Positions 1-64,000 of a stretch of 64,000 nt of DNA are shown here, one piece after another (position 1 is the stretch's first letter; the number at the start of each line of letters is the position of its first letter). Both the position numbers and the translations under genes were made by a program. The stretch lies in NCBI GenBank assembly GCA_002898395.1, contig BEHE01000009.1, positions 1 to 64,000 on the forward strand. Direction: 5' to 3'. The DNA comes from Candidatus Calditenuaceae archaeon HR02 (lineage in GTDB: Archaea; Thermoproteota; Nitrososphaeria_A; Caldarchaeales; Calditenuaceae). The notes beneath the pieces were generated by a model. That model saw only the letters and a list, made by a program, of their open reading frames with translations. It made no database searches and was not told the origin of the DNA.

Positions 1-101
1 AGAAGGGTGTTAAGGCTATGCTTGAGGTTAGGAGGCGTGTCGTATATAATCATGGACCGGGGCTGATAGGTATATTCGCCGAAGTATTTGAGAGCGAGTA
101 G
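1..101 (+). CDS. 3' end of a CDS entering the window (unknown product)
   Basis: Open frame ...KGVKAMLEVRRRVVYNHGPGLIGIFAEVFESE ending at TAG 99-101. Confidence 0.4.
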   Translation, partial: KGVKAMLEVRRRVVYNHGPGLIGIFAEVFESE

Positions 102-149
102 CAGCAGGAATTCAACTATATTGGAGAGGGGATAGGATGTATGTGAAGG

Positions 150-2876
150 TTGGCTGAAAGTCAGTACGCCTGGCATGCCCTCGAGACTTCTGAGTGTCTG
201 AGGCTTCTGGGCTCGAATCTTGACACCGGTCTGAGTGGAGATGAAGCGGCTGAGCGGCTTAAGACCCTTGGCCCAAACGTGATCAAACGGGGGAAGAGAG
301 TCTCTCCCCTGAGAATACTTCTGAAACAGTTCTTAAACCTGATGATCATAATCCTAATCGCGGCTACGGCCATATCTGCCCTTCTTGGCGAGGTCATTGA
401 CTCGGTTGTGATTCTTGTAATAGTTTTCTTGGCGGCGTTTTTGGGCTTCTGGCAGGAGTTCCGCTCTGAGAGGATTGTAGAGGCTTTAAAGAGGATGATG
501 GCCCCTAGCTGTAGCGTACTCAGGGACGGCGTCATGGTCGAGGTGAAGGCAGAGGACGTCGTCCCCGGCGATATACTTATCCTCGAGGCAGGGGATAAGG
601 TTGTAGCCGACGCCAGGGTTGTAGAGTCGCATGGTCTACAGGCCTATGAGGCGGCCCTGACCGGCGAGTCAATACCAGTCGCCAAAACCGCATCAGCCCT
701 TCCCGAGGACACTCCCCTCCCAGACAGGTCAAACATGCTTTATGCGGGGACCACGATAACTGCGGGTAAGGGAAAGGCGGTAGTTATTGCGACGGGGATG
801 CGGACGGAGTTTGGAAAGATTGCCAAGGAGGTTCTAGAGATACGAGAGGAGAAGACCCCGCTTGAACGGAGGATGGAGGAGGTCGCGAGGAATCTGGGGA
901 AGATAGTCCTACTGATAATAGCCGTGATTGCGGTTGTTAAGCTGGTGGAGCTTGCACTTCTGGGGAAAGCACTCTCGTATGACCTACTGATAAGCATCTT
1001 CATGTTCGCCGTTGCCCTCGCAGTAGCCGCCGTTCCTGAGGCCCTCCCAGCCATAGTGACAAGCACCCTCGCGGTGGGTATGTGGATGCTCGCTAAGAGG
1101 AATGCTGTTGCGCGGAGCATGACCGCGGTCGAGACACTCGGCTCCACCGAGGTGATATGCTCGGATAAGACTGGGACTATTACCAAGGGCGAGATGGTGG
1201 TTAAGGAGGTCTTTCTGGGCGGGAGATTTCATGAGCTGTCAAATCCACAGGGCGCGGCCGAACTCAAATCAGAGAGGTTGGAGGATAAGTTGCTGCACGA
1301 CCTACAGAGACTAGCATTGGCCGCAGTACTCTCCTCAGACGCTGTAGTCAAAAAGGTGGAAGGCCGCTACGAGGTCTACGGAGACCCAACTGAGGCAGCG
1401 CTCGTGTTAATGGCCGAGAGTTTCGGGGTAGACCATATAGAGGCGCGGTCCAAGCATAGGAGGATCTCCGAGATACCCTTCTCATCTGAACGTAAGCGCA
1501 TGACCACTATCATATCCTCGGGAGGTCGTCTCATGGCCTATATGAAGGGTGCTCCGGAGGTTGTGATTAGACTCTGTAGCAGGGTTCTCGTCGACGGCTC
1601 CATTGCCGAGCTAACTGAGGAGTGGAGGAATAGGCTATCGATTACTAACGAGGAAATGGCAGCCCGCGGACTAAGAGTGTTGGCTGTAGCCGAGAGGGAG
1701 ATCCATGGGCCCATGCCGAGCTTTTCTGAGGAGGAGGTGGAGCGCGGGTTCACCCTGCTTGGGCTTGTGGGAATCATAGACCCTCCGAGGCCCGAGGTGA
1801 AGGAGGCCGTGGAGAAGTGCCGGATGGCGAAGATAAAGCCGATAATGATTACCGGTGATCACCGTTTAACAGCCATAGCCGTGGCCAGAGAGGTTGGCAT
1901 CCATCAGGAGGGCGACATCGTAGTGACTGGAGCTGAGCTTGCGAGGATGAGTGACGATGAGCTCGAGGCGAAGGTTGAGAAAATAACCGTCTACGCCCGC
2001 GTGTCACCTAGTGATAAGCTACGTATCGTAGAGGCTTGGAAGAAGAGGGGAAAGACGGTAGCCATGACTGGTGACGGAGTAAACGACGCACCAGCCCTGA
2101 AGCGCGCAGACATCGGTGTCGCGATGGGATTGACGGGGACTGAGGTGACAAAAGAGGCATCAGACCTTATCCTGCTAGACGACAACTTCTCAACCATCGT
2201 CAAGGCAGTCGAGCTGGGCAGATGGATCTATGACAACATTAAGAAGTATCTGGCGTATCTACTTCAGGCGAACCTTGTCGAGATAGCGGTGATCATGATC
2301 TCGGCGCTCATAATATTACCATTCTTAGGGGTTGGGGGTGAGGAGCTTCTACCACTCCTCCCGGTCCAGATACTCTACATCAACCTAGCGACGGATGGGC
2401 TGCCGGCAATAGCCCTAGGCTTCACCCCGCCTGAGCCCGATATAATGAGGAGGACTCCACGCCCTAGGGGGGAGAAAGTCTTTACCCGCGACGTTAAGGA
2501 ATACTTGGTCAGGGCGCTGATAGTTGAGACGCCTGTCCTGCTTCTAGGCTTTATTGACGCCCTCCCACTGGGCATCGAGGCAGCCCGCAGCAGGCTCTTC
2601 CTAATGTTCGTATTCATCGAGCTGGCTGTGGCCCTTAACACAGTCTCACTTGCGCAGTCGATCTTCAAGTTCCGCCCACACAAGTGGCTCCTCATCACGA
2701 TACTCTGGGAGATTTCATTGATAACGATCCTAACAATCATCCCTGTAACCCGTGAGGCCTTACACATAGTCCCACCCGGCCTGAGGGACATTGCATGGAT
2801 GATGGTTGGAGCCGTAACAACCTTCATGAGTATAGAGCTGCTAAAGCGCTTTGAGATAAGTAGGCTCTACCGCTGA
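150..2876 (+). CDS. Cation-transporting P-type ATPase (type IIA, Ca2+-like)
   Basis: TGES, VPEALP, CSDKTGT phosphorylation motif, KGAPE, TGDGVNDAPAL; multiple TM helices. Confidence 0.95.
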   Translation: MAESQYAWHALETSECLRLLGSNLDTGLSGDEAAERLKTLGPNVIKRGKRVSPLRILLKQFLNLMIIILIAATAISALLGEVIDSVVILVIVFLAAFLGFWQEFRSERIVEALKRMMAPSCSVLRDGVMVEVKAEDVVPGDILILEAGDKVVADARVVESHGLQAYEAALTGESIPVAKTASALPEDTPLPDRSNMLYAGTTITAGKGKAVVIATGMRTEFGKIAKEVLEIREEKTPLERRMEEVARNLGKIVLLIIAVIAVVKLVELALLGKALSYDLLISIFMFAVALAVAAVPEALPAIVTSTLAVGMWMLAKRNAVARSMTAVETLGSTEVICSDKTGTITKGEMVVKEVFLGGRFHELSNPQGAAELKSERLEDKLLHDLQRLALAAVLSSDAVVKKVEGRYEVYGDPTEAALVLMAESFGVDHIEARSKHRRISEIPFSSERKRMTTIISSGGRLMAYMKGAPEVVIRLCSRVLVDGSIAELTEEWRNRLSITNEEMAARGLRVLAVAEREIHGPMPSFSEEEVERGFTLLGLVGIIDPPRPEVKEAVEKCRMAKIKPIMITGDHRLTAIAVAREVGIHQEGDIVVTGAELARMSDDELEAKVEKITVYARVSPSDKLRIVEAWKKRGKTVAMTGDGVNDAPALKRADIGVAMGLTGTEVTKEASDLILLDDNFSTIVKAVELGRWIYDNIKKYLAYLLQANLVEIAVIMISALIILPFLGVGGEELLPLLPVQILYINLATDGLPAIALGFTPPEPDIMRRTPRPRGEKVFTRDVKEYLVRALIVETPVLLLGFIDALPLGIEAARSRLFLMFVFIELAVALNTVSLAQSIFKFRPHKWLLITILWEISLITILTIIPVTREALHIVPPGLRDIAWMMVGAVTTFMSIELLKRFEISRLYR

Positions 2877-2961
2877 GAGGCACCATACGTAATAAGTAGA
2901 TTGGGGCTTTAACAAGCTGTATCCGCGATTATTGCTATATTGCTGACTTGTAGGAGTCTTA

Positions 2962-4587
2962 TTGATGGTTAAGGGGGCCGCACCGATGTCAAGGCCGATA
3001 ATTGGTCGTGGAACGTGGCTGGACAGGGTGGCGCATAGGCTTGTGGAGAGGGAGAAGAAGCTTGGAAGGAGCCTCGACCTACTCTTGACCGAGAGCGGAG
3101 TGGCGGCCAGCGGCATCCCCCATATAGGGAACCTCTCCGACCCCGCCCGCGCCTACGGAGTAACCCTCGCCCTCCGCGGCCTAGGATACAGTTCGGAGAT
3201 GATACTTTTCGTCGACGATATGGACGGGCTTCGGAGCATCCCTCAAGGCCTCCCAAAAGAGCTGGAGGATTACCTACTGATGCCTGTCTCGAGGATTCCA
3301 GACCCCTACGGCTGCCACCAAAGCTATGCCGAGCACATGGTCTCCATGATGACTGACCCCCTCGACCGGATCGGGATCGAGTATAGGCTGTATAAAGCCC
3401 ACGAGGTTTATGAAGGTGGAAAACTGGCTTGGATTGCTGCGGAGATATTGAGCAATGCTGGGAGAGTGGGAGAGGCGATAAAGTCCCTCGTAGGGCAGGA
3501 GAAATTTATGGAACAGCTGCCCTATTACCCTGTCTGCGAATCATGTGGCAGGATATACACGGCCAAGGCGGTCGAGTTCGATAAGGACACCTGGCAGGTG
3601 AGATATGTGTGCAGCGACATCGAGATAAAGAAGAGGATTCACCAAGGATGCGGCTACGAGGGGTGGTCGAGCCTAAAGGATGGAAATGGCAAGCTCCCGT
3701 GGAAGGTCGAGTTCGCAGCCCGCTGGAAGCTCCTCGACGTCCGGTTCGAGGCGTATGGGAAGGACTTGATCGACAGCGTCAGGGTGAATGACTGGGTCTC
3801 AAGGAAAATCCTCGGATTCGAGCCTCCGATGCACATCAGGTACGAGCACTTCATAGACGCCACGAGACGTAAGTTCTCCAAGTCGGTGGGAAACGTCTTT
3901 ACTCCGCAGATGTGGCTTAGATACGCACCGCCAGAGACGATCCTCCTCCTAGTATTCAAGAGAAGCGTGGGTACGAGGGTGGTGACACCCAGCCTAATCC
4001 CGAGGCTTTGGGACGAGACCGAGGAGCTCGAAGATGTTTACTTCGGCCGCGTCAAGGTCCAGGACGAGAGGCTCAGAGCCAAACTCCGTGGCCTGTACGA
4101 GTATATCCACTTACTCAAGCCGCCGAAGGCCCCCAAGACACATGTACCTTTCCGCGTCCTGCTCGAGCTGGCAGCCGTGGCCCCCCAGGAGGGCTTCCGC
4201 GAGTTCGTCGAGAAGCGGCTCAAGAAGTACGGCTACAGGGTCGACGACTATGTCCTCGAGAAGGCCGAGAAGGCCAGGTTATTCGCCATCGACTTCGGAG
4301 GAGCCGGTGAGACGAAGGTGGAGGTGGAGCTTAGTTCTGAGGAGAGGGAGGCCGTAGAGGCTCTGGCCGAGCGGGTCGAGAGGGCCTCTGACGGCGAGGA
4401 GGTTCAGGCCGCAATCTTCGAGGAGGCGAGGCGCCGAGGAATCGATCCACCCAAACTCTTTTCTAAGATCTACCTCCTCCTGTTGGGCCGGCCGAGCGGC
4501 CCCCGGCTTGGACCCTACCTCTACGACGTTGGAAGCGAGAGGCTTAGGAGGGCGCTGGCCAGCCTCTCGAAGGGCCAGCCCGCCTGA
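2962..4587 (+). CDS. lysS: Lysyl-tRNA synthetase, class I
   Basis: SGIPHIGN (HIGH), GKLPWKVEFAARW, KFSKSVGN (KMSKS), GPRLG at the C-terminus; start may be the second or third Met. Confidence 0.95.
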   Translation: MMVKGAAPMSRPIIGRGTWLDRVAHRLVEREKKLGRSLDLLLTESGVAASGIPHIGNLSDPARAYGVTLALRGLGYSSEMILFVDDMDGLRSIPQGLPKELEDYLLMPVSRIPDPYGCHQSYAEHMVSMMTDPLDRIGIEYRLYKAHEVYEGGKLAWIAAEILSNAGRVGEAIKSLVGQEKFMEQLPYYPVCESCGRIYTAKAVEFDKDTWQVRYVCSDIEIKKRIHQGCGYEGWSSLKDGNGKLPWKVEFAARWKLLDVRFEAYGKDLIDSVRVNDWVSRKILGFEPPMHIRYEHFIDATRRKFSKSVGNVFTPQMWLRYAPPETILLLVFKRSVGTRVVTPSLIPRLWDETEELEDVYFGRVKVQDERLRAKLRGLYEYIHLLKPPKAPKTHVPFRVLLELAAVAPQEGFREFVEKRLKKYGYRVDDYVLEKAEKARLFAIDFGGAGETKVEVELSSEEREAVEALAERVERASDGEEVQAAIFEEARRRGIDPPKLFSKIYLLLLGRPSGPRLGPYLYDVGSERLRRALASLSKGQPA

Positions 4588-4595
4588 CATCCACG

Positions 4596-6044
4596 CTACT
4601 TGGCTGTAGCTCTGCCAAGTCTGACATTCCTGAGGCGCGCCGACGGTCCACCGAGCCAGACTGGAATGGCCTGCATGGGGTCTCCCTTCCCGCAGTAGCC
4701 CGCAAAGAACTGCAGGTCCTTGCCTAGAGCATCTATCGCTGAGTAGAGGCCCTGGGTCGTGAGGTCTACGACCGGCTGGAAGACCATGGGGCCCAGATCC
4801 CCATTCTTGATAAGATAGGCCTCAACGCCGACGTATCTCTGGTTCCACCTCTTATCATCTATGTTCCACTCCATGTAGCTCTTCACGTAGACGCCCTCAC
4901 CGATATCCTCTATCAGCTCCTCAAGCGTGTAGTCGCCCGGCTTCATGTAGGTATTAGCCATCCGGACAATCGGCTCCCTATCGAAATTGCTGGCCCTCGA
5001 AGCTGCGTTGCTCTTGACGCCGAACTCTGGGCCGGTCTCGCGGTTGTGGAGGAGCTCCTTTATCACACCGTGCTCGATTAAGACGCGCTCAGACGCCTTT
5101 ACACACTCATCGTCGTAAAGATAGTAGCCGAATGAGTTTGGTAGTGTTGGGTCATCAACTATCGTGACGTGCTCCGACCCTATCCGAGACCCGAGGTGTT
5201 CTCTCGTGATGTAAGTCTCCCCCGCCTGGGCTGCTTCCCGCCCCAGCATCCTGTCGGCCTCGCCAGGATGACCTGCAGACTCGTGGCAGACGAGACCGAT
5301 AATCTCGGACCCGAGGACGACATCCATTGTTCCCTGAGGAGGCTCAACGGCGCTCTTAACAGCCTCGGAGACAACCGAGGCCTCCTCCCGTAGCATCCCG
5401 TCCAGCCTCCATCTCTCCACAGCCTCCCATCCCCTCGACTCGCCAAGATTGATGAAGCGCTGGAGGTATCTGCCCTCGCCGAAGACGCCGAAAATGCAGT
5501 GTAAAGCCGTTACAGGCTTCTCCATATAGACATCACCTCCATCGGTGTTAACTACATGCTTCTCAAGCCTGGTGAGTGTAAGCTCAAACAGCCTTGAGAC
5601 TGCTTTGACGCCGGCCCTCTCAGCGGTCTCCACGATAGCGGAGTCAGCTTCACGTAGAACCTCAATCCGCCCCTCAACAGAGACACCGTCAAATCCAACC
5701 CTTGGCTTGACAACGACCCTCGCCTTCCCCATCTTCTCATCCGAGAACGTTACACCCTTAGTCACAAGCCTCGAGGAAGCCTTCGCGAGCGTCACAGCCC
5801 TCCTCACAGCGGCCTCCACACCCCTCCTAGTAAGTTCCCCCGTCGAGCTAAACCCCAAGGCCTTCCCGACTAGAACCCTGATCCCGACGCCCCTCGAGAC
5901 ATTCCGAGCTGAGACGTCTACAACGCCATTCCTAAGCAGTATCGTTTCATCTACATGCCCCTCAAACCTCGCCTCTGCATAAGAAGCGCCCAGCCTAGAG
6001 GCGGTCTTCACGGCATAGCTTAATAAGTCCTCCAACGGCGCCAT
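4596..6044 (-). CDS. tldD: TldD-family metalloprotease
   Basis: HESAGHPGEAD (HExxGH), DDECV, PIVRMANTY, CGKGDP. Confidence 0.9.
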   Translation of the reverse strand: MAPLEDLLSYAVKTASRLGASYAEARFEGHVDETILLRNGVVDVSARNVSRGVGIRVLVGKALGFSSTGELTRRGVEAAVRRAVTLAKASSRLVTKGVTFSDEKMGKARVVVKPRVGFDGVSVEGRIEVLREADSAIVETAERAGVKAVSRLFELTLTRLEKHVVNTDGGDVYMEKPVTALHCIFGVFGEGRYLQRFINLGESRGWEAVERWRLDGMLREEASVVSEAVKSAVEPPQGTMDVVLGSEIIGLVCHESAGHPGEADRMLGREAAQAGETYITREHLGSRIGSEHVTIVDDPTLPNSFGYYLYDDECVKASERVLIEHGVIKELLHNRETGPEFGVKSNAASRASNFDREPIVRMANTYMKPGDYTLEELIEDIGEGVYVKSYMEWNIDDKRWNQRYVGVEAYLIKNGDLGPMVFQPVVDLTTQGLYSAIDALGKDLQFFAGYCGKGDPMQAIPVWLGGPSARLRNVRLGRATAK

Positions 6045-6337
6045 CTTCTTCCTTCTAAACCCTCACCCTCACTACTAATATTTTCTTCCATCTTGCTCAG
6101 CGCGTTGTTTACCTTCCGCTGGATTCCGAGCGCGCGCATCCTAAGCTCCTCAAACATGCTGATTGTAGAAGGGGAGAGCCGTGGATCGAGGAGCAGGCTC
6201 TCGATCGTCTCTATGACCTCGGATATATTGTTTGCAACCATCTCAAGCCGAGAGCCGCTATTGACCTGCTCCTCAAAGAAGTCCACCGTATCCTTAAGCT
6301 CTTCGTAGATCCTGTGTATCTGCTTTAGCGCCGTCAT
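6020..6337 (-). CDS. Hypothetical helical protein
   Basis: Likely start ATG 6337 (MTALKQ...); amphipathic helices; overlaps the tldD start. Confidence 0.55.
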   Translation of the reverse strand: MTALKQIHRIYEELKDTVDFFEEQVNSGSRLEMVANNISEVIETIESLLLDPRLSPSTISMFEELRMRALGIQRKVNNALSKMEENISSEGEGLEGRRWRRWRTY

Positions 6338-6429
6338 GCACTCTAAAAAAGTCTGACTCAAGCTATAAGTCTTTCCCAAAGCAGCGTAATGGTTTAATAA
6401 CTTATAGCAATCTACACTGAGAAGCGGGC

Positions 6430-7164
6430 TTGGATACAATTACGGTAACCGAGCTATATCCTATGCTCTGGGAGGTTGTTAGAGGAATGGGAAGCTATAG
6501 TAGCAAGCGTGACCTACTCGTTAAAGAGATCTTGGTGAAGCATCCGCGGATTACTCTTGACGAGCTTGCGCTGCAGCTAGGGGTGCTGAGGGGGGAGGCT
6601 CTAATATTGCTGAGGAGCCATCGTCTCTGGTTCTATGAGGTGGATGAGGAGTTGGAGCTATCTAAGAACTTCACGCCAATCTACGATGTGGGCGCCCTGG
6701 GGGGTACATTCGACGAGCTACACGTAGGCCATATCGCTCTCCTCAACACGGCCTTTAGACTCTCGAAAAAGGTGATAATAGGTGTCACCAGCGACGAGTT
6801 TGCCTCTAAGCTGAGAAAGGAGGGGCGGGTCTCGCCGATGAAAGAGAGGGTTAAGGAGCTTAGTAGAGCCCTAGAGAGGTATGGTTGGTTATCGAGAGCT
6901 GAGATAACACAGCTCAACGATCCCTATGGTCCTCTATTATCCGATGAGAGAATTAACGCGTTGGTGACAGGCCCCATAACGCTTGACAGGGCTGAGGAGG
7001 CAGTGAACCTCAGAGTATCGAAAGGCCTGCCGCCAGTATCACTTGAACTCTCCCCTCTGGTACTCGCAGAGGATGGTAGACCCATCAGCAGCACGAGGAT
7101 TAGGCTAGGCGAGGTTGATAGGACTGGAAGACTTATAGCAGACCGAAAAAAAGAAGGGCAATAA
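6430..7164 (+). CDS. coaD: Phosphopantetheine adenylyltransferase (archaeal type) with N-terminal HTH-like extension
   Basis: GGTFDELHVGH, GVTSDEF, LNDPYGP, DGRPISSTRIRLGE. Confidence 0.85.
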   Translation: MDTITVTELYPMLWEVVRGMGSYSSKRDLLVKEILVKHPRITLDELALQLGVLRGEALILLRSHRLWFYEVDEELELSKNFTPIYDVGALGGTFDELHVGHIALLNTAFRLSKKVIIGVTSDEFASKLRKEGRVSPMKERVKELSRALERYGWLSRAEITQLNDPYGPLLSDERINALVTGPITLDRAEEAVNLRVSKGLPPVSLELSPLVLAEDGRPISSTRIRLGEVDRTGRLIADRKKEGQ

Positions 7165-7984
7165 CCGAGAGGATAATAGAGAATATAGTCGTCTGGGAGC
7201 TGAGTCTGTAAAACCTTTTGCAAGCCAACCCAACATATGAGACCAGCCACAGCCAGGACAGCACCGTGGCAAGGGCGCTCCAAGGCTCACGGCTCAAAGC
7301 AGGCTCAGTCACAAAACTATAGCCGCTAAACTCTATACGGTTCCATGAAAGCCTTCCAACCATTATGTCGCCCAAGCTTATAATCTGGTCAGAGACCCTA
7401 GCACTCGCAGACTCTATGAGGAGCGGGTAGCCGTGGCTTGAGGCGTTGTATACTAGCCGTGGCGACCGCAAGACGTGGGTAGCAATTCTCAGCGCTGATC
7501 CGTTAGACCTCAGAACACCATCTATCCCCGCGTTCTCAAGCTTGACCTCGCTTATCTCCGCGTATACTATGACCACGTTGGTGGGAGGCGCTGGAAGTAG
7601 GATGGGAAGTAGGAGTAGCGTCGCCACAGTGAAGGCTAGGAAGCCATGCATAGCTGAGCTAAAAACAGGTATCAGACTCTTTCTCTCCCTCCCCTTCAGA
7701 TAAACAGTAATGGAGAATACCCCGATAACTGCTAGAAACCCCATGCTCAGATATAACGTCGCCAGAAAGACAGTCTCGGGAGCCTCAGTTATAGGGGGGA
7801 GAGGCAGCTTAACATCGGGTGAAGCGTAATCGACTCGTAGCTTCTCTGAGACATAGTAGACCGAGGATGCGATATGGGAGAGAAGGGCAGACAATAATAT
7901 GATGAGACCTCTCCTAAACCTCGTATTCTTAGACATGGACTCCGCCAGAGAAAGCGGGTCAACAATTTCTCTAACACCCTTCAC
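7133..7984 (-). CDS. Hypothetical multi-pass membrane protein
   Basis: 283 aa ORF with about 5 hydrophobic segments. Confidence 0.7.
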   Translation of the reverse strand: MKGVREIVDPLSLAESMSKNTRFRRGLIILLSALLSHIASSVYYVSEKLRVDYASPDVKLPLPPITEAPETVFLATLYLSMGFLAVIGVFSITVYLKGRERKSLIPVFSSAMHGFLAFTVATLLLLPILLPAPPTNVVIVYAEISEVKLENAGIDGVLRSNGSALRIATHVLRSPRLVYNASSHGYPLLIESASARVSDQIISLGDIMVGRLSWNRIEFSGYSFVTEPALSREPWSALATVLSWLWLVSYVGLACKRFYRLSSQTTIFSIILSVIALLFFGLL

Positions 7985-8647
7985 GCCGACACCACTTCAA
8001 TCGGCAACTCTACATCCCTGCCCTACTCTAAAATCTTCCCATAGGATAGGGCGACACAGATAAAAGTAACATTCACGGCCCCGCACTCTAAAGAATATGC
8101 CGGGACATTATAGGGTCACCCAACCTCTTCCAACAAACAATATGGCTCAAACGCCTACCAGCGTTACTGTGGAGAGTGTTATGATGCAGCAGTCCAGGCA
8201 AAACTATTAACACTCTCTTAACCTACATTGCGGGGGATACTACCGCGGACATAGCAACGACCACTTTAAAGGTTCTCAGTCTCGGTATGAGTAGCTAGCC
8301 AGCATGAGAGAGGCCAGCACATTCCATGTTGGAGTGATATAGGGCCCAGCCCATGAAAACTGTGAGACTCTAATACCTTCAGATGCTGCCACGTATCTGA
8401 CGGTGAGTGTCTCTACTATCATAAATGTAGAGATAGCCTAGCAAGAAGATCATGAGTATCTTTTCCAGATTAATGAAGGCTCCATTGGCGATTACTTCGC
8501 GGAGAGCAAGCATCCATCTAATATGGCCGAGGTTTTATGACGAGCAATAAGCCTGATAGAAGCGCCCTTATTATGAAGTTTGGACCTATGATTGCATCGT
8601 ACCATGTTGGGAAGCCTTCATCTCCCAGAAATCTTCCAACACGGAGG

Positions 8648-9337
8648 TTAGAGCTGGTTTTTTCGAATTTCCCTGTAATACTTGCATAGGTCATTTAGGA
8701 CACACTCTCTACACATGGGCTTTCTTGCCCTACAGACATTACGTCCATGGGCTATTAATAGAAGATGCGCCAGGTGTCTCGAGTCGGGGCTGAAGACCTC
8801 TTCCAACCGCTTACGTATCGTCTCATAGCTCGCGCCCTCGTCCACTAGGCCTAGGCGGGCCGAGACCCTCCGGACATGAGTATCCACCGGGACGGTGCGC
8901 GCAATCCCCAACGTGGCCAGTAGGACGTCGGCTGTCTTTCCACCCACACCTGGCATCGACATGAGCCGCTCCCTCACACCCTCTGCATCACCCTTAAGCA
9001 CGTTCCACATATCGCCGCCATACCTCTCCATGACAATTCGGGATACCTCAAGGATGAATCTGGCTTTGGACCGATACATGCCAGCAATGTGTATAGCCTT
9101 CTCAACCCTCCTCTTCCCCGCCTCCAAAATCGCTGGGGGAGTAAGCCCCACATCCCTCTCAAGCGTCTTGAGGGCGTTGAGGGCGGCTTTATCCGTCGTG
9201 TTCTGCGACAATATTGTCGCTACTAGGACCCGGAAGGGGTCTCTGCTCTGGAGATGAGTGTAGAGCGAGACATACTCCTCCGCCTGTATCCTGTATTGCG
9301 TCCTTAGCCTTCGCAGAATCTCCTCGCCGATAGTCAA
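8648..9337 (-). CDS. nth: Endonuclease III (HhH-GPD glycosylase with 4Fe-4S)
   Basis: LVATILSQNTTD, PGVGGKTAD, VDTHV, C-x6-C-x2-C-x5-C. Confidence 0.95.
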   Translation of the reverse strand: MTIGEEILRRLRTQYRIQAEEYVSLYTHLQSRDPFRVLVATILSQNTTDKAALNALKTLERDVGLTPPAILEAGKRRVEKAIHIAGMYRSKARFILEVSRIVMERYGGDMWNVLKGDAEGVRERLMSMPGVGGKTADVLLATLGIARTVPVDTHVRRVSARLGLVDEGASYETIRKRLEEVFSPDSRHLAHLLLIAHGRNVCRARKPMCRECVLNDLCKYYREIRKNQL

Positions 9338-9432
9338 TCTGCACAGAAAGCATTCAGGCGCGAGATAACGATTAACGTTCAGGAGGCTGTGTAGTGTTTA
9401 AATTTGGCTCATAATGCAGACTAGTGGCGTAG

Positions 9433-10356
9433 ATGTCGGCAGCCACGCTGCTTAGAGAGATTCTAAGACCCATATGGGTAGCCGCTAGGCACGTATTCTT
9501 CAAGCCCTACACTTACAAGTATCCATACGAGGAGATACCTAACCTTCCCAGTGAGAACTACAGGTTTGACCCCAAGCAGGGGTTCGCCTACCCGGGCTTT
9601 AAGGGCAGGCACTTACTAATCCTCGAGAAGTGTACCGGCTGTAGCCTCTGCGACATAGCTTGCCAAAACATTGCGGAGGCAATAACAATGGTCTACGCGT
9701 TTGACGTAATCATTGAGGCTGATGAAAAGGATTATAACGAGTTCGCCTCTGGGAGGGGGGTGCTTTCAGAGCTTCTCGACCGGGTGGTGGAGGGGTTCAC
9801 AAAGCCTCTTGTAGAGCCGGGGCCCGGGACAGGCGGGTCGCACCCCCTGTTAGGATTTTTTGCCGACTTGAAGAGGGTAGTCAAGGAACAGGGCAAGACC
9901 TCTATAAGACTCAATGCAGACCCGATATGGGAGCACAATACAGCTACACTATACGGTAACTACCTCGACGAACAATTCAGCCAGCTTGAGAAGAGCGGCT
10001 GGAGCTTCAGCATACTAGAGGACAAGTTCCCAGACGCCATTGTCTACGGGGCCAGCAAGAATGGGTGTAGCGTCAAGATCATAATCCAGAAGCGCGACCT
10101 CAAATACCCCCAGAACAAGAAGTCATATTTCCCGCAGGTAGACTATGGGAGATGCGTCTTCTGCGGCTTCTGCGTCGACGCCTGTCCATTCTACGCACTT
10201 GAGATGACACCAGATGTGGAGCTCTCATCCATTTCTCGCCAAGGCTTGGTCTACAATCCCTACATGCTAGCCGGCCCAAAGATCTCCACTAACCCACCCT
10301 CCACTAACCCAATAGATGCCTTTTACGGCTGGCTAAGGGCTAAGCTTGGCCGGTGA
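9433..10356 (+). CDS. nuoI: NADH-quinone oxidoreductase subunit I with large internal insertion
   Basis: TYKYPYE, GRHLL..KCTGCSLCDIAC, DYGRCVFCGFCVDACP. Confidence 0.85.
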   Translation: MSAATLLREILRPIWVAARHVFFKPYTYKYPYEEIPNLPSENYRFDPKQGFAYPGFKGRHLLILEKCTGCSLCDIACQNIAEAITMVYAFDVIIEADEKDYNEFASGRGVLSELLDRVVEGFTKPLVEPGPGTGGSHPLLGFFADLKRVVKEQGKTSIRLNADPIWEHNTATLYGNYLDEQFSQLEKSGWSFSILEDKFPDAIVYGASKNGCSVKIIIQKRDLKYPQNKKSYFPQVDYGRCVFCGFCVDACPFYALEMTPDVELSSISRQGLVYNPYMLAGPKISTNPPSTNPIDAFYGWLRAKLGR

Positions 10357-10422
10357 CGGCCCGACAAAGGGTTACCTATTTAGCCACCTCTAAAGCGAGA
10401 TTCTTCTGACGGTGGTTCTTGA

Positions 10423-11514
10423 TTGAGCGGTCTTAGACTAGGGATTGTTTTGGCATCTGAGGAGTATTCGCCCAGCGAGCTCGTCAGGCAGGGCGTGGAG
10501 GCTGAGAGGAATGGGCTTGACGCCTCATGGGGCTCAGACCATTTCCACCCTTGGTTTGATACTGCAGCCCACGGAGTCTTTATCTGGTCAATACTGTCGT
10601 CGGTCGGCACCCTCACAGAGAAGATAGTGATGGGCACAAGTGTTACTTGCCCACTCTTTAGATACCCGCCGCCGGTCGTCGCCCAGGCCTTCGCTACGAT
10701 GCAGAACCTTTTTCCGGGCAGGATGTTCCTAGGCGTGGGGACAGGTGAGGCGCTAAACGAAGTCCCATGCGGATTCTCTTGGCCACCCTATCGCGAGAGG
10801 TTAGAGAGGCTTGAGGAGGCGGTCTTCATGATGAGAATTCTCTGGCAGGGGAAACAGGTGACATATCGTGGGAGGTACTATAGCCTCAACAAGGCAAAGC
10901 TATACGACCCACCACCAGTCGATATTCCTATACACATTGCCTCAAGCGGTGCTAGGGGGGCTAGGCTGGCCGGAATGCTCGCCGACGCCTTCATGACACT
11001 ACCAGTTGATGATCTCGCAGTGTATACCCAGAAGCTCTTCCCCGCAATAGATAGTGGCGCAAGAGAGGTGGGTAGGAGGGGAGAGGATGTTGAGAAGTCA
11101 CTACTCATACACGTGGGATTCCACGAAGAGGACTATGAAAAGGCGCTCAAGTCCCTCCTTCCCTGGCGGGGAACACTCCTCCCAATATTCTTCGACTTAA
11201 ACGTCTATGACCCGAAATACATCGAGATGCATGGAAACAGGGTCTCGGAGAAGTTGGTTAAAGACGTCTTCCTAGTTGCTACAAAGGCTGAAGAGGTCGT
11301 CAAATATCTTGAGAAGTATCTTGCGCTAGGGTTTAGGCACATATCCTTTTCAGTCAGCGGGGACCCTATTGGATTTATCAGGATGCTGGGGAAGGAGGTC
11401 GCCCCCTACCTGAGGGAGATTTACGGCGAGGCTAAGATACCCTACCAAGGCAGCTACACTAAGGAGCATCTCCAGAGATATATGGAGCTGCGAGGAATAA
11501 AACTACATCTCTAG
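10423..11514 (+). CDS. LLM-class F420-dependent oxidoreductase (G6PDH-like family)
   Basis: SDHFHPW, GTSVTCP, RYPPPVVAQAFAT, GVGTGEALNE. Confidence 0.9.
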   Translation: MSGLRLGIVLASEEYSPSELVRQGVEAERNGLDASWGSDHFHPWFDTAAHGVFIWSILSSVGTLTEKIVMGTSVTCPLFRYPPPVVAQAFATMQNLFPGRMFLGVGTGEALNEVPCGFSWPPYRERLERLEEAVFMMRILWQGKQVTYRGRYYSLNKAKLYDPPPVDIPIHIASSGARGARLAGMLADAFMTLPVDDLAVYTQKLFPAIDSGAREVGRRGEDVEKSLLIHVGFHEEDYEKALKSLLPWRGTLLPIFFDLNVYDPKYIEMHGNRVSEKLVKDVFLVATKAEEVVKYLEKYLALGFRHISFSVSGDPIGFIRMLGKEVAPYLREIYGEAKIPYQGSYTKEHLQRYMELRGIKLHL

Positions 11515-11562
11515 CAATCCTCCAAGGGAATACCTAAAAGCTGCCGCGTCTCTATCTTCGCG

Positions 11563-11907
11563 TTGTCGGCCAGCCAGCGAGCAGGGTTACGTGAGGTATG
11601 GAAGACTTTTAGAGAGATTGTCGCCGATCTCAGAGGATTTCTCGAGACAGACGACTACAGATATGTGGTGATGGCGTATGAGAAGGCTGAGTCACTCGCA
11701 TCGAGTAAGGAAGTGGTAGAGCTGAGCGGTGTTAGGGATCTACTGGAAAACCTCAGACATATGCGAGATAGATTAGAGAAGAGCGGCTACAAGCTGTCAA
11801 CACTTGAGCATGGCCTCTTAGCGCAACAGGCAGTGTATGTGATTTCTCGGTCAAATATTCTCGCGACGGGGCTGGAGTTCCGCTTCAAAAGGGCAAGGGG
11901 AGGCTGA
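11563..11907 (+). CDS. Hypothetical protein
   Basis: 114 aa helical ORF with host-like codon usage filling the gap. Confidence 0.65.
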   Translation: MSASQRAGLREVWKTFREIVADLRGFLETDDYRYVVMAYEKAESLASSKEVVELSGVRDLLENLRHMRDRLEKSGYKLSTLEHGLLAQQAVYVISRSNILATGLEFRFKRARGG

Positions 11908-11977
11908 GAAATGGCACCGACCATTTGGGCGCCTGGCCCTTAGCTTCTGGAGCCATCAGAATGCAGGACCCTAGATC

Positions 11978-13054
11978 TTAGGGCCATTGCGTTATAGGCG
12001 AGTACTCTGAGATGAGTGAAATTCCTGCCGTAATTATCAGATTCACAAACGCTAGAGGTATGAGGTATTTCCATCCGAGGTCTAGGACCTTTTCTATAGT
12101 CAGCCGCGGGTAGGCGCCTCGCAGTAGTGCGACAAATGTGAACAGTATTAGGCCCTTGAGTATGATCCAGAAGGGGGCGGAGATACTTTCGGGTAGGCCG
12201 GGTATTGGCGGCCCTAGCCAGCCCCCAAGATATAGTATTGCCCCTAAGAAGCAGAAGGCTAGAACTTTCTCGAACATGGCGAGCTGAATCATTAGAAAGT
12301 AGACGCCTGAATACTCGGTTTGCCAGCCGAAGACGATTTCGCCCTCTGCTGTCGGTATATCGAAGGGAAGTCTCTCAGTCTCGGCCAACAAAGTTACGAT
12401 GAACACTATGAATCCGAGAATCTGGGTGACTGCGAGTGGAGCAACCGCCTGGGCCTCAACAATCTTCTCTAGGTTAAGTGTCCTCGTGGACAGGACTACA
12501 CCTGTTAGGGCAAGGAAGAGGGGCACCTCGTATCCGAAGAGCTGGAGCGCTATTCTAGACATTCCTATGAAGGGGTATTTGCTCCTCGAGGCATATCCTG
12601 CCAACACTATTGGTATTGGGGACAGGGCCGCGACTATGAAGAATAAGAGCAGGCCGATCTCTGAGGGGTAGATTATCCAGCCCGCCCCGAAGGGGAGGAA
12701 GGCGTAGAGCGAGAGCGATAGTATTAGTGCGAGGCACGGCATGAGGACGAAGAGCGGCCTGTTTACACCCTCTGGGATTATCCTCTCCTTTGAGAGAAAC
12801 TTGATGGCGTCCGCTATGAGCTGGAGGACGCCTGCTACTTTCCCTACGTGGAGTGGACCAATCCTGAGGGAGACGCGGGCGAAGAGTTTCCTCTCAAACC
12901 AGACGGCAAACATGCCGAGAAGTGTGCTGAAGAGCGCGCCGGGGAATATGGCCGCCTTAATGAATGGCTCGCTGTAGATGAAGCGTATCAGCTCCTGGAT
13001 TAGAGGCGGCATAGAGCCATAAATTTGGACAAATGCTTGGACTGGGTCTATCAA
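11978..13054 (-). CDS. nuoH: NADH-quinone oxidoreductase subunit H
   Basis: WFERKL..R.GP, GVLQLIADAIK, AETERLPFDIP.AEGE..GWQTEYSG. Confidence 0.95.
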   Translation of the reverse strand: MIDPVQAFVQIYGSMPPLIQELIRFIYSEPFIKAAIFPGALFSTLLGMFAVWFERKLFARVSLRIGPLHVGKVAGVLQLIADAIKFLSKERIIPEGVNRPLFVLMPCLALILSLSLYAFLPFGAGWIIYPSEIGLLLFFIVAALSPIPIVLAGYASRSKYPFIGMSRIALQLFGYEVPLFLALTGVVLSTRTLNLEKIVEAQAVAPLAVTQILGFIVFIVTLLAETERLPFDIPTAEGEIVFGWQTEYSGVYFLMIQLAMFEKVLAFCFLGAILYLGGWLGPPIPGLPESISAPFWIILKGLILFTFVALLRGAYPRLTIEKVLDLGWKYLIPLAFVNLIITAGISLISEYSPITQWP

Positions 13055-13446
13055 CCTCCTCCACCCCTCTCGAGCCTCTGCTTCAAGGAGGGTAGCTGTG
13101 TCGACGCGTATATCGAGCCGGCAGTTATTACGGCCAAGATCAATAGTCCACGCACTAGGCTCTCACCCGCCCGCAACATGTCCAAGACGACGATGAAGGC
13201 TATGACGGCAAAGACTGCGTAGGCGATGTAGATGATGACATAGGGGAAGTATTCGATGGGGAATGGAGCCACTCTGGCCGGTATTGGTGTCTGCCCTGAC
13301 TCGAAAAGCATCCTCTTGACCCGGGACGGTTTCTTGGGGGCTATCAGAGCCGAGACTAGGTAGAAAATTGGCGGAGCGATGACTGTGAGGATTAGGTAGA
13401 GTAGCAGTGTCCAAAGCGCCGTGTCCAAAGCGGCTGGGCTCAACAC
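13051..13446 (-). CDS. nuoA: NADH-quinone oxidoreductase subunit A
   Basis: Three TM helices, K...FESGQTP loop; 4 bp overlap with nuoH. Confidence 0.8.
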   Translation of the reverse strand: MLSPAALDTALWTLLLYLILTVIAPPIFYLVSALIAPKKPSRVKRMLFESGQTPIPARVAPFPIEYFPYVIIYIAYAVFAVIAFIVVLDMLRAGESLVRGLLILAVITAGSIYASTQLPSLKQRLERGGGG

Positions 13447-13520
13447 TTTAATCAGTAATAGACCACGATTTATACACTAGTTGGATCCCACGCCGCGGAA
13501 ACTTTGGGAAAGGAGACGGA

Positions 13521-13751
13521 CTACTCCATCTTCTCAAACGGGTCAAGGCCGGCGAAGGCTCGGAGCTCGAGGATGCGCCTTTTCAAATAGTCAACCTCCT
13601 CCACGCTGGGTTCGCTAGCCTCTGGTCCAGAAGCAAGTCTCGCCTTCAGGCTAGCCCATCTGTACGCCAGCTTCTCCACATCCTCTTCCGTTAAGTTTTT
13701 TTCAAACATTAGCCGCGAGATCTCTTTAAACTCCTCGGCCGGGTCGCTCAT
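13521..13751 (-). CDS. Small hypothetical protein (76 aa)
   Basis: ATG 13751 overlaps the aspS stop (ATGA); MSDPAEEFKEISRL... Confidence 0.65.
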   Translation of the reverse strand: MSDPAEEFKEISRLMFEKNLTEEDVEKLAYRWASLKARLASGPEASEPSVEEVDYLKRRILELRAFAGLDPFEKME

Positions 13752-15070
13752 GGTACGAGTCTGAACCTGTCTCTCGGGAAGAGTATGACATCTCTTATGT
13801 TGGTACGCCGTGTGATTACCATTATTAGCCTCTCGAATCCGAGACCCCAGCCTGCATGGACGGGCATGCCGTAATCGTATACAGCCACATGATGTTTGAA
13901 GCTCTCGGGGTTGAGTCCATGCTCCTGTAGCCTCTGCCTGAGGAGCGCGGGGTTTGATATCCTCGTCCCACCCGAAGCTAATTCGAGCCACTGATACATC
14001 AGGTCAAAGGACTCTGAGACCTGCGGGTTGTCGGGATCGGGCTGAATGTAGAAGGGCTTTATGGCTGTTGGGAAGTGAGTGATGAAATAGAACCCTGTGT
14101 GCCTCTTGGCAAGATACCTCAGGTCTGGTGTCTCCAAGTCCCCTCCCCAACTCTTCGAACGCCCAAGCTCCGCAAGCTCCCTCAAAGCCTCTTCATAAGT
14201 CATCCGCCTGAAGGGAGTCTTGGGAGGTCGAAGGGAGACGCCGAGGAGCTCGAGCTCCCTCTGCCTCTCCTCCAAGACCCTCTTGAAGACGTGGACAACC
14301 ATCTCCTCAAGGATCCGCATAACGCCTTCATAATTCATGAATGCGGCCTCTATGTCGACAGAAGTGAATTCGCTGACGTGCCTCCGCGTATGTGAGGCCT
14401 CAGCCCTGAAGAATGGCCCAATCTCAAAGACGCGCTCAAAGACCGTGACGAGCTCCTCCTTATAGAGCTGGGGGCTCTGGGCAAGATACGCCGCCTTCCC
14501 GAAGTAGTCCACCTTGAACAGGGCTGCCCCGCCCTCAGTGGCGGTGGCTATGATCTTCGGAGTCCTAACCTCCACAAATCCCTGTCCACGGAGATACTCG
14601 CGTATAGCGTCGAAGACAGTGTCAGCTATAAGAAATATAGCCGTATTCACAGGTTTTCTCAGATCTAGTATCCTGTGGTTAAGACGAGTGGTCATGGATG
14701 CTGGAACCTTGCCTGTCACGTCGTAGGGGAGCTTCTCCAGGGCCTTGGCAACCACCTCAACCCTCTCACCCTTCACTTCAACACCCATCCTCGATTGTGG
14801 AGCGACGCGCACAGTCCCCCAGACCCTGACAGCCGATTCACGGGTCAAACCCTCCAGAGCGGCTAGGAGATCACCGTCAGCACCTACTCGGCTAAACACA
14901 ACTTGGCAGAGGCCCGACCTATCCCTCAAAACCATGAAGACCAGAGAGCCGAGGTCGCGTATCTCATGGACCCAGCCCTGGATGACTACACGCCGGCCGT
15001 CAAGCTCGGGCCGAACCATTCCAGAGCGTATCTGTTCAAAATCAGACTCAGGCTTCGCATTTCCAGCCAT
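13748..15070 (-). CDS. aspS: Aspartyl-tRNA synthetase (archaeal type)
   Basis: GWVHEIRDLG, TEGGA, AYLAQSPQLYK, FRAE, GMPVHAGWGLGFERL. Confidence 0.95.
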   Translation of the reverse strand: MAGNAKPESDFEQIRSGMVRPELDGRRVVIQGWVHEIRDLGSLVFMVLRDRSGLCQVVFSRVGADGDLLAALEGLTRESAVRVWGTVRVAPQSRMGVEVKGERVEVVAKALEKLPYDVTGKVPASMTTRLNHRILDLRKPVNTAIFLIADTVFDAIREYLRGQGFVEVRTPKIIATATEGGAALFKVDYFGKAAYLAQSPQLYKEELVTVFERVFEIGPFFRAEASHTRRHVSEFTSVDIEAAFMNYEGVMRILEEMVVHVFKRVLEERQRELELLGVSLRPPKTPFRRMTYEEALRELAELGRSKSWGGDLETPDLRYLAKRHTGFYFITHFPTAIKPFYIQPDPDNPQVSESFDLMYQWLELASGGTRISNPALLRQRLQEHGLNPESFKHHVAVYDYGMPVHAGWGLGFERLIMVITRRTNIRDVILFPRDRFRLVP

Positions 15071-15165
15071 ATAGTTTTCAGACCAGGCAGAACATTAGTT
15101 CACGCATATTTAAGCAATAACTTCGCCTGAACTATTCATAAACTGTCGGCCAAGGATTAGGGAAC

Positions 15166-15663
15166 TTAACGCCGCGTAGCCCTCTCAATCCTGATAACCC
15201 TTCCCTTAAAGCCCTTAACCAGGTCCACGATCTCATCTACCTGTAGCTGGAGCTTAGAAGTATCGTCCACTGTGACTATCGTCTCCTCGGATCCGTCGGG
15301 AAGCCACACCACGTTAATCGCAAGGATCTTAGCAGGTGCAAGCAGCTCAGCCAAGAAGTTGTTGAATGAGCGATGGTCCCTCAGCACTCTTACAATCGCC
15401 TTTAACCTACGTGAAAGCTGTAGTGAAAGCTCCATAAAATCTTGGACAGATGCATCTACATCCCGGAGGAAGACAAAAATTTTGTTTTTTTGACGTATTG
15501 AGCCGGCGTACTCGCCCTTAGCTAGTATAGGCAGGTTCAGATCGATTAGCGCTGTTAAGACCTCGACATCCAGCCGCGTAACCTCTCCTCTCTCTAACTT
15601 CCTCTGACAACTCGGGCAAAGAGAGCCACTCCGCAAGTCGAACTCGCAAACGGGAATCCTCAG
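15166..15663 (-). CDS. Archaeal NusA-like KH protein
   Basis: RIPVCEFDLRSGSLCPSC N-terminus and LLAPAKILAINVVWLPDGS; probable CTG start at 15663, alternatively TTG 15636. Confidence 0.75.
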   Translation of the reverse strand: MRIPVCEFDLRSGSLCPSCQRKLERGEVTRLDVEVLTALIDLNLPILAKGEYAGSIRQKNKIFVFLRDVDASVQDFMELSLQLSRRLKAIVRVLRDHRSFNNFLAELLAPAKILAINVVWLPDGSEETIVTVDDTSKLQLQVDEIVDLVKGFKGRVIRIERATRR

Positions 15664-15730
15664 TAATCACCGCCTCCAAGTCTATCATCAGCCTCATCCG
15701 TTTTTAACCTTCCTTAGCCTCTTCGGGCCT

Positions 15731-16012
15731 CTAAGAGGCAATCTTAATCTCGATCGTGCTCACGTTTACGTCCCTGTTGTCCTGCCCCTTTAACATCTCT
15801 GTGCCCAGCTTTATCTCCTGAACCTTTAGGTCCTTGTAGAACCTGTTCTTCAGTATCTGGACCACGTCAACGGCCCTGCTAATCGACCTACCTCTCGCCT
15901 TCAGCGTCACGTTCTGCCCCTGCTGCAGCGATATCAGACACGCAAGGACATAGCTCATCGCCGGCTTCTTTCCTACCAATACAGTTACCTCATTTGCAGA
16001 CATTCTTCTCAC
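15731..16012 (-). CDS. albA: DNA/RNA-binding protein Alba
   Basis: VLVGKKPAMSYVLA, KARGRSISRAVDV, NVSTIEI. Confidence 0.95.
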   Translation of the reverse strand: MRRMSANEVTVLVGKKPAMSYVLACLISLQQGQNVTLKARGRSISRAVDVVQILKNRFYKDLKVQEIKLGTEMLKGQDNRDVNVSTIEIKIAS

Positions 16013-16086
16013 TCCCTCTGGTTTTTGCAGAAGACTTATCCACTAACCTAAATAAAAACCTTCATTACGCCTCTAAATACCCAGAC

Positions 16087-16857
16087 TCAGAGAGTGTCAG
16101 CGAAAGAGTTTATGTGGAGAGCTGTCTGGTTGAGGATTTTGAAGGCCTCGGCGTATCTATAGCCAGCTCGCTTCCCAAGCAGCTGAGAATACTTGACCAA
16201 TAGCTCTATGACCTCTTGGGTGAATTGAGACTGGTGCGCGGCCATGGCCTTCTTTTTGACGTCAATCAGGTCTGAGATGTCGATGTACAGGTTCGGGTTC
16301 TTTGTCCAGTAGTAGGCTATGTATCTTGGGGAGTGGGGCTCTAGCCCCTTTTCAAGGTCTTCACGATTGATGTTTGTGAGATTGCTGAAAAAGAAGGCCT
16401 CACTGGCTACGAGCCCCGTTGCAACGTGGTCTGGGTGGGCCTCGTAGGGCAGCCAGGGGTCAACCGTCAGAATAACATCTGGCTTATAGTGCCTCACAAG
16501 TGTTATTAGCCTGTTTCGAAGCTCAAGCGTGGGCCTAAGCTCAGAGTCCCTATAATCCAGCCAGATAAGCTCAGAGACTCCTAAAGTCTGCGCAGCTGCC
16601 TGCTGCTCCCTCTTACGAATATCTGACAGCCTGTCCCAAGACATTGAGGGGTCTGTTGTCCCAGCGCCACCATCAGTGACCGTCACGTATATGATTCTAC
16701 AACCACGGGAAGAAAGCCTAGCAACCGTACCCCCAGCAGCTATATCAGTATCATCCGGATGGGGCTGGATCGAGAGCAATGTTTTACAATTTTCAAAAGC
16801 TTCCTCCGGCCTTAAGCCTATTAACGACCTAATTTCCTCGGCTTCAGCGGAGTGCAT
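16087..16857 (-). CDS. PIG-L family deacetylase (diacetylchitobiose deacetylase-like)
   Basis: QPHPDD, TDGGAG, YEAHPDH, AHQSQF. Confidence 0.9.
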   Translation of the reverse strand: MHSAEAEEIRSLIGLRPEEAFENCKTLLSIQPHPDDTDIAAGGTVARLSSRGCRIIYVTVTDGGAGTTDPSMSWDRLSDIRKREQQAAAQTLGVSELIWLDYRDSELRPTLELRNRLITLVRHYKPDVILTVDPWLPYEAHPDHVATGLVASEAFFFSNLTNINREDLEKGLEPHSPRYIAYYWTKNPNLYIDISDLIDVKKKAMAAHQSQFTQEVIELLVKYSQLLGKRAGYRYAEAFKILNQTALHINSFADTL

Positions 16858-16934
16858 ACCCGTTCAAGCAATTCCTAGTGTGTGAAGGTTTATAAAAGTT
16901 GAGTCAAAGCTTTTGACAGGCGCTATACGGTATT

Positions 16935-17011
16935 ATTTGTGAGAGGTTACAGAGAGGTATCGGCATGAGAATGAAACACAGACGAAAACTCGCCCCCTCC
17001 CCCCTTATCCC
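16935..17011. repeat. Dispersed repeat family C, copy 1 (77 bp; partner 27187-27262)
   Basis: atttgtga-aggttacagagaggt...gagaatga...cagacgaaaac-cgccccctcccc...ttatccc is shared with about 10 differences. Confidence 0.9.
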
Positions 17012-17059
17012 TTCATTGCTTACCACATTGAAACGTCAATAATTTTAAATTTTTCAATT

Positions 17060-17131
17060 TGGGGCCGGTGGGAATCGAACCCACGACCTCCGCCGTGTGA
17101 GGGCGGCGTCATACCGCTAGACCACGGCCCC
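17060..17131 (-). tRNA. tRNA-Val(CAC), intronless, CCA not encoded
   Basis: Reverse complement GGGGCCGTGGTCTAGCGGTATGACGCCGCCCT-CAC-ACGGCGGAGGTCGTGGGTTCGATTCCCACCGGCCCCA folds as a cloverleaf. Confidence 0.97.
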
Positions 17132-17193
17132 TTCTTCAGAACCGTATACCAATGCTGTAACAAATAACCCTTATCTCCTCTACATCGGAGCTG

Positions 17194-18573
17194 CTATGCT
17201 AAGGGGCTGTATAGGCCTACGGTATGTATCCTTATCCCAGCTTCTAGTAGCCGGCGCGTGTTTAGAACTCTTCTTCCGTCGATGATTAGTGGTTTTCGCA
17301 TGAGGGACTTAATTGTGGAGGGGTCTGGGTCTGTGTACTCGGGCCATTCTGTGGCTATTATTGCTAGGTCTGCACTGTCTAGGCATTCATATAGCTCCGA
17401 GCAGTAAGTGACACCTTCGCCTAGGACTCTTCTAGCATTTTCGAGCGCGGCTGGGTCGTGGACCCTAACTTCTGCCCCGCGGGCTAGTAACTCGCGGATT
17501 ATATCGATGGAGGCGGATTCTCTGACGTCATCTGTTCCGGGCTTGAAGGCCAGCCCCAGGACAGCAACCCTCTTCCCCGACAGCCCACCCAGCATAGACT
17601 CAGCCTTCTCCACAATCCTGAGCCTTTGGGCCCTGTTAATCCCGATTATCGCCTCGAAGAGTAATGTGTCCACGCCGAGGCGCGCCGCAAACCATCTCAA
17701 GGAGCGGAGGTCTTTCGGGAGACAACTGCCCCCAAATCCCAACCCCGCCCTCAGGAACAGGGGGCCGATCCTTGGGTCGAGTCCCAGCCCCTCAGCCACA
17801 ACCCCCACGTCTCCGTCTTCAGTTGCTTCGCAGACTTGCGAAATTAGGTTAATGAAGCTGATCTTAAGGGCTAGGAAAGCGTTCGTTGCAAGTTTTATGA
17901 GTTCTGCATTGGTGGGGGTCGTGACTAGGGTTGGGATTTTCGAGGGGTGGTAGAGGGCTTCGTAGAATTTTTTCAGTCTTTCAGCCGCCTCGCCATGCTT
18001 GGCACCTATGACTATTCTGTCAGGATTCATGGTGTCTTGGAGTGCCGAGCCCTCCCTAAGGAACTCGGGGTTTACACAGAGGTGGAATTCCTCTCCGCAG
18101 GTCCTACCGCTAGCCTCCTCAATTAGTGGTCTCACGACATGCCAGGTTGTCCCTGGCGGAACCGTGCTTTTAACCACTATGAGGGGGGTGGCGCCCCTGC
18201 GGGTGGGCATGGCTTCTCCAATCTGTCTTGAGGCTTCCTCGACTTGGGAGAGGTCGGGGACACCGTCGGTACCCGTGGGTGTGCCGACAGTTATAAAAAC
18301 TATGTCAACCCTCTCCAGCATGTCTCCAATCTCGTCTCGCGCCTCCAGCACACCATCCCTTACAACGTGTTGGAGTAGCTCTGGGAGTCCCTGCTCATGT
18401 ATTGGGGATACACCGTCCATAATTTTCCTAACCTTATCCCCGTCCCTCTCCACGCATATCGTTTTTACACCCTTCGAGGCAAGGAATACGCTGAGTGTCA
18501 GGCCTACATAGCCAGCCCCTATAACCCCAACCCCCCTGCCCAAACCACCAGTCGACATGCCAATACTCTGCAA
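17194..18573 (-). CDS. UDP-glucose/GDP-mannose dehydrogenase family protein
   Basis: GAGYVG, VKSTVPPGT, NPEFLREG, GFGGSCLPKD, FKPGTDDVRES. Confidence 0.95.
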   Translation of the reverse strand: MQSIGMSTGGLGRGVGVIGAGYVGLTLSVFLASKGVKTICVERDGDKVRKIMDGVSPIHEQGLPELLQHVVRDGVLEARDEIGDMLERVDIVFITVGTPTGTDGVPDLSQVEEASRQIGEAMPTRRGATPLIVVKSTVPPGTTWHVVRPLIEEASGRTCGEEFHLCVNPEFLREGSALQDTMNPDRIVIGAKHGEAAERLKKFYEALYHPSKIPTLVTTPTNAELIKLATNAFLALKISFINLISQVCEATEDGDVGVVAEGLGLDPRIGPLFLRAGLGFGGSCLPKDLRSLRWFAARLGVDTLLFEAIIGINRAQRLRIVEKAESMLGGLSGKRVAVLGLAFKPGTDDVRESASIDIIRELLARGAEVRVHDPAALENARRVLGEGVTYCSELYECLDSADLAIIATEWPEYTDPDPSTIKSLMRKPLIIDGRRVLNTRRLLEAGIRIHTVGLYSPLA

Positions 18574-18622
18574 TATGCTCCCTATGGTTGGTTTTAGGGT
18601 TTGCTGGAAAACATGTGAGGGC

Positions 18623-19513
18623 TTAACGCATTGAACCCATTGTCGAGAGCTTGTATGAGAGCTGGAGGGCCTCCCAGTAAAGCTGTGGCGTGCCTATATC
18701 CATCTTCAGACCATCCTCAAGCTTGATCGCGTCAACCCTATACCCCCACTCAATGAGACGCTGTATCCCATCGGTTAGCTGGAGCTCGCCGCCAACACCA
18801 CTCTTTATAGATCTGAGCGCCCTGAATATCGAATCCCTGAAGATATAGAGCGGGACAATCATCAGGTTCGAGCGGGGCACCTTGGGCTTCTCCTCAACCC
18901 GCGTAACCCGTAAAAATCCTCCGACCTCGGAGACCTCTGCCACCCCGTACTGTCTCGGATCTTCAACCTCCTGCAGTAGAAGAACAGCCTCAGCACCCTC
19001 AGCCTCGAAGTGTCTATACATACGCTCAATCACTTGCGAGCCGTTAACGATGTATGTGTCCCCTGCATGGACGAAGAATGGAGAGCCTCCAACAGTCTTC
19101 TCACAGATGAGGACTGCGTGCCCGAATCCTAGGGGCTGGGGCTGGTTGACCCATACTAGTACAGACTCACTAATCCTCCTGTAGAATGCCTCGAAGTCCC
19201 TCAGTAGGAAGTTCCTACTCCTCTTAATCATCTCGAGATAACCCTGGTCTGGCGTGAAGTGGTCCTCCACAGCCCTCTTTCCCCTACCAACCACGAGTAT
19301 GAACTCCCGAATGCCAACATCGAAGAGCTGCTCGAAGATCAGCTGCACAATAGGCTTCACACAGAGTGCCCCCTCCTCACTTCTGGCGAAGACTGGGAGC
19401 ATCTCCTTCGGCTGCTCCTTAGTGGCTGGAAGCATCCTTGTACCCAAGCCAGCGAGAGGAAGGACGGCCTTAAGCTCCTCGACGCCCATAAGCTCGCGAC
19501 ACAAAACCACCAC
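18623..19513 (-). CDS. UTP--glucose-1-phosphate uridylyltransferase-like nucleotidyltransferase
   Basis: AGLGTRMLPATKEQPKEMLP, QPQPLGFGHAV, EEKP, GELQLTD. Confidence 0.9.
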   Translation of the reverse strand: MVVLCRELMGVEELKAVLPLAGLGTRMLPATKEQPKEMLPVFARSEEGALCVKPIVQLIFEQLFDVGIREFILVVGRGKRAVEDHFTPDQGYLEMIKRSRNFLLRDFEAFYRRISESVLVWVNQPQPLGFGHAVLICEKTVGGSPFFVHAGDTYIVNGSQVIERMYRHFEAEGAEAVLLLQEVEDPRQYGVAEVSEVGGFLRVTRVEEKPKVPRSNLMIVPLYIFRDSIFRALRSIKSGVGGELQLTDGIQRLIEWGYRVDAIKLEDGLKMDIGTPQLYWEALQLSYKLSTMGSMR

Positions 19514-19650
19514 ACCGGTATTAAAGCAGCTCCCTATCCTCTAAACCCAGCCCAGCCGGCAGCCCAATGTTGTGGGACTACCTATTTCTCACCCCTTTAC
19601 TCCGAACCGACTATTTTTATCATAGAGTATGCCATAACACTTGTAGGGGA

Positions 19651-21222
19651 ATGACCCACGGAGGAGGCCGGGGCACTACCAACAGAGAGAAAGTGCTCAT
19701 CCTTGACTTCGGAGGCCAGTATACCCACCTCATAGCCAGGAGATGCAGGGAAGCTGGCGTCTACTCAGAGATAGTGCCCTTCAACATTTCACCAGAAGAG
19801 ATAAGCCGCTATAGTAACGTTAAGGCGCTTATATTCTCGGGAGGGCCTAGGAGCGTCTACGAGGAGGGCGCACCGCATCCTGACAAGAGGGTGCTCGAGA
19901 CGGGTATACCTATACTGGGGATATGCTATGGCCACCAGCTCCTTGCAGAGCAGCTTGGAGGTAAAGTGGTGCGTGGTTCTAAAGCTGAGTACGGGAGAGC
20001 CATAGTTAACGTGGTTGAGGACTCGGCGCTCTTCGCATCACTTAACAAACGTTTTGAGGTGTGGATGAGTCATGGCGACGCTGTGCTGAAGACGCCTGAG
20101 GGATTTAGGGTGACAGCTATCTCTGAAGACAACCTCATCGCTGCAATGGAGAACGCGGAGAAGAAGATATACTCGGTGCAGTTTCACGTCGAGGTGAAGC
20201 ATACACCACCTGGTATGCAAATTCTCAAAAACTTCCTCAAGAACGTGGCCGGTTGTAGATGCGATTGGCGGCCAATAGACATACTGGATGAGGTTGTGAG
20301 AAGCGTCGCCGAGACCGTGGGGGAGGATGAGAAAGTTATCTGCGGTGTCAGCGGAGGGGTAGATTCCATGACCACCGCGGCCATTATCCAGAGGGCTATC
20401 GGTGATAGGCTCCATGTAATATTCATAGATCACGGGCTTCTCAGGAAGGGAGAGAGGGAGCTTGTATTAGAGGGTCTGAAGCTCCTCCAGATAAAAAATG
20501 TACACTTCATCGATGCAAGTAGGGAATTTCTGATGGCCCTTCGCGGAGTCAGGGACCCCGAGGAGAAGAGGAGGATTATAGGGCGGGTGTTTGTAGAAGT
20601 CTTTGAGAAGGTTGCATCCAGTATAGGGGGCGCGAAGTATCTTGCACAGGGAACGATATATCCCGACAGGGTGGAGAGTGGCGCAACTGGAGCCCTGACA
20701 AGCCTCATCAAGAGCCACCACAATGTCGCCGGATTGCCAGAAAAGCTCGGACTACAGCTAATAGAGCCGCTAAAAGACCTCTACAAGGATGAGGTCAGAG
20801 AGGTCGCGAAGACCCTAGGTCTACCTGCATCCGTGATAGAAAGGCACCCATTCCCCGGCCCAGGCCTAGCAGTTAGAGTCGAGGGGGAAGTGACGGAGGA
20901 GAAGCTGAGAATCTGCCGGGAAGCGAGCGCTATTGTAGAGGAGGAATTCCATAGAGCAGGCCTATACGGCTCGGTTTGGCAGGCGTTCGCCGTTGTGCTT
21001 GACTCGAAGTGGGTGGGGGTCAAGGGCGACGCCAGAAGCGTTGGCCACGTAGTTGTCGTTAGGGCTGTAACGAGCGAGGACGGCATGACCGCTGACTGGT
21101 ATCCGGCACCCAGCGAGCTGATGGACAGAATCTCACGGAGAATAACAAACGAGGTTGAGGGCGTGGTTATGGTGGCCTATGCCCTCACCTCTAAACCCCC
21201 CGCCACAATAGAGGCTTACTAG
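19651..21222 (+). CDS. guaA: GMP synthase (fused glutaminase and ATP pyrophosphatase)
   Basis: ILDFGGQY, GICYGHQ, SGGVDS, IKSHHN, PFPGPGL, KPPATIE; probable ATG 19651. Confidence 0.96.
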   Translation: MTHGGGRGTTNREKVLILDFGGQYTHLIARRCREAGVYSEIVPFNISPEEISRYSNVKALIFSGGPRSVYEEGAPHPDKRVLETGIPILGICYGHQLLAEQLGGKVVRGSKAEYGRAIVNVVEDSALFASLNKRFEVWMSHGDAVLKTPEGFRVTAISEDNLIAAMENAEKKIYSVQFHVEVKHTPPGMQILKNFLKNVAGCRCDWRPIDILDEVVRSVAETVGEDEKVICGVSGGVDSMTTAAIIQRAIGDRLHVIFIDHGLLRKGERELVLEGLKLLQIKNVHFIDASREFLMALRGVRDPEEKRRIIGRVFVEVFEKVASSIGGAKYLAQGTIYPDRVESGATGALTSLIKSHHNVAGLPEKLGLQLIEPLKDLYKDEVREVAKTLGLPASVIERHPFPGPGLAVRVEGEVTEEKLRICREASAIVEEEFHRAGLYGSVWQAFAVVLDSKWVGVKGDARSVGHVVVVRAVTSEDGMTADWYPAPSELMDRISRRITNEVEGVVMVAYALTSKPPATIEAY

Positions 21223-21276
21223 CCAGCTGAGGCCCAATCAGAGTTAAATTCCACCAGATGACAGCTGGAGTAGAGT

Positions 21277-22038
21277 TTGCGGATAGCTTATTTCGTCGGG
21301 ACAGCAGGGTCTGGGAAATCCTCGCTGACAGCGGCCTATGCAGAGTGGCTGAAACAAAATGAACAGAGCGTCGCGACGGTAAACTTAGACCCTGCCGCTA
21401 CAGTCCTCCCCTACGAGCCAGAAGTAGACATCAGAGAATACGTCGACTATGAACGGATGATGCTTACATATAATCTAGGCCCTAACGCCGCACTCATCGC
21501 CTCGGTGAGAGAAGCTGTGAGGGAGATCGACACACTCTGCTCAGAGATCATGGACCTCTCGGTAGACTATGTGCTAATCGATACGCCTGGCCAGCTAGAG
21601 TTATTCGCCTTCAGGAAGGAGGGTAGAGCAATCGTTAAGGCCCTCAGAAGGGTTCCAAGCATCATAATATATCTAATGGATCCAGTCGCGAGCCACACGA
21701 CAAGGCTATTTGCATCCTCGCTATTCCTAGCCACATCGGTCTATCTCTCACTCAACCTCCAATCAATCATCGCAATATCGAAGATCGACATAGTCCCGAA
21801 GAGAATACTTAGACGAATCCGCAGATGGATCTCTTCACAGGAAGCCCTCGAGGTTGATATAGAGTCTAGGAGCCAAGGCATGCAAATGCTTATAACAAGG
21901 GATATTGTTCATATTTTGCACGACATTGGCAGAACATTTCCGGTTATTGCTGTGTCTTCCAAAACACTGGAAGGACTGGGAGCGCTCCACGGCGCAGTCA
22001 CTAGAGCACTTAGTGAGGGTGAATATGAGCTCAGATAG
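21277..22038 (+). CDS. GPN-loop GTPase
   Basis: GTAGSGKS, NLDPA, LGPN, DTPGQLE. Confidence 0.92.
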   Translation: MRIAYFVGTAGSGKSSLTAAYAEWLKQNEQSVATVNLDPAATVLPYEPEVDIREYVDYERMMLTYNLGPNAALIASVREAVREIDTLCSEIMDLSVDYVLIDTPGQLELFAFRKEGRAIVKALRRVPSIIIYLMDPVASHTTRLFASSLFLATSVYLSLNLQSIIAISKIDIVPKRILRRIRRWISSQEALEVDIESRSQGMQMLITRDIVHILHDIGRTFPVIAVSSKTLEGLGALHGAVTRALSEGEYELR

Positions 22039-22938
22039 GTGGTCCTTATGAGCATCGAGGAAGAGATTTCGAGAGAGATCGGCGAACTAAAGGACAGGAT
22101 AAGCGAGCTGGACAGGAAGATTGAGGAGATAAACACGAAAATCAGCAAAAACATCTCGGAGAGAGACAAGACACATGATAAGATGAGAGAGATAAGGGAG
22201 AAGGTAAAGAGGCTAAAGGAGGAGAAAGCATCACTCATGGAAGAGAGCAGAGCCTTGAGACGAGAGGTGAGAGAGCTGAGACAGAAGCTGCTTAACTATG
22301 TCATAGAGAAGAGGCAGCTAAAGGGTGAGCTGAAGAACCTGAGACTTTCGATGGATGTGAATAGGATAAAGAAGAGGCTCGACGAGATAGATCTCTATCT
22401 AACATCTCATAGGGTGAGTAGAGAGGAAGAAAGAAAGCTCTTCGAGGAGGCTTCAAAGCTTGAGGCGATGCTCATAGACTATGAGAAAGCCCTAAAGATA
22501 CACCTCTCACTGAACGAACTCTCACCCCAGATGGAGGAGGTTAGGAGAGATCTTGAAGAGAAGAGAAAGAGGCTTGAGAGTGTGACAGCTAGGCTGGGCC
22601 AGATCTCGATGGAGATGGAGGCCCTTAACAATCTTTACGACAATCTTAAGAGTGAGGCAGATAGATACCACTCCAGCTACATCGAGGCTAGAGAGGAGAG
22701 AGACAGGCTTGAAGCCGAGAGAATATTAGCAGCTTCTAGAATATACGAGCTCTACAGACTCCTGAGGGGTAAGAGGGAGGAGCTGCTAAAGAAGAGGATC
22801 AGCGAGGTCAAGGCTAAGAGAAAGAAAGAGGCCATCGAGAAGCTGGAGAGAGGGGAGAAGCTAGAGTTTGAGGAGATGAAAATATTGCTGGAGGATGAGA
22901 CCCTCTGGCAGCCAAACGGAGGAGCAAGACAATCATAG
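22039..22938 (+). CDS. Archaeal coiled-coil protein (COG1340-like)
   Basis: E/K/R heptad pattern throughout; C-terminal KLERGEKLEFEEMKIL. Confidence 0.8.
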   Translation: MVLMSIEEEISREIGELKDRISELDRKIEEINTKISKNISERDKTHDKMREIREKVKRLKEEKASLMEESRALRREVRELRQKLLNYVIEKRQLKGELKNLRLSMDVNRIKKRLDEIDLYLTSHRVSREEERKLFEEASKLEAMLIDYEKALKIHLSLNELSPQMEEVRRDLEEKRKRLESVTARLGQISMEMEALNNLYDNLKSEADRYHSSYIEAREERDRLEAERILAASRIYELYRLLRGKREELLKKRISEVKAKRKKEAIEKLERGEKLEFEEMKILLEDETLWQPNGGARQS

Positions 22939-23170
22939 CGGGGAAGAAGAAACCGTATATAACCCTTTAAATATCATTACCAGATGGTATGTTGAAAAAT
23001 TGTTACCAATATTACGGCATACTATGAAATAGATCTCCGCTAAGATTCGTCTGAGAATCCCATGTCTACTGGCCGGAGAGAATAACTTTGCCTTCATATG
23101 TACTGATTACATTATTCATAGAGAGGACAGGCGACCTAGCCCTGAGTAAGATGCACAAGGCCCATAAATG

Positions 23171-23457
23171 TTTATCGTAGTGATTGGTAAACTACGGTAG
23201 AATCATAGTGATGGGTTAAACGCCCAAATTAGGGAAAAATGGGGGAGGGGGTTAGCCCAGCAGACAACCAGCCCAGCAACAAGGATAAACCCGAGGCCGG
23301 CATGTCAAGAAGGTTAACGGACTGGCATTTTCGCCAGTCATGTCTGGAGTTTAAACGGCCGGCCTCTTTTGGGTTTCCTAGATGTTGTTGGGCTGGTTGT
23401 CCGATGGCTAACCCCCCGTCTTTCCATTGTTTAAGTTTTTAATCCTTCACTATGGTT
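23171..23457 (+). ncRNA. Putative structured ncRNA, copy 1: small 5' hairpin plus ~257 nt rod with symmetric variable internal loop
   Basis: Arms 23201-23301 pair with 23358-23457; apical GACTGGC-attttc-GCCAGTC; G-U pairs favour the + strand; homologue at 47303-47509. Confidence 0.7.
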
Positions 23458-23520
23458 GTCGGATGATATTGAGTGTTTTAAGCCGCTCTCTCGGCCCCTC
23501 TTAGAGAGCCTTCTCGCGAC
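23270..23520. repeat. Dispersed repeat family A, copy 1 (partner ~47318-47579)
   Basis: Shared blocks such as gcccagcaaca, aaacccgaggccgg, aacggactggcattttcgccagtcatgtc, tttgggtttcctagatgttgttggg, tctttccattgttt, agtgttttaag, cttagagagccttct-gcgac. Confidence 0.95.
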
Positions 23521-23668
23521 CTTCTACGAGTCTGTCAAATATCTGCTCCTCCAGCTCGCTCATCCTAGACTTCAGCTGGCCAAGGGCCTCGTTAAGAAGA
23601 TTCTCACAGGTCTGTGCCTCGCTTAGTAGAGCGTTCCTCTCGTCTGAGAGCTGGTTGAGCTTCTTCAC
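23501..23668 (-). pseudogene. Coiled-coil gene fragment (55 aa)
   Basis: VKKLNQLSDERNALLSEAQTCENLLNEALGQLKSRMSELEEQIFDRLVEGREKAL*; in-frame TAG shortly upstream. Confidence 0.4.
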
Positions 23669-23802
23669 GGATCGGAGGTCTGGGCACTACTTATCAACCC
23701 CAATAAAGTCCCAGGTAAGATAACCACAAGGCTGGACTTCCTATGCTACCAGTCATGGTAGGTTTTAAATTTAAAGAGGTAATCATGTATGTCTGGGGTT
23801 GG

Positions 23803-24942
23803 ATGGCTGAAGAGGCGAAGAGGCCGCTCCTGATACTGGTTATTGATGAGGATAATGATGTCGGGGTTAAGGCTGGGGTACAATCCCCCATCATAGGACG
23901 TGAAAAAAACCTGGAAGCGGCTCTGAAGCTTATCATGGCAGACCCCGAGGATGCCGATGCCAATGCGATGTTCGCCGCCATCAAGATATTCGACAATGAG
24001 TCGCATAGGTGGCCTAATGGTGTTGAGATAGCTACTGTGACGGGAAAACATGATGGTGGACTTGAGTCAGACCTGAAGATTTCAAGGGAGATAGAAAGCG
24101 TTATCAGGCAGCTGGGGGCTACCGAGTGTATTGTAGTCTCAGACGGTCCACTCCCCTCATCACTCTCATCTATCATCAGCTCACGCATCAAGGTAGTCTC
24201 GTCCAGAACAGTAATTGTCAAGCAGAGCCAGACGATAGAGACTAGCTGGATACTATTCCTCAGATACCTCAAAATGCTCGTCTACGACACCTCCTATTCA
24301 AGAATAATTCTCGGAGTCCCCGGCATACTATTATTATTAATGGGAGTGCTTCATTTTTTCAATCTGCTCAGCCTACCCCTCCTCCTAATCTTTGTGGGAA
24401 TCGCGCTCCTCGTTAGGGGGTTCGGAATAGATGCGGCCTTCTCAGGCCTCATCCGGAGACTGGCCGAGATATCGAATAAACCTAGTCTAGTACAGCTACG
24501 TATATTCACAGCCGTTGTCGGTCTGATTCTAATAATAGTCGCTTTTGTAGCGGGTTTTCAGGCGGCCTTAAACTATCTTCAATCCGCTTTAAGGGGTGGG
24601 GAGCTAAACTTCGAGCAGGTTCTTCCGCGCATGGGACCATTCGCAGGTGTGTTGATAGTCAATAGCATAGACTTGATAGCTATTGCCGCATTCCTCAACA
24701 CAGCCTACAACATATTCTACTACTATCAGATGAAGAGTACTCGCGTTTGGAGGCATGTACAAGCCATGCTGATATTCTTCTTCCTCTGGATTATGATGAG
24801 GCTGCTCGGAGCCTTCCTTACCACACAGAGCATCGTCTACCTCATACAGCTTGTATTGATCGCGCTGATAGGTTTCGCCTCGCTGCTAACCTCTATTACG
24901 ATTATAAGATCGATCAGAAGTATGAGGGCGCCTAAGCAATGA
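23803..24942 (+). CDS. DUF373 family membrane protein
   Basis: LILVIDEDNDVG.KAG...PIIGRE, DPEDADAN, VSDG, VKQSQTIE; adjacent to uppS. Confidence 0.85.
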   Translation: MAEEAKRPLLILVIDEDNDVGVKAGVQSPIIGREKNLEAALKLIMADPEDADANAMFAAIKIFDNESHRWPNGVEIATVTGKHDGGLESDLKISREIESVIRQLGATECIVVSDGPLPSSLSSIISSRIKVVSSRTVIVKQSQTIETSWILFLRYLKMLVYDTSYSRIILGVPGILLLLMGVLHFFNLLSLPLLLIFVGIALLVRGFGIDAAFSGLIRRLAEISNKPSLVQLRIFTAVVGLILIIVAFVAGFQAALNYLQSALRGGELNFEQVLPRMGPFAGVLIVNSIDLIAIAAFLNTAYNIFYYYQMKSTRVWRHVQAMLIFFFLWIMMRLLGAFLTTQSIVYLIQLVLIALIGFASLLTSITIIRSIRSMRAPKQ

Positions 24943-25724
24943 TTGAGAAGATACTCAGGCTTTTTGGGGTGTATTCGCTCTATGAGAGATGGTTAGAGAG
25001 GATTGTGGGCAGCGGTGATATACCCCAACACCTCGCAGTAATCCTAGACGGTAATAGGCGCTGGGCTAGGAGCGTAGGTATTCCCCCAAGCAAGGCGTAC
25101 AGGTTTGGCGCCGACAAGGTTGAGGAGCTTCTGAGGTGGTGCCTGAAGATCGGGATTAAAATTGTTACCCTGTATGTCTTGTCAGTTGAAAATATAATGA
25201 GGAGGCCTAGGGAAGAGCTTGAGGAAATTTATAGGATTTTGATGGAGAAGGCTGAGAGGTTCTTGAAAGACGAGACGGTCTGGAGGGAGAAGGTTAGGTT
25301 TAGGGTGATAGGTAGGCTGGATTATCTGCCAGGCGAGCTTGCTGAGAGTCTTAGAAGGCTTGAGAGGGAGACGATGCATCATGATAGGTTCCATTTGAAC
25401 ATTGCAGTCGCGTACGGTGGGAGAGCAGAGATAGTTGATGCGGTCAGAAAGATCTGCAGCAAAGTTGCGGAGGGGGAACTTCAGCCAGACCAAGTTGACG
25501 AGGAGACCATCGAGCATAACTTGTATACCAATGGGCTTCCCAAGCCTGACCCCGACCTAGTCATCAGGACATCGGGTGAGGAGAGAATAAGCAACTTCCT
25601 CCTCTGGCAGATAGCTTACAGCGAGCTGGTCTTCCTAGATGTCTACTGGCCTTCATTTAGAAGGATAGACCTTCTGCGCGCCATTAGAACTTATCAGCAG
25701 AGGACACGTAGATTTGGCGGCTAA
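24939..25724 (+). CDS. uppS: Polyprenyl diphosphate synthase (cis-prenyltransferase)
   Basis: ILDGNRRWA, YGGRAEI, RTSGEERISNFLLWQIAYSE. Confidence 0.95.
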   Translation: MIEKILRLFGVYSLYERWLERIVGSGDIPQHLAVILDGNRRWARSVGIPPSKAYRFGADKVEELLRWCLKIGIKIVTLYVLSVENIMRRPREELEEIYRILMEKAERFLKDETVWREKVRFRVIGRLDYLPGELAESLRRLERETMHHDRFHLNIAVAYGGRAEIVDAVRKICSKVAEGELQPDQVDEETIEHNLYTNGLPKPDPDLVIRTSGEERISNFLLWQIAYSELVFLDVYWPSFRRIDLLRAIRTYQQRTRRFGG

Positions 25725-26821
25725 TAGACCAGATAATCGTCTAAGGGGTAGGAGGTGAGTGGTATGGCAGATTCCTCCGTGACCAAGACTGTGTCCTCCA
25801 TTCTGACACCCCACTCACCCATTATATAGATACCCGGCTCACAGGTCACCACGTTATTCTCCATGAACTGGTCTTGACTGCCAGGACCTATTCTCGGGGG
25901 CTCATGAATATCAATCCCCACGCCGTGGCCTAGGCTGTGTATAAAGTAGGATCCCATCCCCTTGCTGCTTAGTGAGTCACGGGCTATGTCGTCAACGTAG
26001 CTGCATGAGACTCCTGGCCGCATTATGCTTTGAGCCAGCGTCTTGGCGTTTATAACGGATTCGAATGCATTCTGAAGTTTCTCATCCATCTCTTTTCCGA
26101 TGTAGAAGGTCCTAGTTATATCGGAGCAGTATCCCTCTACTTTCACACCAAGATCAATGACAACTACATCACCCTTCTTTAGGACCCTATCTCTAGTCGT
26201 TCCTCTTTGGATTGGCCCGTGGGGGAAGGCTGAGCGCTCTCCGAAAGCAACTATCGGCGCGAAGGCGGGCTCTTGGCCCACACGCCTGTAAATTTCAGCG
26301 GTCAGCTCCGCCTTGACCTCACTCTCCCTAATCCCTGGTACCAAGAGGTCTGAGGCTGCCCTCATGACCTTGTCGGAGATTGAGCAGGCTTCCCTAATCA
26401 CCTCCACCTCATATGGATCCTTTGACATTCTCATGTCCCATACGAGCCTTGACTGTGGCCGCAGGTCTATACCTCCTATTAGGGCGCTGATCTTCCTATA
26501 AGTCTCGATGTCTAGGTTGTCTATTCCGACCATTCCTCCTAACTGGCTGAGAATCTCTGCGAGGAGCGCTTCTGGCGCAGCCCCCATTTTTAACTGCACT
26601 ATCTCGATCTCCTGCGAAGCCTCCTTCTCTGCGAGACCGTAGTTCATTGGTGAAACGTAGAGAATTGCTGAGCCATCTTGGCGGATAAGGAGTGTTGCTG
26701 GACCTGGTAGTCCCGTGAAGTAGAAAATGTTTGACTCGTTGATGCATATGTAGGCGTTGAATCCGGAGAGCTCCAGCCGTGCTGCAAACTTTTCAATCCT
26801 GTCCTTATACCTCAACTCCAA
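25721..26821 (-). CDS. Xaa-Pro aminopeptidase (M24)
   Basis: YCSDITRT, HSLGHGVGIDIHEPP, TCEPGIY, GVRMED. Confidence 0.93.
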   Translation of the reverse strand: MELRYKDRIEKFAARLELSGFNAYICINESNIFYFTGLPGPATLLIRQDGSAILYVSPMNYGLAEKEASQEIEIVQLKMGAAPEALLAEILSQLGGMVGIDNLDIETYRKISALIGGIDLRPQSRLVWDMRMSKDPYEVEVIREACSISDKVMRAASDLLVPGIRESEVKAELTAEIYRRVGQEPAFAPIVAFGERSAFPHGPIQRGTTRDRVLKKGDVVVIDLGVKVEGYCSDITRTFYIGKEMDEKLQNAFESVINAKTLAQSIMRPGVSCSYVDDIARDSLSSKGMGSYFIHSLGHGVGIDIHEPPRIGPGSQDQFMENNVVTCEPGIYIMGEWGVRMEDTVLVTEESAIPLTSYPLDDYLVY

Positions 26822-26863
26822 TCTGCTGTCAATCTATCCGCGGACTATATCAATCTTCAACCA

Positions 26864-27022
26864 TTAAAGCAGAATAGAAATTGTCCTGAAGACGGTTTGA
26901 GGGGTTCTGATGAAGGGAGATTTAAACGGGAGGTAGGCTGGTTTAGCGCTTTTTCCATGTGATACTCGCCCCCGCCCTACATCTATTATCTTCTTGACTT
27001 GTTTCTTAGTTTTGTGTTGCAT
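26864..27022 (-). pseudogene. N-terminal gene remnant carried by repeat family B
   Basis: MQHKTKKQVKKIIDVGRGRV...; the first 13 codons recur at 46840-46877. Confidence 0.45.
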
Positions 27023-27114
27023 CGGGGGCATCTAATTTGTTCTGTGTTTATGTATTGTTGGCATTTTGAGGAGTATTTAAATCACCTACCATATGCACCA
27101 CTACTAGCGTCGGG
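26985..27114. repeat. Dispersed repeat family B, copy 1 (partner 46840-46959)
   Basis: attatcttct-gacttgtt-cttagttttgtgttgcatc...gtttatgtattgttggc-ttttgag-agtatttaaatc...ctagcg-cggg. Confidence 0.93.
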
Positions 27115-27186
27115 GGTATCGAACTCTCAACAAAGACGATATGGCATTATAGGGATGAGATAGGAGAAAGGAAGGATTGGTGGAAG

Positions 27187-27262
27187 ATTTGTGATAGGTT
27201 ACAGAGAGGTCTAGGCAGGAGAATGAGGCGCAGACGAAAACCCGCCCCCTCCCCTTTATCCC
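27187..27262. repeat. Dispersed repeat family C, copy 2
   Basis: Direct-orientation match to 16935-17011. Confidence 0.9.
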
Positions 27263-27490
27263 CTCTTTTTCCTTTTTCGGATCGGTTTCGCACCCGCATT
27301 CCATATGAAAGTAAGGTTATTCCCTGGATGCCTCCAAGGCGGGCCGTCAAGCCCCTCCCCACCACTCTTCACGCCCTTCTCCCTCACCTCCACGACCTCT
27401 CTTATGCTCCCGAGCACCTCAAGCTCGTGCTCCAGCTCCCTAATCTTCTTATCAAGATATTCTCTTAGCTGGCTTATCCATTCTCAACCT

Positions 27491-29815
27491 TTAGGTTCGC
27501 ACTACGTCGTGTATCACTATTGTGGTCTTCCCGTCTATCTTGTGTATTGTGGCGAGCGCTTTGAAGACTTTCCCCTTCTTTATTAGGTCTCTGGGGCCGT
27601 TGTATGCTGTTGCGTCGAGCCTCGCCCTAAACCTGTCATCAACCACTACTATCGCGAATCCTGGATAGATCTTCTCGACCATTATCTCGTGGACTTTCTC
27701 GGGGGCCTTGGAAGCCTTCACAGCGGCCTTTGCAACATATCTTTCACCCGACTTGACCACTAGTCCGTCCCTGACTAGCCTGTTCAACGATATCCTGACT
27801 ATGTCGGGGCTGTGGCTGAGAAGGTCCATGGCATCGGCCATGGATAAGCCCTTAACTCCAGCCTCCAGAAGCCTGTCGTAGAGCTCTCTCCTACACCTGA
27901 GAAGCTCCCCATAGCTGATCTTGGAAGTATCAATAGAGGGTTCGCTCTCCTTGGTCTTCTCTAATTCACCTTCAACCACCACTTCTAGCGCGTCCCGCCT
28001 CCAGGGCCACGGCTCTCCGGGCTTAGGCTCAGGCCCCCTCCTCTCGACCTTGAAGCCGCTCAGCTTCTTCGAGACGTTCTCAAGGATTTTAGCCATCTTC
28101 CTAGCCCTCCTATACCCTTCCCTGAAGTAGTATTCGTCCACTGTTTTCTCCGTGATGAGAATGGTTACTTTCCCAGGTAGTCTCCTACCAGTCCTTCCCC
28201 TTCTCTGTATGTATCTTATCCCTGAGACTGCCGGCTCGTAGAATATAACGTATCCGCACTCAGGTATGTCTAGGCCCTCCTCTCCTATAGATGTGGCTAC
28301 TAGTACTTTGAATTCTCCCCTCCTGAAGGCATCTAGTATCTTCTTCTGCTCCTCCTGGCTCATCCTCGGGCCCATCTTACCCTCACCCTTACCTATGAAG
28401 AGGTGTGCAGATACTCCTCTAGACCTTAGCCGCTCAACCAGTATCTCGGCCGTGTGCCTAATATTGGCGAATACCATAATCCTGTCACCCGGCTTCTCCC
28501 TTAGGTGCTGGTCGACTAGGGCTAGGAGGGCCTCGACCTTGCTGTGGTCCTCGCTGCACTTCTCAGCCATCCTGACTAGCTCCTGGAATTCTGGTCTCCT
28601 AGAGAGCATCTTGTGGCTCTTCAGCTCCGAGTTTGAGATCTCCCTCAGATACTCCCTCAACGAGTAGGCGTGCTGGCTCTCTATCAACTCCAAGGCATGG
28701 TAGAGGCTCAGGAGCTCAGAGCATAGTGCCACGTAGTGCATGTTCTGGCCCTTAACGCCTGAGTCTATCTCAGCCCTAAGCCTAGCCATGAGCTGGACTA
28801 TCACCTTCCTGTTTATGCCCTCTAGCGGAGACCTGAGCAGGCCATATGTCTGTAGTTGCCTAGCCGTAGACTCTATCATCCGCTTTATACGGCTCCTAAT
28901 CGCCTCGTATGACTGTGGGAGCCCCAGCTTAACCCACGCAACCTTAACCCCTGGAATATAGCTCGAGACATCCTCATCCTCCTCTGTCCTCCAGACAATC
29001 CTCTCTATCCAGAGGTTCTTGACGACCTCGAGCACTCTCTCCTCCTCGCTCCCCGGACTAGCTGTAAGCCCGAGAATCCTGGGCCACGGGCATTTCCTAA
29101 CGTATTCGGACGCGAGCCTAGTATAGGCGTATCTGCTCCTACTTCTGTGGCACTCGTCGAAGACTAGTAGGGCGAACTCCTCAAGCCTTATCCAGCCCCG
29201 TCTATAGTCGTTATAGGCTGTCTGGGGTGTTGAGAATACCAGCCTGATAGAGGGGTTCTCCCAGACCATTCTCCTATTGGTGTCCACCACCTCTCCGGTA
29301 ACGGCCACGGCCTCGCCCTCCGATATGTTGAGGTGTTTTAGGAAGCTCTGCCTGTGCTGTAGGACTAGCGGCTTGGTTGGAGCCATCATGAGTATTCTGC
29401 ATCTAGGATGCCTGTGGAGCAGCTCTGCGGCCACTAGCTCGGCTATGACAGTCTTACCCAGTGCTGTGGGTAGGACTACTAGAGTATTGCCCTTGAGGGC
29501 TCCCCCAACCATCCCCCTCTGATAATCTCGGTCCTCGATCGTCTCGGTCCTAACCATGGGATGAGTTACAAACTGCCTCATCTCCACCCTCTCAACCTCC
29601 TCCGTTGTTCTCTCTTGGACGACTGTTTGGTTGGGCGTCGGGGATGCCAATAGACCCTCAGCAACCTTCACCGCATAGATGTGCTTACAGTCCCTGCCCT
29701 GCTTCTTGGCCCTGTATACGTAGTCAGGGCATGTGCACGTGAATTTTTCCCCGTCAAACGTTACTCTGTAGGTCTTTGAGGGGTCTTCCTGGCTGGGGAC
29801 ATCCCAGACACGCAT
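27491..29815 (-). CDS. SWIM zinc finger fused to Hef/FANCM-like SF2 helicase, no ERCC4 nuclease domain
   Basis: CTCPDY..CKH (SWIM); RDYQ, LPTALGKT, DECH, LTASPG, TSIGEEGLDIP, IQRRGRTGR. Confidence 0.9.
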   Translation of the reverse strand: MRVWDVPSQEDPSKTYRVTFDGEKFTCTCPDYVYRAKKQGRDCKHIYAVKVAEGLLASPTPNQTVVQERTTEEVERVEMRQFVTHPMVRTETIEDRDYQRGMVGGALKGNTLVVLPTALGKTVIAELVAAELLHRHPRCRILMMAPTKPLVLQHRQSFLKHLNISEGEAVAVTGEVVDTNRRMVWENPSIRLVFSTPQTAYNDYRRGWIRLEEFALLVFDECHRSRSRYAYTRLASEYVRKCPWPRILGLTASPGSEEERVLEVVKNLWIERIVWRTEEDEDVSSYIPGVKVAWVKLGLPQSYEAIRSRIKRMIESTARQLQTYGLLRSPLEGINRKVIVQLMARLRAEIDSGVKGQNMHYVALCSELLSLYHALELIESQHAYSLREYLREISNSELKSHKMLSRRPEFQELVRMAEKCSEDHSKVEALLALVDQHLREKPGDRIMVFANIRHTAEILVERLRSRGVSAHLFIGKGEGKMGPRMSQEEQKKILDAFRRGEFKVLVATSIGEEGLDIPECGYVIFYEPAVSGIRYIQRRGRTGRRLPGKVTILITEKTVDEYYFREGYRRARKMAKILENVSKKLSGFKVERRGPEPKPGEPWPWRRDALEVVVEGELEKTKESEPSIDTSKISYGELLRCRRELYDRLLEAGVKGLSMADAMDLLSHSPDIVRISLNRLVRDGLVVKSGERYVAKAAVKASKAPEKVHEIMVEKIYPGFAIVVVDDRFRARLDATAYNGPRDLIKKGKVFKALATIHKIDGKTTIVIHDVVRT

Positions 29816-29869
29816 CTAAGCCTATCTGGCCCACGATTCATAAATATTTTGAATGCCTTCATATGTTTG

Positions 29870-30145
29870 ATGAGCTATCGTAGGGGTAGGAGGTTTGAGT
29901 ATGAGGTTAGGGATTATTTTGGGAGTAGGGGCTGGCTTGTAATAAGGGCCGCTAGGAGCAAGCCAGTAGACCTGGTGTGTATTAAGGGTGGTAGGGTGGT
30001 TCTGGTTGAGTGCAGGTATGCTGGAGGAAGGCTCACGAGGAGTGAGAGGAGGAGCCTAGCGAGGATGGCTAGGAGGTATCGTGTCGGTGTAATTATAGCT
30101 CATAGGAGGGTGAGGGGAGGTCTGGAGCTTACGACAGTGAAGTAG
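29870..30145 (+). CDS. Hjc-like PD-(D/E)xK nuclease
   Basis: YRRGRRFEYEV..F..RGW.VIRAARS.PVDLV....VLVECR. Confidence 0.8.
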   Translation: MSYRRGRRFEYEVRDYFGSRGWLVIRAARSKPVDLVCIKGGRVVLVECRYAGGRLTRSERRSLARMARRYRVGVIIAHRRVRGGLELTTVK

Positions 30146-30229
30146 ACTCGATTATCTATTGGAGGCTGTGGAGCCTAGGCCTCATAGTCAGGCGGCCGCA
30201 GATATAACAGATGTCGGGGACGGCTGGGG

Positions 30230-30568
30230 CTATATTTCTAGTGACTCGTCTGGGCTTGTTTCCTTGGGGTTTACCTTTTCAATGGCCTTTAGAACGTCTT
30301 CTAGCCTCTCGTCGGAGAGTAGTTTCCTGAATGTCTCAAGCTCGTCTACTGTCCTTAGGATTAATCCCCTCTTCTTGGTTGGCGCTCCATCATCACCCAC
30401 AGGGTTAATCTCTACTAGTAGTGATGCTGGCCTGCCTCTAGATGCTGGTGCCTTGACGACGAATATTCCCGGAGAGCCCCTAACCGGAACCCTCTGCCAA
30501 TCCCTACCACTCTCAAGAACCCTCCTCAAAGACTCTTCCAGCGTCATCGGCTGAGGAGGTGAATCCAT
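30230..30568 (-). CDS. Conserved archaeal hypothetical protein
   Basis: GRDWQRVPV..PGIFVVKAP..RPASLLVEINPV..G.PTKKRGL; resembles an archaeal family by eye. Confidence 0.7.
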   Translation of the reverse strand: MDSPPQPMTLEESLRRVLESGRDWQRVPVRGSPGIFVVKAPASRGRPASLLVEINPVGDDGAPTKKRGLILRTVDELETFRKLLSDERLEDVLKAIEKVNPKETSPDESLEI

Positions 30569-31060
30569 GCATATAAGCGTAGCAGCCTCTCTTCCTAGCC
30601 ATAAGCCATCAAAATAATGATTAGACAGTGGATAAGTCAGTTACGCTCAATGGATGAATTGAATACTGTTCCGATGTCTGAAGCTACTCAGAGGGCCTGG
30701 TTGGGAAGAGGTCTAAGAAAGCCTCCAAGAAGTCACGCGTCAGGGAGAAGGCTAGGAAGACAGCTAAGAAGCCTGTAGAGGCTGGGGAGAAGCCTGCTGA
30801 GACCGAGCCTGTAACTGGGGTTTGGGACTCCGACTTAGCTATCCTCCCTAAATATCGTCATTTTTCGTGGTTCCATCTTGTTAGAAGGTCTTTTCCAACG
30901 CTTGCCACATCCGCTTTCCTTATCGACTACGTAGATTACGGGTCTCTGCATATTTAGTGCGTGTCCCTTGCCTTACCTTGAGGGCGAATATGTCCTGGCC
31001 CTTCTGCGTCGAGACACTTATTGACTTCCAATACAAGATAAAAGCGGATTCGCAACAGCA

Positions 31061-33340
31061 CTAAGCAACCTCGTCGATCATAGTAGGGGCGTTCGTGGAC
31101 AACTCCCTTTCAAACCTGAATATCTTAGCTTCGGCGCCCTCGAACACTTCCTCGTCATGGGTTATAATTATCACCTGCCTAACTGCCTTGCTCAGGCTAG
31201 TGAAGACGTCTAGCAGCCTCTTTCTATTTTCTGAGTCTAAATGGATTGTGGGTTCATCGAGAATGAAGAAGCCCAGTCTCTGGGCGCCCAACACATCCCC
31301 TATCGCGAACCTGAGTGCCAGGGCAAGGGCAACTTTCTCTCCCCCGCTTAGCCTACTCATATCCACTTCTCTGCCCCTGAAGAAGCATTTGAACATGATT
31401 TTTACGCCGCTTTCCTCGATCTTGACATCATCTATCCTGACGTCAAAGGCGTCTAAGTAGCTCTTGGCGTGGTCTGCAACCTTTCTGAATATCCACGTCC
31501 TCAGGCTCCTCAATACTACACCATCGCGGTAGAACAACTCGTTCCTTACCTTATCCATGAGCCTGTAGAACCTCTCGGCCCTGACAAGTACTTCCCTGAC
31601 CCTTTGCAACTCTTTAATCTTCTTTTTAGCCTCCTCAAGCTCTTTCTCAACGCTTTCCAATCTTGCCTCTCGATCGCTGATCAATTTTATGAGACCCTTT
31701 TCTTCGACTTCCAGCCTTCCGAGTTCTTCAGGATTGAATTCCTTTTTCCGAGCCTCCTTCACTCTCTCTTTCAGCCAAGGGAGGAGCTGCTCTCCCTCTT
31801 CTCCGATTAGCCTACTAATGTCCTCGAGTAGCTGGTCTTCTAGATTGACTTCTCCCCAGATCACTTGATTTAGCGTCTCCAAACTCCGCTTAGCCTCCTC
31901 TAACATGGCTTTAGCTTTCTTAACACCTTCCGGGCCCCCGATCTTTTCTAGTTCTTCCGACGCCCTCTTAACCTCTTCACGTAGCCATGAGACCTCTTTC
32001 CCATATAACTTGCTGAGGTTATCTCTCTCCTTCTTGGCTTCATCTAATTTCTTTGTGAGAGAGCGTAGTTCCCGGTCTATTTCCTCGAGCTGCTTACTTA
32101 CCTGGTCGCGCTCCTTTTCCCGGTTGGCAACATGGCTTGCTAAGGCGGAGCTATACGCCTCTGAGACCACCGCCACAACCTCTTCTACTTCTTGGTCTAC
32201 CTGTAGGCTGAGGAGATTTATCTGGCCTCCCTTACTAATAGCTAGGGTTCTGCCCAGCTCGATCGCGTCATCCCTAAGCTTCTCGGCTTTGACGCGGGCC
32301 TCCTTTTCAAGTTCTTTTAAGGTCTTAGCTTTCGAAGCATCCACCTTGACCCTGCCCAGCTCGTCTTCTATCTCCTTCAAGCGTTTACTCGCTTCTTCCC
32401 TCCTCGCCTTCAGTGAGAATAAGTCGCCTTTAATCTTCTCGATCTTCTTATCAAGTTCCTCTACACTCTTAACTCTCTTTTCTATATCGTCCTTCAACTC
32501 TATCAACTTAAGATACTCTAAGCCCTTCTCCGAGATGTCTCGCAACCGGGTCACTTTATCATTCAATAAATCCCTAAGCGTTAGGAGGTCTAATCGTATT
32601 TTTTCAAGAAGTTCTCTCACCTGTCTCAGCTCCTTAATCCTTGCGTCTACTTTTTCTTTCATTCGTTTAAGCTTATCTAGCTCCTTTTGTAGTGATGCTC
32701 TTGTTTCCTCACCTGTTTCGGCCTTCTTTTCAAGCCCTCTTAGTTCTTCACCCACCTTATCGGCCTCTCGCGGGGGCCTCCCAACCTCCCTGACCACCCT
32801 CTCTTCAAAGCTTTTGAGGACTTCAAGCATGGCATAGTAGGCTTTTTCCATGGCAGTGAGACCCATTAAGTCGTCGAACAGCTCTTTGAGGTCTTTTGGA
32901 TCAGCGGAGAGTATCTTATCGAGTTCTCCCTGCTGGATTATCACCGCGGTTCTCATCCTATCGTAGTTTAGTTCGAACAGTTCTTGAACAGCCTTTGATA
33001 CGGTTTCTTCCCCTCTCTTCTCACCGGAGGCAATTAATTCCCCATCCTTTCTCAGCGTAGCGGATTCAAGGTTTCCTCTCACGTCAAAGCTCCTAACGAT
33101 CTGATACTTACTGCCCCTATACTCGAATTCGAGCTCAACTCTACCGCTGTCTGTCCCGTCTCTCACAATATTCCTATTTCCGCCCTTCATGTGCTTCCCA
33201 TAGAGGGCGTAGGTTATCCCGTCTATCACGGAGCTCTTGCCAGAGCCGTTTCTCCCAAGGAAGATAGTCAATCCTTCTGGAAACTTTATCTCGGTTTCTT
33301 TGTGGCAGGTGAAGTTTAGGAGCTTAACCCTCACTATCAC
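31061..33340 (-). CDS. rad50: Rad50/SbcC SMC-like ATPase
   Basis: GRNGSGKSS, IQQGE Q-loop, long coiled coil, LSGGE, ILDEPT.HLD, IITHD. Confidence 0.93.
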   Translation of the reverse strand: MIVRVKLLNFTCHKETEIKFPEGLTIFLGRNGSGKSSVIDGITYALYGKHMKGGNRNIVRDGTDSGRVELEFEYRGSKYQIVRSFDVRGNLESATLRKDGELIASGEKRGEETVSKAVQELFELNYDRMRTAVIIQQGELDKILSADPKDLKELFDDLMGLTAMEKAYYAMLEVLKSFEERVVREVGRPPREADKVGEELRGLEKKAETGEETRASLQKELDKLKRMKEKVDARIKELRQVRELLEKIRLDLLTLRDLLNDKVTRLRDISEKGLEYLKLIELKDDIEKRVKSVEELDKKIEKIKGDLFSLKARREEASKRLKEIEDELGRVKVDASKAKTLKELEKEARVKAEKLRDDAIELGRTLAISKGGQINLLSLQVDQEVEEVVAVVSEAYSSALASHVANREKERDQVSKQLEEIDRELRSLTKKLDEAKKERDNLSKLYGKEVSWLREEVKRASEELEKIGGPEGVKKAKAMLEEAKRSLETLNQVIWGEVNLEDQLLEDISRLIGEEGEQLLPWLKERVKEARKKEFNPEELGRLEVEEKGLIKLISDREARLESVEKELEEAKKKIKELQRVREVLVRAERFYRLMDKVRNELFYRDGVVLRSLRTWIFRKVADHAKSYLDAFDVRIDDVKIEESGVKIMFKCFFRGREVDMSRLSGGEKVALALALRFAIGDVLGAQRLGFFILDEPTIHLDSENRKRLLDVFTSLSKAVRQVIIITHDEEVFEGAEAKIFRFERELSTNAPTMIDEVA

Positions 33341-34460
33341 TCCCAGCCCAATCCCTCGGCCACGATTTCCAAAGCTTCCAGACAGCTTCCTTCGCGTTTA
33401 CTAGATCTCCTGAAGCTAGGCGAGGGAGTAGCTCGTTTAGGGCAAAATCTATGACCTTCTCGTCTCCTATCGCCTTCACCGCGAGCCTTCTGAGCTCCCC
33501 ATCAATACTAATCTCCGGCTCGCTTGCGTATACCTTTCCCTCAGTTGGGGCTGGAATCACCTGTAGCCTCTTGATTATGAACTTATCACTAAGCCTCTGC
33601 TCAATACTCTGGACACTTACCGGCCTATCGGCCTTGACGACAAGCCATAAGCATGGCTTGGACGGATAGTCGACGCCGGTGATCTCCTTGACCTTCTCGT
33701 CAAGCTCTCTTACATCTACCTCGAGTCTGAGTTTCGGCCTAACGTTTGGGAGCCTGACCCATTCGGCTAGGGCCTGATCACCTGATAAATCCACTATGAA
33801 GACGCCGCACTCACCGGAGTCGTCGACCTTGACCCAATGCGTTGCTCCGGGGTAGGCTAGTAGTCCACTTCCCCAATTCCGTTTATAGCTCTTATGAATG
33901 TGCCCCATCGCATAGTAGTCGAATCCGGCAGGTAGCTCGAATATCGAGAGCTCGGCTCCAAGCTCCCAGGCCTCCTTTATCCCCTGATGGAGGACTAGGA
34001 CCTTCTTTCCCCCTATATTCGGTAGCATCCTCTGAATTTTTTCAAATTTTTCTATGAGAGATTTCCACTCAACCCGCTTATGCTTATGGAGGCCTATTAC
34101 GGTAACCCCTCCAACTTGGTATGGTTCGCCTGTTCCAATATATCTGCCGAGGCCCTGTAGCTGTAGGATTATGGGATGCGGCGTTGAGGGGACGTTGCTT
34201 ATGTCATGCTCTCCGAGCGTGAATAAGAATGGGATGCCGCGCCCTTTCAGCTTTCTCACTTCCTGGATCAAGACCTTCATTGCTGTTCCATAGGGTTTCG
34301 GCTCATGTAGAATGTCTCCTGAGTGGATTACGAGTTCAACTCTTTCTCTGATGAATAGGTCTATGGCATCCTTAAACGCATTGTAGTGGTCTTCTTCTCT
34401 CTCTGGCTCGACTCCCGCATGGACCCCCAGATGCGTGTCGGATATGTGACCGATCATCAT
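33324..34460 (-). CDS. mre11: Mre11 nuclease
   Basis: HISDTHLG, HSGDILH, GEHD, LHQG, YYAMGHIH, YPGA; ATG 34460 coupled to the herA stop. Confidence 0.92.
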   Translation of the reverse strand: MMIGHISDTHLGVHAGVEPEREEDHYNAFKDAIDLFIRERVELVIHSGDILHEPKPYGTAMKVLIQEVRKLKGRGIPFLFTLGEHDISNVPSTPHPIILQLQGLGRYIGTGEPYQVGGVTVIGLHKHKRVEWKSLIEKFEKIQRMLPNIGGKKVLVLHQGIKEAWELGAELSIFELPAGFDYYAMGHIHKSYKRNWGSGLLAYPGATHWVKVDDSGECGVFIVDLSGDQALAEWVRLPNVRPKLRLEVDVRELDEKVKEITGVDYPSKPCLWLVVKADRPVSVQSIEQRLSDKFIIKRLQVIPAPTEGKVYASEPEISIDGELRRLAVKAIGDEKVIDFALNELLPRLASGDLVNAKEAVWKLWKSWPRDWAGSDSEG

Positions 34461-35953
34461 AGCTTTATCAGCTCCTCCGTCGAGTAGTCGGAACCAGAAC
34501 CATACTCTCTCTCCCATAAATCGACTGCATCCAAGTCTCTACCGATCAACTTCTCCTCTACGAGATCCACCTTAACGAGGGCTGGAACTTTGATGAACTG
34601 GCCTGCGAGTATCATCTCTCCTGGGTTCAGGCTTGGTAGAGAGGTGCCGAGCTCTTCTGATACGTCGTCGGTGACCTCCCTGACGAAGTTCTGGTCTTTT
34701 GGATGTATTAGACCTGAGATCGCAAAGCTCCCCATCTGACTTATCGTGTCGGCGTCCAGCTTGCTCGGCCTCTGCGAGATGATTATCAGCGATACCCCGA
34801 ACTTCCTACCCTCCCTAGCAATTCTCGCGATTATCTCCGAGCACCTAGTCCGCCTTTCTGATGGGAGGAATGCATGAGCCTCCTCTATCACCACTATCAC
34901 AGGCGACTTGAACTTCGCCCCGCCCTCGCCCCTAACCGCATTCTTCCTATCCTGCAGTATCTCTTCTAGGTAGCGATCAACTATGATTTGGGACTGATAT
35001 TCCGTCAACTCTGAGATATCGAGGACGTTTACCCTATTGTTGACGATTACATCGAGTGGGCTTCTAGCCGAAGGATCGAATACCTTTCCCCACACGGTTA
35101 GAGCCCTGTTGATTATCTCGGTAACGCTCACAGCCCTAATCCTCGTCTGGAAATCAAAGTTGTTATCATCCACGGCTATTGCCTGAAGTCTTCCAATAAT
35201 AGCCCCCCAGAAGTCTTCAGCCTCCCTAACCTCTTGAGTATAGACTTGTTGAAGTAAGCCCCTCTGCCTTTCGGCATCCCTCCTGACTCCCACCAAGTCT
35301 GCCAACTCCTCTGCATCTAGGTATCGGGGATTTATCTTCGGTATGGTAATCTTTATTCCGGGGATTCTTAACTGATCGTATTCTCCATGATAGTCGAATA
35401 TCACCATGGTCCCATGTCTTTCGGAGACCTTCTTAGCGAGAAGGGCTAAGAGATTTGACTTGCCCTTGCCAGTTGCCGCCAATATCGCTAGATGCCTCGA
35501 GGCGACCATGTTCAAGTTTATCGATACCCTGACCTCGGGCCTTCTCAGCAGATAGCCCACGCCCACCCATCTCTTCCCCTCGGAGCCGTAGATACTCTTC
35601 AGCAAATCATCTCCGGCCGGTTTAACAGATGCTCCAGGCTCAGGCGGCAACGTAGGGTAAATTCTCCTACCCTCCAATAGCTCATTAACGAGTCCAAGAG
35701 CCCTAGCGATGCCTATCCTAACCCTATCTCTCGGGTTCTTACTGCTTGCCCGCCTCACCTCGTCAGCAGTTTGGTAATCTGTTTCATTTTGCAACAACTC
35801 ACTGATGTTCCTAAACCCCTCAACCATGTAGACTATGGGCCCATCCTCGGTGTCCACAACTACATAATCCCCAACTCTTACTGGGTACTTCGCCACGAAC
35901 TCTATCCTATCGGGTCTCGCCTCCCCTATCACGATTCCGACCTCGTCGCTCAT
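34457..35953 (-). CDS. herA: HerA bipolar DNA helicase/translocase
   Basis: HAS-barrel N-terminus, RHLAILAATGKGKS, FDYHGEY, EEAH, IAREGRKFG, SQRP. Confidence 0.93.
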   Translation of the reverse strand: MSDEVGIVIGEARPDRIEFVAKYPVRVGDYVVVDTEDGPIVYMVEGFRNISELLQNETDYQTADEVRRASSKNPRDRVRIGIARALGLVNELLEGRRIYPTLPPEPGASVKPAGDDLLKSIYGSEGKRWVGVGYLLRRPEVRVSINLNMVASRHLAILAATGKGKSNLLALLAKKVSERHGTMVIFDYHGEYDQLRIPGIKITIPKINPRYLDAEELADLVGVRRDAERQRGLLQQVYTQEVREAEDFWGAIIGRLQAIAVDDNNFDFQTRIRAVSVTEIINRALTVWGKVFDPSARSPLDVIVNNRVNVLDISELTEYQSQIIVDRYLEEILQDRKNAVRGEGGAKFKSPVIVVIEEAHAFLPSERRTRCSEIIARIAREGRKFGVSLIIISQRPSKLDADTISQMGSFAISGLIHPKDQNFVREVTDDVSEELGTSLPSLNPGEMILAGQFIKVPALVKVDLVEEKLIGRDLDAVDLWEREYGSGSDYSTEELIKL

Positions 35954-36837
35954 TCCTCAAGCACCTCCCTAGCCTCGACCCATCCGGTTAGGCCGGCCGT
36001 CTTACAGATAAGATCCATTAACTGGTCTGGCAGGTTGGCGGTCTTGTGGGCTAGCCTGAGGGCGTAGGGATAGCCAGCGATGGACCTTTCACGCAGAACG
36101 TCTATGAACCATTTGACGGAGTCTTCTTCTACTACGGCTGGCACTTCTATGTGCAGGGCGTTGGAGTGCTCTGACAATCTAACGTAGAATATCGAGAACT
36201 TATAATCTTCTCTTTCGATGACATGTGGTGCCGTATACCCTACCCCCTTGGTTGCATGGTTAATGTAATATACGTCTCCGAGAACTCCGCCGAATAGGCT
36301 TTTATCATGCGAATATTTCGAGACGAATGCTAGCTTATCGTTGCCCATGAGAGGTTTAACGTAGGCCATGTATTCAGTCTGAAGGCTTTTGGAAATTCTT
36401 TTACTGATATCAGCCAGCCTAGCAATAAGGGAGCCATCAACTAGAACTAGGTCAGGGTCCTCCTCTTCGGAAACATTATAGGCTATGCTATGCTCGTGGA
36501 TCTCGGCCTGGTACTTAAGGAAGAGATCTGGAGACAGGGCCGCGTCGTAGGGGTCGCCTGATAACATATCAACATCCGTTACGGATTGGTAGGTGTTCAC
36601 GGCCTCATCAACGGCTGCCGCCTTCATGGCGTAGATATAGAAGCCTGTGTAGAGCCTGTAGTTCCAACCGCTGTCAATAGCGAGGATACCAGCCCTTCTC
36701 GGCTTTGGGCTATATTCTATATAGCAAGCCCTCGCCCTGTCCAAGATCTCTTTAACCGTTCCCGCCCCATCCGTTCTCTTAAATTCCTCGAGCTTGGCCT
36801 TCAGGCGGACGGCCTTCTCGAAAAGCTCCTCCAGCAT
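35950..36837 (-). CDS. nurA: NurA 5'-3' nuclease
   Basis: LAIDSG, LVDGSL, FVSK, GYPYALRLAH; coupled to herA. Confidence 0.88.
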   Translation of the reverse strand: MLEELFEKAVRLKAKLEEFKRTDGAGTVKEILDRARACYIEYSPKPRRAGILAIDSGWNYRLYTGFYIYAMKAAAVDEAVNTYQSVTDVDMLSGDPYDAALSPDLFLKYQAEIHEHSIAYNVSEEEDPDLVLVDGSLIARLADISKRISKSLQTEYMAYVKPLMGNDKLAFVSKYSHDKSLFGGVLGDVYYINHATKGVGYTAPHVIEREDYKFSIFYVRLSEHSNALHIEVPAVVEEDSVKWFIDVLRERSIAGYPYALRLAHKTANLPDQLMDLICKTAGLTGWVEAREVLEE

Positions 36838-36950
36838 CGAGTAAAGGCTTGACCAACGGGTATATATGAATTGGTGGTCCTCCCAGCGATTTTTCTCAGC
36901 ATCTCCACTATCGATTCATGGATACATACTTCAAACTAGCTCCAAACCTT

Positions 36951-37640
36951 CTAGATTAGATTGGTTAGGTAACTCTTAATCCGTATATAACTGGGAGCTC
37001 GGTCACTATGTGGAGCTCCCTGAATAATTTGTCTCGAGATTACTATGCTTAGCTCCCCCCTGGCTTGGGCTTCCAGCCTCCTAGTGTGTGCTGCCTTTAT
37101 CAGCTCCGCTATTGATTCTGGGTCTCTCCTTATGTCTGATGCCTGTATTCTGAATACGTCGTATCCAGCCTCCCTCAGCGTCTCAATCTTCCTCATGTCC
37201 TTCTCCTGTATCCTTTCCTGGTAGTGCTGGAGGCCGTCAACCTCGACGACTATCATGCTATCCGGTATGAGTATGTCCACGTTATATCCCTCGAAGTACA
37301 CGTTGGTCACGTGGCGTATGTCCCGTCTCCAGAGCTCCACCGAGAGCCTGCGCTCCTACCAAGAAACCCTCAGCATCTTAACCCTGACCCTTAGTCTTGA
37401 AGAGCCTTTATCAATTGCCTCCATGATGGCCCTCTCGACACCCTCGTCGCCCTCCGCTACCAAGTATATTGCAAAGCCGTTGCTCGGGTGCTTAGTCGTA
37501 TATGTGACCGGCGCATGCTCCAGCAGACGCCTCACACTCTTGACTGAAGAACTTTTAACACCTCCATCCTTCCTAACCTGAACTCGGACCCCTCCCCCCT
37601 TTTCTCTCCTCATCCTTATTATTCTCTCCTCCACGCGCAT
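36951..37640 (-). pseudogene. DUF559/Vsr-like endonuclease gene interrupted by one in-frame TAG (37356-37358)
   Basis: The two ORFs are in the same frame: ...LRVSW*ERRLSVELWRR...YNVDILIP..IVVEVDGLQHY...D..K...L..AGY.VFRI. Confidence 0.75.
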
Positions 37641-38763
37641 CTACGAAGCGAAGCACCTTTCCTCTCCACCTCTCCATAACAGCCCTCTCGCTCCTATGTA
37701 TCTGCTCATACAGTCTCTTAACGTCTCCACTTATAAGAGGAGACACGATTACAGGCTTCACGACTAGGTCTCCGCGCACGCCTGTCCGTCTCCATAGCCC
37801 ACGCCCCTTCACAACCACCGATACGCCAGGACGCGTCATAGGCGGTATTTTTACCTCAAGGAGCCCATCGACGCCCTCTATCTTTACCGTCGCCCCCAAC
37901 ACCGCTTCACTCGGAGATATAGGAGCCCTCACAACGAGGTCGCCGTCCTTCACATGGTAGTATGGAGATTTTTTGACACCTATTCTGACGACAAGTATGA
38001 TCTCGCCCCCGCCGGCCCCCGAATTTCCCGGAACTCTAAACTGGAGGATGGAGCCGTCTGAAACCCCCCTGGGAATATCTATGTCTTGCTTCCTGACGCT
38101 CTGAACCCTTCCACTCCCTCTGCACGTCCTGCAGGGCCTTTCTATTATTCGCCCTATCCCGCCACAAACTTCGCAAGTCCTAGCCACACTGTATGTCATG
38201 TGACCTAGGACGCTTGTTCTCACAACTTGACCTGTCCCCCTACAGTTGGAACATACCCTCAGCCCACCAGGCTCAGCTCCACTACCTCCACAACTGTGGC
38301 ACACTTCCAACACCGAATACTGAACAGTTTTTCTCGCACCGTTAAACAGCTCCTTTGGCGAGAGCTCAACATCAACAACAACTTCGCGCGCAGCTCTCTC
38401 CTCATAGATGCCGAATCCGAAATCCCTGAACAACCTTTCAAAGATCGAGCTAAAACTTCCTAGTCCAAGGTCCCTGAAAATGTCTTCGAAGTCCTCCATC
38501 CTAGACCTGAAAAAGTCTTCCCTAGTGTATGCACCTGACAACCCCTCGTGACCGTACATGTCGTATATCCGCCTCTTCTCGTCATCCATAAGTACGGCGT
38601 AGGCCTCGCTGATCTCCTTGAATTTCTCCTCGGCCTCCGGAGACTTATTTCTATCGGGGTGATACTGGAGGACGAGCCGCCTATACGCCTTCTTAATCTC
38701 ATCCTTTGTAGCATTGCGTGGGACGCCGAGGATCTCGTAGTAGTCCTTCTTGGTCCCCCGCAT
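37573..38763 (-). CDS. dnaJ: Chaperone DnaJ
   Basis: [12 protein letters not shown], four CxxCxGxG repeats. Confidence 0.95.
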
Positions 38764-38851
38764 CCTCTACTCTACCTTCTTCTTTATGGTGGCTATTGAT
38801 AAATTAAAATCAATGGTTGATTTCTCGGGTTGATTGGTATGGTTATGGCTT

Positions 38852-39199
38852 TTACTGTACACCTGCGCCTGGCTCTATCTCTGCCTCCGGGGCTATGGGG
38901 ACAATATTCTCCTCGCTTGTCATTGCTGCCAGTATCATGCACTCTGATACTAGGCCTCGGACCTTTCTAGGCTTTAGATTGGTGACGAAGACGTAGAGCC
39001 GACCCTCAAAGTGCTCGGGGCTATATAGATGGCCTAGGCCGGTTATGGCCTGTTTTCTCTGACCTCCGAAGTCGACTTCCAGCCTTAGAAGCCTGTCGGT
39101 GGCAGGCACGCGCTCCGCCTTTACTACCTTCCCAACACGCATCTCAACCCGCTTAAACTCTGTGATATCGATCTCAGGTAGACTCAAGCCCGTCTGCAC
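38852..39199 (-). CDS. tRNA-binding OB-fold protein (Trbp111/CsaA/MetRS C-terminal-like)
   Basis: F.RVEMRVGKV..AERVP..DRLLRL.VDFG, NLKPRK.RG..SE.MILA. Confidence 0.9.
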   Translation of the reverse strand: MQTGLSLPEIDITEFKRVEMRVGKVVKAERVPATDRLLRLEVDFGGQRKQAITGLGHLYSPEHFEGRLYVFVTNLKPRKVRGLVSECMILAAMTSEENIVPIAPEAEIEPGAGVQ

Positions 39200-39276
39200 G
39201 ACTATTGGAGGCTACTATATTTGTGTGATGCGTCAGACTCCTAGGAGGGTCTTAAGGGGCGGTAGGCCTTGTGTGG

Positions 39277-39855
39277 CTAAGCGGTGTTTTTGAGGTATCC
39301 CCGCCTTCTCCAGCTGAATAGGGGTCTCTCATCACGGAGTTGTTGTGACCAGAGCCTCTCCATGATGATGCCAGTTGGGATAGAGGCGAGCGTTGGCGCG
39401 GCAACCATTACTGGGAGTTCGAGCGGCTTCTCCAAGAAAAGTATTGAAAAGACGGCGTCTATCTGCCATCTGAGATCTCCACTCTGAACCGAGAGGGTAG
39501 GTAGAAAGCCGATCATGAGCATTATGGCCATTATTAGGAGGAGCATCGAGGTTGTTAGGGCAGCTGTTATAGCCTGTGGGAGGGTGCGGCTCATAAGCCC
39601 TACAAGAAGCCCAGCCAATACGAGTGAGAACAGGGGGAGGGGCCCGTAGCTGGAGCTTAGCACAAAATTCACACCAGTTATCTTCACGCCTTCCCCCAAG
39701 ATGCTTGATAGGGGGGTTAAGTGGAAGAAGGCTGCTTTGAGAAACTCCCCCACTACAGCCCTCTGTGGATCATAGACGGGAAGCTGTACACCCGCCGTGT
39801 AGTATACCCCCAGCAAGAGTAGAAGCGATACCGCCGCAAGTATCCCTCTCAGCAT
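39277..39855 (-). CDS. Hypothetical membrane protein
   Basis: About 4 hydrophobic segments. Confidence 0.7.
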   Translation of the reverse strand: MLRGILAAVSLLLLLGVYYTAGVQLPVYDPQRAVVGEFLKAAFFHLTPLSSILGEGVKITGVNFVLSSSYGPLPLFSLVLAGLLVGLMSRTLPQAITAALTTSMLLLIMAIMLMIGFLPTLSVQSGDLRWQIDAVFSILFLEKPLELPVMVAAPTLASIPTGIIMERLWSQQLRDERPLFSWRRRGYLKNTA

Positions 39856-39965
39856 TCAGGGTTATATGCAAGCGTAGCGATATATTTAGCCGTTATATCG
39901 CTAGAGCCCCGAATTACCCTCGAATAATACCGCGGGATTCTCTAAAAGGGTCCCCGAGACCTCGC

Positions 39966-40169
39966 CTACATTACCGACGCCTGGATGTACTTAGACGAGT
40001 CGACGGGCTTCTTCTTCCTTGGCGAGTTCCTCAGGAGTATCCCGCAGTATGGGCACCTGACGCTGTCTGTTAGGTGGTATGTCCTGCATCTGCTACAGTA
40101 TTTATAGCCTGCGGCGTAGCTCCTCCTGGCAGGAATCCTTATGGTCTCAGTTTCCTGTAGGGATGCCAT
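39966..40169 (-). CDS. Small zinc-ribbon protein
   Basis: KYCSRC...RCPYCG..LR.SPR; GAGGTGA Shine-Dalgarno before ATG 40169. Confidence 0.8.
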   Translation of the reverse strand: MASLQETETIRIPARRSYAAGYKYCSRCRTYHLTDSVRCPYCGILLRNSPRKKKPVDSSKYIQASVM

Positions 40170-40256
40170 GTCCCTCACCTCTTACGTCTATGACATACCT
40201 TTACTGTTATGATAAGCGTTATGCTTAAATAGTATATACATTACATATACAGACAA

Positions 40257-41306
40257 ATGGCCATTTATCCGCGAAGGCTTCAGAGATTAGGCACAACCAC
40301 GCTCGTAGTATCGCTGCCTAAACAATGGGTTGCTGAGAGGAGGCTAAAGCCCGGCGACATCGTCTACATCGAGGCTAACGGAGACAGCCTCACCATACAT
40401 AGTAGAGAAGTTGTGCATGAGCCTGCGTCGGCAGTCATAAATGCCGACGAGGTAGAGAAGCCCGAGGTCTTGGCCAGGATAGTTACCTCCTGCTTCTTAC
40501 AGGGATACGACATAGTCAAGGTCATCTCTAACACAGGTCTCACGGGTAGTCAATCCCACGCTATATTGGCTGCAGTTGAGTCTCTTCCAGGTTTTGAAGT
40601 TATTGAACAGACACCGAGGCAGATAGTATTGCAGGCGATAATTGACCCGACGCGGTTTAAGGTCGAGGCCATAATCAGGCGACTCAACGTTCTGGTCATA
40701 TCCATGTTAGGTGTTGCCATAGACTCGCTTGTCCGCGGAATCTCTGAGAAGGCGGGGGATGTTATAAACACGGGAAAGAAGCTTGAGGAGCTCTACTCCA
40801 TAGTCGTAAGGCAGCTAATCCTCGCCCTCAGAAACCCATCACTCGCACACACAATAGGAATCGACATGCCAATCGCTGTTCTGGGATACAGGCTTGTCGC
40901 AAAGGCTCTAGAAGAGGCAGGGCAACATGCTATCGCACTGGCAAAAGAGAGCCTGAACATCAGGCATAAAGGAGCACCGACCAAGAAGAAGGTTGTAGAC
41001 AGGCTAGTCTCATTGGCTGAAGATATTCAGAGCCTTCTCACAAACGGTGTCAACGCCTTCCTAACACTTGACCTCAAGATGATAAATAATGTCCTCGACT
41101 CCTTGGAGGGTTTGGCTGATGAGATTGAGTCAACCGAGCGGGAGTTGATTGAGGAAGTAAGTGACGTCGAGTTCTCCCTCTCCCTCAGGGTCTCGCTGAT
41201 GCACTTCTCGGCAATACTGGATTCGGTTAAGATGATTGCAGAGGTGGCGTTGAACAAGTTTGTGAGAATGAATACAGATATTGTCCAGGCGGTTAGTCCT
41301 CCCTAA
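40257..41306 (+). CDS. AbrB-PhoU phosphate uptake regulator
   Basis: RRLQRLGTTTLVVSLPKQW; PhoU-like helical repeats. Confidence 0.88.
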   Translation: MAIYPRRLQRLGTTTLVVSLPKQWVAERRLKPGDIVYIEANGDSLTIHSREVVHEPASAVINADEVEKPEVLARIVTSCFLQGYDIVKVISNTGLTGSQSHAILAAVESLPGFEVIEQTPRQIVLQAIIDPTRFKVEAIIRRLNVLVISMLGVAIDSLVRGISEKAGDVINTGKKLEELYSIVVRQLILALRNPSLAHTIGIDMPIAVLGYRLVAKALEEAGQHAIALAKESLNIRHKGAPTKKKVVDRLVSLAEDIQSLLTNGVNAFLTLDLKMINNVLDSLEGLADEIESTERELIEEVSDVEFSLSLRVSLMHFSAILDSVKMIAEVALNKFVRMNTDIVQAVSPP

Positions 41307-42037
41307 ATGGCTGAATCTGGACCCCCTACGAGTCTTGCTGCGCGTCTAAATACGTTGTTTATCATCCGCTGGGTTAGTAGTCGTGTCTGCGTGTTCCTCC
41401 TGCTCGGATGATAGGTCGCCAGTAGCCAGATAACCCGCCCACCCTGTCTCTGAGTAAATCTGTAGGCCTGCCCGTGCTTGAACACGGGTCTACCACTATC
41501 TGGTGTGAACCCCTTATCCCGGAGAAGCCTAACAGATGTGCTGAATGCTAGGCTCCCTAACGCCACTATGACCCTTACCCCTTCGAGAGCATCGAATTCC
41601 TCTCTCAGATATCTATAGCAATTCTCCAGCTCTTCTTTAAGCGGTGTATTACCTGGCGGAACACATCGCAGGGCAGCGGTCAGGAAGCACCCCGTCAGTC
41701 TCAACCCATCATTGAGGCTTATCGAATAGGGAATATTCGCCAGGCCATTTGCGTATAGTGCCTTGATCAGAGTATTGCCAGCGCTATCCCCAGTGAACAT
41801 ACGGCCCGTCCTATTGCCTCCATGCGCAGCGGGGGCTAAGCCTATGACGAGAATCGAGGCCTTTGGGTCTCCGAAACCTGGTAGAGGCTTGGCCCAGTAA
41901 GTCTCTGCGGAGTATCTTTTGGGTGGATGCCGCGCGACCTCCTGCCTATATTTTACGAGTCTGGGGCATAGGGTGCATGAGACTATTCTATCGCTTATCT
42001 CGGCCAGTCTCTTCTCGAATTGGTCTTGGGACATCAT
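41303..42037 (-). CDS. Uracil-DNA glycosylase family 5 (UdgB)
   Basis: CTLCPRL, GLAPAAHGGNRTGRMFTGD, YHPSRRN. Confidence 0.92.
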   Translation of the reverse strand: MMSQDQFEKRLAEISDRIVSCTLCPRLVKYRQEVARHPPKRYSAETYWAKPLPGFGDPKASILVIGLAPAAHGGNRTGRMFTGDSAGNTLIKALYANGLANIPYSISLNDGLRLTGCFLTAALRCVPPGNTPLKEELENCYRYLREEFDALEGVRVIVALGSLAFSTSVRLLRDKGFTPDSGRPVFKHGQAYRFTQRQGGRVIWLLATYHPSRRNTQTRLLTQRMINNVFRRAARLVGGPDSAI

Positions 42038-42753
42038 GCCCTGACGAACGGGTTATTCCGCTTCTCGTAGCCTACAGTTGTTGATGGGCCATGCCCAGGA
42101 TATACTAAGATGTCGTCGGGTAAAGTGTATAGCTTTGATTTTATCGACTCTACTATTTTCTGGGGGTCTGCTAGGGGTATGTCTGTCCTTCCTATTGTGC
42201 CTTGGAAGAGCGTGTCCCCGCTGAATAGTGTCTTGCCTGTCAGGAGGCATGAACTTCCAGGTGAGTGACCCGGCGTATGGATAATCCTTAGCTGCAGCCC
42301 CCCGACGTGGATTATGTCACCGTCCTCCAAGTAGCCGTCAGGCCTCGGCGGCTTCAGACGTATTCCCAGTATTCGAAGAGTGGCCTCAGGCAGGATATCT
42401 AGTACTACCTGATCTGCGCGGTGAATCAGAAACTCTACTCCGAGAACCTCTCTAATATCATCTACAGCTAGGACGTGGTCGAAGTGCCCGTGCGTCGCTA
42501 TTATCTTCTTGACCTTGACACCAGTCTTGAGTAAACCCAGTATCTTGTGCGGCTCGTCTCCTGCATCGATGATCACAGCCTCGCCACTTCCGCCGTCGAT
42601 GAGCAGATAAGAATTGCTTCTCAGAGGCCCCACACTAACATAGTAGACCTTCTCCAAGTCTAACCCCCCAGAAGTTCTCGGCTTCGAGCTAAATCCATCG
42701 TTGCTGGAAAGAGAGCCTCCTCGGCCAAGAAACCACCTCCTTCCTTGCCGCAT
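42034..42753 (-). CDS. MBL-fold metallo-hydrolase (glyoxalase II-like)
   Basis: THGHFDH, HTPGHSPG, SGDTLF, PGHG; true start probably ~95 nt downstream of the ORF start. Confidence 0.92.
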   Translation of the reverse strand: MRQGRRWFLGRGGSLSSNDGFSSKPRTSGGLDLEKVYYVSVGPLRSNSYLLIDGGSGEAVIIDAGDEPHKILGLLKTGVKVKKIIATHGHFDHVLAVDDIREVLGVEFLIHRADQVVLDILPEATLRILGIRLKPPRPDGYLEDGDIIHVGGLQLRIIHTPGHSPGSSCLLTGKTLFSGDTLFQGTIGRTDIPLADPQKIVESIKSKLYTLPDDILVYPGHGPSTTVGYEKRNNPFVRA

Positions 42754-43564
42754 CTACGAAGGATGCTGGATCTAGGCAGCCGAGCTCGGAGATATACTCT
42801 TGAATCAAACTTGAGTCGATTCTCTCAAATACTTGGAACTCTACCGGGATCCCTTCAGCCGTCAATCTCCACTTCTCGGCCAACCACAAGTTGTTTATGT
42901 CGAGCTTGGTCGAGTCGCAGATTATGAGTGTTGGGACCCCCGCCTCTCGGGCGGCGAGTGCCACTATGCTTGAGCCTGACCTATTGATTGCCGAGCCGTC
43001 AGGCAGCACCGCATCACACCCCAGTAGCAGGACATCAACATCTGTAAGGGCTTCACAGACTGAGAGGTCGGGTAGGAGAATAGCGTTCACACCCGAGGCC
43101 TTGAGCTCCCTATAAGCTGCGAGCCCGTCCATCAGAGGCCAGCCCACCAATACCCTAGTCTCATGAGGCGAAAGCCTCTTCACCGTCGATATTACTTGGG
43201 AGCTCTTACTAAGTGTGAGGATCGTGTTACATTGTGCCAGCCTCTTCTCAGCCGATCTCAAAGCTGCTTCGAGGGCTGCCCCATACATCTGGCGCAACAG
43301 GCGTATCATATCCCGCAAATAAGGTCTAGGCCCGCTTTCTCCCAGAGAGATCTCGTAGGCCTGCCTCAGAGTGTTGACAAGGTTTATCGGGGAGATGAGA
43401 CTCCTCCGTTTAAGGACAATTTCATACAGTTCCTCTAGGAAGAGTTTGACAACACTAGGCTCTTCCTTCTGCGCGACCTCCTCCAGATAGCTGAGGAGAC
43501 CCATGGCTATTTGAGAGGAGCCGCCACGGCTATCAAAAACTATCTCAGAAACCTTCTCCAACAT
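42689..43564 (-). CDS. eIF-2B alpha/beta/delta-like protein
   Basis: ILTLSKSSQV, LLGCDAVLPDGSAINRSGS, FERI. Confidence 0.8.
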   Translation of the reverse strand: MLEKVSEIVFDSRGGSSQIAMGLLSYLEEVAQKEEPSVVKLFLEELYEIVLKRRSLISPINLVNTLRQAYEISLGESGPRPYLRDMIRLLRQMYGAALEAALRSAEKRLAQCNTILTLSKSSQVISTVKRLSPHETRVLVGWPLMDGLAAYRELKASGVNAILLPDLSVCEALTDVDVLLLGCDAVLPDGSAINRSGSSIVALAAREAGVPTLIICDSTKLDINNLWLAEKWRLTAEGIPVEFQVFERIDSSLIQEYISELGCLDPASFVDAARKEVVSWPRRLSFQQRWI

Positions 43565-43565
43565 T

Positions 43566-44585
43566 CTACGGCTTCAGCAATATCTTCCCAAAATGCTCAC
43601 CGGCCTCCAACCTCCTATGGGCCTCAGACGCGTCCTTGAGGCTGAAGACTTTATCAATCACTGGGCGTAGCTTGCCGTGGGAGAATAGATCGATGATTCT
43701 GAGAAACTCGCCTTGAGTGCCCACACCGCTCCCAATAATTCGCTGATATTTTCTAAAGAATGGCCTCACGTTAAACGAGACTTGGTCACCTGCTGTTGCG
43801 CCCACCACCACGAGTGTGCCGCCTGGTGCAAGGCATTGTAGGGCCTTCTCCCAGAAGGGGGTTCCGGCCATTTCAAGCACGACGTCCACACCCTCACCCC
43901 CCGTCGTCTTCAAAACCTCCTCGACCACATCCTTCTTTTTACGGTTTACGACAAAGTCGGCACCGGCCTTGTAGGCCTTCTCCTCCTTCCAGTTATCCCC
44001 AACCACAGATATTACACTCGCACCCGACAGTCTGGCAATCTGCGTAGCAGCCACACCTACTCCACTACTTCCACCAACCACTAGGACCCACATCCCCGGA
44101 CCCACAGCCGCGTCTGTGACCAACGCTCTCCACGCTGTAGAGTAGTTTACTGGGAGGGCAGCGGCCTCCTCTAAGCTGACTCCGCTCGGGAGAGGAATCG
44201 CTGTAGATGCAGGCGCTACTATCTGCTCTGCATATCCTCCCCAACGCGTAGAGCCGAGCCTCGAAGCGTTCCTGCAGAGTTGGAAGCGCCCAGTGAGACA
44301 GTATCTGCACCTGCCGCAGGGCGTGTCGGGGAACAGCACAACCCTGTCACCCTTTCTGAGATGGGGTACTGTTGAGGAGACAACCTCACCGGCAACATCA
44401 ACCCCTAGGACGTGGGGGAGCTTCACTTGGTATTTCCCAGTCCGAATCCACACGTCCACCCTGTTAACGCCTGCTGCCGCAACTCTGACTAACACCTCTC
44501 CCTCCGCCGGCACCGGGTCGGCCACGTCCTTATACTCGAGGACCTCAGGTGATCCGTACCGCTCAAGGACTACTGCTTTCAACAC
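43566..44585 (-). CDS. Zinc-binding (MDR) dehydrogenase / quinone reductase
   Basis: CGRCRYC...C structural Zn site, GGYAE, GGSSGVG, HFGKILL. Confidence 0.92.
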   Translation of the reverse strand: MLKAVVLERYGSPEVLEYKDVADPVPAEGEVLVRVAAAGVNRVDVWIRTGKYQVKLPHVLGVDVAGEVVSSTVPHLRKGDRVVLFPDTPCGRCRYCLTGRFQLCRNASRLGSTRWGGYAEQIVAPASTAIPLPSGVSLEEAAALPVNYSTAWRALVTDAAVGPGMWVLVVGGSSGVGVAATQIARLSGASVISVVGDNWKEEKAYKAGADFVVNRKKKDVVEEVLKTTGGEGVDVVLEMAGTPFWEKALQCLAPGGTLVVVGATAGDQVSFNVRPFFRKYQRIIGSGVGTQGEFLRIIDLFSHGKLRPVIDKVFSLKDASEAHRRLEAGEHFGKILLKP

Positions 44586-44715
44586 CCTATTCAGAACTAG
44601 TGCGGGGTAAATGAGTGTATCGCCTCTCTACCTCAGCCCGCGTCTAGCGGGGATTGAGGGAAAACTAAAATTGAGCCCTACCTACTCTAATGCCGAAAAA
44701 GAGGTTGAAAATAGA

Positions 44716-45897
44716 TTGAAGACAACACTATCCGTCATTAAGGCGGATGTTGGGAGCGTCTCTGGACACTATAAGCCACACAGCGAGATGCTACGCTATG
44801 CTCAGAAGAAGCTGAACGAGGCCAAGACGACAGCCCTCATCAACAGTGGATATGTGACTCACGCGGGAGACGACATAATACTCGTCATGACCCATAATAG
44901 GGGTGAGAATGACGCTGAGATCCACGGCCTTGCTTGGAGAATCTTCAAAGAGATAACTGATAACGTGGCGAAGCCGATGAAGCTTTACGGGGCCGGCCAA
45001 GACTTGTTAAGCGACGCTTTTAGCGGCAACGTAAGAGGCCTCGGTCCAGGTGTGGCCGAGATAGAGTTTGAAGAGAGAAGGTCGGATCCGGTTGTAGTCT
45101 TTGCGGCTGACAAGACCGAGCCAGGCGCCTGGAACCTACCACTCTACAGAATATTCGCCTCACCTGACAACACAGCAGGCCTAGTCATCGATCCGCAGCT
45201 CCAGAAGGGCTTTGTTTTCGAGGTACTCGACCTATACGAGAGCAAGATAGTGGAGCTGAAGACCCCTGAGGAGCTTTACATGCTCCTAGGACTGCTGGGA
45301 ACACCAGGTCGATACGCCGTCGCCCGCGTCAGGCGGGCTGCTGACGGAGAGCCTGCAGCCGCGGCCAGCACTACGAGGCTGAGCCTAATTGCTGGGCGCT
45401 ATGTGGGTAAGGACGATCCTGTGCTAGTTGTTAGGGCTCAATCTGGCTTCCCTGCCGTTGGGGAGATACTGGCCGCCTTCGCCGTGCCGCCGATAGTGAG
45501 TGGGTGGATGAGGGGATCACATAGGGGGCCACTGATGCCTGTCTCGTTCAAGAATGGGCAGAATGTTGTCTCATACTTCGATGGTCCCCCGAGGGTGATT
45601 GCGATGGGCTGGCAGGTAAGTAACGGCAAGCTAATAGGCGTTGATGGTGAGGAGCCTGCAGACCTGTTCGCCGACCCGTTCTGGGACTATGTAAGGCATA
45701 AGGCAGCCGAGTTGGCTATTTATCTGAGGACGATGGGCGAGTTTGAGCCTGCACGCCTAGGCCATGAAGAGATGGAGTACACTACACTACCCTCGATCCT
45801 AGAGACTTTGAAGCCAAGGTTTAAGCCATACGAAGAGAAGCCAACCACGAAGGCTCCGGCCACGAAGAAGAAGGAAGTCCAAGAAGAGGTAGATTAA
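44716..45897 (+). CDS. fbp: Fructose-1,6-bisphosphate aldolase/phosphatase
   Basis: TLSVIKADVGS..GH, GDD, LYGAGQDLL.DAFSGN, YVGKDDP, GWMRGSH, FDGPP; probable TTG start 44716. Confidence 0.96.
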   Translation: MKTTLSVIKADVGSVSGHYKPHSEMLRYAQKKLNEAKTTALINSGYVTHAGDDIILVMTHNRGENDAEIHGLAWRIFKEITDNVAKPMKLYGAGQDLLSDAFSGNVRGLGPGVAEIEFEERRSDPVVVFAADKTEPGAWNLPLYRIFASPDNTAGLVIDPQLQKGFVFEVLDLYESKIVELKTPEELYMLLGLLGTPGRYAVARVRRAADGEPAAAASTTRLSLIAGRYVGKDDPVLVVRAQSGFPAVGEILAAFAVPPIVSGWMRGSHRGPLMPVSFKNGQNVVSYFDGPPRVIAMGWQVSNGKLIGVDGEEPADLFADPFWDYVRHKAAELAIYLRTMGEFEPARLGHEEMEYTTLPSILETLKPRFKPYEEKPTTKAPATKKKEVQEEVD

Positions 45898-45972
45898 ACC
45901 ACCAAGAAGAACACAACATTCTTTTTTATGGATCCAAAGAGGCAAAGGCATAGCATAGCCCATGCGGGTGTT

Positions 45973-46809
45973 TTAGTGTTTGACTATCTCTACTCCAAGC
46001 TGTCGGAGCTTCTCAACCACGAGTCCCCTATGCTGACCATGGATACCCTTCCAGTCAATAACCGCCACACTACACCCGTCCACAACACTTCTAATAGCCT
46101 CACCCAGAAGATCGAGCGCCCCGGGGATAAAGTATTTTGGAAGTATGTGTCCAAAGTCATGCTCGCCGAGGCTCATCAGCCGGGTAAAGGTGGGTGCATA
46201 GTGTCCTCCGCCTACGCCTATCGCGGCAGACCTTGACGGCCCCGCGAGACACGCCTCAATACACGCCTCAGCCACGGCCTCCGCCGCCCTCTCGTCAGTC
46301 CTAGCCTCGACAGGCCCACCGAACTCAACGTATACCATTGGTACAGGTGAGTAGGGGCCGTGATGTGTGACCTCCAGCCCCACCCACCAGTCTCGCAGAC
46401 TGCTGCTTTCCTCGACGGCCCGTCTGAGAGTGTTGTAGGCAGCCCTGATGGCACCAGCTAGTGTTAGAGACAGTGCGCGCGGTTTTCCTCCCATGCTCAC
46501 GTCGCAAGTCCAGTTGCCCGTTGCGTGAGTAGTAAGTGCCTTTGTCCCACTCTCCGACCTATGGGAGGATGCTACTACTATGAGGTCTGCTTTGAGTTCC
46601 AATATCTCCTCCTCTGTGAGGTAGAGGTGGTGTTTATCGACGACTATTGCTGATACTGGGCGCCCGCGCAGAAACTCCACTCCCGCTTCTTGGACAGGCT
46701 CAAACCCAAACCTCTCTACAAGGCACTCCCTAACAAGCATTGACGAGCTATCAGCACGTGATATGAGGATAAAGCGTCCGGCCAAGGGCTTTGAAGGGTT
46801 AAACGGCAC
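45973..46809 (-). CDS. dtdA: D-aminoacyl-tRNA deacylase (DTD2)
   Basis: SSHRSESG, LTTHATGN, LEVTHHGP, GGGHYAP, GHILPKY. Confidence 0.92.
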   Translation of the reverse strand: MPFNPSKPLAGRFILISRADSSSMLVRECLVERFGFEPVQEAGVEFLRGRPVSAIVVDKHHLYLTEEEILELKADLIVVASSHRSESGTKALTTHATGNWTCDVSMGGKPRALSLTLAGAIRAAYNTLRRAVEESSSLRDWWVGLEVTHHGPYSPVPMVYVEFGGPVEARTDERAAEAVAEACIEACLAGPSRSAAIGVGGGHYAPTFTRLMSLGEHDFGHILPKYFIPGALDLLGEAIRSVVDGCSVAVIDWKGIHGQHRGLVVEKLRQLGVEIVKH

Positions 46810-46839
46810 CCCGACTATTTATAGAGTCGTGAGTTAAGG

Positions 46840-46959
46840 ATTATCTTCTCGACTTGTTCCTTAGTTTTGTGTTGCATCTAGGGCATCTTTGTTTATGTAT
46901 TGTTGGCTTTTTGAGCAGTATTTAAATCCCCTATTGTATGCATCACCCCTAGCGGCGGG
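46840..46959. repeat. Dispersed repeat family B, copy 2
   Basis: Matches 26985-27114; minus strand carries ATTTAAAT and then MQHKTKEQVEKII. Confidence 0.93.
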
Positions 46960-47072
46960 ATAGTATCTTAGACTCACATTTTCAAGCCTTACCATAATGG
47001 TGTCTGGGGAGTAGTCTTACCTTGATTGGCCTCTCCCTATCTAATAATAGCTCATAATCATGTATTGGTTAG

Positions 47073-47333
47073 GGAGCTCTAGCTGAGCTATTGACGTATG
47101 TTGATTTCAGTAAGTCATTTAGGAGGGTTCGTGGATACTTGAGGCTGTATCGGCGACGGTCGTATAATAGGAGGTATGGACATGCGACGCGTGAAGCGTT
47201 GGGAGGACTTACGATGGCGGTAATTGGTAGATATAGGTTGAGGGCTAGGGATCAAGAGGATGTGCTGAAGATGTGGCTGATGTTCTGAGGGGAGACATGG
47301 AGGCCGGCGGGTATACCGGCCCAGCAACAGTGA
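47073..47333 (+). pseudogene. Decayed C-terminal fragment of a putative IS110/Nop-domain-like protein
   Basis: *GALAELLTYVDFSKSFRRVRGYLRLYRRRSYNRRYGHATREALGGLTMAVIGRYRLRARDQEDVLKMWLMF*GETWRPAGIPAQQQ*; resemblance to IS110 C-terminal domains judged by eye. Confidence 0.5.
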
Positions 47334-47509
47334 TAAAACCCGAGGCCGGTATGACCCACGGGTTTAAACGGACTGGCATTTTCGCCAGTCATGTCCAACA
47401 CATAAACAACCGGCCTCGTTTGGGTTTCCTAGATGTTGTTGGGATGGTTGTCCGCCGGCTAACCCTCCCATCTTTCCATTGTTTGAGTGTTTAACACATC
47501 ACTATGATT
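47303..47509 (+). ncRNA. Putative structured ncRNA, copy 2
   Basis: GCCGGCGG/CCGCCGGC, CCCAGCAACA/TGTTGTTGGG, AAACCC/GGGTTT, CGAGGCCGGT/ACCGGCCTCG, identical apical hairpin to copy 1. Confidence 0.7.
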
Positions 47510-47668
47510 ATCTTATCTAATGGTATTAAGTGTTTTAAGTCGCGCCTCCTCAGTCCAGCTTAGAGAGCCTTCTTGCGACTGATGGTTCTTCGCCCGTCAA
47601 CTCTTTGAATAGAGGGAGTAGAAGTATCGATACAATGATAGGCAGATTAAAAGGGGCCAGGGGAAGGG

Positions 47669-48202
47669 ATGGGCGAGGCTGCCGGCCGCGTGGCAGAGGC
47701 GTTAGAGAGGGTGGGGCTCAGAAGCGAGGTTTTCACCGATCATGGTGGTTACCCAGTCGTGTGGGGGGAGCTTAGGGAGGAGCGGCATGGCACCCTTCTA
47801 ATTTATAACCACTACGATGTCCAGCCACCAGACCCCCTGGAGAAATGGGCTTCACCACCCTTCCAGCCGACCATTAGAAACGGTAGAGTGTATGCTAGGG
47901 GTGCATGCGACAATAAGGGGAACCTAGCAGCAAGGCTATGTGCCTTAGACCTACTGCTGGACGCTATCGGCGAGGTGCCCCTAAACATCAAGTTCCTAAT
48001 AGAGGGTGAAGAGGAGATTGGCAGCCCACATCTCAGCAGGCTGTTATGGTTGATGCAACAAGAGGGTGGCGGGACTATTTTTACCTGCAGACGAGGGGGA
48101 AGAGGAATTAAACTCGCTAGGAGAAGGGATAACCATAATCATAGAAGTTGTGGAAGAGAAAAATGGTGTGTAAGACTAGGGAAAACAATACTTGTTAGTT
48201 AA
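47669..48202 (+). pseudogene. Truncated M20 peptidase/deacylase
   Basis: YNHYDVQPP, ARGACDNKG, IEGEEEIGS, then drift into unrelated AT-rich sequence; dimerisation and C-terminal parts missing. Confidence 0.8.
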
Positions 48203-48338
48203 AAAAATACTGTGACCGAAATCAAAGAGGATAGAATATGTCTTTAAATCCGAACACTGAATTTTTAAACCATCTACACCATCTTCAACGAAGCCCGAAA
48301 GAACCCGGCGACCCAGCACAACGCCTTGCTGGTGATAG

Positions 48339-49223
48339 ATGTTTTATATAGGCTTCTCTTGTTGTATGGTGGTGCTTGCAACCAGCCTTAGCGGAAGGTT
48401 GAGGATAGCTCTGGCACAGGTCTCGACACGGATAGGCGATGTTAAGGCGAATAAGGTGAAGCACATAGAGTATATCGAGAAGGCGCGGAGCGAGGAGGCG
48501 GACCTAGTTGTTTTCCCCGAGCTATCGCTGACCGGCTACCTGCTGAAAGACGTCGCCTATGAGGTCCCCCGCGCCTGTGGCGAGGCCTTGGAGGAGATTA
48601 AACGTGCCTGCCGCGATATCCACGTAGTCATCGGGGTGGTTAGAGAGGTGAGGCCAGGCATCATACAGAACGCAGCAGCGATCATAGGCGACGGAGAGAT
48701 AAAGTGCATAGTCCCGAAGTTCTATCTTCCAACCTATGGCCTCTTCGAGGAGGCACGCTACTTCATGCCCGGCGACCCTCTTAGAGACCTTAAAATCTTT
48801 GAAGACAAGTTTGGGGTCTTAATCTGCGAAGACCTGTGGCATCCGGAGCCTGCAGAGGCTCTTGTAAGACTGGGTGCAGAGGTGCTCATCTGCATAGCAT
48901 CATCGCCCCTTAGGGGGTTGAATAATCCGGTGGAGGGTAAACCATGGATTGACCATGCCTGGACCTCGATACTAAATGCAACAGCACTGACGCATGCAGT
49001 CCATGTCGTCTTCGTGAATAGGGCTGGGCCGGAGGATGAGGAGTTCTTCTGGGGAGGCTCAAGGGTTGTGGGGCCGAACGGTGTAGAGCTGGCAAGATGC
49101 AAAACTATGGAGGAAGACTTCAAGATCTGCGAGATAGACCTCTCAGAAAATGCGAGGACTAGAAGGTTCAGCTCTTTCCGGATACATCTCAGGGAATTCC
49201 ACCGCGCATTGTCTAGGCTCTAG
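48339..49223 (+). CDS. Nitrilase-family amidohydrolase, probable glutaminase partner of NadE
   Basis: VFPELSLTGY, KFYLPTYGLFEEARYF, LICEDLW. Confidence 0.88.
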   Translation: MFYIGFSCCMVVLATSLSGRLRIALAQVSTRIGDVKANKVKHIEYIEKARSEEADLVVFPELSLTGYLLKDVAYEVPRACGEALEEIKRACRDIHVVIGVVREVRPGIIQNAAAIIGDGEIKCIVPKFYLPTYGLFEEARYFMPGDPLRDLKIFEDKFGVLICEDLWHPEPAEALVRLGAEVLICIASSPLRGLNNPVEGKPWIDHAWTSILNATALTHAVHVVFVNRAGPEDEEFFWGGSRVVGPNGVELARCKTMEEDFKICEIDLSENARTRRFSSFRIHLREFHRALSRL

Positions 49224-49271
49224 AAATTTTCTTCCTCAGGCAGATTTTTAAACCCGTTGCGGCTGGAATGA

Positions 49272-50144
49272 TTGGATGATGTGAAATTGGCCACTAGGGT
49301 AAGCCTCCCAATCAAAGAGTTGGAGATCGATGTTGTGAAGGTCACCAGCTACCTCTGTGAGAGGCTAAGACGCTATGTCTTCGAGTACGCGGGTAGGCGA
49401 GGAGGGGTTATAGGTCTGAGTGGGGGAATAGATTCGTCTACCGCCGCCTATCTAGCGGCCCGTGCACTAAAACCCGAGAACCTCTTCTGTTACATTCTTC
49501 CAACCTCGGCTACGCCGCAACACGACATACAGCTAGCCCAGACAGTAATTGAGGAGCTGAGAATACCTGAGGACAACTACGAGCTGATAAACATCGACGA
49601 TATTGTGAGGATATTTGCAGAGAGGCTTATGGTCGAGAACCCCCTCATAGTCGGCAACATAGCCGCGAGGGTCAGAATGATAATACTCTACGCACAGGCG
49701 GCGAAGCATAACTGCCTCGTCATCGGAACAAGCGACAAGTCAGAGTTAACAATAGGCTACTTCACCAAGTATGGGGATGCTGGGGTAGACGTTATGCCCC
49801 TCGCCGACCTCTACAAGACCCAAATCAGGCAGCTTGCAAGGTATCTCGGCGTCCCCGAGGCGATAATCGTGAAGCCGCCGTCACCCGCTCTCTGGCCCGG
49901 CCAGACTGCGGAGGCGGAGCTTGGAATGCCATATGACCTACTCGACAGCATCCTATATCTCAGGTTCGACGCCTGGCTCAGCGAGGAGGAGGTCGCATCC
50001 CGCCTAGGAATAGACACGGAAGTTGTGGAGAAGGTCGTGAGGATGGTGAAGCAGACACAGCATAAGAGGCAACTACCCGAGATATTCAGACTCAGTACTA
50101 GATCGCATGGATCTGACTGGAGGTATCCTAGGGAGTGGAGGTAA
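49272..50144 (+). CDS. nadE: NAD+ synthetase
   Basis: GLSGGIDS, GNIAARVRM, GYFTKYGD, DLYKTQ, KPPSPALWPGQ, HKR. Confidence 0.95.
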   Translation: MDDVKLATRVSLPIKELEIDVVKVTSYLCERLRRYVFEYAGRRGGVIGLSGGIDSSTAAYLAARALKPENLFCYILPTSATPQHDIQLAQTVIEELRIPEDNYELINIDDIVRIFAERLMVENPLIVGNIAARVRMIILYAQAAKHNCLVIGTSDKSELTIGYFTKYGDAGVDVMPLADLYKTQIRQLARYLGVPEAIIVKPPSPALWPGQTAEAELGMPYDLLDSILYLRFDAWLSEEEVASRLGIDTEVVEKVVRMVKQTQHKRQLPEIFRLSTRSHGSDWRYPREWR

Positions 50145-50295
50145 ATGGATTGGCCCGAGGCACGGCTCACGGTGTTAGCTGTGCTAGCCGGCGGGTCAAA
50201 GAATGGTAAGGCTTTAATTCTGGCGTCACTCGCGATTCTACTGGCTCACAATACTTTTATATTTAGGAGATGAGTGAGCTTCAGGCACGGTGATT

Positions 50296-50430
50296 ATGAG
50301 CTACATTAGGTTCTCTGAAGAAGAGTGGGAAGAGGAGGAAGAGTGGGAGGAGGACTTCGAGGAAGAGGAGGAAGAGTGGGAGGAAGAGGAGTGGGAAGAG
50401 GAGGAGTTAGAGGAAGAGGAGGAGGTATAG
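50296..50430 (+). CDS. 44 aa Glu/Trp-rich acidic micro-protein
   Basis: MSYIRFSEEEWEEEEEWEEDFEEEEEEWEEEEWEEEELEEEEEV*; TTTATA upstream, GGTGA SD, T-tract downstream. Confidence 0.8.
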   Translation: MSYIRFSEEEWEEEEEWEEDFEEEEEEWEEEEWEEEELEEEEEV

Positions 50431-50580
50431 TCTAAGCCACCGATAACCAGAATTTTTTATTTAGAGGGTCTAGGACAGTTTTCTCATTGCGAGGTTTACC
50501 GAAATTTGGATACACTGGCCTCCGCGGTTAGGGCTTATCGCTGGATAAGCGTTATAACACTGGTGCGAGAATAGTTATAC

Positions 50581-51477
50581 ATGCCTAAGCTTGAGGAGAG
50601 GAGATTACAGCAACTTCGGGGAAGCTCCTATGTTTTGACACTCCCGAAGGACTGGGTGGAGGAGCTGGGGCTCGGTAAGGGGTCTAGTGTTTTCCTGCTT
50701 GCGGAGCCGGGGCTCCTGATAGTTGTTCCAGGGGAGAGGGCTGGTTATCCTCTAGTGGATGTGGAGTTGGATGTAATAGGTGTTGGACGTCTTGAGGAGT
50801 TAACTAAAGCCCTGTATAAGATTGGTGTGAGCCAAGTGAAGTTTAGGACGCGCGAGCCAGTTCAACAAGTTATAAGTAGGCTTAGGAAGATGAGAGGAGA
50901 GGTTCACGGCCTCATAGCCACCACTCCTAGTGAGAACGAGGTTTTAGCCTCCTTTTCCGACGAAGTCTTCGCAAGTCTAGACCATGGTATCAGAGTTTTT
51001 TTGACGACTCTGGTCTCAGCAGCCCAATCAGTTGCGAGAGATGTGGGCTCCGGATATACTGCATCACTGCCTGATGAGCTGGCTGACTGCCGCCTATACG
51101 CCCTCGCTCTCTTCAGATATGCCTCAGGGCTGATAACCAAAGCCTCTAGAGACTTGATAGTCCGAGCCCTTCCCATAGCTAGCCTGGTCTCAGCCCGGAT
51201 GCTAGACCTCTGCGAGGCTTTTGAAGACGTTATGACTGACAGTGGGGGAGAAGACCTCTCACAGTTGGTCAAGACCTTTACTACATTTGTCTCCGAGCTC
51301 ATAGACGCTATTGGTGGTGATTTTGAGGCGTTGGAGAGGGTGGAGGAGAAGGTGGAGAAGGTTTTGGCTGGTAGGAGGTTGGAAGACCGCCGGGCTTGTA
51401 CGCTGTTTGTGGTGTTGTCAAAAGTGGTTGAGAGTCTTAAGGAGCTCGCACTCGTCAAGGCTGTGCTTACTGCTTGA
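50581..51477 (+). CDS. AbrB-domain PhoU-like regulator (divergent)
   Basis: ERRLQQLRGSSYVLTLPKDWV..LGLGKG. Confidence 0.8.
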   Translation: MPKLEERRLQQLRGSSYVLTLPKDWVEELGLGKGSSVFLLAEPGLLIVVPGERAGYPLVDVELDVIGVGRLEELTKALYKIGVSQVKFRTREPVQQVISRLRKMRGEVHGLIATTPSENEVLASFSDEVFASLDHGIRVFLTTLVSAAQSVARDVGSGYTASLPDELADCRLYALALFRYASGLITKASRDLIVRALPIASLVSARMLDLCEAFEDVMTDSGGEDLSQLVKTFTTFVSELIDAIGGDFEALERVEEKVEKVLAGRRLEDRRACTLFVVLSKVVESLKELALVKAVLTA

Positions 51478-52228
51478 TGGCGAAGAGCTCTATGGCTACG
51501 TGGAGCTTCGAGGGAGAATAGCTCTTAATGACCCTCTGGCCCAGGAGCCTCGCCTTGTATCCCAGTCTCTCGGCAGTGGATATGGCCTTGGCTGCCAGTT
51601 CACCTTCCCTCCCCCTCACAGCTAAGCTGTGGAGATGGATAATTCCCCCAGCTGATGAGAGCGTGTCCAGAGCATATGGGAGGAAGCTGACTGTGTTATG
51701 AAGGTACCCCATTATGACCCTGTCCGCTACCTGGCCTATTTGCTTAGCAACTTCTCTGCAGTCTCCGAGATGGGGTACAACTATCTCCGAGACCCTATTC
51801 CTCTCGATATTCTTGACTAGAAATCCGTAGGCGTCTGGATTAATCTCTATTGCGTGTATTTTCTTAGGCCTGGCGTGGTATGCTATAGGGATGCTGAACT
51901 GCCCTACACCTGCAAACATGTCTACGACCACCTCCCAGCTCCTGACCATGGCCGCGGTCCTAATCCTCTCAAACTTGTTCCCGAGACAGAACATCAAGCT
52001 GGCTGGGTCGAGCTCAAACTCCACACCATATTCGCGATAAACTATGGAGTCAGGAGTGGCGCCCCAGAGAACCTCTATCCTCGGCCTCCTATACTCACCC
52101 TCTATTCCCCAATACCTCAGTATCGCCTTGACATTCGGGTGGCTCTTCAGTATCCGCCTGACTGTCTCCTCGACGTCGCTCGACTCTTCCGGCCTAACCA
52201 GCGCAACGCCGCCAAACAGCTTAACCAC
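51467..52228 (-). CDS. Trm5/Taw2-family SAM-dependent tRNA-modification enzyme
   Basis: IEGEYR, YREYGVEF, ERIR, VVDMFAGVGQF, AIEINP, ADRVIMG. Confidence 0.88.
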   Translation of the reverse strand: MVKLFGGVALVRPEESSDVEETVRRILKSHPNVKAILRYWGIEGEYRRPRIEVLWGATPDSIVYREYGVEFELDPASLMFCLGNKFERIRTAAMVRSWEVVVDMFAGVGQFSIPIAYHARPKKIHAIEINPDAYGFLVKNIERNRVSEIVVPHLGDCREVAKQIGQVADRVIMGYLHNTVSFLPYALDTLSSAGGIIHLHSLAVRGREGELAAKAISTAERLGYKARLLGQRVIKSYSPSKLHVAIELFAIKQ

Positions 52229-52454
52229 TCCGAAGAAGCCTAACCGAGTCCATAGATAAAACCGTAACCCTGGGGCTTAGAGGGTCCGTTAAGTTGGTAT
52301 TACTGAGATGCTGCCTGGATGAATAAATCGCCTCAACCATTGCCTATAGTTGGTTTTAAGACTTATAAACTAGCAACTCTTAAATAAAATTTAACGGACC
52401 CGGGCTTAGAAAAGGAAAAATCTTAGAGGCGCAGACAGAGTCGACGATATAGCG

Positions 52455-52928
52455 TTGAGGGAGACGACCACGCTTGAGGATTACTTAAAGGAACATGGGG
52501 TAGATGCGCGCATAATATTTTTTGAGGGGCACGTGAAAACCGTGGCCGCTGCGGCAAAGCGGCTTGGTGTGGGGGCGGAGCGAATAATCAAGAGTATCCT
52601 GTTCATAGATGATAAAGGTGGGCCCGTCCTCGCCATTGTCAGGGGCGACAGGAGGGTGAGCGAGTATAAGCTTGCGAGACTGATTGGTGTGAGGAGTGTC
52701 AGGATCGCCACTCCGGAAGAGACGCTGGTGCACACAGGCTACGAAGTGGGTGCGGTTCCCCCAATAGGGTTGAAGTCGAGTGTTCGCGTGGTCATCGACT
52801 CTGAGATTGTACGTCTCGATAGGGTCTATGGTGGCGGTGGTAGCCAAAACGCACTGGTTGAGATTTCTCCTGCCGATATTCAGAGGCTGACTGGTGGCGT
52901 GGTAGGGGATATAGTCGTGCCTACTTAG
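52455..52928 (+). CDS. YbaK/EbsC aminoacyl-tRNA deacylase
   Basis: IIKSIL, TGYEVGAVPPIG, YGGGG. Confidence 0.9.
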   Translation: MRETTTLEDYLKEHGVDARIIFFEGHVKTVAAAAKRLGVGAERIIKSILFIDDKGGPVLAIVRGDRRVSEYKLARLIGVRSVRIATPEETLVHTGYEVGAVPPIGLKSSVRVVIDSEIVRLDRVYGGGGSQNALVEISPADIQRLTGGVVGDIVVPT

Positions 52929-52968
52929 AGACCAACACATATATAATGGCCGGCTAGAAGGTTGGTGG

Positions 52969-53349
52969 TTGTCTCAGAAACAGCAGACAAGACAGGCTGA
53001 AAAGGCTAAGCCAGTAGAGAAGCGCGTACTTGGCTTATCAGTCAGCAACGTCGCTGAGATCGAGTCCTTCGCCAAATCCCAGCCCTACCTCACCCCATAC
53101 CTTATTGCAGAGAGATTTGGTGTTAGACTATCCGTAGCTAAGAGGTTTCTGAGAGAGTTGGCCGAGAAGGGGGTTCTAAGACCGCTTGAAGGTGTCACGA
53201 GGCTGAAGCTCTACGTACCGACGACAGAGGTTAAGATCACTCCACACAAGCCTCAGACCGCTGAACAGACGGTTGAGGAAGGAGAGGTTGTAGGTGTGGC
53301 TGCTAAGAAAAAAGCCAAGGGGAAGGCTGCTAAGCCTAAGAAGAAATAG
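52969..53349 (+). CDS. rps25e: 30S ribosomal protein S25e with Lys-rich tail
   Basis: YLTPYLIAERFGVRLSVAKRFLRELAEKG..LYVP. Confidence 0.8.
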   Translation: MSQKQQTRQAEKAKPVEKRVLGLSVSNVAEIESFAKSQPYLTPYLIAERFGVRLSVAKRFLRELAEKGVLRPLEGVTRLKLYVPTTEVKITPHKPQTAEQTVEEGEVVGVAAKKKAKGKAAKPKKK

Positions 53350-53728
53350 ACTCATCCCTGGCCTCCGTAACGACTATACGTGCGCCCTGCCTCAAGTTCT
53401 TGAGACCGCTGGGGTCGCTGGTCAGTCTACCAATCCTGACAGCCTGCACCGGCGGCGGTATCGGCTCCACCACAAAGGCGATAGCTGGGATTGAGGGCCA
53501 GTAGAGAATGTCCCCAGGCTCAACTTTTTTGGCCTCCTTCTCAGCTCCTCTCCTTATCTCGACTTGGAAGTATGCAAGCCCGCCTGACAGTGCCAAGGCG
53601 CCACTCAGGGGAAGAGCCCTGACCACCCTATCATAAGTCATAGGGGCCAAGTATCTGTTAAGCTCCCCCTGCAGTTCAACTCCACCTTCAATCTGGATTC
53701 TGATCTGTGTGGATGGTCTGAAGGGCAT
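53336..53728 (-). CDS. Cyclophilin-like fold protein (DUF369-like)
   Basis: LAPMT...VVRALPL, GAEK, GDILYWP. Confidence 0.8.
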   Translation of the reverse strand: MPFRPSTQIRIQIEGGVELQGELNRYLAPMTYDRVVRALPLSGALALSGGLAYFQVEIRRGAEKEAKKVEPGDILYWPSIPAIAFVVEPIPPPVQAVRIGRLTSDPSGLKNLRQGARIVVTEARDESISS

Positions 53729-53736
53729 CTAGGGCG

Positions 53737-55527
53737 TCACTGCCCCTTCTGCTCTTCCTTGCCGACCTCGCCACTACTCTGCTGATAGATCACTGCACCT
53801 ATTTCCTGCGCAACCTTCCTCAGAGACTCCATTGAAGACTTTATACCCTGTATGTCGGACTTCTTCAGCGCATCCCTCAGCTTGTCAGAGGCGTCCTTTA
53901 TCTTACTCCTTGTCTCTTCACTGAGCTTCGAGCCATACTCACTCATCGCCTTGTCTACTGTGTAGAGTAGGGACTCGGCCTCATTCTTCAGCATTGCCTC
54001 CTCCTTCCTGCGCCTATCCTGCTCTGCATACTGCTCGGCCTCCCTAATCATCCGCTCAATCTCTTCACGGGAGAGCCTGTGGGGAGCTGTTATCTTCACG
54101 CTCATCTCCTTACTCGTCCCCAAGTCTTTAGCGGTAACGGTTAAAATTCCATCAGCATTTATGTCGAACGTTACCTCGATTCGCGGGACACCGCGCGGGG
54201 CAGGCGGAATCCCATCCAATATGAACCTCCCCAATGATACGTTGTCGGCAGCCATCGGCCTCTCACCTTGAACGACATGTATCTCCACTGATGTCTGGAA
54301 GTCAGAGGCGGTTGTGAAGATTTTGCTCCGTCTGACCGGTATTGTCGTGTTTCTCTCGATTAGCGGCTCGACCAGCCCACCTAGCACCTCGACGCCAAGC
54401 GTGAGCGGCGTGACGTCTAAGAGTACAATGTCCTTGCCCTTCAGCTCCCCGGTCAGTATTGCCGCCTGAATCGCCGCGCCAGCAGCCACGCACTCCATCG
54501 GATCTATTCCACGCTCAGGCTCCTTACCAAGCGTCCTTTTTAGAAACTCTCTTATAATCGGCATCCTCGTAGGCCCACCAACTAAGATGATCTTGTCTAT
54601 ATCTTCGGGCTTGAGCTTGGCGTCCTTCAGCGCCTGCTCTATGGGCCCTCTACACCTCTCGATAATAGGTGCGACGAGCTCCTCAAGCTTTGCCCTTGTC
54701 AGGACGTGGGTGAAGTGTTTAGGCCCACTTGCGTCCTGGGCGATGAACGGCAGGTTTATCTCTGTCTCGTAGACGTTTGAGAGCTCTATCTTTGCCCTTT
54801 CAGCGGCTTCGCGGAGCCTGTTCATGGCTACCGGGTCTTTTGTCAGGTCTATTCCCGTCTCCCTTCTAAACGTCTCCACCAAGTAATTGACTATTGCATC
54901 GTCCATGTCTCTGCCTCCGAGCTGGGTATCGCCTGAAGTAGCCTTTACCTCGAAAACACCTCCACCGAATTCCATTATCGTAACATCAAGCGTCCCACCA
55001 CCTAAATCAAAAACAAGAATCTTCATCTCCTTCTCCAGCTTATCAAGACCGTACGCGAGGGCGGCAGCCGTGGGCTCATTTATTATCCTAAGAACCTTCA
55101 GCCCTGCGATCTCGGCAGCATCCTTTGTTGCCTGCCTCTGGTTATCGTTAAAGTATGCGGGCACCGTTATGACGGCCTCCTTAACCTCCTCGCCGAGATA
55201 AGCCTCCGCGTCGCGCTTTATCTTCTGGAGTAGGAAGGCGGAGAGCTGCTGGGGAGTAAACTCTTTACCGTGCAGCCTATACTTGTAGTCTGTACCCATC
55301 TTCCTCTTGAAACCAGTGACCGTGCCTTCAGGGTTAGTAACAGCCTGCCGCCTCGCAGGTTCGCCGACCAGGAGTTGTCCATCCTTCGTGAACGCCACAT
55401 AGGATGGGAAAGCCTTTCCATAGAGTGTGACGCCTTCGGTGCTCGGAATCAGTGTCGGCCTGCCACCAACCACCACGGCCGCGGCCGAGTTACTTGTCCC
55501 GAGGTCAATGCCGATGGCCTTCGCCAT
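53737..55527 (-). CDS. dnaK: Chaperone DnaK (Hsp70)
   Basis: [46 protein letters not shown]. Confidence 0.98.
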
Positions 55528-55593
55528 ATGACCCCACCATTATTGTAGGATGTGGTAGAGGAATATTAACCAATTGTCTGAGACAAGTCTTCA

Positions 55594-56160
55594 CTAACCC
55601 ATGCCGATCTTTTTCTCGTAGATATATATTCCATCGAGGAACTTTCTAAGGTCTTTCCGCGTTATCCGCGTCCCCTGTTCTATGCGGCCCGCTGCGAGGC
55701 CTACGAGGTACTTGTCAATCCCCGTAACTATTACGTCGTCTCCCTTCACCTGAACCTTCACGCCCTCTGGGAGGCGGATTACCCGCGGATACTTTTCCCC
55801 GGCGAAGTTCTCGACTACCAAATTGCCTCCCTGAACCTTAACACTCATGGGGAAGTGGCTCTGAACTATTTTCAGCTTATATGTGAATCCCTGTGTTACG
55901 CCTATTATCATGTTTTTAATATTTGCCTTCACGGTGCCGAGCCTCGCAAGACATCTCCGTCCCCTACCATAGACTCTTATGTGCAATACATCGCCGTCCA
56001 AGCTAACTTCTGCGCCTGCATGGCCGAAGTCCCTCTCAACACTCCCTAGCTTCCCCTTAATTTTCACGCGGGCTGGGGGGGTTAGCTCAACCTGTATATC
56101 CTGAGGAATCTTGACAGTATCTTCTTGAAACTTCATCTTAGAAATAGACTCTTGGGCCAT
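55594..56160 (-). CDS. rpl6: 50S ribosomal protein L6
   Basis: NMIIGVTQGF.YKL, HFPM, NFAGEK, DLRKFLDGIY. Confidence 0.96.
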   Translation of the reverse strand: MAQESISKMKFQEDTVKIPQDIQVELTPPARVKIKGKLGSVERDFGHAGAEVSLDGDVLHIRVYGRGRRCLARLGTVKANIKNMIIGVTQGFTYKLKIVQSHFPMSVKVQGGNLVVENFAGEKYPRVIRLPEGVKVQVKGDDVIVTGIDKYLVGLAAGRIEQGTRITRKDLRKFLDGIYIYEKKIGMG

Positions 56161-56176
56161 CCCCGTTCACCTCGTC

Positions 56177-56566
56177 TCAATACACGTATCCAAGGAGCTT
56201 TCCACCAAGTCCGCGGGAAACCGCCTCCCTATGCGACAACACGCCCTGATTGGTTGTCACGATCAGGATTCCGACGTCCTTAGCCGGCAGATAGAGCTTT
56301 GCCCAGCTATCATATCCGTTCCGCGAGACACTGTATCTGGGCCTAATAGGTGCGGCCCTATTGATTCTGCCAAGTAGCTGGATTATCACCTTACCGCCCC
56401 TGCCGTCTTCGATATACTCGAAAGAGCCGATGTAAGAATGTCTCTGAAGTGTCCTTAATATGTCGCCGATCAACCGTGAGTAGTAGTATATACACTCCTT
56501 GTTGCGTACCGCCTCGTTATTCTGGAGCGTCGTAAAGAGGCCTGACACTAGGTCCTTAGATACCAT
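56177..56566 (-). CDS. rps8: 30S ribosomal protein S8
   Basis: YIGSFEYIEDGRGG, LLGRIN, TTNQGV.SH.EA, GGKLLGYVY. Confidence 0.96.
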   Translation of the reverse strand: MVSKDLVSGLFTTLQNNEAVRNKECIYYYSRLIGDILRTLQRHSYIGSFEYIEDGRGGKVIIQLLGRINRAAPIRPRYSVSRNGYDSWAKLYLPAKDVGILIVTTNQGVLSHREAVSRGLGGKLLGYVY

Positions 56567-56651
56567 CTCTTCTCGTCTGTTCTAAAATTCCTGCGAGCCC
56601 ATCTAATAAGCCTAATTAAGCCGGGTAGCGCCCTCTAGGCAGACTAGCCTC

Positions 56652-57440
56652 CTATTGGAGCCGGATTCTCACCCTGTCACCCGGTTTAAGTCCAAGTAGC
56701 ATGGAGGCGCTCCCCCTACTCGCCGCCAGCTCCAGCTGACCAGTCCCACCGAATGTAACTAGGAGCGAGCCAGGAGGCACATCGCCGTAGGCCTTCACAT
56801 ACCGGGCAGTATAGACCCGCCCTCCATACTCTACAATAAGCTCGTCACCGAGCCCCAACCCTTCAGGCATTCCACTTGAATCGATGTTAAGGATGGCGTT
56901 CCCGAACCTGTCTATGTGTAGAACCTCTGTCTCTACGCTTCCTCCCACGAACCTCGCAGTAGTTAGCTCAAGCTTCACGATTGATTGGGCGTCGATTTTC
57001 CTGAGAGCAGGCTGTAGGCCGGAGGCCAGCTCGCCGGCAACAGGACCGAACACGTCGCGCGCATGAAACGTATGACCACCAATCCTAGGATATTTTTCTA
57101 GCATGATCTCGAAGCACTCCTCAAGCCCATCGCTCATCGCAGCGGGGTAGAGGAGACCATTGTCAGGCCCTACGAACCAGTAGTTATGCGTCTTTAGAAC
57201 TAGCCCGCGCCTCTCCGTACCTACGCCAGGGTCAACGACGGCGACATGTATTGTCCCAGGCGGGAAGAACTTGTAGGAGAGGAGAAGTAGGAATGCACCC
57301 TGCCTGACGTTGAAGGGCTCCACCTGGTGGGTTATATCCACTATCTTAACATCACCGCACCTAGATAGGATTACACCCTTAACCTCAGCCACATAGATAT
57401 CTGAGACGCCAAAATCTGTCAGAAGGGTCACTATCCTCAC
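56652..57440 (-). CDS. SAM hydroxide adenosyltransferase / chlorinase-fluorinase family (DUF62)
   Basis: TLLTDFG, VVDPGVGT, GPDNG, TFHARDVF, HIDRFGN. Confidence 0.93.
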   Translation of the reverse strand: MRIVTLLTDFGVSDIYVAEVKGVILSRCGDVKIVDITHQVEPFNVRQGAFLLLLSYKFFPPGTIHVAVVDPGVGTERRGLVLKTHNYWFVGPDNGLLYPAAMSDGLEECFEIMLEKYPRIGGHTFHARDVFGPVAGELASGLQPALRKIDAQSIVKLELTTARFVGGSVETEVLHIDRFGNAILNIDSSGMPEGLGLGDELIVEYGGRVYTARYVKAYGDVPPGSLLVTFGGTGQLELAASRGSASMLLGLKPGDRVRIRLQ

Positions 57441-57473
57441 ACTCTAACCTCTCCACCTCCAACTAGATTAAGT

Positions 57474-57917
57474 TCAGGGAGAGACCTCTATTATCCCACC
57501 CTTGTGGGGGTGGAGCATGCAGTAGTACGTATAGGTACCCGAGACCCTAAAGGTGTAGCGATAGCTGTCGCCGGGGTTGACGGGGCCCGAGTCGAACTTG
57601 CTTGCACCGCTAGGTACCATGCTTGCAGTGAAGGTATGAGGGACCTCGTCTTCGTTGACGTAGACCACCGTGTCGCCGACACTTATTGAGAGTCTGGCAG
57701 GGTTGTAATACTTGTCGTCGATGACTGGAGGATCTCCCACTTTCCATCCTTCAGGTGGAAGATAGGAGCCCTTCATGCTCCTGATGGTATATGTCTTTCC
57801 GGAGGTCTGTCCTGCAACTACGGTAGCTCCGATAAGCTGCCCCCACAACAGCATAACAGCAACCGCGACAACCGCTATAGCAACGACAAAAGCCACGGCG
57901 ACGTAAACTGGCCTCAA
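57474..57917 (-). CDS. Membrane-anchored cupredoxin (plastocyanin/amicyanin-like)
   Basis: N-terminal TM helix, GDTV..N.D..PHT, FDSG, GTYTYYCMLHP. Confidence 0.88.
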   Translation of the reverse strand: MRPVYVAVAFVVAIAVVAVAVMLLWGQLIGATVVAGQTSGKTYTIRSMKGSYLPPEGWKVGDPPVIDDKYYNPARLSISVGDTVVYVNEDEVPHTFTASMVPSGASKFDSGPVNPGDSYRYTFRVSGTYTYYCMLHPHKGGIIEVSP

Positions 57918-58151
57918 AGATGATCTGCCCGCGAGGAGCCAGGCCGAACGTCGATATTTAAAAATTTCTTGGCTTTTAACGGTTTTGGCTTCGTTAGAGA
58001 GGTGGCGGTACTAGATTCCCGCAGTATATACTGTATATTGTTTTAGGTCGCGAATATGCACAAGGTATATTAAGCGGTAAAAGGTTATATCTGATGAGGT
58101 GAAGGGGTTTAAAGCTTTTCACCGGAAACAATCCTCAGGAGGGAGGTGTGT

Positions 58152-59087
58152 ATGGCACTTCCTAATAGGCGTGTAGAAGGATATATCTGCCCAGAGTGCG
58201 GCAGCGATAATATAATTACCGATTCTAGGACAGGTGAGATAAGCTGCGGCGACTGTGGATACGTCCTCCTAGCTAAGGATGTTGACAGAGGGCCTGAGTG
58301 GAGGAGTCTCGATGATGATCAGCAGAGCAGGGCTAGAACTGGAGCACCACTCTCTATAATGTATAGAGACCACGGCCTCTCGACTGTGATTAACAGGATC
58401 GGCGAGGACGCGGGTGGGAGGCGTCTCCCCAAAGAGATGAGGGAGAAGATGCTCAGGCTGAAGAAGCTCGACCAGACATCCCAAGTAAATGCCTCTGAAA
58501 ACAGGAACCTCCAGCAGGCGGCAAACGTCCTCGAGATCTATGTCGACAAGCTTCACATACCTCAGTCAGTAGCGGAAATGGCCATGTCGATCTACAGGAA
58601 AGCCTTGAAGGCGGGACTGGTCAGGGGCAGATCCATCAGGAGCATAGTAGCGGCCGCGACATACGCTGCCTGCAGGATGAGTGGGATGCCGAGGGACCTG
58701 AGAGAGTTTGAGCGCGTCTATCCACTGGTTAAGAGGAAAACTATTGCACAGGGCTATAGACTCCTAGTCAAGAACCTGAACATCAAGATACCTGTAGTGG
58801 AGCCTAGCCTATATGTCAGGAAGATCGCCTCCTCTAGGGTTGGGCTGGACGAGCGGACAGTACAGGAGGCTCTTAACCTTCTAAACAAGGCCGCATCTAG
58901 GGGAGCAACGGTGGGTAAGGACCCAGTGGGCATAGCCGCAGCCGCTCTCTACATGGCATGCCAAGAGATGATGCAGAACATAACTCAGAAGGACATAGCC
59001 CGCGCCGCCGGCGTAACGGAAGTAACGGTCAGGAACAGGTTCAAGGGCCTAAAGGAGGCGCTAGAAAGCACAGCACAGGCGGTATAG
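58152..59087 (+). CDS. tfb: Transcription initiation factor IIB
   Basis: CPECG...CGDCG zinc ribbon, GPEWR, GRS, YAACR, VTEVTVRNR. Confidence 0.97.
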   Translation: MALPNRRVEGYICPECGSDNIITDSRTGEISCGDCGYVLLAKDVDRGPEWRSLDDDQQSRARTGAPLSIMYRDHGLSTVINRIGEDAGGRRLPKEMREKMLRLKKLDQTSQVNASENRNLQQAANVLEIYVDKLHIPQSVAEMAMSIYRKALKAGLVRGRSIRSIVAAATYAACRMSGMPRDLREFERVYPLVKRKTIAQGYRLLVKNLNIKIPVVEPSLYVRKIASSRVGLDERTVQEALNLLNKAASRGATVGKDPVGIAAAALYMACQEMMQNITQKDIARAAGVTEVTVRNRFKGLKEALESTAQAV

Positions 59088-59191
59088 CTTTCACCTAAGC
59101 TATAAGCCAGGAAAAGACATCCTCTTCCCCACGATTTTTAAATAGAGAAGTAAAGGATAAAAGTTATTGGATAGTAGAAAAGATTAGAGGG

Positions 59192-59500
59192 ATGCCTATC
59201 GAAGGAATTGAGTGGGTGATGGTTTTAGGCGTAGTCCTCATTATGATTTTTTGGAGTCCGGAGAAGATTCCGGAAATTGCGAGGGCCATCGGTAGATTCG
59301 TGAATGAAATCCAGAAAGCGCAGATGGAGGCGGATAGATATGTTAAGGAGCTTATCAAACCCGGTGTGGAGGCGGTTGATATGGCTGATAGGCAGCTCAT
59401 TGAGGCAGCAGGGAAGCTAGATATTGTCACCGAAGGGCTTAAGAAAGAGGAGATAATATCCCTGATAAATAAAAGGCTCGAGGGCGCGGCGTCAAACTAG
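59192..59500 (+). CDS. Twin-arginine translocase TatA/TatB
   Basis: GIEW, TM helix, PEKIPEIARAIGR. Confidence 0.88.
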   Translation: MPIEGIEWVMVLGVVLIMIFWSPEKIPEIARAIGRFVNEIQKAQMEADRYVKELIKPGVEAVDMADRQLIEAAGKLDIVTEGLKKEEIISLINKRLEGAASN

Positions 59501-59805
59501 ATTATCTCGAGGTTCTCAGACGGTATTCCGAGCTCTACTAGAATCTTTGGCACTTTTTCGCGCTGGTCGCCCTGCAACATTATTACTCCATTCTTCACCG
59601 CTCCTCCACAGGCGCACTTCGCCTTAAGGATAGATGCGACTTCTTCCATATCTATACTGCTTGAATCGAGGCCCTCGATAATCGTCATAGTCTTGTTCCA
59701 CTTCTTTGTCTCGAGTTTTATCTTGACACGCTGTTGCTCATAGTCGATAGTTTTGCACACACAGAGATTCTTGGGGAGCCCGCAGGTGGGGCATATCTCC
59801 GCCAT
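59497..59805 (-). CDS. Translation initiation factor aIF1 (SUI1)
   Basis: CPTCGLP..LCVC, TIIEG, LKAKCACGG, LQGD. Confidence 0.93.
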   Translation of the reverse strand: MAEICPTCGLPKNLCVCKTIDYEQQRVKIKLETKKWNKTMTIIEGLDSSSIDMEEVASILKAKCACGGAVKNGVIMLQGDQREKVPKILVELGIPSENLEII

Positions 59806-59867
59806 TATTTCTCTCCTAGACCCTCCGCAAAATTTAGGACCTGGGGGGATATAAATGTTAAGCGGAC

Positions 59868-60563
59868 TTAGCCCGACTCGTAGCTCTTTTTCTTCTGCTC
59901 AAACATCTCCCTGTCTGAGACAGGCCTTGCCGGCGAGCCCATGACCAGTTGGTTGGGCTCAACATCCCTCACAACTATTGAGCCGGCCGCGACAACAGCT
60001 CTTGAACCAATTGTCACCCCAGCCAATATGAGGGCGCCCGCACCTATCACGGCTTCGTCTCCTATTGTCACACCTGTCAGTTTTCTGCTTGGTGGATAGC
60101 GATCATTAGTAACGCAGACGAGAGGGCCTATGAAGACCTTTCTACCAATCTTTGTGAGATGAGGAAGGTAGGCCATTGATTGGATGTTGGTGCCATCTCC
60201 GATTACTACTTCGCCATCCAGCTGGCACCCACTCCCTATCTTCACAGCGCGCCCAACCCTCGACCCCTTTCTAATCAAGACATTGTGCCCCAGCTCCACA
60301 TTGTCCATCAATTCCACCTCCTCATATATCACGGAGCCAGATCGTATCAAGCAACCCACACCAATTCTAGCACCAGAACTCAGCGTGTCAAGCTGGTTGA
60401 TCGATGAGGGCTGTCCCTGCAGCAGCTTCTCCCTTGAGGGGTACCCGACTACTGTGTTGAAGTCAATGTAAGACTCTTCGCCAATCTCAGTGCTTCCGAG
60501 AATGATTGAGCCGTGAGATATGTGGCCCCTACACCGGGCCCGGGGACTAACGTATCCCAACAA
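59868..60563 (-). CDS. Hexapeptide-repeat acyltransferase
   Basis: Left-handed beta-helix repeats, TNDRYP, GSPAR. Confidence 0.9.
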   Translation of the reverse strand: MLGYVSPRARCRGHISHGSIILGSTEIGEESYIDFNTVVGYPSREKLLQGQPSSINQLDTLSSGARIGVGCLIRSGSVIYEEVELMDNVELGHNVLIRKGSRVGRAVKIGSGCQLDGEVVIGDGTNIQSMAYLPHLTKIGRKVFIGPLVCVTNDRYPPSRKLTGVTIGDEAVIGAGALILAGVTIGSRAVVAAGSIVVRDVEPNQLVMGSPARPVSDREMFEQKKKSYESG

Positions 60564-60602
60564 TTCATAATAGGTGGTTTAGGGTGTTCTATATAATTTG
60601 GG

Positions 60603-60878
60603 TTGGGGTCGGCCGTGAACTGGAATGACTTCAAAACACGACTGAGGTCGCTCCAGTCGAGGAGCCTTCTGGCTGAGGACTTACTCGATATTTTATTGAC
60701 TACTTATAACTATTCGGTAGTCTCTCCCGAGAAGGGAGAGGAGATTGTTAAGCTGTTTATCACCCGGGAACTTGATTCCCCTGAAGCAGTCTACATGCTA
60801 GTTGATTTAAGCATAAGAGCTGAGCCTGAGAAGACTTTAAAGGTGCTTAAGAACCACGGACTCGTCCATGGGATATGA
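60603..60878 (+). CDS. Hypothetical protein
   Basis: 91 aa helical ORF coupled (ATGA) to the next gene. Confidence 0.6.
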   Translation: MGSAVNWNDFKTRLRSLQSRSLLAEDLLDILLTTYNYSVVSPEKGEEIVKLFITRELDSPEAVYMLVDLSIRAEPEKTLKVLKNHGLVHGI

Positions 60879-61861
60879 AGTATTCTATCGAGATACCACC
60901 TAAGGACCCTATCTGGCGCCTCCAGATATACGCCCACCTCGCAGACACTCTCTCTTTCCACACAATATGGCTCAGCGACCACTACTATAATCGGAACATA
61001 GCCATAGTCGCAACGGCAATGTGCATGGTGACTAAGAGGGTGGGAATCGGCTTAGGCATCATGAACCCCTACATTTATCACCCTGTATCGATGGCACAAA
61101 TGGCCGCCTCGCTATCCGAGGTGGCTCCCGGCAGGGTCTCGATAGGCATTGGGGCGGGTGATAGAAACATTCTCGAAAGTCTGGGGATTATACAGGAGAG
61201 GCCCGTGGATAGAGTACGGTGGGCTGTGAAGACGATTAGAGAGCTTTTCAGCGATAGCAGACGCAGCGGGGCCCTGGGCCTAGACTTCAAGGCCTGGGGA
61301 TCGCCACAGATTTATATCGCAGCTCAAGGACCAAAGATGCTTCAGCTAGCAGCTGAGATGGGAGATGGAGTCCTAGTCAACACTTCCTGGCTCCCAAACC
61401 CTGAAAAGCCTCTAAGCCTCGTCAAGAAGACCCTAGACGAGGTGGGGCGTCGCCGAGCAGAGTTCTCAATAGAGCTTGAGACTCTAGTCTCAGTCCACGA
61501 AGACTCTGAGAAGGCCAGCAAGACTGTGAAACCATACGTGGGCGTGGTCATGCAGGGCCTGTCGCCCGAGATGGTAGAGGAGCTGCGGATAAGCGAGGAG
61601 ACTCTTAGAAAGATAAGATCTATGGTACAGGCTAGGATGTGGCTTGAGATGCATAGAGTGATTCCTGACGAGGCTGTGGAGTTATTCTCGATCGCTGGTA
61701 CCCCTAGCTATGTGCGGTCTAGGCTGGAAGAGATCTCGTCAATAGATTTGGATGGCTTAGTTCTTGGCGGGCCCCTCGGCCCCACTCCACGAAAAGCAAT
61801 GATAATGCTAGATGAGATTATTAAAGGGTTTAGTGGATCACCATCCGCGCGAGCAGCCTAA
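60875..61861 (+). CDS. LLM-class F420-dependent reductase (Mer-like)
   Basis: SDHYYNRN, NPY.YHP, GIGAGD, AAQGPKML, GGPLGP. Confidence 0.88.
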   Translation: MKYSIEIPPKDPIWRLQIYAHLADTLSFHTIWLSDHYYNRNIAIVATAMCMVTKRVGIGLGIMNPYIYHPVSMAQMAASLSEVAPGRVSIGIGAGDRNILESLGIIQERPVDRVRWAVKTIRELFSDSRRSGALGLDFKAWGSPQIYIAAQGPKMLQLAAEMGDGVLVNTSWLPNPEKPLSLVKKTLDEVGRRRAEFSIELETLVSVHEDSEKASKTVKPYVGVVMQGLSPEMVEELRISEETLRKIRSMVQARMWLEMHRVIPDEAVELFSIAGTPSYVRSRLEEISSIDLDGLVLGGPLGPTPRKAMIMLDEIIKGFSGSPSARAA

Positions 61862-62255
61862 TACTCGTCTTAAAAACTCTCAATTCCTCTTCGCTGAGTA
61901 TATTCTGGCCGAAGCGGACGGCTTCATATAGCTCCACCAACTCCAACGCCTCCCTCCTATCAATGGCCTGGAAAATCTCCCTGACCGTGGAGGATGGCTT
62001 AATCTCCAACAATTTACGCTCGACTAATAGTTGAATAAAAATGTTGATACAGTTTTTAAGATACTCCTTTTGCCTCTCGCTCGTCACCTCCATGCTAAGA
62101 GCCCTTTCAAGCCTCCAGAAAGGGCCTTCAACAAACTCTTCCACACTAGACTTTGAGGCGGCGCTCAGGCTTTTCCTCAACTTCAATATTCCAAACGCTA
62201 CAAGAATATTGAGCACCAACCAGAAAACGGGGCTGTAGATTATGTCGAGCTCCAT
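61830..62255 (-). CDS. Membrane-anchored DUF4129-like protein
   Basis: N-terminal TM helix; STVRE...LVELYEAVRFG. Confidence 0.65.
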   Translation of the reverse strand: MELDIIYSPVFWLVLNILVAFGILKLRKSLSAASKSSVEEFVEGPFWRLERALSMEVTSERQKEYLKNCINIFIQLLVERKLLEIKPSSTVREIFQAIDRREALELVELYEAVRFGQNILSEEELRVFKTSIRLLARMVIH

Positions 62256-63016
62256 TCTATATCTCCTTCAACTATTGTCGCGTTTGTGATCTGGATTGGG
62301 ATAAAGGTCTCGTCACTAACCACGGATAAAATGCTCCACGGAACTATTGTGTTTGTGCTTGAGAGGACTGGTACCACTACATCGTACAAGACGTAGACAG
62401 CCGATGGTTGTAGGCTGATATAGTAGGGGCGGGGCGTTATATGCCATGCCACAGCCTCATGCGTCGGGTAGACGAGCTTTCTACCCATTTGATCTATAGT
62501 AGTTATGATTGGGGTTGAAGCGTATATAATCTTGTCCGATGGCGGCATATACTGCATTTCAACACTGCTAGAGTCTGTGGTGTAGTTTACCATCAATATT
62601 AGAGAGTCGGGAATAAGCTTCTCTTCCCTGAACGAGACTAGGATCAATAGCGGCTTTTCAACCTTCACGATTGTTCTGAACGGGTAGAGTATTCCGTCAC
62701 GCCATGAGACTATGAGGCTATAGTTCCCTGGAGGTAGGCTGAAAATCGCCTCACCCTTAGCGTCTAGGTCTGCTATATTCCCACCTAACACGACGAAAAC
62801 CAGTCCAGTAATTGGCGGCCTAGGGGTCTCATTTCCTATCTGGTGTGTTACTCTGACCTTCACTGTGATCCCGCTTTCAACTGGAGAGGCTATGTTGGAG
62901 ACGTATGCGATGGCGCTTGATGACGAGAGTGATAGCGGTGGCGAATTAAAAAGGATGAATAATAGAGCTAGAATTACTGCAAGCGACATGACCAGTAATT
63001 CATGGCGCCTAAGCAA
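62240..63016 (-). CDS. Hypothetical secreted or membrane-anchored beta-rich protein
   Basis: Signal/TM helix, LPPGNY beta-sandwich-like segment. Confidence 0.65.
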   Translation of the reverse strand: MLRRHELLVMSLAVILALLFILFNSPPLSLSSSSAIAYVSNIASPVESGITVKVRVTHQIGNETPRPPITGLVFVVLGGNIADLDAKGEAIFSLPPGNYSLIVSWRDGILYPFRTIVKVEKPLLILVSFREEKLIPDSLILMVNYTTDSSSVEMQYMPPSDKIIYASTPIITTIDQMGRKLVYPTHEAVAWHITPRPYYISLQPSAVYVLYDVVVPVLSSTNTIVPWSILSVVSDETFIPIQITNATIVEGDIEWSST

Positions 63017-63167
63017 GATCCATAATCAATATTCAGAGCGCGGGATATAAGCTATTTTTGAAAACCCGCCCTGAGCCCCTTGGAACGGTGTCGGACGCAT
63101 ATATCAGGCTTGACACCGCATGTAAAAGGTTTAAAAACTTAGCGTTGATTCACGGTGTCTCCGATCT

Positions 63168-64000
63168 TTATGAGAATCTCGCAGGTGAGAAATGTTGTAG
63201 CAGTGGGTTTTCACGCCCTGTTATAACGTCCTCGACGAGCATAGCAGTTGCCGGGCTTAGCGTGAGGCCGAGTCTGCAGAGACCCGTAGCCACCAGAACG
63301 CGGCCCTTACCGCCAATCCTACCGACCAGCGGCAGGCCATCGGGTATGCAAGGCCTTGAGCCTACCCACTCATCAACTATTCGCACCTCATCCTCAAGCT
63401 TGATGGCCCTCTTCGCTTTTCTCACCATCTGGATTATCTTGGATCGGTCTAGAGGTGCATCTGGGTTGTTAAGCTCGAAATAGCTTGTGAACCGTAGATT
63501 ACCATCTGCTGTCTGCCCAATAACTATCTTCTCATCAGCGTAGAAGAGTGGTCTGGACAGCCTCTTTTTAACCGGCTCTGAGACTGCGAGATATCCCCGC
63601 CCAGCGATAAGGGGTATCTCGACACCAAGACTCTTAAGTAGGTTTCTGGTCCAAGCTCCTGCAGCCAATACTACGTGTCCAGCCCTCAGCCCTCCACTAT
63701 CCGCCTCGACCTTCACACCATCTCCATCCTCTCTGACACCTCTGACTCTTTCCCAGACTATCTGTACACCGAGCCGCTGGAGGGCTGAGATGAGGGAGTT
63801 CAGTGTCTTAGAGGGATTTACCCATGCGTCGTCGACATAGTATAGCCCACCTGCGACGCCCTCCCTCAGGAGGGGCTCCAACTCCCTGCACTTCTCCCCT
63901 TCAAGGATCTGGACCCTGTATCCCAGCTTAGCCGACTCCTCTGAGACGACGCGGGACTCGAGGCTGAAGAGCTCTTCAGAGAAATAGGCCTCAATAGACC
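63168..64000 (-). CDS. FAD-dependent oxidoreductase (DadA/glycine oxidase family), 5' end outside the window
   Basis: VVLAAGAW, RGY, WVGSRPCIPDGLPLVG, G...LGLTLSPATA; the frame appears to continue past the window edge. Confidence 0.88.
   Translation of the reverse strand, partial: SIEAYFSEELFSLESRVVSEESAKLGYRVQILEGEKCRELEPLLREGVAGGLYYVDDAWVNPSKTLNSLISALQRLGVQIVWERVRGVREDGDGVKVEADSGGLRAGHVVLAAGAWTRNLLKSLGVEIPLIAGRGYLAVSEPVKKRLSRPLFYADEKIVIGQTADGNLRFTSYFELNNPDAPLDRSKIIQMVRKAKRAIKLEDEVRIVDEWVGSRPCIPDGLPLVGRIGGKGRVLVATGLCRLGLTLSPATAMLVEDVITGRENPLLQHFSPARFS

What the first reader, a model, noticed from the sequence alone, without database searches (positions are those of the whole stretch)
47050..47579. 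Decayed IS110/Nop-like ORF whose last codons form the 5' arm of the RNA
Seen: reading through one in-frame TGA (47286) gives ...ALAELLTYVDFSKSFRRVRGYLRLY...RRYGHATREAL...DVLKMWLMF*GETWRPAGIPAQQQ* ending at 47333, inside the RNA's left stem. Copy 1 independently keeps PAQQQG* at the equivalent place (23268-23288). By eye the peptide resembles the C-terminal Transposase_20/Nop-like domain of IS110 proteins but is more compact. Established: IS1111-type elements place their RNA downstream of the gene. Inference: this is the cognate protein gene of the RNA, here pseudogenised.
Basis: partly seen in the sequence, partly recalled or inferred. Interest (0 to 1): 0.75.

Follow-up and report, generated by a model that had tools for sequence, protein, structure and literature searches.

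The report
Decayed TasR-like gene with guide RNA
The stretch is a broken, shortened copy of a repeated archaeal unit that pairs a small RNA-guided-nuclease-like protein (nearest solved relative: TasR of TIGR-Tas systems, kin of IS110 and Nop5) with one hairpin guide RNA, and this unit seems able to move around the genome.

Summary
Window 47053-47333 is the last ~96 codons of a 280-290 aa protein. It is broken by an ~860-bp internal deletion, a 1-nt deletion, and TGA codons at 47286 and 47331. Intact paralogues exist in the same genome (C13, C18, C7, C19). Every homologue examined is followed by the same long hairpin, whose 5' arm is the gene's last codons.

The family has no Pfam, NCBIfam or single-sequence PDB match. 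A profile of 29 diverse members hits TaTasR (PDB 9MTY, E 1.9e-7), TasH (4.2e-5) and IS621 (0.017). hhalign against archaeal IS110 gives P 2.9e-5. The IS110 serine loop aligns to a gap.

The RNA is one stem-loop "tandem-spacer" unit. It has 38 conserved pairs, 15 of them with compensatory changes, and G·U pairs favour the sense strand. Two hypervariable 7-nt segments sit between conserved motifs.

The unit is multicopy. It was found only in the window's own order (23 of 301 genomes of the phylum). One shortened derivative sits at five loci. One insertion has a 10-bp target-site duplication opposite empty sites in three relatives, and that copy's 5' spacer matches the target.

I read it as a new chromosomal, mobile, single-guide variant of TIGR-Tas/IS110-like systems. 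Its mechanism is inferred, not shown.

The parts
46827..46970 (+). Left end and promoter module of the unit. It is a ~130-nt module shared by about 33 places in the genome, preceded here by a subfamily-specific 15 nt.
   Evidence: Similarity to the other copies starts at 46840-46842, and at 46827 for the subfamily C9/C18a/C13a/C12/C6.
46919..46926 (+). TATA-box-like TATTTAAA inside the module. It is the presumed promoter of the unit (inferred).
   Evidence: Conserved in nearly all module copies in the alignment. Reading it as an archaeal TATA box rests on my own knowledge; it was not tested.
46971..47052 (+). Remnant of the ~360-nt 5' leader, ending at the internal-deletion junction 47052/47053.
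   Evidence: window 46840-47016 equals full-length positions 410-598, and 47043-47478 equals positions 1456-1891. Searches show the junction TAGCTC|ATAATCATG, shared by copies on C9, C18, C11, C12 and C21.
47053..47333 (+). Pseudogene remnant: the last ~96 codons of the TasR-like protein (Nop/Transposase_20-like C-terminal domain).
   Evidence: Defects: 1-nt deletion near 47075, 3-nt deletion near 47262, AGA>TGA at 47286-47288, GGA>TGA at 47331-47333.
47289..47475 (+). Long hairpin RNA (conserved core 47306-47456). Its 5' arm is the end of the ORF.
   Evidence: Fold -94.7 kcal/mol, z -7.4. 38 consensus pairs, 92.9% of cells paired, 15 pairs with compensatory change, 0 of 500 shuffles as high.
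47350..47369 (+). 5' strand of the internal loop: conserved AUG(A/U)C, variable spacer (47356-47364), conserved UAAAC.
   Evidence: Alignments. The variable columns are flanked by near-invariant ones.
47370..47390 (+). Apical mini-hairpin separating the two spacer strands (in the place of the 'loop repeat').
   Evidence: Helix 6: 7 of its 8 pairs show compensatory change.
47391..47409 (+). 3' strand of the internal loop: AUGUC, variable spacer (47396-47402), UAAAC.
47466..47519 (+). T-rich stretch (the terminator-like ATTTTTC in most copies is weak here), followed by the right-end tail of the unit.
   Evidence: That oligo-T acts as an archaeal terminator is my own knowledge.
47520..47579 (-). 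Carried-along fragment of a host coiled-coil gene. It is not part of the RNA or of the element proper.
   Evidence: The same sequence is coding inside an intact 269-aa ORF at C21:20758-21564 (minus strand). Similarity to that gene starts at GTGTTTTAAG.
23185..23520 (+). Copy 1: a hairpin-only copy whose left arm is an extended inverted copy of the right side. It keeps only P-A-Q-Q-Q-G-stop (23268-23288) of the gene.
   Evidence: inverted self-match 23201-23300; fold -111.8 kcal/mol, z -11.
26985..27120 (+). Solo copy of the 130-nt promoter module, joined to a different downstream repeat class.

Best explanation
Window 46827-47519 is a decayed, internally deleted (non-autonomous) copy of a ~1.5-kb multicopy unit of Caldarchaeales-type archaea.

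The full unit has five parts:
- a shared promoter module;
- a ~360-nt leader;
- a 280-290 aa protein with a RuvC-like (DEDD-type) N-terminal domain, a coiled coil and a Nop/Transposase_20-like C-terminal domain. This is a TasR-like member of the TIGR-Tas / IS110 / Nop5 superfamily;
- one stem-loop guide RNA;
- a T-rich end.

The gene's last ~14 codons are at the same time the 5' arm of the RNA stem.

Shown: the pseudogene status, the family, its remote homology, the RNA structure and its strand, the copy number, the spread of one deletion derivative, and one insertion with a 10-bp target-site duplication.

Inferred: the protein dimer binds the two conserved motif pairs of the internal loop. 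The two 7-9-nt variable segments pair with DNA as tandem spacers. The RuvC-like domain then cuts or merely holds the target. This activity serves the spread or maintenance of the unit itself, with the 5' spacer specifying or reflecting the insertion site.
For: Gene and pseudogene.

Family size and range:
- 742 homologues, with no Pfam domain on the 120 listed.
- 107 representative clusters.
- 23 of 301 genomes of the phylum carry it, all 23 within the own order (23 of its 43 sampled genomes; 0 of 258 outside). There are several matches in most genomes with a match (at most 8 are scored per genome).

Homology:
- A profile of 29 diverse members against PDB sequences gives 9mty_A E 1.9e-7, TasH 4.2e-5, IS621 0.017 and ISCro4 0.32, with nothing else below 0.3.
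- 9MTY is TaTasR (passage in PMC12045711).
- hhalign against 11 archaeal IS110 proteins gives probability 73.8% and P 2.9e-5. The reversed-template control gives P 0.18.
- PF01548 is the only Pfam family hit weakly by more than one member: 5 of 29, best E 0.0098.
- 22 of the 30 ESM-Atlas feature hits fall in clusters carrying PF02371 and/or PF01548.

RNA:
- A hairpin follows the ORF in 20 of 20 loci from 12 genomes, G000 included.
- Covariation is reported.
- Counted by me from the table, there are 111 G·U cells against 18 A·C cells, which favours the sense strand.
- There is exactly one motif pair per full-length unit, in 3 of the 4 units scanned; the fourth (C6) matched the scan pattern on one loop strand only (its other strand is).
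- The layout [motif-spacer-motif]-hairpin-[motif-spacer-motif] inside a stem matches the stem-loop tigRNA unit described in PMC12045711 (passages) and in bioRxiv 10.64898/2026.09.09.750476 (passages). The latter also reports units lying inside the 3' end of tas genes.

Mobility:
- Five loci share one deletion junction.
- The C11 copy is absent from the orthologous site in G098, G138 and G243. It is flanked by a 10-bp duplication of a sequence present once in those three.
- Contig depth is about 100 on the module and hairpin against about 6 on the flanks in a hot-spring run.

Spacer and target:
- The 5' loop strand of the C11 copy is identical over 10 nt to the target at the duplication.
- C18a matches 11 of 12 and C24 matches 9 of 9 in their own left flanks (sequences).
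- In the formal test as run, cognate longest matches were 4-10 nt, while non-cognate pairs reached 8 nt or more in 3.2% and 9 nt or more in 2.4% of 126 pairs.
Against: No structure could be predicted because the tool was off. The fold, the missing serine hairpin and the state of the active site therefore rest on alignments only.

The profile of close members alone finds nothing in the PDB, and P0001 alone finds nothing.

In the Caldarchaeum clade the first Asp of the K-S-D-x-N-D motif is replaced, so the nuclease may be dead.

The conserved loop motifs (AUGUC ... UUAAAC) are not the box C (CNA) and box D (YG) motifs used to detect TIGR units (Methods passage).

Spacer-target evidence is thin:
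- In the test, the 3' strand and the antisense orientation show no cognate excess. The geometry of the three 5'-strand matches relative to the junction also differs between copies.
- Under the TasR rule (two spacers on opposite strands, gap 0-4) the own genome shows no excess: 7.4 hits per cognate pair against 6.0 for non-cognate and 6.0 for reversed, with 0 exact.
- Spacer-plus-motif 12-mers are only about twice enriched: 11 exact non-self hits for 20 guides, against 5 for reversed guides and 0.26 per guide for shuffled ones.

The target-site duplication rests on one insertion. Three other occupied/empty comparisons gave no clean boundaries, and the window's own site has no empty counterpart.

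There is no expression data.
Confidence: 0.7

Rival explanations
1. It is a true IS110/IS1111-type insertion sequence. The protein is a bridge-RNA recombinase and the downstream hairpin is its bridge or seek RNA, which joins donor ends to a target.
For: IS621 and ISCro4 are among the profile's PDB hits. hhalign against IS110 gives P 2.9e-5. There are weak PF01548 hits. The K-S-D-x-N-D-A motif in distant members resembles the IS110 K-T-D-x-x-D-A motif (the IS110 motif is also visible in the A4 consensus). The RNA lies downstream of the gene. The units are multicopy. Flanks of several copies resemble each other.
Against: TasR scores five orders of magnitude better than IS621. The Ser-Gly loop region aligns to a gap, and no serine is conserved there. 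The RNA has one guide loop, not two. There is a 10-bp target-site duplication. Copies are only 73-90% identical to each other, unlike a recently active IS. Canonical IS110 genes that pass the Pfam thresholds coexist in the same genome and are clearly distinct.
Confidence: 0.12
2. It is a domesticated or regulatory RNA-guided DNA binder. A catalytically impaired TasR-like protein and its guide repress promoters, in particular the shared 130-nt promoter module of its own and related repeat units. Copy number then reflects ordinary duplication or mobilisation by another enzyme.
For: The third acidic residue is lost in the Caldarchaeum clade. Dead stem-loop TasR proteins act as RNA-guided repressors (abstract and passages of bioRxiv 10.64898/2026.09.09.750476). 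The 3' loop strand of the window copy and of the C13b copy is exactly complementary over 12 nt to a site just upstream of the TATA-like box in 4 modules, and with one mismatch in about 20 more. The C11 target is itself a TATA-like sequence.
Against: These 12-nt matches include the conserved UAAAC motif, which by analogy should be protein-bound. The enrichment over controls is only about twofold, and the hits are to one repeated sequence, so they are not independent. D7, D48, K89 and D94 remain invariant or nearly so. That does not look like a decayed active site.
Confidence: 0.13
3. The ORF similarity is irrelevant to the hairpin. The hairpin is just a palindromic DNA repeat (foldback MITE) that happens to lie next to a repeated gene.
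For: Copy 1 is a hairpin-only, extended palindrome without the gene. Either strand folds well.
Against: A hairpin is present at the ORF end in 20 of 20 loci, down to about 27% protein identity, with changed sequence but kept pairing. There are 111 G·U cells against 18 A·C cells, which points to a sense-strand RNA. The unpaired motifs are conserved and the 7-mers between them are hypervariable, which a DNA palindrome does not explain.
Confidence: 0.05

Closest known systems
TIGR-Tas systems, TasR with stem-loop tigRNA units (Faure et al. 2025, PMC12045711; Xu et al. 2026, bioRxiv 10.64898/2026.09.09.750476). I read passages and abstracts only.
   Same: It is the best sequence match among solved structures (TaTasR 9MTY, then TasH). 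The proposed domain order is shared: a RuvC-like domain, a coiled coil and a Nop-type domain. The guide is a stem enclosing two short spacers, each between two conserved motifs, separated by a loop element. A unit may overlap the 3' end of the tas gene. The protein is compact.
   Different: There is one unit per gene instead of an array. The stem is very long (about 65 bp) and its 5' arm is coding. The loop motifs are AUGUC/UUAAAC rather than CNA/YG. The variable part is 7 nt, against the 8-12 nt reported. The host is a free-living archaeal lineage and the loci are chromosomal, whereas the 2026 preprint calls CPR bacteria the only known non-viral hosts with arrays. The gene-plus-RNA unit is dispersed in 8-14 or more diverged copies per genome, with non-autonomous derivatives and a target-site duplication. 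Whether these loci are already in the papers' supplementary catalogues could not be checked, because supplements are closed.
IS110/IS1111 insertion sequences with bridge or seek RNA (Durrant et al. 2024, PMC11208160: search listing and abstract only; IS621 structure 8WT6).
   Same: Remote homology over the coiled coil and C-terminal domain. A DEDD-like motif K-S-D-x-N-D-A in distant members. A multicopy mobile unit that carries its own structured RNA. In one to three copies the RNA loop matches the insertion site.
   Different: No conserved serine loop. One guide loop instead of a target loop plus a donor loop. A 10-bp target-site duplication. No Pfam-level match.
Archaeal Nop5 with box C/D sRNA (Vaysset et al. 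2024, bioRxiv 10.1101/2024.06.21.599552; main text read).
   Same: The same superfamily by transitivity (IS110-Nop5, as that paper argues). The RNA layout has pseudo-twofold symmetry, with two guides between paired motifs. The IS110 serine beta-sheet is also lacking in Nop5.
   Different: No detectable profile similarity here (P 0.3), although my small profiles did not detect the known IS110-Nop5 link either (P 0.11). The acidic residues are conserved. I recognised no RUGAUGA/CUGA boxes or K-turn. The genome has its own canonical Nop5.
TnpB / omega-RNA of IS200/IS605 (from my own knowledge).
   Same: The guide RNA overlaps the 3' end of a RuvC-type nuclease gene inside a mobile unit.
   Different: A different protein family and size. 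The guides are internal to the RNA rather than transcribed from the flank.

Membership tests
TIGR-Tas (TasR) | Nop-type C-terminal RNA-binding domain homologous to that of Tas proteins | tested here: met
   Profile A3 against PDB: 9mty_A E 1.9e-7 (columns 84-253) and TasH 21kl_A E 4.2e-5 (columns 132-257). This is sequence level only.
TIGR-Tas (TasR) | N-terminal RuvC nuclease domain with four acidic catalytic residues | tested here: inconclusive
   D7 and D48 are nearly invariant and D94 is invariant. The K-S-D aspartate is kept only in distant members. The N-terminal part lies outside the significant TasR alignment. There are weak PF01548 hits in 5 of 29 members.
TIGR-Tas (TasR) | Guide RNA unit with two spacers, each flanked by a box C-like and a box D-like motif, within edge repeats or a stem | tested here: met
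   The layout is met, but the motif sequences differ from the published CNA/YG sets.
TIGR-Tas (TasR) | Tandem array of several units next to tas | tested here: not met
   One unit per element in all 4 full-length copies (3 by the scan alone; C6's second loop strand comes from the looser pattern), and none on the minus strand.
TIGR-Tas (TasR) | Spacers pair with opposite strands of adjacent target segments | tested here: inconclusive
   No excess of such sites in the own genome. At the C11 target, the 5' spacer equals the top strand over 10 of 10 nt. The 3' strand matches the opposite strand over 6 contiguous nt, overlapping rather than adjacent.
IS110/IS1111 | PF01548 DEDD domain and PF02371 Transposase_20 domain | tested here: not met
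   No hit at the Pfam thresholds. Only remote profile similarity.
IS110/IS1111 | Catalytic serine in the C-terminal domain | tested here: not met
   The Ser-Gly loop of the IS110 consensus aligns to a gap. No serine column is conserved there in alignment A3. This rests on alignment, without a structure.
IS110/IS1111 | Bridge or seek RNA with separate target-binding and donor-binding loops | tested here: not met
   A single internal loop. The 5' leader is not unusually structured (z between -0.4 and +0.3).
IS110/IS1111 | Insertion without a long target-site duplication | tested here: not met
   A 10-bp duplication at the C11 insertion. This is one case. The IS110 property is recalled from memory, not taken from a call.
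Nop5 / box C/D RNP | PF01798 Nop domain; box C/D K-turn RNA; fibrillarin partner | tested here: not met
   The own-genome PF01798 search finds only the canonical Nop5 on C2. hhalign against 29 Nop5 proteins gives P 0.3. No Rfam family matches. The fibrillarin partner was not tested.
Non-autonomous (MITE-like) derivative of a mobile element | An internally deleted copy lacking the protein, present at several loci, with an insertion polymorphism | tested here: met
   The same junction occurs at five loci. The C11 copy is absent from three relatives and has a target-site duplication.

The most novel reading that the evidence does not exclude
The unit is a self-mobilising, RNA-guided element. A TasR-like nuclease with a single tandem-spacer RNA makes a staggered cut at a site specified by its own spacers, and the unit is inserted there with a ~10-bp target-site duplication. 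This would be a living intermediate between TIGR-Tas nucleases and IS110 bridge-RNA recombinases, in the archaeal lineage where the Nop5 ancestor has been sought.
Probability: 0.2. Interest if true: 0.9.

Novelty: new variant of a known kind. Interest (0 to 1): 0.7.

Why it matters
TIGR-Tas systems were described in 2025 from phages, archaeal viruses and CPR bacteria, as arrays with unknown natural targets. IS110 bridge recombinases and Nop5 are held to be their kin, but no intermediate forms are known. Vaysset et al. (main text read) found no further families in 30,255 genomes.

Here a compact relative sits in the chromosomes of free-living thermophilic archaea. It has one guide per gene, the guide is fused to the gene's end, and the whole unit behaves like a transposable element. 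Empty and occupied sites can be compared directly.

That makes two open questions testable. What do such spacers target in nature? And how did RNA-guided nucleases, recombinases and snoRNP scaffolds diverge? At 283 aa with a single guide, the protein is also of interest as a tool.

For the window itself the finding is ordinary: this copy is dead.

Tried and rejected
- Single-sequence searches with the intact protein found nothing: Pfam, NCBIfam and PDB. A profile of 35 close members against the PDB found only coiled-coil noise.
- Pfam on 10 distant members gave only sub-threshold PF01548 hits.
- The homologues of distant member P0217 carry no Pfam domains (18 proteins), so there is no transitive link.
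- hhalign against Nop5 gave P 0.3. The test was too weak to see even the published IS110-Nop5 link (P 0.11).
- Rfam: only a tRNA elsewhere in the window, and one chance-level H/ACA hit at E 0.93.
- Structure prediction and fold search were not possible.
- Sequencing runs: no RNA holder is listed. Laying DNA contigs of three runs (two laid nothing) gave depth only. No joint skips the element.
- No empty site exists for the window copy. Its two flanking genes are not neighbours in any of 7 relatives.
- Occupied/empty comparisons without usable boundaries:
  - C12: 46-48 nt in two relatives against 791 nt, but the intergenic sequence is too diverged.
  - C7: it lies inside a 2.2-kb composite insertion.
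  - C24: 29 nt against 619 nt, with at most a 5-6-nt repeat at the two junctions.
- The larger inserts at the C11 site in G138 and G243 are an ordinary 346-aa gene, not elements.
- Guide-target searches in the own genome:
  - Paired 12-mers within 150 nt at up to 2 mismatches are at noise level: 44 cognate, 27 reversed, 553 for 124 non-cognate pairs.
  - Exact 12-mers are about twice enriched.
  - The tandem rule shows no enrichment.
- Flank test: only the 5' strand in sense orientation stands out. My C24 window in that script missed the match by a coordinate slip, so the 9-nt C24 match is read by eye.
- I did not scan viral contigs for spacer targets. Fourteen specified bases would give hundreds of chance hits.
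- The leader holds no further guide units and is not unusually structured.
- Literature: two searches on TIGR-Tas and Caldarchaeales and term look-ups in both TIGR papers found no mention of Caldarchaeales, Aigarchaeota or Nitrososphaeria in their main texts.
Full report
**What is at the coordinates**

The region lies between a D-aminoacyl-tRNA deacylase gene (45973-46809, minus strand) and a Peptidase_M20 gene fragment (47669-48202).

Copy 1 keeps P-A-Q-Q-Q-G-stop at 23268-23288.

The two window copies are alike only from about 47290 onward. Copy 1 therefore says nothing about the ORF body.

**The ORF is a remnant of a real, repeated gene**

tblastn of the read-through peptide (X at the stops) against the whole assembly (1.73 Mb, 36 contigs; the window is contig C9) finds 13 loci at E 3e-52 to 8e-19, plus three weaker ones. 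Each of the 13 lies next to a copy of the hairpin (20 places, 14 of which cover most of the hairpin).

Longer copies carry open frames of 279-292 aa ending ...PAQQQG*. One search lists, for the own genome:
- four frames without stops (C18, C13, C7, C19);
- one N-terminally short frame (C3);
- three frames with stops (C4, C13a, C6).

Comparison with a full-length copy and with the intact C13 gene shows the state of the window copy:
- It lacks about 860 bp between 47052 and 47053, that is, most of the leader and the first ~187 codons.
- It has a 1-nt deletion near 47075 and a 3-nt deletion near 47262.
- It has AGA>TGA at 47286 and GGA>TGA at 47331.

**What the protein is**

P0001 (283 aa) has no Pfam, NCBIfam or PDB match on its own.

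It has 742 homologues. The 120 listed carry no Pfam domain and are almost all named "hypothetical". Many are from Candidatus Caldarchaeum or Nitrososphaerota. At the 50% identity level there are 107 representative clusters.

In a sample of 301 genomes of the phylum, the family occurs in 23. All 23 are in the window's own order: 23 of the 43 genomes sampled there, and 0 of 258 elsewhere.

Conservation:
- D7 and D48 are nearly invariant.
- K89 and D94 are invariant.
- Distant members read K-S-D-x-N-D-A where the Caldarchaeum clade has K-S-A-K-T-D.

Remote homology:
- A profile of 29 diverse members against all PDB sequences gives TaTasR 9mty_A E 1.9e-7, TasH 4.2e-5, IS621 0.017 and ISCro4 0.32. 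The identity of 9MTY is stated in PMC12045711.
- hhalign against 11 canonical IS110 proteins from the same phylum (loci) gives probability 73.8% and P 2.9e-5 over the coiled coil and C-terminal domain. A reversed template gives P 0.18.
- In that alignment the IS110 Ser-Gly loop faces a gap.
- PF01548 is the only Pfam family hit weakly by more than one member (5 of 29).
- The ESM Atlas feature search points the same way.
- Against 29 Nop5 proteins nothing is seen (P 0.3). My profiles miss the published IS110-Nop5 link too.
- The genome also has canonical IS110 genes and a canonical Nop5.

**What the RNA is**

All 20 homologous loci examined, from 12 genomes (the own genome included) and down to about 27% protein identity, have a long hairpin starting in the last codons.

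On 22 sequences at 40-100% protein-level relatedness, the consensus has 38 pairs in six helices:
- 92.9% of cells are paired, against 34-44% when the partner is slid.
- 15 pairs show compensatory change.
- 0 of 500 shuffles reach the observed values.

From the table I count 111 G·U cells against 18 A·C cells. The RNA is therefore read on the gene's strand. A T-rich run follows.

The upper part is a large, pseudo-symmetric internal loop:
- closing stem;
- AUG(U/A)C, 7 hypervariable nt, U(U)AAAC;
- a mini-hairpin that covaries;
- AUGUC, 7 hypervariable nt, UAAAC;
- closing stem.

Spacer pairs are reshuffled among copies. Full-length units have only this one motif pair: the scan shows it in 3 of 4 units and one loop strand in the fourth (C6), whose other strand is found by the looser pattern. 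The leader is not unusually structured. No Rfam family matches.

This layout is that of a stem-loop tigRNA unit as described in passages of PMC12045711 and of bioRxiv 10.64898/2026.09.09.750476. The second paper also notes units inside the 3' end of tas genes. It differs here in three ways: the motif sequences are different, the stem is much longer, and there is a single unit rather than an array.

**The unit and its mobility**

A full unit is about 1.5 kb: a left module with TATTTAAA, a leader, the gene and the hairpin.

The first ~130 nt occur at about 33 places and continue into at least five different downstream sequence classes. The module is therefore shared with other repeats.

They do not belong to the RNA.

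Five copies (C9, C18, C11, C12, C21) share the same deletion junction, so a protein-less derivative has spread.

For the C11 copy:
- G098, G138 and G243 have the uninterrupted site.
- The insertion is flanked by a 10-bp duplication of a TATA-like sequence that is present once in the relatives.

Three other comparisons gave no clean ends. The window's own site has no empty counterpart.

Contigs of a hot-spring run pile up about 15-fold on the module and hairpin relative to the flanks.

**Do the spacers name targets?**

The 5' loop strand of the C11 copy is identical over 10 nt to the target at the duplication. Its 3' strand matches the opposite strand of the same AT-rich core over 6 contiguous nt.

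C18a matches 11 of 12 and C24 matches 9 of 9 in their own left flanks.

Non-cognate pairs reach 8 nt or more in 3.2% of 126 pairs. The position of the matches relative to the junction differs between copies, and the other strand and orientation show no excess.

Genome-wide searches gave little:
- Spacer-plus-motif 12-mers are only about twice enriched. The hits are mostly to the promoter module and to left junctions, so they are not independent.
- The TasR-style two-strand rule shows no excess in the own genome.

I treat spacer-equals-target as a lead with odds of about one in three.

**Verdict**

It is a dead copy of the protein gene that belongs to the hairpin RNA, and it falls in the IS110/Nop superfamily.

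The better name is TasR-like. The system is a single-guide, gene-overlapping, multicopy and apparently mobile chromosomal variant of TIGR-Tas in Caldarchaeales-type archaea. It is not an IS110/IS1111 element.

Neither TIGR paper's main text mentions this lineage, and I could not see their supplements.

The function (cutting, binding or transposition) is inferred.

Noticed in passing
window 26985-27120 and 46840-46970; about 33 places in the genome (for example C1:30729, C4:72155, C12:24339): A ~130-nt module with a TATA-like box is shared by at least five classes of downstream sequence, and several recurrent upstream flanks go with it. It looks like a common promoter or end cassette of several repeat families.
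   Followed up: partly
window 27121-27254 and 16935-17002 (next to the tRNA at 17060-17131): A second repeat class follows the module (...GCGCAGACGAAAAC CCGCCCCCTCCCC). It is also found beside a tRNA gene and at C1:88909, C1:150066, C4:72155, C28 and C29.
   Followed up: no
window 23185-23470: Copy 1 of the hairpin is an extended palindrome. Its left side is an inverted copy of about 135 nt of the right side, well beyond the normal stem, as if regenerated by fold-back copying.
   Followed up: partly
window 23500-23680 (minus strand); C21:20758-21564; C13:17291-17426: Fragments of a 269-aa coiled-coil gene (weak Phage_scaffold hit, E 1.8e-5, below the cut-off) travel with the right end of several units. 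They also follow solo modules (class 3).
   Followed up: partly
C18:400-936 and C3:~118400-119000; related sites at C19:2876, C2:61658, C6:92966, C24:19186: In some full-length copies the gene is preceded directly (without module or leader) by a repeated ORF containing an S-P-P-Y motif. This may be a DNA methyltransferase fragment, although it has no Pfam hit. The window copy's 5' spacer-plus-motif 12-mer matches this ORF exactly at C19:2876.
   Followed up: partly
C12:73353-73733 against window 47660-48040: The start of the M20 peptidase gene is duplicated at 99% identity near the end of contig C12, about 1 kb from another module copy. In the window this gene is only a 177-aa frame.
   Followed up: no
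C1:120612-121463, C6:45214-46078, C12:53332-54049, C25:577-1297, C1:148405-149229: Canonical IS110-family genes (PF01548 and PF02371 above the cut-offs) are also present. Most are split by stops or frameshifts.
   Followed up: no
window 50317-50430: A GAG/GAA/TGG-rich tandem repeat (period 9-15 nt) at the 3' end of an ORF, coding for an E/W-rich tail.
   Followed up: no
C19:1942-2760 and C5:49730-50130: A second, more divergent subfamily of the protein (about 56% identity, C-terminus ...ERLRVPA). Its downstream RNA was not picked up by the hairpin search.
   Followed up: no
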